Shown here: positions 1 to 39,425 of the stretch, one piece after another
Layout of the letters: each line of letters starts with the position of its first letter
How positions within the stretch are numbered: position 1 is the stretch's first letter
DNA from: Nitrospira sp.
GTDB lineage: Bacteria; Nitrospirota; Thermodesulfovibrionia; Thermodesulfovibrionales; SM23-35
Direction: 5' to 3'
DNA length: 39,425 nt
Assembly: GCA_016873575.1 (NCBI GenBank)
Contig: VGWY01000001.1
Location: 1-39,425, forward strand
Notes under the pieces: generated by a model
Databases searched by the model: none
What the model saw: the letters and a program-made list of their open reading frames with translations, nothing else
What the model was told of the DNA's origin: nothing
Translations under genes and position numbers: made by a program

Positions 1-13
1 ATCATTATTGAAA

Positions 14-88
14 AATCTCCCCTTGCCCCTCTTTGCCAAAGAGGGGTACATTGCCTCCCTTTAGCAAAGGGAGGTGAGGAGGGATTTT
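14..88. repeat. Short hairpin repeat, family F copy 1 (two C-tract/G-tract hairpins plus gaggagggatttt tail)
   Basis: cccctctttgccaaagagggg (26-46) and cctccctttagcaaagggagg (54-74) are perfect hairpins. Positions 54-88 closely match 25816-25849. Confidence 0.7.
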
Positions 89-564
89 ATAATCAATGTC
101 TTCATACTTATGACCGTATTAGTAAAAATACCTTTTGTATTCCTTTCAAAATTATCCATCTTTTCAGCGAGGCTTTTCCAGTTACAGGTCTGCATGAGCT
201 TGACCATTGTGTGCACAGTCCTGTTCTGAATAACCTTCAAACGCTCGGCTTTCTTTTCTATCCCATAGAATGGGAGCATGATGAAAAAGGCTTTGCCCAC
301 ATACCCCTTTATGGGTGAGAGGACATCTTCACGCCTTGTATAATAGGGACCTTCGCCATCAACACAGGGATTGCCAAAAACAATGAACTGCCTGCATGCA
401 ATGGGACGCATCGGGTGTACAGAACAGGCGTCTTCTATGAGAAAAGGGCAGGGGTCGTTTTCTGTGTAATTTTTAAGTTGGCTTTTGAGTATTTCACGTT
501 CAGGCCCGGATGTCCTTAAGTACCCTGCCTTTATTTTTTTTGTATCTGCCATTTTAACCACCAT
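61..564 (-). CDS. YkgJ/UPF0153-like cysteine-cluster protein (distal Cys motifs only)
   Basis: DPCPFL-x6-CSVHPMRPIACRQF resembles the distal half of YkgJ-family proteins; the proximal CxxCxxCC motif is absent. An in-frame TGA lies directly upstream of ATG 564; alternative start ATG at 552. The last ~9 codons lie inside repeat F. Confidence 0.45.
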   Translation of the reverse strand: MVVKMADTKKIKAGYLRTSGPEREILKSQLKNYTENDPCPFLIEDACSVHPMRPIACRQFIVFGNPCVDGEGPYYTRREDVLSPIKGYVGKAFFIMLPFYGIEKKAERLKVIQNRTVHTMVKLMQTCNWKSLAEKMDNFERNTKGIFTNTVISMKTLIIKSLLTSLC

Positions 565-1415
565 TCATAATATCTCTCTCCAATGAAAACCGTTATAATC
601 GTTAGCACAAGACCAGCTATTATATCAACGACATAATGATACCGACAATATACAGCTGAGAATATGAGGGCTGTTACAATAGGCAGGAATATCCAGAAGA
701 GCACTCTTTTAAATCTATAAGCAAGATAAAGCACGGTAACAGTGACCGCTGTATGACCACTCGGAAATGCATCTCTTTTTATCCCTTCGAGTTTATTCAA
801 CAGTCTTTGGATTGGTTCTGCAATGAAAAAACCCTGGAGTTCAGTAGTCTGCAGATGGTTTATCGTAAATCGTGGTCCAAGCGCAGGCATCAATATATAT
901 CCAAGGTAAGATAGATAAAAACAGAATAAGATAAGGAACAGTGATCTGTTGAATTCATGTTTCTGACCATTGAGCAAGAGAGTGATACCAAATATGATCG
1001 GGATAAAATAGTATGTTAAATAGGCGAGTTGCAGAATATCTGTCAGAACAGGATTCATAATCCTCTCGAGGATTACTGTTGGATGATTGCGAAAGATAAG
1101 ATAATCAAGCCGTATTAGGAGAGGGTCTATATCATCAGGATTGACATAATGGACAAGCCATTCAAGACTGTCAAAGATAACAAGCACACAAAAGGTAGGG
1201 AAAATCAGATTATATAAAAGCTCTGTGAACCTGCCTTTATCCTTCAGTTTCATGAGAATAACCTGTGAGAGCAGAAGAATTGCATAAAGGGTTATGAGAA
1301 AGGGAGCCTTAGGGATATCATGATAAAAGAGTATGGTTATCAGAGAGAGGCTCACAAGGAAAAGGATCGTTACTGAATCTGCAGGCCTAAGCCTGAAGAA
1401 TATGTTCCCCATCAA
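531..1415 (-). CDS. PAP2-family membrane phosphatase
   Basis: Multiple hydrophobic segments. PAP2 signature pieces are present: KRDAFPSGHTA (PSGH motif) and CRYHYVVDIIAG (R-x5-H-x3-D-like motif). Confidence 0.7.
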   Translation of the reverse strand: MMGNIFFRLRPADSVTILFLVSLSLITILFYHDIPKAPFLITLYAILLLSQVILMKLKDKGRFTELLYNLIFPTFCVLVIFDSLEWLVHYVNPDDIDPLLIRLDYLIFRNHPTVILERIMNPVLTDILQLAYLTYYFIPIIFGITLLLNGQKHEFNRSLFLILFCFYLSYLGYILMPALGPRFTINHLQTTELQGFFIAEPIQRLLNKLEGIKRDAFPSGHTAVTVTVLYLAYRFKRVLFWIFLPIVTALIFSAVYCRYHYVVDIIAGLVLTIITVFIGERYYEWWLKWQIQKK

Positions 1416-1927
1416 AGTTTGCTCAATGCCTTCTTAATTGCCCTATCTTTTTTGGAAAGTTTTTTAGGATTCCCTTTCCTGCCGATATCTCTATATTCTT
1501 CATGGTCGTCATTATCGTAGTAGTCATCTTTGTCTTCATAACCATGTGTCTTTTCCATGTGCCTTTTCTCGATAGCATTCAGAAAATCCCCTGATGATAT
1601 AGGGATAGAGCCTGATGACCATGCATATGATACTACATCTCTGTCTGAGGTAATGACAATCCACTCTCGCCTCTCTGCGGATATAATCCGTTTAATAACG
1701 GAATCAGCCTTCTCACCGAGCCTCGAATAAACCACCTTTATCCCACCTAAAAAAGAATGATCCTCCAAAACTCCCCCTGTCTTCCATCCATCAAAGACAA
1801 CGGTTATCTCATGACCCTTGTTCTTCCTGTATTCGATCAAGGACTCAATCAGTATCTTCCTCTGCTTTTCGAGGTCTTTATGATAGATACCGATTACATT
1901 ATATCCATCAATGATTATCGATGAAAT
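1412..1927 (-). CDS. NYN/YacP (Rae1-like) ribonuclease-domain protein, probable ATT start
   Basis: Track ORF (TTG 1840) reads EITVVFDG...VITSDRDV. The open frame continues upstream through IIIDGYNVIG, the conserved N-terminal Asp motif of YacP-type NYN domains. There is no ATG/GTG/TTG in frame, but GGGAGG (1939-1934) sits 6 nt before ATT (1927-1925). Confidence 0.6.
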   Translation of the reverse strand: MSSIIIDGYNVIGIYHKDLEKQRKILIESLIEYRKNKGHEITVVFDGWKTGGVLEDHSFLGGIKVVYSRLGEKADSVIKRIISAERREWIVITSDRDVVSYAWSSGSIPISSGDFLNAIEKRHMEKTHGYEDKDDYYDNDDHEEYRDIGRKGNPKKLSKKDRAIKKALSKL

Positions 1928-1970
1928 AACATACCTCCCAAATATTATATTATATACTGTTTGTGTCTGT

Positions 1971-2540
1971 ATGGAGATTGATGAGAAAATGATACTGGAT
2001 AGAGAGACTTATTTTCAGAAAGACGTCAGTCATCATGATCCAAATACCTATCAACTGGCAATCGTTCAGATAGAAGAAGTCTTTTGCACATATTGGCATC
2101 CGCTCAAGAAGGTGAGGGTGCTTGCTCAACAGGTAAAAGACGGTTTTGAGGAAATCAGTCCGTTTATACAGAAAATCACTGAGAAGGTTTGTCCTGATTG
2201 CAGGAATATTTGCTGTATTAATGCGCACAGTTACTATAACTATGAAGACCTTGTATATATCCATGCACTTGGCCTGAAGCCACCAATCTATGAATTTAAG
2301 AGGAAAGATTCAGACCCCTGCCAATTTCTTTCTGAACATGGTTGTCGCATGGAGCGGATTATTCGGCCTTCCGGTTGCAATTGGTATTTTTGTGATACCT
2401 TGTTTGATTCTATGGAGAAAATGCCAGGGTATGGAACATTTGATATTGCTCTGGGAGAAGTGGCAAGCCTCTGGCTGAGTTTAATAGATGAGTTTACTCT
2501 TTTTCAAATAAAAATCCGGCAGCGACCTACTTTCCCATAA
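1971..2540 (+). CDS. YkgJ/UPF0153 family cysteine-cluster protein
   Basis: CPDCRNICC (CxxCxxCC) plus DPCQFL...GC...RPSGCNWYFC. Start moved to ATG 1971 because the track start at 1911 would overlap the divergent NYN gene. The last 26 nt overlap the antisense 5S gene. Confidence 0.6.
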   Translation: MEIDEKMILDRETYFQKDVSHHDPNTYQLAIVQIEEVFCTYWHPLKKVRVLAQQVKDGFEEISPFIQKITEKVCPDCRNICCINAHSYYNYEDLVYIHALGLKPPIYEFKRKDSDPCQFLSEHGCRMERIIRPSGCNWYFCDTLFDSMEKMPGYGTFDIALGEVASLWLSLIDEFTLFQIKIRQRPTFP

Positions 2541-2630
2541 CCTCACAGCTATAGTATCATCGGCCCTGAAGGGCTTAACTTCCGTGTTCGGAACGGGAAC
2601 GGGTGTTTCCCCTTCGGTATCGCCACCGGA
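2515..2630 (-). rRNA. rrf: 5S ribosomal RNA
   Basis: The reverse complement reads tccggtggcgatac...ccgttccgaacacggaagttaagccc...gccgatgatac...gggaaagtaggtcgctgccgga. It has the 5S hallmarks CCGAAC, AGTTAAGC, GCCGATG and AGTAGG, and the termini pair to form helix I. Confidence 0.9.
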
Positions 2631-2676
2631 AACTTATAGTATATTAACACGAATATTTTTATTTTTGCAAGTAAGT

Positions 2677-2752
2677 TGGTGGAGGTGAACGGGATCGAAC
2701 CGATGACCTCCTGCTTGCAAAGCAGGCGCTCTCCCAACTGAGCTACACCCCC
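2677..2752 (-). tRNA. tRNA-Ala (anticodon UGC), CCA encoded
   Basis: The reverse complement gggggtgtagctcagttgggagagcgcctgctttgcaagcaggaggtcatcggttcgatcccgttcacctccacca folds as a cloverleaf. It has the G3:U70 Ala identity pair and anticodon loop cTTGCAa. Confidence 0.95.
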
Positions 2753-2882
2753 AGTGAAATTTGCAAAGCAAATTTTTGAGTTTAAAGTTAAAAGTTCAAA
2801 ATGAAAAGTTCTTAAGAAATTCACTACTTGAAACTTTAAACATGAAACTTGAAACTCCGATTTTGCCTATGGCAAAATCGGT

Positions 2883-2959
<77 letters not shown>

Positions 2960-3059
2960 GTGGCCCTGTGATTGATCACATGTGCTTGATCAATGTTTAT
3001 GGCCATGCAGCTAAAAAAGTATTTGCATTTTTGGCTTTTCAAAGAACATGCATAGATAC

Positions 3060-3089
3060 TATATACCCTATGTTGTTCAATTTTGTCAA
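3060..3089 (-). promoter_or_regulatory. Sigma70-like promoter facing tRNA-Ile/tRNA-Ala/5S
   Basis: The minus strand reads TTGACA (3089-3084), an 18-nt spacer, then TATATA (3065-3060). This is about 100 nt upstream of the tRNA-Ile 5' end. Confidence 0.4.
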
Positions 3090-3135
3090 CATACATACAG
3101 AAAACATGTGCGAGATAGCCCATATCGCCTGCAGG

Positions 3136-3165
3136 TTGATTTTATTTCCCCTCTTATGGTATAAA
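3136..3165 (+). promoter_or_regulatory. Sigma70-like promoter for rpsF operon
   Basis: TTGATT (3136-3141), an 18-nt spacer, then TATAAA (3160-3165). It is divergent from the tRNA promoter. Confidence 0.35.
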
Positions 3166-3213
3166 AAATACATTTCCCACTGTAAAGGTGACATCAACAA
3201 GGAGGCTTTGTTC

Positions 3214-3567
3214 ATGAATGTTTATGAAAATATCGTTATCCTGAATGCTGCACTCAATGATGAGGAGGTAGAGGCAGCGATTATAAAGATTAAAGATATC
3301 ATTACAAACCATGGCGGAGAGATACTGAAGGTCAACATCTGGGGCAAGAGGAAGCTTGCCTATGAGATAAAAAAACAGAAAAAAGGTGTCTATATTCTTT
3401 TGTGCTATAAGACATCACCTGCAACAATTAAAAAATTGATGGAGTTCTACAAGGTTTTTGATGCGGGTATCAAATATATGATTATTAAACTCGGTTCTAA
3501 GCAGGCACATGAGTTCGAGAAGGTTGAAACAATTTCCGAAACAGCAGAGCAAAAGAGCGAAGGTTAG
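3214..3567 (+). CDS. rpsF: 30S ribosomal protein S6
   Basis: MNVYENIVILNA...GKRKLAYEI is a typical S6 sequence. AAGGAGG lies 7 nt before ATG 3214. The track start at 2968 is an upstream extension through the promoter region. Confidence 0.9.
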   Translation: MNVYENIVILNAALNDEEVEAAIIKIKDIITNHGGEILKVNIWGKRKLAYEIKKQKKGVYILLCYKTSPATIKKLMEFYKVFDAGIKYMIIKLGSKQAHEFEKVETISETAEQKSEG

Positions 3568-3960
3568 ATGTATAACAAAATAATACTCATAGGCAATCTT
3601 ACCAAAGATCCTGAATTGAGATATACACCACAGGGAACCCCTGTTGCCTCTTTCAGGCTTGCTGTTAATTACAAGTATAAACAGTCTGACGAAATAAAAC
3701 AGGAGGCAATGTTTATCGATATTGTAGTTTTTGGAAAACAGGCAGAATCATGTAGCAAATATCTCAATAAAGGAAGTCCTGCTCTTGTTGAGGGTAGACT
3801 TCAGGAAAGAAAATGGGAGTCCAATGGGCAGATGAGAAGCAAGTTTGAAGTAATTGCTCAATCTGTTCGGTTTCTTTCAAGAAAAGGTGTGACACAGGAA
3901 CAGACAGCGGATAGTGATATCCTGCCTCCAGAGGAAACTACGGATTTAGAGCCATTTTAG
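3568..3960 (+). CDS. ssb: Single-stranded DNA-binding protein
   Basis: OB-fold N-terminus NKIILIGNLTKDPELRYTPQG, acidic C-terminal tip DLEPF, and the rpsF-ssb-rpsR gene order. Confidence 0.9.
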   Translation: MYNKIILIGNLTKDPELRYTPQGTPVASFRLAVNYKYKQSDEIKQEAMFIDIVVFGKQAESCSKYLNKGSPALVEGRLQERKWESNGQMRSKFEVIAQSVRFLSRKGVTQEQTADSDILPPEETTDLEPF

Positions 3961-3993
3961 TACATACATTTTACGAAGGGAAGGGAGTTACAT

Positions 3994-4218
3994 TTGCAAC
4001 AGAAGAGATTCCAAAGAAGAAAGTTTTGCAGGTTTTGTTCGGAAAAGGTACAGTACATTGATTACAAGGATGTAAAGATCCTGAGGAACTATATTACCGA
4101 TAGGGGAAAGGTAATCCCTCGAAGGATGACAGGTACATGTGCAAAGCACCAGAGGGAATTGACCGAGTCCATCTGTAGAGCAAGAAATATAGCACTGCTT
4201 GCCTATGTAGAAAAATAG
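3994..4218 (+). CDS. rpsR: 30S ribosomal protein S18 (TTG start)
   Basis: RRKFCRFC...[35 protein letters not shown] is a canonical S18 sequence. Confidence 0.9.
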
Positions 4219-4219
4219 G

Positions 4220-4501
4220 ATGAGGATTCCAAAAACGTGGGTCCCGATCTTAGCAAAAAAGATAGCAGATAACATCATATCAAAGGAACTCGTTAAGCCA
4301 ACCGTACCGATAGAAAAACTTCTCACAGGAATTAAAGAACTTATCCTTGATGAGCTTACTGTTGAAGACAGGCTGAATGAGGAGGTAAGAGAAATATTAA
4401 GAGTTCGTGCCTCAGAAATAGAACATGGTCGTCTGGATTACAGAAAACTTTTTGAACTTACCAAACAGAAACTGGTGAAGGAAAGGAATCTTATTCTATA
4501 G
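4220..4501 (+). CDS. DUF507-family protein, paralogue 1
   Basis: 93 aa with a paralogous layout to the next ORF. ATG is 1 nt after the rpsR stop. The family assignment is from memory of DUF507 sequences. Confidence 0.55.
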   Translation: MRIPKTWVPILAKKIADNIISKELVKPTVPIEKLLTGIKELILDELTVEDRLNEEVREILRVRASEIEHGRLDYRKLFELTKQKLVKERNLIL

Positions 4502-4783
4502 ATGCTCTCAGAGGATAAAATTTCACACATGTGCCATATGATCCTGAAAGGACTTCTTGAAAAGAATCTTGTTAAACCAATTGAAGAAGATGGGAAGATC
4601 AGGCGGGAGATTCGGCGTACTCTTATATCAGAACTGAAGATAGGTGAGGAGATAGATTCGAATGTCAAAAAAAAGATTCAGTCATTTTCGAAAAAGGTCA
4701 CTGAAGGGAGTCCTGAGTGGGAGGTACTCTATAAAAAGTTTTTTAAGGAAGAAGAGATAAAAAGAGGGTTAATACAGAAATAG
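4502..4783 (+). CDS. DUF507-family protein, paralogue 2
   Basis: MLSEDKISHMCHMILKGLL...ELKIGEEID...SFSKKVTEGSPEWEVLYKKFFKEE matches my recollection of DUF507 proteins. ATG immediately follows the TAG of paralogue 1, in the same frame. Confidence 0.65.
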   Translation: MLSEDKISHMCHMILKGLLEKNLVKPIEEDGKIRREIRRTLISELKIGEEIDSNVKKKIQSFSKKVTEGSPEWEVLYKKFFKEEEIKRGLIQK

Positions 4784-4796
4784 GCTAAGATATTGT

Positions 4797-5096
4797 ATGG
4801 ACCACTTCATTTCATATGCCACTGAGAAGGAGATAAAGAGTGAAAGGTCAAAGGCCCGAAGTCTGAAAAAATCTCAGTGGTGGAAGAGGAAATGCGCTGA
4901 TGGTATCTGCTACTTTTGCAAGGAAAAACTTACGCCGAAAGAACTCACCCTTGACCACATCGTCCCAATCATACGGGGTGGTAAATCAACAAAAGGAAAT
5001 GTTGTCCCTGTTTGTAAGGAATGCAATAACAAAAAGAAGTATCTCCTGCCGATTGAATGGGAAGAATACCTCGAACGATTAAACAGAGACTCTTAA
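4797..5096 (+). CDS. Small HNH endonuclease
   Basis: CYFC...LTLDHIVPIIRGGKSTKGNVVPVCKECNNKK is an HNH/zinc-finger core. Confidence 0.75.
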   Translation: MDHFISYATEKEIKSERSKARSLKKSQWWKRKCADGICYFCKEKLTPKELTLDHIVPIIRGGKSTKGNVVPVCKECNNKKKYLLPIEWEEYLERLNRDS

Positions 5097-5145
5097 ATCT
5101 TCAGTCCACATCTGTATTATTTCAATTATACTATTGGGGTTAGAG

Positions 5146-6546
5146 ATGTCGGCATTTCAGAACCTTATGAAAAAAGTAGCTACTACGATACAAAAATACT
5201 CCATGCTAACAGGAGGGGAGAAGATCCTTGTTGGCCTTTCAGGAGGGCCGGATTCAGTGTGTCTCCTTCATGTGCTTACTTCTCTGAAGGATGACTTCAA
5301 CCTTGTCTTGAACGCAATCTATATTGACCACGGTTTAAGGCCACATGAGACAGAAACGGAGATAGAGTTTTGCAGGAATCTCTGCGAACGCCTGTGTCTG
5401 CCTTTCACTACACAATACATTGATGTTAATTCCTATGCACAAGAACAAGGAATGAACCTTCAGGAGGCAGCAAGAGGATTACGGTACAGGATATTTGAGG
5501 AAACGGCGTATCAGATTCAAGCAGATAAAATTGCATTGGGTCATACTGCAGATGACCAGGCAGAGACTCTCCTTATGAACCTTTTCAGAGGCTCCGGGAA
5601 AAAGGGACTTTCAGGAATACCACCCGTGAGAGGGAAGATCATAAGGCCGCTCATTCTGACGAAGAGAACAGAGATCGAGAGGTATCTCGATGAAGAAAAG
5701 ATTGCATTCATTACCGACTCATCAAATCTCAAAAAAGATTATCTGCGGAATAAGATAAGACTTTCACTTATGCCAGTATTAAAGCAATATAATCCAGACA
5801 TTATTGATACGCTTTCAAGGACATCTGAGATCTTGAGAGATGAAGAAAGATATTTTGAAATCATTGTTACTAAAACCATGATGAAGCTTATCAGCAGAAA
5901 AACGGATGTCCGCATTGAACTATTCCTTTCGCCGTTTGCAATCATGGATAAAGTCATCATGAGAAGGGTTTTACGGAGGGCAATAGATGAGACAAAAGGT
6001 ATCCGGGGAATCAGCTTAATCCATATAGATGATATTATTGAGCTTATTCAGAAGGGTAATCCAGGTGATAGAATTTATCTTCCGAAAGGAATAAGGGTGA
6101 TAAAGGAATATGCAACGATTATCCTGACATCAGAGTCACCTGTTCAATTAAATACCTATACACTCACAGTTCCTGGAGAGACTATCCTGAAAGAGGCAGG
6201 GATTTTAATAAAGGCTTCTCTTATGGAAGGTCAGGAATCCTTGCGCGAGTCAGGATTCGGGACTACCCTTGGCATCTTCGATGCGGATCAATTAACCTTT
6301 CCCCTTAAGGTAAGGCCAAGAAAAAATGGAGATTTTTTCTATCCATTTGGATTTGGCAAACGGAAAAAACTTCAGGACTTCTTTGTTGATGAGAAGGTAC
6401 CAAGGGATGAACGTGACAGAATTCCATTACTTATGTCAGGAGATGATATAGTATGGATTGTTGGATACCGAGGAGATGATAGGTTTCAGGTCACTGATAA
6501 GACGAAAAGGGTTTTGAGATTAGAGGTAAAAAGGATAAAAGATTGA
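5146..6546 (+). CDS. tilS: tRNA(Ile)-lysidine synthase
   Basis: PP-loop SGGPDS in LVGLSGGPDSVCLL, plus the TilS substrate-binding and C-terminal domains. Alternative TTG start at 5134. Confidence 0.85.
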   Translation: MSAFQNLMKKVATTIQKYSMLTGGEKILVGLSGGPDSVCLLHVLTSLKDDFNLVLNAIYIDHGLRPHETETEIEFCRNLCERLCLPFTTQYIDVNSYAQEQGMNLQEAARGLRYRIFEETAYQIQADKIALGHTADDQAETLLMNLFRGSGKKGLSGIPPVRGKIIRPLILTKRTEIERYLDEEKIAFITDSSNLKKDYLRNKIRLSLMPVLKQYNPDIIDTLSRTSEILRDEERYFEIIVTKTMMKLISRKTDVRIELFLSPFAIMDKVIMRRVLRRAIDETKGIRGISLIHIDDIIELIQKGNPGDRIYLPKGIRVIKEYATIILTSESPVQLNTYTLTVPGETILKEAGILIKASLMEGQESLRESGFGTTLGIFDADQLTFPLKVRPRKNGDFFYPFGFGKRKKLQDFFVDEKVPRDERDRIPLLMSGDDIVWIVGYRGDDRFQVTDKTKRVLRLEVKRIKD

Positions 6547-6561
6547 ACATGGAGGTTCAAT

Positions 6562-8004
6562 TTGTCTGAGAAGTCGTTGCGACTTGATTCCGAGGTGAGG
6601 GTGAGATTTGCGCCAAGCCCGACAGGACATTTGCACATAGGTGGGGCAAGGACAGCCCTTTTTAATTGGCTTTTTGCAAGACATCATAAGGGCACATTTG
6701 TATTAAGGATCGAAGATACTGACAGGACACGATCAACAGAAGATTATATCCATTCAATTATCGATGGTATGAAATGGCTCAGCCTCGACTGGGATGAGGG
6801 CCCATACAGACAGACAGACAGGTTTGATGTCTATAGAAAATATACGGATAAGCTTTTGGAAGAAGGAAAGGCTTACTATTGTTATTGCTTGCCTGAAGAG
6901 CTTGAGCGGAGAAGAAAGGAGGCAATGGCGCAGGGGAAGTCACCAAAATACGATGGTCGTTGCAGAAATGTGAAAGAGCCGGCAGCCGGCAGAACACCTG
7001 CAGTTCGTTTTAAGATGCCGCATGAAGGAGAGACCGTTGTCCATGATCTCATCAGGGGAAGGATAGTCTTTGAGAATGAGCAGCTTGACGATCTTGTCAT
7101 TATGCGTTCTGATGAAGCACCAACATACAACTTTACTGTAGTTGTTGATGATGTTGATATGGCCATCACCCATGTAATACGAGGTGATGACCACCTGAAC
7201 AACACTCCAAAACAGATTCATATCTATAGTGCACTCGGTTATGAAGTGCCTTTGTTCGCACATTTACCGATGATATTAGGTGCTGACAAGACGAGGCTCA
7301 GTAAAAGGCATGGTGCGACATCAGTTATGGCGTATAAAGAAATGGGTTATCTTCCAGAGGCACTTGTGAATTATCTTGTACGCCTTGGGTGGTCGTACGG
7401 TGACCAGGAGGTATTTACAAGGGAAGAATTAATCAAATACTTCTCATTTGAAAATGTAGGAAAATCCTCTGCGGTGTTTAACCCGGAGAAACTCATCTGG
7501 CTTAACAGCCAGTATATGAAAAACACTCCCAATGAAAAGCTTGTCGATCTGGTTATACCTTTTCTTGTCAAAGAAAAGGTTATAAGTGAAGACCAGACAG
7601 TTGATAAAGAATGGTTATCGAAAGCTATTACTACCTTGAAAGAGCGCTCAAAGACATTACTCGAACTTGCATATTCCTTACGATTTTATATAACAGAAGA
7701 TATAGAATATGATGAGAAGGCAAGGACGAAATTCCTGAATGAAAAAAGCCGTGATTTATTGGTTGAGGTAACACATAGTTTGGCTGATCTAAATGATTTT
7801 TCAGCATCTAAGATAGAAGAAGTTTTCATGTCAATAGTGGGAAGGCATAACATGAAGCTCGGCAATCTTGCGCAGCCTGTTCGCGTTGCAATTACTGGAA
7901 GGACAGAAAGTCCAGGGATCTTTGAAGTGCTTGAGATCGTTGGTAAGGAAAAAACATTAAAACGATTATACAGAGCAATACAATCAATAGGAATAAAGAC
8001 ATGA
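6562..8004 (+). CDS. gltX: Glutamyl-tRNA synthetase (TTG start)
   Basis: [20 protein letters not shown] (HIGH motif) and RLSKRHG (KMSKS motif). GGAGG lies 6 nt before TTG. Confidence 0.9.
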
Positions 8005-9695
8005 GCGATTCAACTTTACCACTATCTTCTAACTTTATCCGAAACATTATTGCTGAAGATATTCAGGCAAACAAATATAACAAGAGAGTTCATACTCGAT
8101 TTCCACCAGAACCGAATGGGTATCTCCATATTGGACATGCAAAGTCTATCTGCCTCAATTTTGGACTTGCTGCTGAATTCGGGGGACTATGCAATCTTCG
8201 ATTCGATGATACCAACCCGACAAAGGAAGAGGTCGAATATGTAGAATCGATCAAAGAAGATGTCCGATGGCTTGGGTTCGATTGGGATGACAGGTTGTAT
8301 TATGCATCAGACTACTTTGAGCAGCTTTACCGGTATGCGATACAGTTAATCAAAACGGGCAATGCATATGTGTGTGACTTAAGTCCTGATGAAATGAGGG
8401 GGTATCGTGGTACACTCACTAAGCCCGGGGAAAATAGCCCGTATAGAAATCGTTCGGTCGAAGAAAACCTTGATTTGTTCGAAAGAATGAGAGCAGGTGA
8501 ATTTGAAGAAGGGTCACGAACTCTCCGGGCAAAAATTGATATGGCATCCGGGAATTTAAATATGCGTGACCCGGTAATCTATCGTATTCTCAAAGCAACA
8601 CATCACAGGACAGGCGACAAATGGTGTATTTATCCGATGTACGACTTTGCACACTGCATTTCAGATTCAATCGAAGGGATTACTCATTCAATTTGTACGT
8701 TGGAATTTGAAGACCATCGTCCCTTATACGACTGGTTTCTTGATGAATTGAACGTTTATCATCCCCAACAGATCGAATTTACACGCCTGAACCTCAGTTA
8801 TACTGTATTGAGTAAACGAAAACTGATAGAGTTGGTAGCAGGGGGGTATGTCACTGGATGGGATGATCCACGAATGCCTACCATATCAGGGTTGCGCAGA
8901 CGTGGCTTTACGCCAGAATCAATCAGAAACTTTTGTGAACGTATTGGAGTAGCCAGGAGAGAGAGCATGGTTGATATGGCACTGCTTGAACACTGTCTCC
9001 GCGAAGATTTGAATAAACATGCTTTGCGTGTTATGGCAGTGTTGCGCCCTCTCATGGTGGTGATAGACAATTATCCTGAAGATCAGGTTGAAGAACTATG
9101 TGCTATCAATAACCCGGAAGATCTTGAAATGGGAACACGGAAGGTTCCTTTTTCACGCATACTGTATATTGAACAGGATGATTTTCGTGAAGACCCACCA
9201 AAACAATTCTTCCGTTTAGCTCCAGGCCGAGAAGTACGGTTGCGGTATGCATACTTTATCAAATGTATCAGGGTGGTGAAAGATGATCGCACAGGTGAAG
9301 TGATTGAATTACACTGTACGTATGATCCAAAGACACGAGGTGGTGATGCCCCGGACAGACGAAAAGTCAAGGCAACGTTACACTGGGTTTCTGCTGCACA
9401 TGCACTTGAAGCTGAAGTACGTCTGTATGATAATCTTTTTATAAAAGCTGATCCAAATGAGGGAGAGGAAGGGCAAGATTTCAAATCTTATTTAAATCCA
9501 AACTCGTTAGGGATATTGAAGTCGTGCCGTGTTGAACCAAGTTTGGCTGGAGCATTACCAGGGAGCAATTACCAGTTTGAACGGCAGGGCTATTTCTGTG
9601 TCGATCCTGATTCAACTTCCCATAAGCTTGTATTTAATCGGGCGGTATCATTAAGAGATACATGGGCAAAAATTGAGAAAAAGCAGATTCAATGA
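8001..9695 (+). CDS. glnS: Glutaminyl-tRNA synthetase
   Basis: [11 protein letters not shown]...[20 protein letters not shown] is very close to the E. coli GlnS N-terminus. VLSKRKL is the KMSKS-like motif. There is an ATGA overlap with gltX. Confidence 0.9.
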
Positions 9696-9697
9696 AC

Positions 9698-9856
9698 TAC
9701 CCCGCAGCAAGCTGCGAGGTATCTAACATCTCCCCTCCCTTGACGGGAGGGGATGAAGGGGAGGGTGAAATGAAGCATAAAATCACCCCCACCCTGACCC
9801 CCCCCATCAATGGGGAGGGAATAAGAGGAAACCCCGAAGCAGAGCTTCGAGGAATT
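9698..9856. repeat. Composite repeat: two family-G hairpins bracketing C-tract/G-tract palindromes
   Basis: ccccgcagcaagctgcgagg (about 9699-9719) and ccccgaagcagagcttcgagg (about 9832-9852) are similar hairpins in the same orientation. Between them lie tcccctcccttgacgggagggga and ggggagggtga...tcacccccaccc. Confidence 0.7.
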
Positions 9857-9930
9857 CTTTAGATTAAAAGGATACGGGATTCATGAAAAAAATATTCGAC
9901 ATCTTGCATCATGTATCGTGTATTATGTAA

Positions 9931-10935
9931 GTGATAAAGATGGGCTATATTGCTGTTATCGGTGCTGGTAGTTGGGGAACAACCCTTGCGTACCTTCTTG
10001 CAAAGAAGGGTTTTGACATATCACTATGGGTTCATGAAGAAGACCTTGCTGAGGAAATAAATAAAACACGGAACAATAGCATCTATTTACCAAACATTAC
10101 ACTCCCCGATAATATCACTGTTACAAACCAGATTGAAGAAGCTGTAAAAAAAGCACGGTATGTTTTAAATGTTGTTCCAACACAATATATCAGGTCAGTA
10201 TTCAAAAAAGCCATTCCGTATATTCAAGAAGATGCAATCATCATTAATGCTGCGAAAGGGATAGAAAGAGGAACGCTTTTAACGGTATCCTCAATATTAA
10301 AAGAACTTTTAGAGCATTCTCTTGCAGTACTTTCGGGCCCAAGTTTTGCCAAGGAGGTCATAAAGAACTTACCAACTGCTGTAACATTAGCAATCAAAGA
10401 TCGGGTTAAAGGGCTTTTACTGCAGGAGATCTTTAATACAAATTATTTCAGGGTATATACCCATGATGACATTCTCGGTGTTGAGCTTGGCGGAGCTTTA
10501 AAAAATGTAATAGCGATTGCATCAGGGATATGTGATGGCCTTGGACTGGGACATAATTCACGGGCTGCCCTCATAACGAGGGGGCTTATCGAAATGAAGA
10601 GACTCGGAGTTGCTATGGGAGCAAAGGAAGAGACGTTTTCCGGACTGAGCGGACTTGGCGATTTGGTATTAACATGCACAGGTCCCCTGTCAAGAAATTA
10701 CACGGTTGGCATAAAACTCGCTCAGGGGATGAAATTATCGGATATCCTTGCACAGACAAAAATGGTTGCAGAAGGGGTAGCAACCGCAGAATCAGCTTTC
10801 GAACTTTCTCAAAAATATCAAATCGAAACCCCGATTATAGAGCAGGTCTATCAAGTTATATACAAGGATAAAGACCCTGCAGTTGCTGTCTATGATTTAA
10901 TGAACAGGCCATTAAAGCCTGAGTTTTATGGATAG
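9931..10935 (+). CDS. gpsA: NAD(P)H-dependent glycerol-3-phosphate dehydrogenase
   Basis: IAVIGAGSWGTTLA Rossmann motif and ...GALKNVIAIA.GI.DGLGLG.N... The start is either GTG 9931 or ATG 9940. Confidence 0.85.
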   Translation: MIKMGYIAVIGAGSWGTTLAYLLAKKGFDISLWVHEEDLAEEINKTRNNSIYLPNITLPDNITVTNQIEEAVKKARYVLNVVPTQYIRSVFKKAIPYIQEDAIIINAAKGIERGTLLTVSSILKELLEHSLAVLSGPSFAKEVIKNLPTAVTLAIKDRVKGLLLQEIFNTNYFRVYTHDDILGVELGGALKNVIAIASGICDGLGLGHNSRAALITRGLIEMKRLGVAMGAKEETFSGLSGLGDLVLTCTGPLSRNYTVGIKLAQGMKLSDILAQTKMVAEGVATAESAFELSQKYQIETPIIEQVYQVIYKDKDPAVAVYDLMNRPLKPEFYG

Positions 10936-11665
10936 CTCAAAAATCAAGAAAATCCTCGAATCAGTCAAATCTGGCAAAAGTAGTATTGAAAAGGCATTAG
11001 ACAACTTAAAGCACCTCCCCTATGAAGACCTTTCATTCGCTAAAGTAGACCACCACAGACATATAAGGCAGGGGATTCCAGAGGTAATATTTGCTGAAGG
11101 CAAAAAGACAGAAGATGTTATTGCAATCGCACATTCCATGCATAAAAGAAGCAAGAAACTGTTAATCACCAAGGCATCAAAAGAGATATATGATGGCCTC
11201 AAGATTCAGAATGCAGTCTTTTACCCTTCATCACGCGTCATATCAGCAGGTGGTGAAGAAAAGAAAAAAGGACATATCCTTATACTTTCTGCAGGGACAT
11301 CTGATATCCCTGTTGCAGAAGAGGCAGCAGTAACAGCAACATTTCTTGGAAGCAAGGTTGAAGCTGTACATGATGTTGGTGTTGCTGGACTCCATAGACT
11401 TATGGATTACAAAAAGTCCTTTCATTCTGCAAGGGTAATCGTAGTCGTCGCTGGGATGGAAGGAGCCCTCCCATCTGTTGTTGGTGGTTTTATAGATAAA
11501 CCAATCATCGCAGTTCCAACATCAATAGGATATGGTACCAGCATTGGCGGACTCACAGCCCTCTTTGCAATGCTCAATTCCTGCGTGCCTGGGATTGCTG
11601 TGATGAACATAGATAACGGCTTCGGGGCAGGTTGTCTGGCTCATAAGATAAATTCGTTAATTTGA
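10928..11665 (+). CDS. larB: LarB-like (AIR-carboxylase/PurE fold) nickel-pincer cofactor biosynthesis protein
   Basis: DHHRHIRQGIPEVIFAEGK, ILSAGTSDIPVAEEA and VVAGMEGALPSVVGG are typical of LarB / circadian-phase-modifier-type PurE-like proteins. Confidence 0.7.
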   Translation: MDSSKIKKILESVKSGKSSIEKALDNLKHLPYEDLSFAKVDHHRHIRQGIPEVIFAEGKKTEDVIAIAHSMHKRSKKLLITKASKEIYDGLKIQNAVFYPSSRVISAGGEEKKKGHILILSAGTSDIPVAEEAAVTATFLGSKVEAVHDVGVAGLHRLMDYKKSFHSARVIVVVAGMEGALPSVVGGFIDKPIIAVPTSIGYGTSIGGLTALFAMLNSCVPGIAVMNIDNGFGAGCLAHKINSLI

Positions 11666-11694
11666 CATTCTTTTAAAAACTGATTTATACTGAA

Positions 11695-11788
11695 GTTATC
11701 CCTGGGGGAGGCTGAAAAGCCTGAGAGTCCCAATATAAGCGGGAGACCCCACGAACCTGATACGGATAATTCCGGCGTAGGGAATGGG
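11695..11788 (+). promoter_or_regulatory. TPP (THI-box) riboswitch
   Basis: ctgggggaggctgaaaagcCTGAGAgtccc...gagACCCcacGAACCTGATacGGATAATtCCgGCGTAGGGAAtggg matches the TPP riboswitch core and lies directly upstream of thiS. Confidence 0.9.
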
Positions 11789-11796
11789 AAGGTAGA

Positions 11797-11830
11797 CCGT
11801 ATCCCTTCAGGGATGCGGTTTTTTGTTTTT
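11797..11830 (+). terminator. Riboswitch expression-platform intrinsic terminator
   Basis: 9-bp stem ccgtatccc/gggatgcgg with loop ttca, followed by ttttttgttttt. Confidence 0.7.
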
Positions 11831-12031
11831 ATGAGACTGATAGTTAACGGCGAAGAAATAGAAAAATTACATGTGGAGACCATTCATGACCTTCTGAATG
11901 AGCTTCACATCGAAAAGGGCAGGGTTGCGGTTGAAGTAAACCTGACGATAATAAAGAAGGCTGACTACTCAACCTTCACGCTGAGTGACGGAGACAAGGT
12001 TGAGATAGTGAATTTTGTAGGGGGAGGATGA
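11831..12031 (+). CDS. thiS: Sulfur-carrier protein ThiS
   Basis: MRLIVNGEEIE... ending in VGGG, 66 aa, upstream of thiG. The track start at 11813 lies inside the terminator stem. Confidence 0.75.
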   Translation: MRLIVNGEEIEKLHVETIHDLLNELHIEKGRVAVEVNLTIIKKADYSTFTLSDGDKVEIVNFVGGG

Positions 12032-12086
12032 TAGGGATTCTTTGATGATTTGCTCCCTGGTTGAGCATGTCATTGTTGCCCCTTTT

Positions 12087-12155
12087 GTCATTCCCGCGAA
12101 AGCGGGAATCCAGATCAAGAAAAACAACTGGATTCCGCATCAAGTGCGGAATGAC
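12087..12155. repeat. Family A hairpin repeats (pair, mutually inverted)
   Basis: gtcattcccgcgaaagcgggaatcc (12087-12111) and ggattccgcatcaagtgcggaatgac (12130-12155). Relatives are at 17277-17299 and 25675-25760. Confidence 0.8.
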
Positions 12156-12165
12156 AGCATTTTTA

Positions 12166-12211
12166 CATGGATGCTGGTTGAAAGCTCCGACTTTCAGTCG
12201 GAGAGCTTCAC
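12166..12211 (+). repeat. Family B hairpin repeat, copy 1
   Basis: catggatgctggttgaaagctccgactttcagtcggagagcttcac is near-identical to 30164-30205 and 30235-30269. Confidence 0.85.
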
Positions 12212-12243
12212 TGAATCACATTTGTGAAATTAAGGAGACCAAT

Positions 12244-13014
12244 ATGGATGATAAATTGATTATTAAAGGAATTGAATTTAAATCACGGCTCTGGGTAGGA
12301 ACAGGAAAATATAAGGATTTTGAGGAGACAAAGAGGGCTGTTGAGGCTTCAGGATCTGATGTTGTGACCGTTGCTGTGAGGAGGGTAAATATTATTGACA
12401 GAAAGTCCGAAAACCTTCTCGATTATATTGACCCTAAAAAATACAAAATACTTCCGAACACTGCAGGTTGCTACACCGTAGAGGATGCACTGAGGTATTC
12501 AAGACTCGCACGGGAAGCAGGCATCTCAGACCTTATAAAGCTTGAGGTAATCGGAGATGAAAAGACACTCTTTCCGGATGTATGCGGATTACTGAAAGCC
12601 ACGGAGATACTTGCAAAGGAAGGACTTATTGTCCTTCCATACACAAATGATGATCCTGTAATTGCAAAAAGGCTTGTAGATGCAGGTGCTGCTGCAGTTA
12701 TGCCGCTTGGTGCACCGATTGGTTCTGGCCTTGGAATCAGGAATCCATACAACATAAAGATAATCCTTGAAACATTGAATATCCCGGTTATTGTAGATGC
12801 AGGTGTAGGAACTGCATCTGATGCAACCATAGCGATGGAGCTCGGTTGTGATGCTGTATTAATCAATACAGGCATTGCAGGTGCTAAGGATCCGATTGCC
12901 ATGGCAGAGGCTATGAAACATGCTGTTATTGCAGGCAGACTTGCGTATAAGGCTGGAAGGATTCCGAAAAGATTATATGCAACTGCAAGCAGTCCGATTG
13001 AGGGAATGCTCTAA
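12244..13014 (+). CDS. thiG: Thiazole synthase
   Basis: [19 protein letters not shown]...LPNTAGC...[19 protein letters not shown] lies before ATG 12244. The track start at 12061 runs through repeats A and B. Confidence 0.9.
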
Positions 13015-13018
13015 GGCA

Positions 13019-13654
13019 GTGAATAGTGAACAGTTACAGGATTTAAAACTTTATTTAATAACTGATAGGAAGTTATTTAACGCAAATTGTTCATTATACA
13101 TTGCACTTGAAGATGCGCTTTATACAGGCGTGAAAGCTATCCAATTAAGGGAAAAGGATTTGCAGACGAGAGAATTACTTGATATGGCATACTGGATGAA
13201 AGAGCTGACAGGGGAATATGGTGCACAATTGTTTATTAATGACAGGGTTGATGTTGCACTTGCTGTTGAAGCAGATGGGGTACATCTCGGACAGAACGGT
13301 ATCCCTGCGCATGCAGTGAGAAACATATCAGGTGATAGACTTCTCATCGGGGTATCGACTCACAGTATCAATGAAGCTATGCAGGCAGAAAAAGATGGAG
13401 CAGATTTTATAACCCTCGGTCCGATTTACCAGACTCCGTCTAAACTCAAGTATGGCAAACCGATTGGTATTGATACCCTCAGGGAAGTAAAATCAAAGGT
13501 AGCTATACCTGTTCTTGCAATCGGAGGGATAAAACTCAATAATGTCGAAGAAGTAATGGGTGCAGGTGCTGATGGTGTGGCATTGATAACTGCAATCCTT
13601 ACAGCAGAGAATATAAAGAAAACGACTGAGTGTTTTATTAGGTTAGTAAAATGA
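13019..13654 (+). CDS. thiE: Thiamine-phosphate synthase (GTG start)
   Basis: LYLITDR...IQLREKD...INDRVDVALAV.ADGVHLGQ...GPIY.T.SK. The in-frame GTG at 13019 lies just after the thiG stop, whereas the track ATG at 12920 would overlap thiG by 95 nt. Confidence 0.85.
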   Translation: MNSEQLQDLKLYLITDRKLFNANCSLYIALEDALYTGVKAIQLREKDLQTRELLDMAYWMKELTGEYGAQLFINDRVDVALAVEADGVHLGQNGIPAHAVRNISGDRLLIGVSTHSINEAMQAEKDGADFITLGPIYQTPSKLKYGKPIGIDTLREVKSKVAIPVLAIGGIKLNNVEEVMGAGADGVALITAILTAENIKKTTECFIRLVK

Positions 13655-13668
13655 AACCTTATGCATTA

Positions 13669-13769
13669 GAAAGACACAAAGTATAATGAAAATGTCATTG
13701 CGAGGAGGTCGTTACGACCGACGAAGCAATCTCAAAGATGAGATTCTTCGCTATGTTTAGAATGACAGG
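13669..13769 (+). repeat. Family C long hairpin repeat, copy 1 (partly decayed)
   Basis: aaagacacaaagtataatgaaaatgtcattgcgagg...cgacgaagcaatctc...gagattcttcg...gaatgacag is alignable to 31422-31530. Confidence 0.8.
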
Positions 13770-13785
13770 AAAAGGAGTATTTCGG

Positions 13786-15072
13786 GTGACAAGGATAGAA
13801 GTGGCAAAGAAGGGAATTATTAGTGATGAATGTAAGGAGGCTGCGCTTTATGAAGGCATATCTCCTGAGAGACTTGCTCATGATATTGCACAGGGTGTAA
13901 CGGTAATTCCGAAAAATATGAATCACGACATAAAGCCAATTGGCATAGGAAGGGGTCTGAGGACAAAAGTCAATGTCAATATAGGGACTTCAAAGGACAG
14001 GGTCTCTTTTGATGAAGAGATGGAAAAACTCGATGTTTCGATAAAATTTGGGGCTGACGCTGTCATGGACCTCTCAACAGGAGGACCTATTAAGGACATG
14101 AGGAGACTTCTTTTAAGAAAATCTCCTATCCCGGTCGGGACAGTACCAATATATGAGGCTGCAGTAAGGGCTGTGGATGCCCATAAGATAATAGCAAAGA
14201 TGACTCCTGACGACATCTTCAATGTAATAGAAGAACATGCAGAAGAAGGGGTAGATTTTGTCACAGTTCATTGCGGATTAACAAGAAAGGCTGTTGAGAG
14301 ATTGAAAGATGAAGGCAGGGTTCTTGACATTGTAAGCCGTGGTGGTTCATTCCTTTTAGAATGGATGATTTACAATGACAAAGAAAATCCATTCTATGAA
14401 CATTATGATAGACTCCTCGAAATTGCAAAAAAATATGATGTAACGTTAAGCCTCGGAGATGGGTTACGTCCTGGTTGCCTCGAGGACGCAACAGATAGAA
14501 GCCAGATTGAGGAATTACTGACCATAGGAGAGTTGAGAGATAAAGCTTTAGAAGAAGGAGTTCAGACAATCATTGAGGGCCCAGGCCATGTTCCTTTAAA
14601 CCAGGTAGAATTGAACATAAAGATTCAGAAAGAGATATGCAAAGGTGCTCCTTTCTATGTGCTGGGACCGCTTGTGACTGACATTGCTATGGGTTATGAC
14701 CATATTGCAGCAGCTATAGGTGGAGCCATTGCAGGAGCAGCAGGCGCTGATTTTCTCTGTTATGTCACACCTGCAGAGCATATCAGGCTTCCCAATATCG
14801 AAGATGTAAAAGAAGGACTTATAGCTTTAAAGATAGCAGCCCATGCAGCAGATATTGCAAAGGGAATCTTAGGTGCAATAGAACTTGATAGAAAGATGGC
14901 AAGATGCAGGAAAAACCTCGACTGGAATGGTCAGATTGCATTAAGCCTCGATCCTGACAAGGTGCGTAAATGGAGGGCAGAGGTACCTCCCACAGAGGAT
15001 GAGGTTTGCTCGATGTGCGGGGAATTCTGTGCAATAAGAACTGTAGAGAAGGCACTGAAGAAAAAGGGATGA
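13786..15072 (+). CDS. thiC: Phosphomethylpyrimidine synthase (GTG start)
   Basis: VTRIEVAKKGIIS... matches short-form ThiC N-termini. C-terminal CSMCGEFCAIR is the Fe-S motif. AAAGGAG lies 8 nt before GTG 13786. Confidence 0.9.
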   Translation: MTRIEVAKKGIISDECKEAALYEGISPERLAHDIAQGVTVIPKNMNHDIKPIGIGRGLRTKVNVNIGTSKDRVSFDEEMEKLDVSIKFGADAVMDLSTGGPIKDMRRLLLRKSPIPVGTVPIYEAAVRAVDAHKIIAKMTPDDIFNVIEEHAEEGVDFVTVHCGLTRKAVERLKDEGRVLDIVSRGGSFLLEWMIYNDKENPFYEHYDRLLEIAKKYDVTLSLGDGLRPGCLEDATDRSQIEELLTIGELRDKALEEGVQTIIEGPGHVPLNQVELNIKIQKEICKGAPFYVLGPLVTDIAMGYDHIAAAIGGAIAGAAGADFLCYVTPAEHIRLPNIEDVKEGLIALKIAAHAADIAKGILGAIELDRKMARCRKNLDWNGQIALSLDPDKVRKWRAEVPPTEDEVCSMCGEFCAIRTVEKALKKKG

Positions 15073-15830
15073 AGACAGCTCTTACTATGGCTGGCACTGA
15101 CCCAACAGGTGGGGCAGGGCTGCAGGCAGATTTAAAGGTCTTCAGGGCATTTGATGTACACGGGCTTTCTGTCGTATCTGCCATCACTGCGCAGAACACA
15201 GAAGGTGTTGATTCTTTCTTTCCTGTCAATAGAGATTTTTTCGAGAAGCAACTTCATATACTTCTCTCTGATATTAGACCTGATGCAATAAAAACAGGGA
15301 TGCTTTATAGCAGATGGGCTATTGAAATTATTTCCAGGATTGTAAAGGAATATTCGCTAAGCAATTTTGTTATTGATCCTGTCACAATCTCTTCATCAGG
15401 CACGATCCTTGTTGAGGATGGGACTTTAGATGAATTAAGAGAAAAACTCTTCCCGCTTTCAAAGGTAATCACACCAAATATATATGAGGCGTCTCTTTTT
15501 ACAGGTATCATGATTGAGGATGAAAAGGATATGGAAAAAGCTGCTCAGGTATTGAAAGATATGGGGCCTGAGGTCGTTGTCATTACCGGTGGTCACCTCG
15601 AAGAAATAGCTTTAGACCTTTATTGTGACGGTGACTTTCATACGATAGAGTGTAAAAAGATAGAGGGTGAATATCATGGGACTGGATGTGCATTTTCTGC
15701 TGCTGTCACTGCTCTCCTTGCCCTTGGCCATACGCCTTTTGAATCAGTAAAAAAGGCAAAGGAATTCGTAGAGAACGCAATAGAAAAAGCTTACCATCCT
15801 GGCAGAGGTATGGGGCTACTTAATTTGTAA
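15069..15830 (+). CDS. thiD: Hydroxymethylpyrimidine/phosphomethylpyrimidine kinase
   Basis: ALTMAGTDPTGGAGLQADLK...GTGCAFSAA. There is an ATGA overlap with the thiC stop. Confidence 0.9.
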   Translation: MKTALTMAGTDPTGGAGLQADLKVFRAFDVHGLSVVSAITAQNTEGVDSFFPVNRDFFEKQLHILLSDIRPDAIKTGMLYSRWAIEIISRIVKEYSLSNFVIDPVTISSSGTILVEDGTLDELREKLFPLSKVITPNIYEASLFTGIMIEDEKDMEKAAQVLKDMGPEVVVITGGHLEEIALDLYCDGDFHTIECKKIEGEYHGTGCAFSAAVTALLALGHTPFESVKKAKEFVENAIEKAYHPGRGMGLLNL

Positions 15831-15858
15831 TTTTTCAATATATATACAATACAAAAGG

Positions 15859-16320
15859 ATGAAATACTATCACGAAATTTTGGCTGAAGGACAGGACTTT
15901 GAGACCTGCAAAAGGAAGGTCTTGCATTTCTTTCATAATTACCAATTAGTCCGCTACTCTCGTATTGATGTGCTGGAAGGAGAAAGCATACAAGCTTCCA
16001 ACCCTGTATTCTGGGAAAGGTTAGAAAAGGCGATTCTTAACAACCGACGCGTACTACAAAACCTTATAGCAGAACTTGAAGATGAAGGCATAAAGGCATT
16101 GAAAGAATTAAATAAATTACCTCAGGGGTATAAGTCGAAGATGCTCCATACAATAACCCATCTGCTTGATGGTTTCTTCGGGATTGATACTTATTTTTAC
16201 AATCTGGAAGAAGACTCTCACTGGGTCTCAGAAGGTTTAAAGGAGAAAATTAGATCGTCACCGTCAAGATACTTTCTTTTATACCTTCAATGCCGAATCT
16301 TTGATACTAATACCGATTAA
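15859..16320 (+). CDS. Hypothetical protein (153 aa)
   Basis: Clean ORF in a tight gene array. I recognise no motif. Confidence 0.5.
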   Translation: MKYYHEILAEGQDFETCKRKVLHFFHNYQLVRYSRIDVLEGESIQASNPVFWERLEKAILNNRRVLQNLIAELEDEGIKALKELNKLPQGYKSKMLHTITHLLDGFFGIDTYFYNLEEDSHWVSEGLKEKIRSSPSRYFLLYLQCRIFDTNTD

Positions 16321-16363
16321 ACCCTCATGAGCCTTTAGCTCACAAAATGTTACAATATCCAAT

Positions 16364-17251
16364 ATGACCGATTATATTGATAAATTCTTACGGTATCTTG
16401 AGGTTGAAAGGGCTGCGTCAAACCATACACTGAGGGCTTACCGGAAGGACCTTGAGGAATTTTTCGAGTATGTACAATCACAACCAGAAAATATAGACAT
16501 GATTGATGTTCGTGGTTTTATTGCAGAGCAGATTAAAAATGGTCTTACAAAGACTACTGCCAGCAGAAGGCTTGCGACTGTCAGGTCATTCTTTAAATTT
16601 CTTCATCGAGAAGGCTATATAAAATCAAACCCTGCAAAGCTTGTTTCAAACCCCAGGGTACCAAAACTGCTTCCAAAGTATCTTTCTATTGATGAGGTAT
16701 TTTCCCTTGTTGAAAAGCCTGAGGGTATAGGTTTTCTGCTTGCAAGAGACAGGGCAATCCTTGAACTCCTCTATTCAAGTGGTTTGAGGGTAAGTGAACT
16801 TTCAGGACTCAATATTGATGACCTCAATATAAAAGAAGGAATGATAAAGGTAAGAGGGAAGGGGAGAAAGGAGCGTATTGTCCCTGTGGGTTCAAAAGCG
16901 ATCGATGCAATAAAATCATATACGGTTGAGAGAATGTTGCTAAAAAGTAAGGATACCGCCTTTTTTCTCAATAGAAGGGGCACACGATTAACAGACAGAG
17001 GGGTAAGACGTATAGTAGTAAAATATGCGAGGGTTTTAGGCATTGACAGACAGATAGGACCTCACACACTACGACATACATTTGCTACCCATTTACTTCA
17101 CGGAGGAGCAGACCTCAGGGTGTTACAGGAGCTTCTGGGACATTCATCACTTTCGACAACACAGAAATATACGCACCTTGATATTACACATTTAATGGAT
17201 GTATATGACAAGGCACACCCTTTTGCAAAAGAGGGACATGATGATGTATGA
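16364..17251 (+). CDS. xerC: Tyrosine recombinase XerC/XerD family
   Basis: SAM-like N-domain. Catalytic residues are in RVSEL, HTLRHTFATHLL and LGHSSLSTTQKYTHL. The position upstream of hslVU favours xerC. Confidence 0.85.
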   Translation: MTDYIDKFLRYLEVERAASNHTLRAYRKDLEEFFEYVQSQPENIDMIDVRGFIAEQIKNGLTKTTASRRLATVRSFFKFLHREGYIKSNPAKLVSNPRVPKLLPKYLSIDEVFSLVEKPEGIGFLLARDRAILELLYSSGLRVSELSGLNIDDLNIKEGMIKVRGKGRKERIVPVGSKAIDAIKSYTVERMLLKSKDTAFFLNRRGTRLTDRGVRRIVVKYARVLGIDRQIGPHTLRHTFATHLLHGGADLRVLQELLGHSSLSTTQKYTHLDITHLMDVYDKAHPFAKEGHDDV

Positions 17252-17276
17252 TAGTTTTGAGGGTACAGTATTGTAT

Positions 17277-17299
17277 GTCATTCCCGCTTGCCGGGAATC
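17277..17299. repeat. Family A hairpin repeat (single copy), possible xerC terminator
   Basis: gtcattcccgcttgccgggaatc followed by tttctt. A degenerate family-C 3' half (gattgcggacaagccacaatgacag) lies at 17351-17375. Confidence 0.6.
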
Positions 17300-17429
17300 T
17301 TTCTTACTGAATAATCAACTTTTCACACTTTTTGTAAATTGGAAAAGAAGGATTGCGGACAAGCCACAATGACAGAAAAACTTGAGATGCCACTTTACAA
17401 ACGTTAAGAATAACGGAGATATTAATTCC

Positions 17430-17960
17430 ATGATCCACGGAACCACGATATTATGTGTAAGGCGTGATGGCAAGGTTGCTATTGGTGGGGATGGACAGAT
17501 TACGATGGGGAATACCATCCTGAAACACAATGCAAAAAAGATTCGGAAGATGTACGGGGAAAGGGTCCTTGCCGGATTTTCAGGTGCAACTGCGGATGCA
17601 CTGACGTTATTCGAAAAATTTGAAGGCAAGCTTGAATCGTACAGAGGGAATATCACCAGAGCTGCTGTTGAACTTGCAAAAGACTGGAGAACAGATAAGG
17701 TTTTAAGGAGGCTTGAAGCCCTTCTGATAGTTGCTGATATGGAACATACCCTTATCATATCAGGAACAGGTGATGTTATAGAACCTGAAGAAGGGGTAGC
17801 TGCCATGGGTTCAGGAGGTCCCTTTGCTCAGGCATCAGCAAGGGCACTGTATGAAAATACATCACTTTCTGCAAGGGAGATTGTTGAGAAATCTATGAAG
17901 ATTACTGCGGATATCTGCATCTTTACAAATGAAAATATCACCATAGAGGAGCTTCTATAA
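17430..17960 (+). CDS. hslV: ATP-dependent protease subunit HslV
   Basis: [23 protein letters not shown] with catalytic Thr after a short propeptide. The track start at 17382 extends into the repeat region. Confidence 0.9.
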
Positions 17961-17963
17961 ATT

Positions 17964-19304
17964 ATGGAAAATCTTACTCCGAGGAAGATAGTCGAAGAGC
18001 TTGATAAATACATTATAGGACAGAACAAAGCGAAGAAGGCAGTTGCAATCGCAATGCGGAATCGGTGGAGAAGGCAGAGGCTTTCTCCTGAATTGAAGGA
18101 TGAGGTTCTGCCAAAGAATATCATTATGATAGGTCCAACCGGTGTAGGCAAAACCGAGATTGCAAGGAGACTCTCACGACTCGCAAATGCACCGTTTGTT
18201 AAGGTGGAGGCATCGAAATTTACAGAAGTGGGGTATGTAGGCCGCGATGTAGAATCAATGGTACGCGACTTGACAGAAATTTCCATAAATATGGTGAAAT
18301 CAGAGCATGTAGAAAAGGTTCAGGAAAAGGCGAAAGGTCTTGCCGAAGAACGTATTCTTGATCTGTTACTCCCGCAGCCAAGAGCGGTAAAGGGCATTGG
18401 CGTTGAAGAGGAGGAAAGAGAAAAATATAAGGAAACAAGGGAACGGCTCAGAGATCAATTGCGAGCAGGGAAACTCGACAATAGATACGTTGACATCGAG
18501 GTGAAGGAGAAGATTATTCCTTTTGGTGTTGTATCAAATGTAGGGCTTGAAGATCTTGAGATAAATCTTAAGGAGATGCTTGGCAATTTTTTGCCTGAAA
18601 GGTCAAAGAGGAAAAAGGTAAAGATTTCCGAGGCGTTTCACATCTGTGTTCAGGAAGAGGCAAATAAACTCATAGATATAGATAAAGTGACCAAAGAAGC
18701 GATTGAAAAGGTTGAGCAGACAGGTATTATTTTCGTCGACGAGATAGATAAGATTGCAAGCAGGGGATATACTCATGGACCTGATGTATCACGTGAGGGT
18801 GTCCAGAGAGACCTCTTACCAATAGTTGAAGGATGTACAGTCACAACAAAACACGGCCCTGTCAAAACAGACCATATCCTTTTTATTGCAGCCGGAGCCT
18901 TCCATATGACAAAACCATCTGATCTTATACCTGAACTTCAGGGAAGGTTTCCTATAAGGGTAGAACTTGATGCACTTGGCAAAGAAGAGTTTGTCAGGAT
19001 ACTGACAGAACCGTATAACGCCTTGATTAAACAATATACCGCATTGCTCTTCACAGAAAATGTGGAGATAGGTTTTACAAAAGATGCAATAGACGAGATT
19101 GCTGATATTTCTGCACATGTAAATGAAAGGACCGAAAATATCGGTGCAAGAAGACTCCACACCGTCCTCGAAAAACTTCTTGAAGACATTTCCTTTGAAG
19201 CGCCTGAAAGAAAAAATGGAAAACTGGTGATAGACAGCAAGTATGTCAAAGGCAAGCTTAGTGAGATTGTGAAAGATGAGGATTTAAGCAGATATATCCT
19301 TTAA
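17964..19304 (+). CDS. hslU: ATP-dependent protease ATPase subunit HslU
   Basis: [19 protein letters not shown] and Walker [15 protein letters not shown]; IFVDEIDKI. Confidence 0.95.
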
Positions 19305-19322
19305 GACAGTGACAAGTTACGA

Positions 19323-20051
19323 GTGAATAAAGACAGTTATACGTTCTACGTTACACGTTACACGTTAAAGACTAATAATTTCAGACCTTCAAAAAAGTTA
19401 GTATTACTCATTGCTCATTACTCATTGCTCATTACTGTTTTTATTCTTGCTTCCTGTACTACTTCACGCTATGAATCTTATCCAAAGGAATCTTATGTTG
19501 TTGCCTCATGGTATGGCTCTGAATTTCATGGCAAGCCAACCTCTTCTGGTGAGATATTTGATATGGATGCGCTCACCTGTGCTCATAGAGAGTATCCTTT
19601 TGGAACGAAGTTAAGAGTTACCAATATTTCAAACAACAAGACTGTCACCTGTACTGTGAATGACAGAGGTCCTTTTGTATCAGGAAGGAATCTGGATTTG
19701 TCGTATGCTGCAGCAAAAAAGATTGATCTGTTAAGCACTGGTAAAGTAAAAATCGAATACATAGGAAGAGACGCCAATTATGTTAAGGAAGTACGGTATC
19801 TATCAAATACAGGACCATTTACCGTCCAGGTTGGTTCTTTCAGAGAACATTCGAATGCTAACCGCCTCAAAATGGCGCTCGAACTAAAATACAGCAAGGT
19901 ATATATCATGCAGGCAGAGATTGATGGAGATACATACTACAGGGTTAGGATCGGCAGGTTTCCGACAAAGGATAGGGCGTATCGGCTTGCCAGGACCCTT
20001 GCTGATGAGGGATACGGGGCTTTGATAATGAATTATAATGAAAAGATATAA
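19323..20051 (+). CDS. rlpA: RlpA-family lipoprotein (DPBB plus SPOR domains), start uncertain
   Basis: Lipobox ILASC. ASWYGSEFHGKPTSSGE...NDRGPF is the DPBB domain. C-terminal FTVQVGSF...YRVRIGRF is the SPOR domain. The only canonical in-frame start is GTG 19323. Confidence 0.8.
   Translation: MNKDSYTFYVTRYTLKTNNFRPSKKLVLLIAHYSLLITVFILASCTTSRYESYPKESYVVASWYGSEFHGKPTSSGEIFDMDALTCAHREYPFGTKLRVTNISNNKTVTCTVNDRGPFVSGRNLDLSYAAAKKIDLLSTGKVKIEYIGRDANYVKEVRYLSNTGPFTVQVGSFREHSNANRLKMALELKYSKVYIMQAEIDGDTYYRVRIGRFPTKDRAYRLARTLADEGYGALIMNYNEKI
19341..19437 (+). repeat. Tandem microrepeats inside the rlpA 5' end
   Basis: About four 7-mers of acgttac type at 19341-19368, and about 2.5 copies of the 14-mer attactcattgctc at 19403-19437. 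Confidence 0.8.
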
Positions 20052-20069
20052 ATTGAAAGTTTTGATATA

Positions 20070-20996
20070 ATGAGTGAGTTTAAAGAGGAGATTCTGATGG
20101 GAAAGCTTCTTTTAAACCCTGATAAATTCTTTGATATTCTGAACACGATCCTTTCAACCCTCGAAATGAATGAACTCCTCACTACAGTCGTCGAGGAGAT
20201 TCAGTCTATCATCAAGGCCGACCGATGCACCCTTTACCTGATTGACAGGGAAAGCAATGAATTATATTCAAAGGTCCTCCAGGCAGACAGCCTTGTAGAA
20301 ATTCGCATGCCTCTCACAAAGAACAGTCTTGCAGGGTTTTCGGCTATAACAAGAAGGGTTGTCAATGTGAAGGATGCCCATGATGACTCAGAGCTCAAGG
20401 CAATTGACAAAGAACTTTCTTTTGACAAAAGATGGGATAAAAAGAGCGGATACAGGACAAAAAGCGTATTGGTCATGCCCATTCCTGCAAAGATGCATGG
20501 CGAGATTATTGGTGTGTTTCAGGCATTAAATTCATCCTGTGGATTTACAGATGTTGACGTAGGCATTGTGGAACAGTTCTCATATCTGCTTGGCATTGCC
20601 GTCAAGAATGCCCTTTTATATCAGATCATCGAAGAAGAGAAGAAACTGAAGGATTATATCATTGATGATATTGACGAGGGTGTCTGTATTATCGATACAA
20701 AGAAAAGGGTTATCTCTGCAAACCGGTTTCTTGAGGTTATGAGTGGAAAAAGGTATCCTGTTCAGGAAATGATTGGAGAATATTTTTATGATATTTTCCC
20801 TAACCTAAAAAATACACAGCTTGAAGAAAAGATGAACGAAGTGCTTCTCTACGGATTTAAAAAGGTGGCATTATTAGAAGTGCTCGAGGTGAAAATCATC
20901 CCGTATCATGATGATACAGGAAGGGTGAAAAGACTGATACTCATCTTTACTCCGTTAGAAAGCAGGAGCCGTCCTGATAGCGAGGGGAGAGGTTGA
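20070..20996 (+). CDS. GAF plus PAS sensor protein without an output domain
   Basis: GAF-like LLTTVVEEIQSIIKADRCTLYLID...VLVMPI. PAS-like IDEGVCIIDTKKRVISANRFLEVMSG. Confidence 0.65.
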   Translation: MSEFKEEILMGKLLLNPDKFFDILNTILSTLEMNELLTTVVEEIQSIIKADRCTLYLIDRESNELYSKVLQADSLVEIRMPLTKNSLAGFSAITRRVVNVKDAHDDSELKAIDKELSFDKRWDKKSGYRTKSVLVMPIPAKMHGEIIGVFQALNSSCGFTDVDVGIVEQFSYLLGIAVKNALLYQIIEEEKKLKDYIIDDIDEGVCIIDTKKRVISANRFLEVMSGKRYPVQEMIGEYFYDIFPNLKNTQLEEKMNEVLLYGFKKVALLEVLEVKIIPYHDDTGRVKRLILIFTPLESRSRPDSEGRG

Positions 20997-21009
20997 GGTT
21001 TACGAGGAT

Positions 21010-22746
21010 ATGGTGACTTCAAGGAAACCGTCAGGAAAGAGTTTTGAAGAACTTCTTGTAGAAAGGAACCTCCTGACCAAAGAAAAACTGCAGGAGCTTC
21101 TGACAAGATCTCTGAGAGAAAAGAGGGGCATCGAACAACTGCTCATGGAGAGTGGTTTCTCTGAGGAGAAATTAGCTTCTGTAAAGGCTGAATACCTCGG
21201 ATATGAATTTGTGGATCTCTCTTCGTATCCGCAACCCCCGTTAGAATTGCTGAAGTATATTAAACCTGCCTATGCAAAAAATTATAAAGTGTTACCGATA
21301 AAGTATGAAGACGAATCACTGACTGTTGCAATGGTAGAGCCCAGGGATTTTATCGCACTTGAAGAGGTTGTCCGGCATTATAGAGAATCAAGATTCAGGA
21401 TACGAGATGTCAAGGTGGTGATGACCACATCAAAACAACTCTTTTCATCCATTGATAAATTTTATGTAGGTCCAAAGGAAGAAGTTGAGATGAAAAGTAT
21501 CCTGACCAGGGTGGCAGAGAGCTTTAAACCAGAAGTAGAGGTTGCTGATGTAACAAGGGAGGATGCTACTGAAAATAGCGGCCCCATTGTAATGCTTGCG
21601 AACAAGATCATTGAAGAGGCATTTAAAAAACGGACCAGTGACATTCACCTTGAACCTGCTCTTGATCACATGAGGGTAAGATACCGTATTGATGGAGAAC
21701 TTGCCGAGGTAATGGTCGTCCCAAGATATGCTCAAGATGCACTTGTAACGAGACTAAAAATAATGTGTGATATGAGGATAGATGAAAGGCGACAGCCTCA
21801 GGATGGAAGGATAGACTTTACGAAATATAATCCACTGATTACGATAGATCTTCGTGTTTCGACAGTACCCACGCCCAATGGAGAAGATGTGGTCATGAGG
21901 ATACTTGATAAAAAGAGCTCTATTCTTTCACTGGATATGCTCGGCTTTAACGAACACAATATGAAATTGTACAAAGAGGCTATCAATTCGCCCTATGGCA
22001 TTATGCTTCACGTTGGCCCCACAGGGAGTGGAAAGACAACGGCCCTTTATGCTGCCCTGAAGTCCCTAGATACCCCTGATGTGAAAATTGTTACAGCAGA
22101 AGATCCTGTTGAATATACACTCGGAGGTAAGATAATACAAAGCAACATTAATCCTGTTGCAGGATATACCTTTGCAAAGGCAATCAGGGCATTTATGAGA
22201 CATGATCCTGATATTATCCTCATTGGCGAGATTAGAGATCTGGAGACTGCCAAAACTGCTGTTGAGGCATCTCTTACCGGACATCTTGTCTTCTCCACCC
22301 TTCACACAAATGATGCTGTTGGAACAGTGACGAGGCTCACAGAGATGGGTATAGAACCCTACCTTGTTGCAGACTCCTTACTTCTGGTATGTGCACAAAG
22401 GCTTTTGAGGCGGATATGCCCTAAGTGCAAAAAATCTTATATCGTGACAAATGAAGAAATAGAGTTAGCAAAAGGTGACATAAAAACCGGGACTCCCCTT
22501 TATAAGGGTGAAGGGTGTAGTGCCTGTGAAGGATCAGGGTATAAGGGAAGAATAGGGATATACGAGATCCTTTCGATGAACAGAAGGTTGAGAAATCTCC
22601 TGATAAAGAGTGCTGGTACCGATGAATTAAGGAAGGTAGCCATAGAGTCAGATATGAAGACATTACGCCATGATGCCATAGAAAAGGCTTTAATCGGCGT
22701 TACAACTCTTGAAGAGGTTCTTTCAACCACCCTGGCAGAACAATAA
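21010..22746 (+). CDS. GspE/PilB-family secretion or type IV pilus ATPase
   Basis: T2SSE N-terminal domain, Walker A GPTGSGKTT, Asp box, Walker B ILIGEIRD, His box TGHLVFSTLHTN, and tetracysteine CPKC...CSACEGSGYKGR. Confidence 0.9.
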   Translation: MVTSRKPSGKSFEELLVERNLLTKEKLQELLTRSLREKRGIEQLLMESGFSEEKLASVKAEYLGYEFVDLSSYPQPPLELLKYIKPAYAKNYKVLPIKYEDESLTVAMVEPRDFIALEEVVRHYRESRFRIRDVKVVMTTSKQLFSSIDKFYVGPKEEVEMKSILTRVAESFKPEVEVADVTREDATENSGPIVMLANKIIEEAFKKRTSDIHLEPALDHMRVRYRIDGELAEVMVVPRYAQDALVTRLKIMCDMRIDERRQPQDGRIDFTKYNPLITIDLRVSTVPTPNGEDVVMRILDKKSSILSLDMLGFNEHNMKLYKEAINSPYGIMLHVGPTGSGKTTALYAALKSLDTPDVKIVTAEDPVEYTLGGKIIQSNINPVAGYTFAKAIRAFMRHDPDIILIGEIRDLETAKTAVEASLTGHLVFSTLHTNDAVGTVTRLTEMGIEPYLVADSLLLVCAQRLLRRICPKCKKSYIVTNEEIELAKGDIKTGTPLYKGEGCSACEGSGYKGRIGIYEILSMNRRLRNLLIKSAGTDELRKVAIESDMKTLRHDAIEKALIGVTTLEEVLSTTLAEQ

Positions 22747-22850
22747 TCTATTCATAGATGCATGATCGGCTATAAAAAGACCTTACCTGACCCCCCTCCA
22801 AAGAAGGAACTTAGCATCAAATGGATATAGTCCTTGAGCGAAGAAAGGGT

Positions 22851-22880
22851 TTGAATTTCTTAATATTTTTGAGGTATTAT
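22851..22880 (+). promoter_or_regulatory. Possible sigma70 promoter for ppdK
   Basis: TTGAAT (22851-22856), an 18-nt spacer, then TATTAT (22875-22880). Confidence 0.3.
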
Positions 22881-22918
22881 GTCTAAATCTGCAAAAATTT
22901 TATCAGGAGGATATCACA

Positions 22919-25588
22919 ATGGCTAAGAAGGCAGTTAAGAAATATGTTTACTTCTTTGGTAGCGGAAAGGCTGATGGAAGAGGAGACATGAAAGACCTTC
23001 TCGGTGGCAAAGGGGCTGGACTCGCAGAGATGACTAATTTAAAAATACCAGTTCCTGCAGGGTTTACCATTACCACCGAAGCCTGTAATGAATATTTTAA
23101 AGCCGGGAAAAAATATCCACCTGGTATGTTGGAACAGGTGCTTGCGAATCTCAAGAAAGTAGAAAAGGCTATGGGAATGAAATTAGGTGATCCTGTTAAT
23201 CCGCTCCTGGTTTCTGTCCGTTCAGGGGCAAAATTCTCCATGCCGGGCATGATGGATACTGTACTAAACCTCGGACTCAATGAAACGACAATAAATGCAC
23301 TGATAAAAAAGACAGGCAATGAACGCTTTGTTTATGATGCATACAGAAGGCTTATTACCATGTTTGGAAGTATTGTTATGGGTATGGATAGACAGAGGTT
23401 CGAAAAAGTACTTGAGGAGATGAAGGGAAAGAAAGGAGTTCGTCTTGATACTGAATTGTCGGCTAATGACCTGAAAGAGCTTGTTGAAGAATTCAAGATT
23501 ATTTATAGAAGGGGTACAGGAGAAGACTTTCCAACCGATCCCTTAGAACAACTGAAAAAGACTATTAACGCAGTATTTGGGTCGTGGTTTGGAGACAGGG
23601 CGGTAAAATACAGAAAATTAAACGATATCCCTGACAATCTCGGTACAGCATGTAATATTCAGTCAATGGTGTTTGGAAACCTTGGTGATAATTCGGGAAC
23701 AGGAGTTGGCTTTACCAGAGACCCATCAACAGGCCGGAAGAGCTTTTTTGCAGAATGTCTTATCAATGCACAGGGTGAGGATGTTGTTGCAGGCATCAGA
23801 ACCCCTCTCCGTATAGAAGAGCTCAAGAAGAGGCTCCCAAAGGCATATAAGGAGCTTGATACGATATACAAGAAACTCGAAAAGCACTATAAGGATATGC
23901 TGGATATAGAATTTACTGTCCAGGAAGGTAAGCTCTACATGCTTCAGACAAGGGTGGGGAAAAGGACGGCAGCAGCATCCCTTAAGATAGCTATTGATAT
24001 GGTAAAAGAGAAATTGATAGATAAAAAGACAGCCATATTGAGAATCGATCCCCAACAGCTTGACCAGTTGCTTCATCCCACGATAGACCCGGAAGCTCAG
24101 ATTAAGGTGATTGCAAAGGGGCTTCCTGCATCACCTGGTGCTGCTGTTGGAAAGGTGGTATTTACAGCAGAGGATGCAGAAAATGCTGCGGAGAAAGCTG
24201 GAAAGGTCATCCTTGTCAGGACTGAAACCTCACCAGAAGATATTGGTGGAATGCATGCTGCACAGGGAATCCTCACAGCAAGGGGAGGCATGACATCCCA
24301 TGCAGCAGTTGTTGCAAGGGGAATGGGAAAATGCTGTGTTGCAGGATGCGGCGCAATCAATATCAATGAGGTTCAGAAATATTTTACTGTTAATGATCTT
24401 GTCATCAAGGAAGGCGATTATATCACCCTTGATGGAACAACAGGCGAGGTAATTCTTGGTGAGGCACCTCTCGTAACACCCAAACTTACCAGTGATTTTG
24501 GCATATTTATGAACTGGGTTGATGGGTTCAGAAAGATCGGTGTCAGGGCAAATGCTGACACAACGCATGATTCTGAAGTAGCAAGGAATTTTGGAGCCGA
24601 AGGGATTGGCCTCTGCAGAACGGAACATATGTTCTTTGAACCGGAGAGAATAAGTGCTGTCAGAGAGATGATACTTGCTGATGATACGGATGGAAGGAAA
24701 AAGGCTCTTGCAAAACTCCTTCCTATGCAGAAAAGTGACTTTATCGGAATATTTAAGGCAATGAAAGGGCTTCCGGTTACCATCAGACTTCTTGACCCTC
24801 CACTTCATGAATTTCTTCCCCATACAGATGAAGAATTGAGGGCATTAGCTGCTTCTATGGAAGTCCCTGTTGAAAAGCTGAGGGCAAGAAATAAGTCATT
24901 GCAAGAATCTAATCCAATGCTTGGGCACAGAGGATGTCGGCTTGGTATAACATATCCTGAGATATACGAGATGCAGGTAAAAGCAATTATTGAGGCAGCG
25001 TGTGAGCTTTCAAAACAAAAGGTAAAGGTAATACCTGAAATCATGATACCGCTTATTGGCCATGTCAATGAACTGAAAATGATGCGAGAACTTACCGTGA
25101 ATGTAGCAGAAGGGGTTCAGAAAGAATATAAAACAAAGGTCAGCTATACCGTTGGAACCATGATAGAACTTCCAAGGGCTGCGATAACAGCAGATGAGAT
25201 AGCAACGCAGGCAGACTTTTTCTCCTTTGGAACCAATGACCTTACGCAGACTAACTTTGGACTCTCAAGGGACGATGCGGGCAGATTTCTCCCGTATTAT
25301 GTTGAAAAGGGGATTCTTGAGGATGACCCATTTATCACACTCGATCAGAGTGGTACCGGACTCCTCATGAAGTTAGCAGTCGAAAAGGCTCGAAAGGTAA
25401 AGAAAAACCTTAAAATGGGAATCTGTGGTGAACATGGAGGTGATCCGAAATCTGTTGAGTTCTGTCATCAGATAGGCTTGAACTATGTGAGTTGTTCTCC
25501 ATACAGGGTTCCCCTTGCAAGACTCGCAGCAGCTCAGGCTGCTTTAAAGGAGAAGACAAAAAAGGACTTTAGTAAGTCAACAGTGTAA
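22919..25588 (+). CDS. ppdK: Pyruvate, phosphate dikinase
   Basis: 889 aa. KYVYFFG...GGKGAGLAEM, phospho-His loop GGMTSHAAVVARG, and C-terminal PEP-utilising domain GICGE. Confidence 0.95.
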   Translation: MAKKAVKKYVYFFGSGKADGRGDMKDLLGGKGAGLAEMTNLKIPVPAGFTITTEACNEYFKAGKKYPPGMLEQVLANLKKVEKAMGMKLGDPVNPLLVSVRSGAKFSMPGMMDTVLNLGLNETTINALIKKTGNERFVYDAYRRLITMFGSIVMGMDRQRFEKVLEEMKGKKGVRLDTELSANDLKELVEEFKIIYRRGTGEDFPTDPLEQLKKTINAVFGSWFGDRAVKYRKLNDIPDNLGTACNIQSMVFGNLGDNSGTGVGFTRDPSTGRKSFFAECLINAQGEDVVAGIRTPLRIEELKKRLPKAYKELDTIYKKLEKHYKDMLDIEFTVQEGKLYMLQTRVGKRTAAASLKIAIDMVKEKLIDKKTAILRIDPQQLDQLLHPTIDPEAQIKVIAKGLPASPGAAVGKVVFTAEDAENAAEKAGKVILVRTETSPEDIGGMHAAQGILTARGGMTSHAAVVARGMGKCCVAGCGAININEVQKYFTVNDLVIKEGDYITLDGTTGEVILGEAPLVTPKLTSDFGIFMNWVDGFRKIGVRANADTTHDSEVARNFGAEGIGLCRTEHMFFEPERISAVREMILADDTDGRKKALAKLLPMQKSDFIGIFKAMKGLPVTIRLLDPPLHEFLPHTDEELRALAASMEVPVEKLRARNKSLQESNPMLGHRGCRLGITYPEIYEMQVKAIIEAACELSKQKVKVIPEIMIPLIGHVNELKMMRELTVNVAEGVQKEYKTKVSYTVGTMIELPRAAITADEIATQADFFSFGTNDLTQTNFGLSRDDAGRFLPYYVEKGILEDDPFITLDQSGTGLLMKLAVEKARKVKKNLKMGICGEHGGDPKSVEFCHQIGLNYVSCSPYRVPLARLAAAQAALKEKTKKDFSKSTV

Positions 25589-25607
25589 AGATAAAACCTA
25601 AGCGAAC

Positions 25608-25646
25608 AAAAAGACCTCACAATTCACATGGGGGTCTTTTTATTTT
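25608..25646 (+). terminator. Possible intrinsic terminator after ppdK
   Basis: aaaaagacc...ggtcttttt stem (9-11 bp, A/U-rich) followed by attttact. Confidence 0.4.
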
Positions 25647-25674
25647 ACTCAACTTTCGCAGATACTTTTTAATC

Positions 25675-25760
25675 GTCATTCCGCACTTGATGCGGAATCC
25701 AGGGTTTTCTGAGCGAACAGGGACCAAAGTTTTTCTCCTGGATTCCTGCTTCTGCAGGAA
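25675..25760. repeat. Family A hairpin repeats (two units)
   Basis: gtcattccgcacttgatgcggaatcc (25675-25700) and ggattcctgcttctgcaggaa (25740-25760). A half-site cgcaggaatga lies at about 25863-25873. Confidence 0.75.
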
Positions 25761-25804
25761 ACAATACGACCCAATGGCTCATAAATGAGGATGAAAATTT
25801 ATTA

Positions 25805-25849
25805 ATCCCCCTATTCCCTCCTTTAGAAAAGGGGGGTTAGGGGGGATTT
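25805..25849. repeat. Family F repeat, copy 2
   Basis: ccctcctttagaaaaggggggttaggggggattt matches 54-88. Confidence 0.7.
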
Positions 25850-25896
25850 GAAATGTTATTTTCGCAGGAATGATATATTAGTGAGGGGGCTGTATT

Positions 25897-26436
25897 TTGG
25901 AGGACAGAGAGAAGTTAATAACGGAAAAGATAAAGGCAGAAGAACATGCTGAGATGATACAACTTGACGGGATAAAACAAAAGGTATGGGATATTCTCAC
26001 AAAGGAAAAGGATTTTCATCCCGAAGAGATAGAAATAGATCCCACGTTCCAGTTAGTTCTCAGTGATAGAGAGATTACAGCGAGTATAGAGTTTGTTATC
26101 AATCTTCCTGCAGCAAGCTTTATGGTAATAAAATGTACACCAACATCAATAGAGTCATGGGAACGATATGTTATTGCTTTTGCAAGGGTAATAAAGGACT
26201 ATCAGATTCCGTATGCTATGGTTACTGATGGAGATCGTGCAAGGATAATGGATGTCCTGAAAGGTTCTCTGGTAGGTGAATCTATAGAAGGTCTTTTCCA
26301 TCGGCAGGAAGCATTGAACAGAATGAAGGATTTTCAGAAGATCCCCTGCCCCGAAGAGAGGCTTGAAAGGGGAAAAAGGATAGTATATGCATTTGAAGGG
26401 ATCAAATGCCCTACAGTTAAAGATACTCAAGATTAA
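25897..26436 (+). CDS. HsdR_N-like (PD-(D/E)xK fold) protein, TTG start uncertain
   Basis: The pattern ...SIEFVINL...FMVIKC...YAMVTDGDRARIMD resembles the E-x-K core and the TNG-like strand of the type I restriction enzyme R N-terminal-like family. This is from memory. Confidence 0.45.
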   Translation: MEDREKLITEKIKAEEHAEMIQLDGIKQKVWDILTKEKDFHPEEIEIDPTFQLVLSDREITASIEFVINLPAASFMVIKCTPTSIESWERYVIAFARVIKDYQIPYAMVTDGDRARIMDVLKGSLVGESIEGLFHRQEALNRMKDFQKIPCPEERLERGKRIVYAFEGIKCPTVKDTQD

Positions 26437-26545
26437 CCGGAAGAATGCATGATGTGGATTCGATCTGTTCTGCGATTATCTTTACAGAAACAAGGATTAT
26501 GTGGTATTGTTAAAAGCATAACATTATGTGAAAGGTGGTGAATAA

Positions 26546-26815
26546 ATGGCAATTGATAAGGTCCATAAACAAGAAATAGTGAGTAGTTTCAGGGTTCATG
26601 ATACCGATACTGGTTCTCCTGAAGTGCAGATTGCTTTACTGAGCAAGAGGATAGACTACCTAACCGAACATTTCAAGATCCATAAGAAAGATCATCACTC
26701 AAGGGTGGGTTTATTGAAGCTGGTTAGCCAGAGGAGGAGATTGCTTGACTATCTCAGAGCTGTAAACAGGCAGCGATATGAAAAAATGATTGAAAGGTTA
26801 GGACTCAGAAAATAA
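26546..26815 (+). CDS. rpsO: 30S ribosomal protein S15
   Basis: [39 protein letters not shown]. Confidence 0.95.
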
Positions 26816-28911
26816 TGAAGAACGTAAAAGTTGATGTTCGCGGAAGGATATTAAAACTCGAAACAGGCAAGATTGCGAAACAGGCAGATGGCGCAGTAGT
26901 CGCTCAATGTGGGGATAGCGTTGTTCTTGCCACAATTGTCGCTGAAAAAAAAGAAAAAAAGGGATTAGATTTTTTTCCCCTTACCATAGATTATCAGGAA
27001 AAGGCTTACGCAGCAGGAAAGATTCCCGGAGGGTTTTTTAAACGCGAAGGGAGACCTACAGAGAAAGAGATACTCACCTCTCGTCTTGTTGACAGACCAA
27101 TAAGACCACTGTTGCCAAAGGGGTTTTCATCAGAGACCCAGGGTATAGCAAATGTTCTCTCCTATGGAGATGAAAATATTGCTGATATCCTTGGAATAAT
27201 AAGCATGTCTGCTGCCTTTACCATCTCTGACATCCCATTCAATGGTCCAATAGGGGCGGTGAGGATAGGGAGGATTGCAGGCTCATTTGTAATAAATCCT
27301 GACATGAAAGAAGTCGAGGAGTGTGACCTTAACCTTATTGTGGCTGGTACCGAAGATGCCATTATGATGGTTGAGGGTGAAAGTCAGGAAATATCAGAGC
27401 ATGATCTCCTCGAGGCATTAGATGTAGCACATCAGGAGGTCAAGCGCATATGTGCTGCTCAGAAAGAATTACAATCCATTGCCGGCAAAGAAAAGAGACC
27501 TGTAACAACACCTGTTATCAATGAAGACCTCAAGAATGCTGTTACAGCGTTTTCTCTGGAAAAGATAAAGGCTGCTATTACCATCCCTGACAAAATGAGG
27601 AGACAATATGTACTTGATGAGACACTCAAAGAGGTAGTAGAGAAGCTGAATACTGATGAGACTGACTTCACAATGGATATAGCTACTGTATTTAATGATC
27701 TTGAGAAAAACCTTGTGAGAGGAATGATCATCAATGAGAATGTGAGGGCAGACGGTAGGCGACGTGACGAAATAAGGAAAATCAGTGCCGAGGTTGGTAT
27801 CCTCCCGAGAACACATGGCTCAGCGCTTTTTGTCAGGGGTGAGACGCAATGCCTTGCTGTGGTGACCCTCGGGACTGCTGATGATGAACAGAGAATAGAT
27901 TCACTTGATGGTGAGTCTTCAAAAACATTCATGCTGCATTATAATTTCCCACCATTCAGTGTAGGTGAGGTAAAGCGATTGGGATCGCCTGGGAGACGTG
28001 AAATTGGGCATGGTATGCTTGCTGAAAGGGCAGTCAAACCTATCATACCATCAAAGGCAGAATTCCCATATACCATACGGATAGTCTCGGACATATTAGA
28101 ATCAAACGGATCGTCTTCTATGGCAACAGTATGCGGCAGCTCTCTTGCATTAATGGATGCAGGTGTTCCTATCAAAACCCATGTTGCAGGCATAGCAATG
28201 GGACTCATAAAAGAAGATGAAAAGATTATTATTCTTACTGATATCCTTGGCCTTGAAGATCATTTAGGGGATATGGACTTTAAGGTGACCGGAACAGAGA
28301 AGGGTATTACAGCATTCCAGCTCGATACCAAAATCAGCGGTATATCACGTGAAATTATGGAAAAGGCGATCGAGCAGGCACGTCAGGGCAGACTATATAT
28401 CCTTGGGAAGATGAATGAAACCATCAATGCACCAAGGGAAAACCTTGCCCCTTTTGCACCACGGATTTATACGATGCAGATTAAGCAAGACAAGATTCGT
28501 GATGTAATAGGAACAGGTGGAAAAGTTATACGTGGCATCGTAGAACAGACCGGCGTAAAGATAGATATTCAAGACAGCGGACTTATCAATATAGCCTCTC
28601 CAGATGGAGAATCAGCACAAAAGGCTATGGAGATAATAAATAGCATTACGGCTGAGGCTGAACTCGGTAAGATTTACCTCGGTAAGGTAAAAAAGATTCT
28701 TGATTTTGGAGCATTTGTTGAGATCTTTCCTGGAACTGAGGGGTTGCTTCATATCTCACAGGTATCAGAACAGAGGATAGCGAAGGTAACAGACGAGATA
28801 CAAGAAGGGGATGAAGTTCTTGTAAAAGTTTTAGAGATCGATAGGTCTGGAAAGATTCGTCTGTCCCGAAAAGAGGCGATGAAAGAAAGGGAAAGTAAAA
28901 AGCGGGTCTAA
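26815..28911 (+). CDS. pnp: Polyribonucleotide nucleotidyltransferase (PNPase)
   Basis: Two RNase PH domains, then KH and S1 domains (GKVKKILDFGAFVEI). It overlaps the rpsO stop by 1 nt. Confidence 0.95.
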   Translation: MKNVKVDVRGRILKLETGKIAKQADGAVVAQCGDSVVLATIVAEKKEKKGLDFFPLTIDYQEKAYAAGKIPGGFFKREGRPTEKEILTSRLVDRPIRPLLPKGFSSETQGIANVLSYGDENIADILGIISMSAAFTISDIPFNGPIGAVRIGRIAGSFVINPDMKEVEECDLNLIVAGTEDAIMMVEGESQEISEHDLLEALDVAHQEVKRICAAQKELQSIAGKEKRPVTTPVINEDLKNAVTAFSLEKIKAAITIPDKMRRQYVLDETLKEVVEKLNTDETDFTMDIATVFNDLEKNLVRGMIINENVRADGRRRDEIRKISAEVGILPRTHGSALFVRGETQCLAVVTLGTADDEQRIDSLDGESSKTFMLHYNFPPFSVGEVKRLGSPGRREIGHGMLAERAVKPIIPSKAEFPYTIRIVSDILESNGSSSMATVCGSSLALMDAGVPIKTHVAGIAMGLIKEDEKIIILTDILGLEDHLGDMDFKVTGTEKGITAFQLDTKISGISREIMEKAIEQARQGRLYILGKMNETINAPRENLAPFAPRIYTMQIKQDKIRDVIGTGGKVIRGIVEQTGVKIDIQDSGLINIASPDGESAQKAMEIINSITAEAELGKIYLGKVKKILDFGAFVEIFPGTEGLLHISQVSEQRIAKVTDEIQEGDEVLVKVLEIDRSGKIRLSRKEAMKERESKKRV

Positions 28912-28921
28912 CTGATAGGGT

Positions 28922-30205
28922 ATGTTTAGAAAAGAACACCTCCTCAACGGGATACCTGTGGTGATGGAACAAATGAAGAATATGCGTTCTGTCTCCCTTG
29001 GCATATGGGTCAAGGTTGGTTCACGGAACGAGCCTCCTGATAAAAACGGCATATCACATTTTCTCGAACACATGTTTTTTAAAGGGACAGAGAAGAGAAC
29101 AGCAAAGGATATTGCTGTTGAGATCGATTCTCTCGGTGGAGACCTCAATGCATTCACTTCCAAGGAGAGTACAACATTCTATGTGAAAATCCTTGATGAA
29201 TATATCGATAAGGGCATTGAATTATTGTCTGATATTTTCCTCCATTCTACATTTCCTGAAGAAGATGTTGAGAAAGAGAAAAAGATTATCAAAGAGGAAA
29301 TAAAAATGGTTGAGGATACACCTGACGACTATGTTCATGACCTGTTTAATCAGACCATTTGGGGTCATACAGATCTTGGACAGCCAGTTCTCGGACGCAG
29401 AGAGACGATCAGATTATTTACGAGACATGACCTCATTTCTCACATCAAAACATATTACGGTACAAAGGATGTAGTTATATCCTGTGCAGGGAATTTTGAT
29501 CCTGAACAGCTCATACCCATGCTGAATAAAAATCTTGGTAACTTGAGGAGAGGTTCTGAACCCGAGAGAAGCACCCTGTATGACTTTAACAATACAGTCA
29601 GGGTCTTTCACAAGGAACTTTCAGAGGCACATATCTGTTTAGGTGTCAAAGGAATCTCTCAGGCAAGTGAAGAACGGTACAGCCTTTTTGTACTGAACAC
29701 CATTCTGGGTGCCGGGATAAGCTCAAGGCTTTTTCAGGAGATAAGGGAAAAAAGGGGTCTTGCCTATGCAATATATTCTTTTCTTGCATCATATTTTGAT
29801 ACAGGTGTATGGGGCATCTATGCCGGTGTCAGCAAGAAAAGGGTGAAAGAAGTATTGGAATTAGTTCTGGACGAGATGCATAGTTTAAAGGATACCCTGA
29901 GTGAGGGAGAACTCAATCGTGCAAAAAGCCAGCTCAAAGGAAATATTGTTCTGGGTCTTGAATCAACAAGCAGCCGCATGAATAATATTGCACGTCAGGA
30001 AATATACCTGGGCAGATATTACTCTCCAAAGGAGATCATGAGAGAGGTTGATTCAATTACTCTCAATAACATCAAAGAACTTTCAGAAAAGCTCATCAAA
30101 AAGGAGAGTTTCTCACTCACAGTCTATGGCCCTGTGAATGAAAAGGATTTTGAAGGAATATTACATGAATGCTGGCTGAAAGCTCCGACTTTCAGTCGGA
30201 GATGA
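28922..30205 (+). CDS. M16-family zinc peptidase; C-terminal tail encoded by repeat B
   Basis: HFLEHMFFKGT is the HxxEH zinc motif. The position after pnp is a common synteny. The last ~13 codons ([14 protein letters not shown]) and the stop lie in family B copy 2. Confidence 0.85.
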   Translation: MFRKEHLLNGIPVVMEQMKNMRSVSLGIWVKVGSRNEPPDKNGISHFLEHMFFKGTEKRTAKDIAVEIDSLGGDLNAFTSKESTTFYVKILDEYIDKGIELLSDIFLHSTFPEEDVEKEKKIIKEEIKMVEDTPDDYVHDLFNQTIWGHTDLGQPVLGRRETIRLFTRHDLISHIKTYYGTKDVVISCAGNFDPEQLIPMLNKNLGNLRRGSEPERSTLYDFNNTVRVFHKELSEAHICLGVKGISQASEERYSLFVLNTILGAGISSRLFQEIREKRGLAYAIYSFLASYFDTGVWGIYAGVSKKRVKEVLELVLDEMHSLKDTLSEGELNRAKSQLKGNIVLGLESTSSRMNNIARQEIYLGRYYSPKEIMREVDSITLNNIKELSEKLIKKESFSLTVYGPVNEKDFEGILHECWLKAPTFSRR

Positions 30206-30269
30206 AAGCCAGCTTTATGAAAATATTTTCCTTGCATGGAAGCCCCGACTTTTAGTCGGAGAGCTTCAC
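30164..30269 (+). repeat. Family B hairpin repeats, copies 2 and 3
   Basis: catgaatgctggctgaaagctccgactttcagtcggagatgaaagccagc (30164-30213) and catggaagccccgacttttagtcggagagcttcac (30235-30269). Confidence 0.85.
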
Positions 30270-30293
30270 ATTAAAAAAACAGGAGGTATCAAT

Positions 30294-30461
30294 ATGCCAG
30301 CATATGAATATACCTGTAAAGACTGTAAAAAGGATTTTACAATTTACCTTTCGATCAAGGAATATGAATCGAATCCGAAGATCACGTGCACGAACTGCCA
30401 GGGCAGCAATATCGTGAAGAAGCTGACGTCCTTTTTCACTAAGACGAGCAAGAAGTCATAA
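30294..30461 (+). CDS. FmdB-family zinc-ribbon protein (55 aa, absent from the ORF track)
   Basis: MPAYEYTCKDCKKDF...ITCTNCQGSNI has the YEY-x-C-xx-C...C-xx-C pattern. AGGAGG lies 7 nt before the ATG. Confidence 0.7.
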   Translation: MPAYEYTCKDCKKDFTIYLSIKEYESNPKITCTNCQGSNIVKKLTSFFTKTSKKS

Positions 30462-30487
30462 CAATTACACAACTGAAAGGTTAAAAG

Positions 30488-30706
30488 GTGATCAGGAACG
30501 TTCATTTTCTTGAAAACATGGAAAGAGAGTTTATCTCAAGACAAAAGCTTTCCTATAAAAAGTGTTTGCAAATATTCGAGTCAATGTGGCATGAAGGGAT
30601 AAAACTCGGGGTATTGCCTCCTAAAGAACCGCTTGAAGGAATTGATGTTGATATAAAAATTGCTAAAATCATTCATTCGTGTTTGAAGAGCTCCTCGCAA
30701 AAATAG
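30488..30706 (+). CDS. Small partner protein of nucleotidyltransferase module 1 (putative antitoxin-like)
   Basis: 62-72 aa (GTG 30488 or ATG 30518). It overlaps the next gene by 28 nt. The tail LGVLPPKEPLEGIDVDIKIAKII recalls small proteins I have seen upstream of minimal nucleotidyltransferases. Confidence 0.45.
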   Translation: MIRNVHFLENMEREFISRQKLSYKKCLQIFESMWHEGIKLGVLPPKEPLEGIDVDIKIAKIIHSCLKSSSQK

Positions 30707-31230
30707 GTACCGTTCTTAATAAATACAAGCTCCCCTATATGATTATCGGGGGGCAGGCTGTATTGCTTTACGGAGAACCCCGTCTTACCAGAGATATCGA
30801 CATTACCCTCGGAGTTGATATCGATTTTCTTGATACACTTTTGGATGCTGTTCAAGAGCTTTCCCTAAAACCCCTCCCTGAAGACATACAATCATTTGTC
30901 AGACAGACCATGGTGTTGCCTGCCCTAAATGAAACGACCGGGATAAGAGTGGACTTTATCTTCTCATTTACTCCTTTTGAAACTGAGGCTATCAAGAGGG
31001 CAAGAAAAATAACCCTTATGGATCAGGCGGTCTCTTTTGCATCACCGGAAGACGTTATCATACACAAAATATTCGCTGGAAGGCCACGCGACATCGAAGA
31101 TGTCAAATCAATTCTTCTCAAAAATCCGGAGATCGACATACAATATATCCGGAAATGGCTGAAAGAATTTGATGAATCCTCTGATGAGAAGATATTCTTA
31201 AAGTTATTTGAAGAAATATTGAAGAGATAA
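30679..31230 (+). CDS. Pol-beta-superfamily nucleotidyltransferase (minimal NTase, GTG start)
   Basis: IIGGQAVLLYGEPRLTRDIDI fits the hG[GS]-x13-D-x-D NTase signature. 183 aa. Confidence 0.6.
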   Translation: MFEELLAKIGTVLNKYKLPYMIIGGQAVLLYGEPRLTRDIDITLGVDIDFLDTLLDAVQELSLKPLPEDIQSFVRQTMVLPALNETTGIRVDFIFSFTPFETEAIKRARKITLMDQAVSFASPEDVIIHKIFAGRPRDIEDVKSILLKNPEIDIQYIRKWLKEFDESSDEKIFLKLFEEILKR

Positions 31231-31271
31231 TAGATGACAGATGACAAAACAAGGAAATCGCCAATTGTATG

Positions 31272-31358
31272 TCTGTCTTCTGTGCTCTGTGCTCTGAATA
31301 TCTGGCTTCTTACTTCTGTTATCTGTACTCTGAAACAAGAGGCATAGGGGGGATAAAT
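31272..31358 (+). repeat. Family D repeat, copy 1 (87 nt)
   Basis: tctgtcttctgtgctctgtgctctgaatatctggcttcttacttctgttatctgtactctgaaacaagaggcataggggggataaat is about 95% identical to 32535-32620. Confidence 0.9.
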
Positions 31359-31421
31359 ATAAACAATTTGGCATATCTGATATAATTTACACAGAATTAC
31401 AAAATGAAACATACATGTCTC

Positions 31422-31530
31422 AAAAGACACAAAGTACAATGAAACTGTCATTGCGAGGAGTCCACATAAGGCGGACGACGAAGCAATCCCAAAAGAAGAG
31501 ATTGCTTCGCCCGCGGCTCGCAATGACAGT
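31422..31530 (+). repeat. Family C long hairpin repeat, copy 2 (intact)
   Basis: Outer stem ctgtcattgcgag/ctcgcaatgacag and inner stem gaagcaatc/gattgcttc. The leader aaagacacaaagtacaatgaaa is shared with copy 1. Confidence 0.85.
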
Positions 31531-31546
31531 TTAAAGGTATTTTCAG

Positions 31547-31825
31547 GTGAAAACTATTATTGAAAAAAGATTATTCTGGTTTTTAAAAGAGGGAACCGAG
31601 CTTGATCTTTCAGATAAGGCACAGCTTGATATGTATGTCCAGCAGGTACTTACAAGAGGAAAGACTTCTGATATCAAAAGACTTTTCAGGATAATTGTCC
31701 CCTCTGTTTTTCACGACTCTTTCACCCGCATAAAAAGCTTTTTACCCAAAGAGGTAAAAAGGTTCTGGGAGGAAGATATTGGAGATTCTCACCAGTCTGC
31801 AAAGAAAGATACTCGTTCTCTTTAG
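31547..31825 (+). CDS. Small partner protein of nucleotidyltransferase module 2 (GTG start)
   Basis: 92 aa. LFWFLKEGTELDLSDKAQLDMYVQQVLTRGKTSDIKRLF resembles the small domain often found next to AbiEii-type NTases (from memory). It overlaps the next gene by 47 nt. Confidence 0.45.
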   Translation: MKTIIEKRLFWFLKEGTELDLSDKAQLDMYVQQVLTRGKTSDIKRLFRIIVPSVFHDSFTRIKSFLPKEVKRFWEEDIGDSHQSAKKDTRSL

Positions 31826-32450
31826 CAACGTGCCTGATAAAGATGCCTTTTACCTTACAGGTGGTACAGCACTATCGGCTTTTTTTATTAAACATAGAAT
31901 CAGCCATGATCTGGATTTCTTTACAAATATTGAAGAACTTATTCTGCCTTTCAGTCAAAAGCTTGAAGCATCCTTGAAAAATGATAATCTCGTCGTTGAA
32001 AAATTGCGGGGATTCCATTCCTTTGTAGAACTTACCGTAAGTTCATCTGAAGATTCAACAATAATTCATATCGCCCTGGATTCTCCTTTTAGGTTTGAAC
32101 AGCCATTCGAATCTCAAGAAATTTCAGGTATAAAAGTAGATAGCCTGATAGACATTGCCAGCAATAAGCTCCTTGCTCTTTTCGGGAGAGCTACATTAAG
32201 AGATTTCATAGATGTCTATTTTCTTGCAAAAGAATATTTTGATAAAAAATATCTTATTGAAAAAGCTGCAAAAAAAGATCCGGGCTTTGACCTCTATTGG
32301 CTTGGAGTAGCAATGGAGAGGATTAATGAATACCCTGACGACTCTCCAGATATGCACCCCCTCACACGCCCGTGTTCAATGAGAGAACTTAAGGACTTTT
32401 ATAGTATCTGGAGAAAAGAGATTTTGAAAGAGATTACTAAAGGTGAGTAG
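31779..32450 (+). CDS. AbiEii/AbiGii-type nucleotidyltransferase (toxin-like), TTG start
   Basis: LTSLQRKILVLFSN....FYLTGGTALSAFFIKHRISHDLDFF is a typical AbiEii N-terminus with the GG...D-x-D NTase motif. Confidence 0.65.
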   Translation: MEILTSLQRKILVLFSNVPDKDAFYLTGGTALSAFFIKHRISHDLDFFTNIEELILPFSQKLEASLKNDNLVVEKLRGFHSFVELTVSSSEDSTIIHIALDSPFRFEQPFESQEISGIKVDSLIDIASNKLLALFGRATLRDFIDVYFLAKEYFDKKYLIEKAAKKDPGFDLYWLGVAMERINEYPDDSPDMHPLTRPCSMRELKDFYSIWRKEILKEITKGE

Positions 32451-32534
32451 AATATCGAATTGTATTTACCTGACACTGTTCCCCAACACCGACACTGTTC
32501 ACAGATTACTGACACGGTCGAGAGATTCAGACAA

Positions 32535-32620
32535 TCTGTCTTCTGTGCTCTGTGTTCTGAAGTCTGGCTTCTTACTTCTGTTATCTGTACCCTGAAACAA
32601 GAGGCATAGGGGGGATGAAT
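32535..32620 (+). repeat. Family D repeat, copy 2 (86 nt)
   Basis: See copy 1. It differs by one indel and a few substitutions. Confidence 0.9.
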
Positions 32621-32812
32621 GACGGAAATAATGCTAACGGAAGTAGTTGAACGAAAAATCTACATGATTCTAGGCCATAAGGATGAAGGATGAAGTCTCA
32701 GAGCGATTTGCATAATGCTGACAAGGCAAAAAATAATAATGCAAAAAATAATAATTGTGTTTTTGAATAAAAAAATTTAAAATTTTAAAAATTATAAAGG
32801 AGATATTGAGCT

Positions 32813-33040
32813 ATGCATGTAACCATTTCAAACATTAATCCAGCTACGAATGACCTGCCTTTTATTTCGGTGAATGTTCATATCCAGGACACTGAAAACC
32901 TTGGACAGGAAGCGATTTTTCATGTACTTATTGATCAGGGTGACGCATTATTGTCTGAAATAAAAGATCTTTCACGGGACAAAGTCAAAGATTTTCTTAC
33001 TGCTATCTTACAGGAGATTGACTACGCACAAATAGACTAA
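32813..33040 (+). CDS. Hypothetical small protein (75 aa)
   Basis: AAAGGAG lies 8 nt before the ATG. It is preceded by a very A/T-rich tract with a tandem 15-mer gcaaaaaataataat (32726-32755). I recognise no motif. Confidence 0.45.
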   Translation: MHVTISNINPATNDLPFISVNVHIQDTENLGQEAIFHVLIDQGDALLSEIKDLSRDKVKDFLTAILQEIDYAQID

Positions 33041-33052
33041 CAGGGATTTGGA

Positions 33053-33934
33053 ATGACTACCGTACTGTTACAAACAGAGTTTCCTGATATAACACTTGTT
33101 AAACGTGGCAAGGTAAGAGATATATATGAAATTAATGATAAGTATCTTTTCATTATTGCTACTGACCGTATTTCTGCATTTGATGTAGTATTGCCAAATG
33201 GGATACCTGAAAAGGGCAGGGTGCTTACACAGATATCAATCTACTGGTTTCAACGGATGAAGGATATTATTCCAAATCATATTATTGCAACAGAGGTAAA
33301 GAATTTCCCTGAGAGGCTCCATAAATATGCGGATATCATTGAGGGAAGAAGCATGCTTGTGCAAAAGACAAAACCAATACCAGTCGAATGTGTTGTTCGG
33401 GGTTACCTTACTGGGTCCGGATGGAAGGAATATAAAAAAAGTAGAACTATCTGTGGTATCAGACTGCCTGATGGGCTTGTTGAATCATCCAGACTGAATG
33501 AACCAATATTTACCCCCACTACAAAGGCTGAAGAGGGGCATGATATTAATATTCCTTTTGATGAAGTAGTTGGTATCGTTGGACGGGAGATGGCAGAAAG
33601 GTTGGAAGATGTCAGCATTCAGGTCTATTCAAAGGCAAGGGATTTAGCTGGAAAAAAAGGTATTATCATAGCAGATACGAAATTTGAATTTGGATTAAAC
33701 AATAATGAACTCACCTTGATTGATGAGCTTCTTACCCCTGACTCTTCACGTTTCTGGTCAATAAAGGATTATGCCCCTGGCAGAGGACAGGACAGCTTTG
33801 ACAAACAGATTGTAAGAGACTATCTCCTTACCCTTGACTGGAATCAACAATACCCGGCACCGGTACTTCCTGATGAGATTGTAGAAAAAACAACAGCAAG
33901 ATATAGAGAAATTCTCAGAATTCTTACAAGTTAA
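33053..33934 (+). CDS. purC: SAICAR synthase
   Basis: [12 protein letters not shown]....[12 protein letters not shown] and ...[10 protein letters not shown]... are canonical PurC motifs. Confidence 0.95.
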
Positions 33935-33947
33935 CATAAAATAATTT

Positions 33948-33994
33948 AACCACAGAGGACACAGAGTGCACAGAGGGAAATGAGGATTGTGGTT
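33948..33994 (+). repeat. Family E repeat, copy 1 (cacagag-type)
   Basis: aaccacagaggacacagagtgcacagagggaaatgaggattgtggtt has termini aaccaca/tgtggtt that pair. It lies between the convergent purC and channel genes. Confidence 0.75.
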
Positions 33995-33995
33995 T

Positions 33996-35000
33996 TCATT
34001 TATTCGCCATCGACATATCTTCCAGTATTTTTAATTTGGCTATTTCACCAAGTGCTATCAATGTGTCACCAGCCTTTACTGTGCTTCGGAAGGTCGGATT
34101 GAACTTCATATCACCTGTGGCTTGCTTGATGGCCACAATGATAATGCCCAGTTCCTTTCCAATACCACATTCATCCAGGGTGAGACCTACAAGACGGGAA
34201 CCTTCCTGAATTGGTATTTCCTCCATCTGGAGGTCAATATTCCCGGTCTTTGTAGCGAATTCTATAAAGTCAACAACAGCAGGTTTGATAATAGTCTGTG
34301 CCATCCTGAGTCCACCAATGTGATATGGCGATATAACTCTGTCAGCCCCTGCTCTGAGCAACTTCTGCTCAGAGCCTTCTTCTCCTGCTCTTGCAACGAT
34401 AAAAAGGTCAGGATTTAATACTCTGGCACTCAATACGACATAAAGGTTCTCTGCATCTGTGGGGAGTACGGATACTAACCCCTTTGCCTTTTCAATACCA
34501 ACCTTTTTCAACATTTCATCTTTTGTTGCGTCTCCTTCAAAAATAAGGGTATCTTCTCCTTCCTTCAATATATCAGGTTGTTTTTCAATAATAATAAATT
34601 TTACATGCCTGCCTTTCAGTTCTTTGCAGATGATCTTGCCCATCCTTCCGTAACCACAGATGATATAGTGGTCTCTTAATTCTTTGACTTTCTTTTCCAA
34701 TCTTCTCCTCCCGAATATCTCCTGGATCTCGCCTTCCAAAAGAGATTTGGCACCTGCGCTGAGTGCATACAGCATGGTGCCAACACCACTTATTATAAGG
34801 ATAATAGTAAATAATCTTCCACCTGAAGAGAGCTCTCCTACTTCTTTATATCCAACCGTGCTCAGTGTTATTATCGTCATATAGAGAGAATCCAAGAAAT
34901 TCCATCCCTCTATGCCCATATACCCTGCTATGCCAAAGGCAATAATAAAAGCTATCAAAATGGCTGAGGATATCAGTCTTTTCCTGATTTCTTTCAACAC
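33996..35000 (-). CDS. RCK/TrkA-domain two-TM potassium-channel family protein with a non-canonical filter (GTG start)
   Basis: M1 helix, pore helix and filter LSTVGYKEV, and M2 helix. These are followed by Rossmann HYIICGYGRMGK (TrkA_N) and a TrkA_C domain. GAGGAG lies 8 nt before the GTG. Confidence 0.85.
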   Translation of the reverse strand: MLKEIRKRLISSAILIAFIIAFGIAGYMGIEGWNFLDSLYMTIITLSTVGYKEVGELSSGGRLFTIILIISGVGTMLYALSAGAKSLLEGEIQEIFGRRRLEKKVKELRDHYIICGYGRMGKIICKELKGRHVKFIIIEKQPDILKEGEDTLIFEGDATKDEMLKKVGIEKAKGLVSVLPTDAENLYVVLSARVLNPDLFIVARAGEEGSEQKLLRAGADRVISPYHIGGLRMAQTIIKPAVVDFIEFATKTGNIDLQMEEIPIQEGSRLVGLTLDECGIGKELGIIIVAIKQATGDMKFNPTFRSTVKAGDTLIALGEIAKLKILEDMSMANK

Positions 35001-35032
35001 ACTTCAATCTCCTCAAACAAAATAATACTCAT

Positions 35033-35129
35033 AACCGCAAAGGATGCAGAGAAATATATTAAATATAACAAAAAAAGACCTAAAAGACACTGACTAAGGA
35101 CTACACAGAGAAAAATGAGAATAGTGGTT
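35033..35129 (+). repeat. Family E repeat, copy 2 (interrupted)
   Basis: aaccgcaaaggatgcagag (35033-51) ... cacagagaaaaatgagaatagtggtt (35104-29) parallels copy 1 in the same orientation. Confidence 0.6.
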
Positions 35130-35134
35130 AATCC

Positions 35135-35914
35135 TCAATTACCAATAAGTTCCATGAGAGTCTGTGAGTCTTTATATCCAGGAATAATCCTTCCGTCAGG
35201 GAGGATTATAGCAGGCGTGCCTGATATCCCGAGTCTTTCGGCGAGTCTTATATTTCCTTCTATGGCAGAGGTCTTACATTTTGGTTTGGGCATCGGTTTT
35301 TTCTCATATGCATCTTCAAGGATAGCAAGGGATTTTTCACAGACAATGACTTCTGATACTTCTTGCGCCCCCGAGTGCATCTTCAGCGGATACATCTTTA
35401 TATAAAAGGCAATATCCTTTCTCTCATTGATGACCTTCTTCATCTCCTGATGAAGTTTTGCGCAGTATGGTCAATAAGGGTCAGAAAAAACAATCACCTT
35501 TTTTGATGCATCTTTATCCCCCATGAGAATGGCATCATCAAGGGGAATCTGGGATATGTCAATTTTATTGATTTCAGAAAGTCTTTCCTGAGAGAGGTTC
35601 CTTTTTGTTCGAATCGCAAAGATTGCACCGGTTATCAGGTGTTGCTTTGAATAATCAATGTATGTCAACCCCTTTTTGCCACTTATTTCGATATACACCT
35701 CCCACAACCCCTTGATAGGGCTTGATTTTATATCCATCACCTTCAGGTTATTCGCCATATCTTTTAATAATACTGACGCCTCGTCATTGCTTAGCGTATG
35801 ACATTTTGAACAGTCCTGACCCTTGTCGCTAAAGGCATACGAATATGGTATAGGCAATAGCAACAACCAACCCACGATTGAGAAAAGTATTATAGTCAGA
35901 TTTTTATAGTTCAT
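35135..35914 (-). CDS. Periplasmic DsbC-like thiol:disulfide isomerase, predicted selenoprotein (Sec at TGA 35471-35473)
   Basis: Track ORFs 35471..35914 and 35135..35443 share a frame. The joined sequence VIVFSDPY-U-PYCAKLHQEM aligns with E. coli DsbC VFTDITCGYCHKLHEQM. It has a signal peptide, a DsbC dimerisation domain, a structural Cys pair and the cis-Pro loop GTPAII. A SECIS-like hairpin lies downstream. Confidence 0.8.
35438..35455 (-). promoter_or_regulatory. Candidate bacterial SECIS hairpin
   Basis: The mRNA reads CUUCAUC-AGGA-GAUGAAG, a perfect 7-bp stem with a G-containing tetraloop. The stem starts 16 nt after the UGA. Confidence 0.6.
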
Positions 35915-36135
35915 TCTGGTATCGCTGTTATTTTTACAATCATGTCAATTCTCTCTTTTGCATCTTCTTCATCCAACTTCTGGATTGCAAAGCCAGCATG
36001 AACAAGGACATAATCCCCTACCTCGAGTTCATTTTCCATGAGGAGAATGCTTATCTCCCGCTGTGCTCCGTAAACATCAACAACTGCTCTATTGCCTTCT
36101 ATACTGATTATTTTTGAAGGAACCGCAAGACACAT
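35911..36135 (-). CDS. hypC: Hydrogenase assembly chaperone HypC/HupF family
   Basis: MCLAVPSKIISIEG...GDYVLVHAGFAI. 74 aa. Confidence 0.9.
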   Translation of the reverse strand: MCLAVPSKIISIEGNRAVVDVYGAQREISILLMENELEVGDYVLVHAGFAIQKLDEEDAKERIDMIVKITAIPE

Positions 36136-36154
36136 ATATTATCAAACACTCCTT

Positions 36155-36670
36155 TCATTCAGATGTTTTTAGTTCATACTGGATTAATTCAATAATCCTT
36201 GGAATCTTTGTCTTAATTTCAGGGGAAAGTTCCATCCCCATTTTCAGGGATTTCGGTTCAATTCCTATGACTGTTGTTTGAGGGGTTTTGCCAAACAAAC
36301 CGGACAAATTGATAACCTCCAATATGCCAATCTGATGTACCGATGTCTTGAACCCGGACGGACAGCTCTGAACATCATTGATATCAAAGCGATAGATAGA
36401 ACCTGGTATTCCCCCTCCTTTTACTGCATCAATTACTATTAACCTGTCTGCCTCCGTGATAATGTTTAAAAGACGAAAACCATCAGTTCCACCCTCCACA
36501 ATTGAGACTTCAGGGGGAAAATCCAATCTTGAAAGTTCATTCACTACATGAACTCCTATCCCTTCATCAGATAATAAAATGTTGCCAACTCCAAGGATAA
36601 CAACTTTTTGGGGGGAGATGGTTTCTCCCCCCGTTTTATATGATGGAGCATGTAAAGTCAACTGACTCAT
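36155..36670 (-). CDS. [NiFe] hydrogenase maturation endopeptidase (HyaD/HybD family)
   Basis: VILGVGNILLSDEGIGVHVV...IVIDAV. There is an ATGA overlap with the large-subunit stop. Confidence 0.85.
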   Translation of the reverse strand: MSQLTLHAPSYKTGGETISPQKVVILGVGNILLSDEGIGVHVVNELSRLDFPPEVSIVEGGTDGFRLLNIITEADRLIVIDAVKGGGIPGSIYRFDINDVQSCPSGFKTSVHQIGILEVINLSGLFGKTPQTTVIGIEPKSLKMGMELSPEIKTKIPRIIELIQYELKTSE

Positions 36671-38229
36671 TCCACAATGAACTTTCTTATTTCGTTCGTC
36701 TTGGGATCAATGATATGAATCGCACAAGCCAGACAAGGATCGAATGAACGGATTATCCTAACCACATTAATCGGGTTTTCAGGATCAGGCACTGGAGCAC
36801 CAATCAGGGCTTCCTCATATTGACCACGCGTTCCATTTTCACACCGAGGCGAGGCATTCCAGGTAGAAGGCACAACTGCCTGGTAATTCTCGATCTTCTT
36901 GTTCTTTATCTTGATCCAGTGTCCCAAGGCACCTCTTGGTGGCTCAAAGAATCCAACACCCATACCGCTTTCTGGTGGATCCCAATGTTCAGTGTCGTGG
37001 ATCTTAAAGCCTGGTTTTGTCATTGCAGTCTGCAGATCATCAAGCCATTTGTAGCAGGCATCTACGATAAGCCTTGTTTCGATAGCACGTGCAGCATGAC
37101 GGGCGACTGCACCAGGTTTGGCACCTTTTTTGACCAATCCGATCAGGTCAGGATTTTTAGCGATAATCATTCTTGCTAATGGTCCGACCTCCATGGCCTT
37201 ACCGTCATAACGAGGGGCCTTGACAAAGGAATAAGCATCTTTTTTGTCGAGGTTAAATATCTGCTCACCATCATATGGATGCACAGGCTTATTTTCTTTA
37301 TACCAGGCATGTTTTACAGATTCAGTTATCTTCTTTGGATCGAATGGGTCAACTTTGATGTTTGCTGGATTTAAGCCCACAATTACACCTGCAGGAAAAA
37401 CAAGGTCTTTTCCATCAGAATCTTTTTCAAATGCACCATATGAAAGGTAATTGTAATGACCGCCACCTACACCCATCTCAGCAAGTTTCCATAATGGGCC
37501 TGTCCCGAAAGCAAGGACATCAGGGATATAGACCTCATTGATAAACTTGGCCTGTTCGTCAAGCATAGTACGGAAACGGGCTACCTGATTAATATCGGGA
37601 TATGATGTAACACCGCCTACAACAATATTCTGATAATGAGGAGTCCTGCCACCCCATATAGCACCCATATTCCTTGCCTTTGCATGCATCTTCAGGGCAT
37701 CAATATAATGCTTGACAGCAGTGATAACTATTTCTGGATCTTTCACACAGAAGTCATCTGGTTCATACCGTGGAGTAAGCGGAAAAGTATCTTTACTCTT
37801 CACTAAACCTATAATCTTATCCTTGACAGCAAGCAGGTCTTTATCCTTCCCTTTGTAGTTGGCAATAGCCATGATATCAATGTAATCAAGTGCACTCAAC
37901 TGGTAAAAATGAAGTGGGTGATCATAAATGAACTCCGCACCCATCACAAGATTTCTAATGAGTGTGCCACCCCATGGAACCTTTGCCCCAAAGGCTGCAT
38001 CTAATGCACGGGCAGAGCATACTTGATGAACACTATAGCAAACACCACAGAAACGGCTGGTTACAAAGGAGGCGTCACGAGGGTCTTTCCCTGTCAATAA
38101 GGCTTCAAACCCTCTGGCCATGGTACCACTACTCCAGGCATTTGTGACCTTACCTTTATCTATTTCTACTTCTATCTTCAGATGTCCTTCGATCCTGGTA
38201 ATTGGATCAATTGTAATTTTCTTTCCCAT
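36667..38229 (-). CDS. [NiFe] hydrogenase large subunit (group 1, Cys-type)
   Basis: ITRIEGHLKIEV, N-terminal RFCGVCYSVH and C-terminal DPCLACAIH, followed by a 15-aa cleavable tail. Confidence 0.95.
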   Translation of the reverse strand: MGKKITIDPITRIEGHLKIEVEIDKGKVTNAWSSGTMARGFEALLTGKDPRDASFVTSRFCGVCYSVHQVCSARALDAAFGAKVPWGGTLIRNLVMGAEFIYDHPLHFYQLSALDYIDIMAIANYKGKDKDLLAVKDKIIGLVKSKDTFPLTPRYEPDDFCVKDPEIVITAVKHYIDALKMHAKARNMGAIWGGRTPHYQNIVVGGVTSYPDINQVARFRTMLDEQAKFINEVYIPDVLAFGTGPLWKLAEMGVGGGHYNYLSYGAFEKDSDGKDLVFPAGVIVGLNPANIKVDPFDPKKITESVKHAWYKENKPVHPYDGEQIFNLDKKDAYSFVKAPRYDGKAMEVGPLARMIIAKNPDLIGLVKKGAKPGAVARHAARAIETRLIVDACYKWLDDLQTAMTKPGFKIHDTEHWDPPESGMGVGFFEPPRGALGHWIKIKNKKIENYQAVVPSTWNASPRCENGTRGQYEEALIGAPVPDPENPINVVRIIRSFDPCLACAIHIIDPKTNEIRKFIVE

Positions 38230-38244
38230 TTATGCTCACCTCCT

Positions 38245-39249
38245 TTAGCTATTCTCTTTTTTGAACAATCCGGCTTCTCTCATTGCCCATATATTCTTTG
38301 AGGCCTCACTCTCAGCGGTATAAAGAGGTGTCATTTCAGCATAAAAACCAGGCTCAGCACATCCCATACAAACAGCACCGCAATCAATACAGAAATTTAT
38401 TCCGTCATTCCACCTGCGAATAGGGCAATCTGAGTTCGTCATTGGTCCCTTGCAACCCTTCTTAAATAAACACCATTCCTTTTGTGCTGGATCGTTCCAA
38501 TCAATAAGAAATCTGCCAGCATCGAAATGGGCACGTCTTCTGCAATTATCATGAATTGTCTCTTTAAAGTACATTACAGGACGACCGATTTTATCCAGCT
38601 CTGGTACCTTTCCTGTTGTTAAGAAATAGAGAACTGTTCCTGCCAGATGATCTGGATGAACAGGACAGGTAGGAAGGTTAATTACTGCCTTTCCTAAAAG
38701 AGCTTTATTAAGCCCTATACCTTTAGAAGGGGTAGCTGCAGGGATACCGCCATAAGTAGCACAGGCACCAACCGCAATAATTGCTGCTGCATTCTTGGCA
38801 GCTTCCTCAAGAATTGCTTTGAAAGGACGTCCACCAACCATACAGAAGCGGTCATCAGCAGATGGAACTGAACCTTCAACAATCAAGACATAGCCGCCAT
38901 CCTTTACAGTATCATGGTAAGCCTTTTCTGCGAGATCGCCTGCTGCAGCCATTGCTGTTTCATGATACCTGAGAGATATTTTATCAAGAAGAATTGAAGA
39001 AGCACGGGGGTGAAGAATCTGGGTAAACGATATAGTACATCCTGCACAATCCTGTCCCTCGAGCCATATTACAGGTGGTTTCTTCGATGCAGCCTCCATT
39101 GCATGGGCAATCCCGGCTGCAAATTCCAGTTCTGAGAGGCCAAGGACTGCTGCTGTTGCAGCACAATACCTCAGGAAGTCTCTTCTGTTTATTCCATGAG
39201 TTTCTATGATCTCAAGGAATTCCTTACTTACGACATCCTCTTCCTTCAT
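38245..39249 (-). CDS. [NiFe] hydrogenase small subunit, Tat-exported, no C-terminal membrane anchor
   Basis: Twin-arginine signal INRRDFLRYCAATAAVLG...AHA. PVIWLEGQDCAGCTIS. Distal Fe-S Cys clusters. The C-terminus is hydrophilic. Confidence 0.95.
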   Translation of the reverse strand: MKEEDVVSKEFLEIIETHGINRRDFLRYCAATAAVLGLSELEFAAGIAHAMEAASKKPPVIWLEGQDCAGCTISFTQILHPRASSILLDKISLRYHETAMAAAGDLAEKAYHDTVKDGGYVLIVEGSVPSADDRFCMVGGRPFKAILEEAAKNAAAIIAVGACATYGGIPAATPSKGIGLNKALLGKAVINLPTCPVHPDHLAGTVLYFLTTGKVPELDKIGRPVMYFKETIHDNCRRRAHFDAGRFLIDWNDPAQKEWCLFKKGCKGPMTNSDCPIRRWNDGINFCIDCGAVCMGCAEPGFYAEMTPLYTAESEASKNIWAMREAGLFKKENS

Positions 39250-39425
39250 AAAATCACCTCCTTTTAGGTCTGGTTCTGCTTATTGAGCAGAACTTTTTCC
39301 CTCTCTTCCTTATCACCTCCCATCTCCCTTGAAGTCTAAGCTCAATACTTCATTATTTAACTTATTTTATATAATAACGTATAGGAACGAGAGGTGAAAG
39401 TCAAGATTTTTAGTGCGTAATCTAT

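Follow-up and report, generated by a model that had tools for sequence, protein, structure and literature searches.

Reading frame and domain structure

Are two adjacent open reading frames (ORFs) in a Nitrospira sp. contig two genes, or a single gene in which an in-frame TGA codon is read as selenocysteine (Sec)? The window, that is, the whole analysed stretch of 39,425 nucleotides (contig VGWY01000001.1), contains on its minus strand a 147-aa ORF at 35471..35914 and a 102-aa ORF at 35135..35443. As the initial annotation had stated and translation confirmed, both have the same frame and are separated only by the TGA at 35471–35473 and nine sense codons (PYCAKLHQE). In GenBank they are annotated as two hypothetical proteins, MBM4135243.1 and MBM4135242.1, of a metagenome-assembled genome (MAG) labelled "Nitrospira sp.". 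Read through the TGA, the minus strand of 35135–35914 forms a single 260-codon frame with this one internal TGA; its terminal stop is a second, genuine TGA at 35135–35137. The joined translation reads ...KKVIVFSDPY*PYCAKLHQEMKKVI..., and the break itself has the form VIVFSDPY-[TGA]-PYCAKLHQEMKKV. We consider it highly probable (about 0.88) that this region is one complete gene encoding a secreted DsbC-type thiol:disulfide oxidoreductase, a selenoprotein precursor of 259 residues, with the UGA-encoded Sec in the active site Sec148-Pro-Tyr-Cys151.

The Pfam domains of the joined protein, with Cys placed at the TGA, are consistent with this description. The upstream half contains the dimerisation domain DsbC_N (PF10411, 38.5 bits at the cutoff of 25) at aa 50–108 (35591..35767, here and below on the minus strand), and the catalytic thioredoxin-fold domain Thioredoxin_2 (PF13098, 67.4 bits) occupies aa 136–254 (35153..35509) and spans the TGA. 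By the domain and alignment positions, the upstream ORF lacks the catalytic domain, and an ORF started at M158 lacks the active site. Thus the earlier claim of one gene, neither half of which is a complete protein, stands, as the Pfam domains and the matches to DsbC run across the TGA. A Sec-type signal peptide (MNYKN-LTIILFSIVGWLLLLPIP-YSYA, 35834..35914), read from the sequence by eye, is predicted to be cleaved before F28, a nearly invariant residue; the mature full-length protein would be about 26 kDa in size.

In the NCBIfam search, DsbC is the top-ranked family for the joined protein, and DsbG is next. The score of the DsbC equivalog model NF008129 is 79.5 bits, below its cutoff of 215. 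Among sequences of solved structures, the best matches are the DsbC proteins of Yersinia, Salmonella and E. coli with E-values from 2e-17 (4npb) to 5e-15 (1eej), over aa 55–257 and hence across the TGA, while the DsbG structures match much more weakly (1e-4). As a proxy for the joined window protein we used the AF2 model (pLDDT 88) of its closest Cys-form homologue, P0001, which is 66% identical to it. In the Foldseek search with this model the best hit is DsbC, followed by DsbG, DsbP and ScsC, and hence the fold agrees with solved DsbC structures both in the sequence search and for the proxy model. The protein features DsbC_N, the thioredoxin fold with a second Cys pair and the cis-Pro, and U instead of C at the first position of CxxC. 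Judged by its sequence, it is a distant member of the DsbC family, and no equivalog of the E. coli DsbC.

The database search yielded 737 homologues. The best 120 of these are all full-length, about 254 aa, and are mostly labelled as Nitrospirota or Thermodesulfovibrionales "DsbC family protein"; no full-length entry containing U was found among these best 120 of 737. Alignments of 22 and of 50 sequences were used to tabulate Cys against TGA, as had been proposed initially. The TGA column (codon 148, 35471..35473) is Cys in all aligned Cys-form homologues, in agreement with the suggestion that the TGA takes the place of the first, attacking Cys of a DsbC-type CxxC. The presumed resolving residue, C151 (35462..35464), is invariant, as are C192 (35339–35341) and C213 (35276–35278), the structural pair situated 3' of the UGA (35276..35341) and aligned with the second-Cys-pair region of the E. 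coli DsbC. Further, P234 is invariant and T233 nearly so; together they form the cis-Pro loop (35213..35218), aligned to GTPA of DsbC. Residues D145 and P146 are also invariant or nearly invariant. Hence the assignment of a DsbC-like dimerisation domain to the upstream half, and of the remaining thioredoxin fold with the structural Cys pair and cis-Pro to the downstream half, agrees both with the Pfam hits and with the conserved columns.

Conservation of the TGA codon

Six contigs, each from a different sample or assembly, carry the 147-aa ORF with exactly the same DNA, the TGA included. The MAG GCA_020062705.1 (locus L007) has a 94%-identical gene with 47 substitutions, in which the TGA is retained and there are neither frameshifts nor new stop codons.

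To define more distant relatives, genomes and metagenomes were scanned with the degenerate DNA pattern [IV][IV]F-x-D-P-x-TGA-x-x-C-x-x-L-H-x-[DE]-x-x-x-V. We estimate its information content at about 47 bits, to be set against about 1.2e12 positions, so that about 0.01, and in any case fewer than 0.1, matches are expected by chance. The matches comprise 117 stretches in the set of species-representative genomes and, in metagenomes, at least 120 contigs. Since about 0.01 matches are expected in the genome collection and 117 were found, the combination of the motif and the TGA is beyond chance. The 117 stretches come nearly all from MAGs of the Thermodesulfovibrionales and other Nitrospirota, a few being probably mis-binned, and several genomes have two such genes each. 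All 237 matches listed are DsbC homologues, whose frame remains open over some 111–113 codons beyond the TGA if the contig is long enough, and they yield 210 unique sequences with the TGA (U-forms). Among the carriers of a U-form are the closed genomes CP070669.1, CP070737.1 and OY970295.1 and the "Ca. Sulfobium" MAGs L036, L088 and L114.

The codons after the TGA are under purifying selection, with pN of 0.29 and with pS, at 0.83, saturated. Between the UGA and the hairpin described below there are four codons, and these also look like coding ones (pN 0.14, pS 0.68). The first codon after the TGA encodes Pro in 210 of 210 U-forms, with all four CCN codons in use; next come an aromatic residue and Cys. 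Thus the UGA is aligned with the catalytic Cys, and the frame beyond it is under selection at the protein level. As far as sequence comparison can tell, the UGA-containing DsbC gene is a genuine family trait present in over 200 related Nitrospirota sequences.

The hairpin downstream of the UGA codon

The initial annotation described a perfect 7-bp hairpin starting 16 nt after the UGA. Indeed, the hairpin CUUCAUC-AGGA-GAUGAAG is found at 35438–35455, in codons L154–K159; the spacer after the UGA is 15 nt, so that the stem starts at the 16th nucleotide. The hairpin is present in both the MFE and the centroid folds. Its single-sequence folding energy is unremarkable (z = −1.3), and the evidence for it had to be comparative, as this z-score is not significant. 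The proposed check against SECIS models gave no support: Rfam yields no SECIS family at the gathering threshold in the whole window, nor at E ≤ 10 in the region 35300–35600. The Rfam models of bacterial SECIS are gene- or clade-specific.

The comparison of the unique U-forms shows an almost frozen stretch of DNA. Codon +5 (K) is AAA in 179 of 180 sequences. The following codons, considered in 210 sequences, are CTT at +6 (L; 207), CAT at +7 (H; 210), GAG at +9 (E; 210), ATG at +10 (M; 210) and AAG at +11 (K; 207). Codon +8 is always CNG, and its free middle base is the first nucleotide of the loop. On the other hand, at the flanking positions F−5, V+13, K+18 and D+19 every synonymous codon is in use. 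A part of the invariance at +6, +7 and +9 is due to the search pattern, which fixed the first two bases of these codons; the pattern had no influence on their wobble positions or on codons +8 and +10 to +12. The synonymous divergence pS drops to 0.042 in codons +5 to +12, compared to 0.68 in codons 1–4, 0.83 in codons 13–60, and 0.79 upstream of the TGA.

Only three of the 210 U-forms have CTC at L+6, and all three have GAG at +11. This pair of changes converts a U-A pair of the stem to C-G; it is compensatory, and its cost is the replacement of K by E. The only consensus structure produced by RNAalifold for the 210 sequences is the same 7-bp hairpin. In its tetraloop, AGGA in the window and NGGA in the consensus, both G's are invariant and are located 27–28 nt from the U of the UGA. 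In bacterial SECIS models the loop is 16–37 nt from the UGA, and the observed distance falls inside this range. Hence a stem-loop with conserved loop G's directly follows the UGA, and this hairpin is under selection at the RNA level. Loss of the hairpin in orthologues had been named at the outset as an argument against recoding; in the U-forms, given the pS of 0.042, this is not what is observed.

Sec-forms and Cys-forms

Eight Cys-form genes were compared with the U-forms at the DNA level. In five of the eight the hairpin is lost, for instance through CTC, CTG, CAC and AAA codons and changes of M to I or L. The remaining three, all among the forms closest to the window protein, retain the exact hairpin, and therefore its presence alone does not discriminate between the two states. 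These hairpin-bearing Cys-forms may be recent conversions of Sec to Cys. At the protein level, LH[QLRP]EMK is present in all U-forms, whereas LHQEMKK is seen in 29 of the 99 Cys-forms matching the motif search, with many substitutions in the others.

A neighbour-joining tree was built from 173 U-forms together with 113 Cys-forms; the two kinds of sequence are intermixed over its branches, which implies at least 31 switches. Such interleaving is typical of families with Sec and Cys members. The nearest relatives of the window protein represent both states: a U-form (L060) with 72% identity and Cys-forms (P0005 and P0001) with 66–68%. No Cys-form paralogues were found within the fetched loci.

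Sec machinery

We looked for the components of Sec decoding in the window and in 245 fetched loci, 1.43 Mb in total. ARAGORN found no tRNA-Sec in either, and among the 30 genes of the window Pfam yields no selA, selB, selD or other selenoprotein. The other genes of the window are housekeeping ones. Complete sets of selA, selB, selC and selD have been reported in Thermodesulfovibrio genomes (PMC5389517), and the overlap of selC and selB in Nitrospirae is noted in two reviews. Thus the support for the Sec machinery comes from the literature and is at the level of the lineage, our own search having covered the window and the 1.43 Mb of loci.

The hydrogenase operon

The window gene is the last one of a [NiFe]-hydrogenase operon. 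Its start overlaps the stop of hypC (35911..36135, PF01455) in an ATGA, which suggests translational coupling. Upstream, the block 36155..39249 on the same strand encodes the hydrogenase maturation protease (36155–36670), the [NiFe] large subunit (36667–38229), whose C-terminal DPCLACAIH contains Cys, not Sec, and the small subunit (38245–39249) with a twin-arginine (Tat) signal, RRDFLR. No cytochrome partner is encoded in the coupled operon, which is the context of the haem reading considered below.

The gene had been described initially as a hydrogenase-linked form. This holds for the window, for the separately fetched L007, and for L060, which is one of the 237 pattern loci listed. In the other 236, tblastn with the HypC, maturation protease, large subunit and small subunit of the window found no hydrogenase genes. 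Hence the link is a feature of the window's lineage, and we rejected it as a trait of the family. Nor did clustering of the neighbours of the pattern loci reveal any conserved partner gene. The Cys-form P0001 is adjoined by ResB/CcsA, but a general link to System II cytochrome c biogenesis was rejected as well, since CcsA is near only one of the 237 listed U-loci.

The N-terminal CxxCH motif

The mature N-terminus features a motif of the haem-c attachment type, CSKCH (35798..35812), about eight residues past the predicted cleavage site. C35, C38 and H39 are invariant in the alignments of 22 and 50 homologues. On a broader scale, CxxCH is present in 150 of 196 U-forms and 118 of 120 Cys-forms, always with the same spacing to the active site. 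A literature search found nothing specific on DsbC proteins with a CxxCH of their own. One could imagine that the motif carries covalent haem c, so that the protein would be a haem- and Sec-containing DsbC taking electrons from the oxidation of H2, directly or via the haem, and acting as an H2-driven periplasmic reductase of disulfides (or of polysulfides or selenylsulfides) without DsbD. We regard this as unlikely.

Discussion

The preferred reading implies the following mechanism. During translation, the UGA would be passed as a non-stop codon, the 18-nt hairpin formed by the codons L-H-Q-E-M-K acting as a bacterial SECIS and recruiting the SelB-GTP-Sec-tRNA(Sec) complex to the ribosome. In the periplasm, the selenolate would attack disulfides of the substrates, yielding a selenylsulfide to be resolved by Cys151, and a DsbD/CcdA-type reductant in the membrane may recycle the enzyme. 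In the lineage of the window the gene is the last cistron of the periplasmic [NiFe]-hydrogenase operon; in the rest of the family it is found by itself. The single frame, the homology, the conservation of the TGA, the selection on the hairpin RNA and the purifying selection downstream are observed directly; incorporation of selenium, binding of SelB, dimer formation, redox partner and substrates are what we infer from them.

An alternative is that the UGA is indeed recoded with the help of the SECIS and SelB, but is read, wholly or in part, as Cys by a tRNA(Sec)-like selC* tRNA(Cys), producing a CxxC DsbC or a Sec/Cys mixture dependent on the selenium supply. According to PMC5389517, Thermodesulfovibrio and some contigs that probably belong to Nitrospirae contain genes of selC* tRNA(Cys), and in deltaproteobacteria the form with the UCA anticodon translates UGA as Cys. 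The frequent switching between Sec and Cys in the family also shows that Cys is functionally tolerated. However, genomes with selC* genes have the complete Sec apparatus too, and it was in the Desulfobacterales, not in the Nitrospirae, that the opal-anticodon selC* and its dedicated CysRS* were described (PMC5389517). Moreover, neither the window nor the fetched loci yielded a tRNA of the selC* type, and the cheaper way to encode Cys, if it were intended, would be a TGY codon, which has in fact evolved repeatedly. Taken together, this makes decoding as Cys quite improbable.

It is very hard to reconcile the data with two separate genes, where the TGA would be a true stop and a C-terminal thioredoxin-fold fragment would be translated from the ATG of codon 158, with AGGAG being a ribosome-binding site and not a part of the SECIS loop. 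In the U-forms the ATG at +10 never varies, AGGAG is situated just before it, and GenBank does list two proteins, but AGGAG abuts the ATG with no spacer and is thus unsuitable for initiation. Conservation of the coding type is seen in the nine codons that separate the TGA from this ATG, with Pro in all 210 sequences encoded by any CCN codon and pN of 0.14 at pS of 0.68. The M158 fragment would lack the entire CxxC, and the upstream one the thioredoxin fold; the compensatory CUC/GAG change preserves the stem, not a ribosome-binding site. Finally, a pseudogene, or an assembly or consensus error, might be suspected, as a single base separates TGA from TGC or TGT, by which a DsbC gene would be inactivated, and the source is a metagenome-assembled genome. 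This is effectively refuted by independent assemblies and orthologues: the same TGA is present in six independent assemblies, it is kept in the 94%-identical L007 with no further lesions, and it is found in the 237 listed diverged orthologues, whose downstream frames are intact and selected. Hence we prefer the description of the locus as a single gene of a DsbC-type selenoprotein.

With the E. coli-type DsbC (PDB 1eej, 4npb, 4i5q) the window protein shares DsbC_N and the thioredoxin fold, the position of the active site, the second Cys pair, the cis-Pro loop and the signal peptide. It differs in the probable replacement of the attacking Cys by Sec, in the low identity (about 23%, a value obtained with the model of P0001, the Cys-form proxy), in the extra N-terminal CxxCH, and in the anaerobic Nitrospirota host, where the window gene is the last in a hydrogenase operon.

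Several UxxC thioredoxin-fold selenoproteins have been catalogued, namely, the PF13098 "thiol:disulfide interchange protein" of Geobacter and Syntrophus, DsbG-like proteins (NF041057 / PF13462) and DsbA-like ones. The initial annotation mentioned DsbG-like or thiol:disulfide-interchange-like proteins with Sec from surveys, and these are in published catalogues. The window protein shares with the thiol:disulfide interchange family the PF13098 domain and the UxxC, and for both the evidence is of one and the same computational sort; the comparison with this Geobacter-type family (reference WP_011366075.1) is by family description. No match to the TGA pattern from Geobacter or Syntrophus was among those listed, which is uninformative given the strictness of the pattern. 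The DsbG-like selenoprotein is also a periplasmic Dsb-type protein with the thioredoxin fold and Sec at the first CxxC position; however, the joined protein has no match to NF041057 at E ≤ 0.01 in NCBIfam, and DsbG structures match it at 1e-4, compared to 2e-17 for DsbC. The catalogue of a 2026 review mentions neither the name DsbC nor Nitrospirota members, and the deep-Sep paper contains no relevant mention. Since UxxC thioredoxin-fold selenoproteins, including the PF13098 family, are already catalogued, the novelty had been over-estimated at first. The window protein represents a new, large and currently mis-annotated DsbC-type member among the known UxxC thioredoxin-fold selenoproteins, to be set by description beside the PF13098 family.

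The hairpin resembles the canonical bacterial SECIS of the E. coli fdhF type in its location within the coding region right after the UGA and in the conserved G's of the apical loop. On the other hand, it is very short, with a 7-bp stem, an NGGA tetraloop and no bulged U; it is almost invariant in sequence over more than 200 genes and matches no Rfam SECIS family.

The general picture of selenoproteins is unchanged by this fairly ordinary one. At that, gene callers and GenBank split the gene, and although a U-form with 72% identity exists, the best 120 of the 737 homologues include no full-length U entry. As the family is present in more than 100 species-level genomes of the Thermodesulfovibrionales and Nitrospirota, it is therefore systematically mis-annotated. 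The compact and invariant candidate SECIS of 18 nt could serve as a search model. The dense switching between Sec and Cys, together with the hairpin-bearing Cys-forms, makes the family useful for the study of Sec gain and loss, and the family itself is a large and well-supported DsbC-type addition to the predicted periplasmic selenoproteome of anaerobes.

Genomic context of the DsbC-type gene

The stop codon of hypC and the start codon of dsbC overlap in the window as ATGA (35911-35914), so the selenoprotein gene is the last cistron of the [NiFe] hydrogenase operon. Judging from this arrangement of the sequence, dsbC is probably translationally coupled within the operon. The operon contains no gene for a cytochrome b or c partner of the hydrogenase. 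At locus L246, the gene of P0001, the closest Cys-form homologue among the best 120 of 737, is directly followed by ResB and CcsA, encoding System II cytochrome c biogenesis, and a further thioredoxin-like gene (1193-3847). However, this linkage is rejected as a general trait, since CcsA is found near the DsbC gene in just one of 237 U-form loci (those with TGA at the first CxxC position) among the matches listed.

Several MAGs have two TGA-containing DsbC paralogues, situated on different contigs. These pairs are L025 and L039 in VGWX01, L019 and L042 in JAMCVZ01, L051 and L077 in JBFMCP01, L063 and L079 in JAJYIF01, and L009 and L082 in JBGQLV01.

Other features of the window

On the minus strand, tRNA-Ile(GAT) (2883-2959), tRNA-Ala(TGC) (2677-2752) and 5S rRNA (2514-2630) are directly consecutive (2514-2959). 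No 16S gene precedes the tRNAs, and the interval from tRNA-Ala to 5S lacks a 23S gene. At 2968 begins an rpsF-like gene in divergent orientation. Either the rRNA locus is unlinked or rearranged here, or the cluster is an artefact of the MAG assembly. A TPP riboswitch (11694-11801, plus strand; Rfam, 63.8 bits) precedes the thiamine biosynthesis cluster thiG, thiE, thiC, thiD (about 12061-15830), which is an ordinary arrangement. Two adjoining nucleotidyltransferase/AbiEii-like toxin genes of a type IV toxin-antitoxin family lie at 30679-32450 (plus strand).

The N-terminal CxxCH motif

The window protein contains a CxxCH motif (CSKCH; 35798-35812, minus strand) about eight residues past the predicted signal-peptide cleavage site. 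In form, this motif resembles those to which haem c is attached. It is found in 150 of 196 U-forms among the matches listed and in 118 of the best 120 of 737 homologues (P0001-P0120), all Cys-forms, and C35, C38 and H39 are invariant across the aligned DsbC homologues. The motif is N-terminal of Sec, most commonly by 113 residues.

Conservation of the probable SECIS hairpin

In the window (35435-35458, minus strand) and the U-form loci among the matches listed, the conserved stretch is wider than the 7-bp stem. In these loci, the Lys codon 5' of the stem keeps its wobble A in 100% of cases and the AAG 3' of the stem is conserved in about 96%, although canonical pairing between these bases is impossible.

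The exact hairpin sequence, CTTCATCAGGAGATGAAG, is retained in three Cys-form DsbC genes having TGC at the Sec position, L246 416-1180, L247 3001-3765 and L251 3001-3756. These hairpins may be "fossil" SECIS elements, remaining after a recent Sec-to-Cys conversion.
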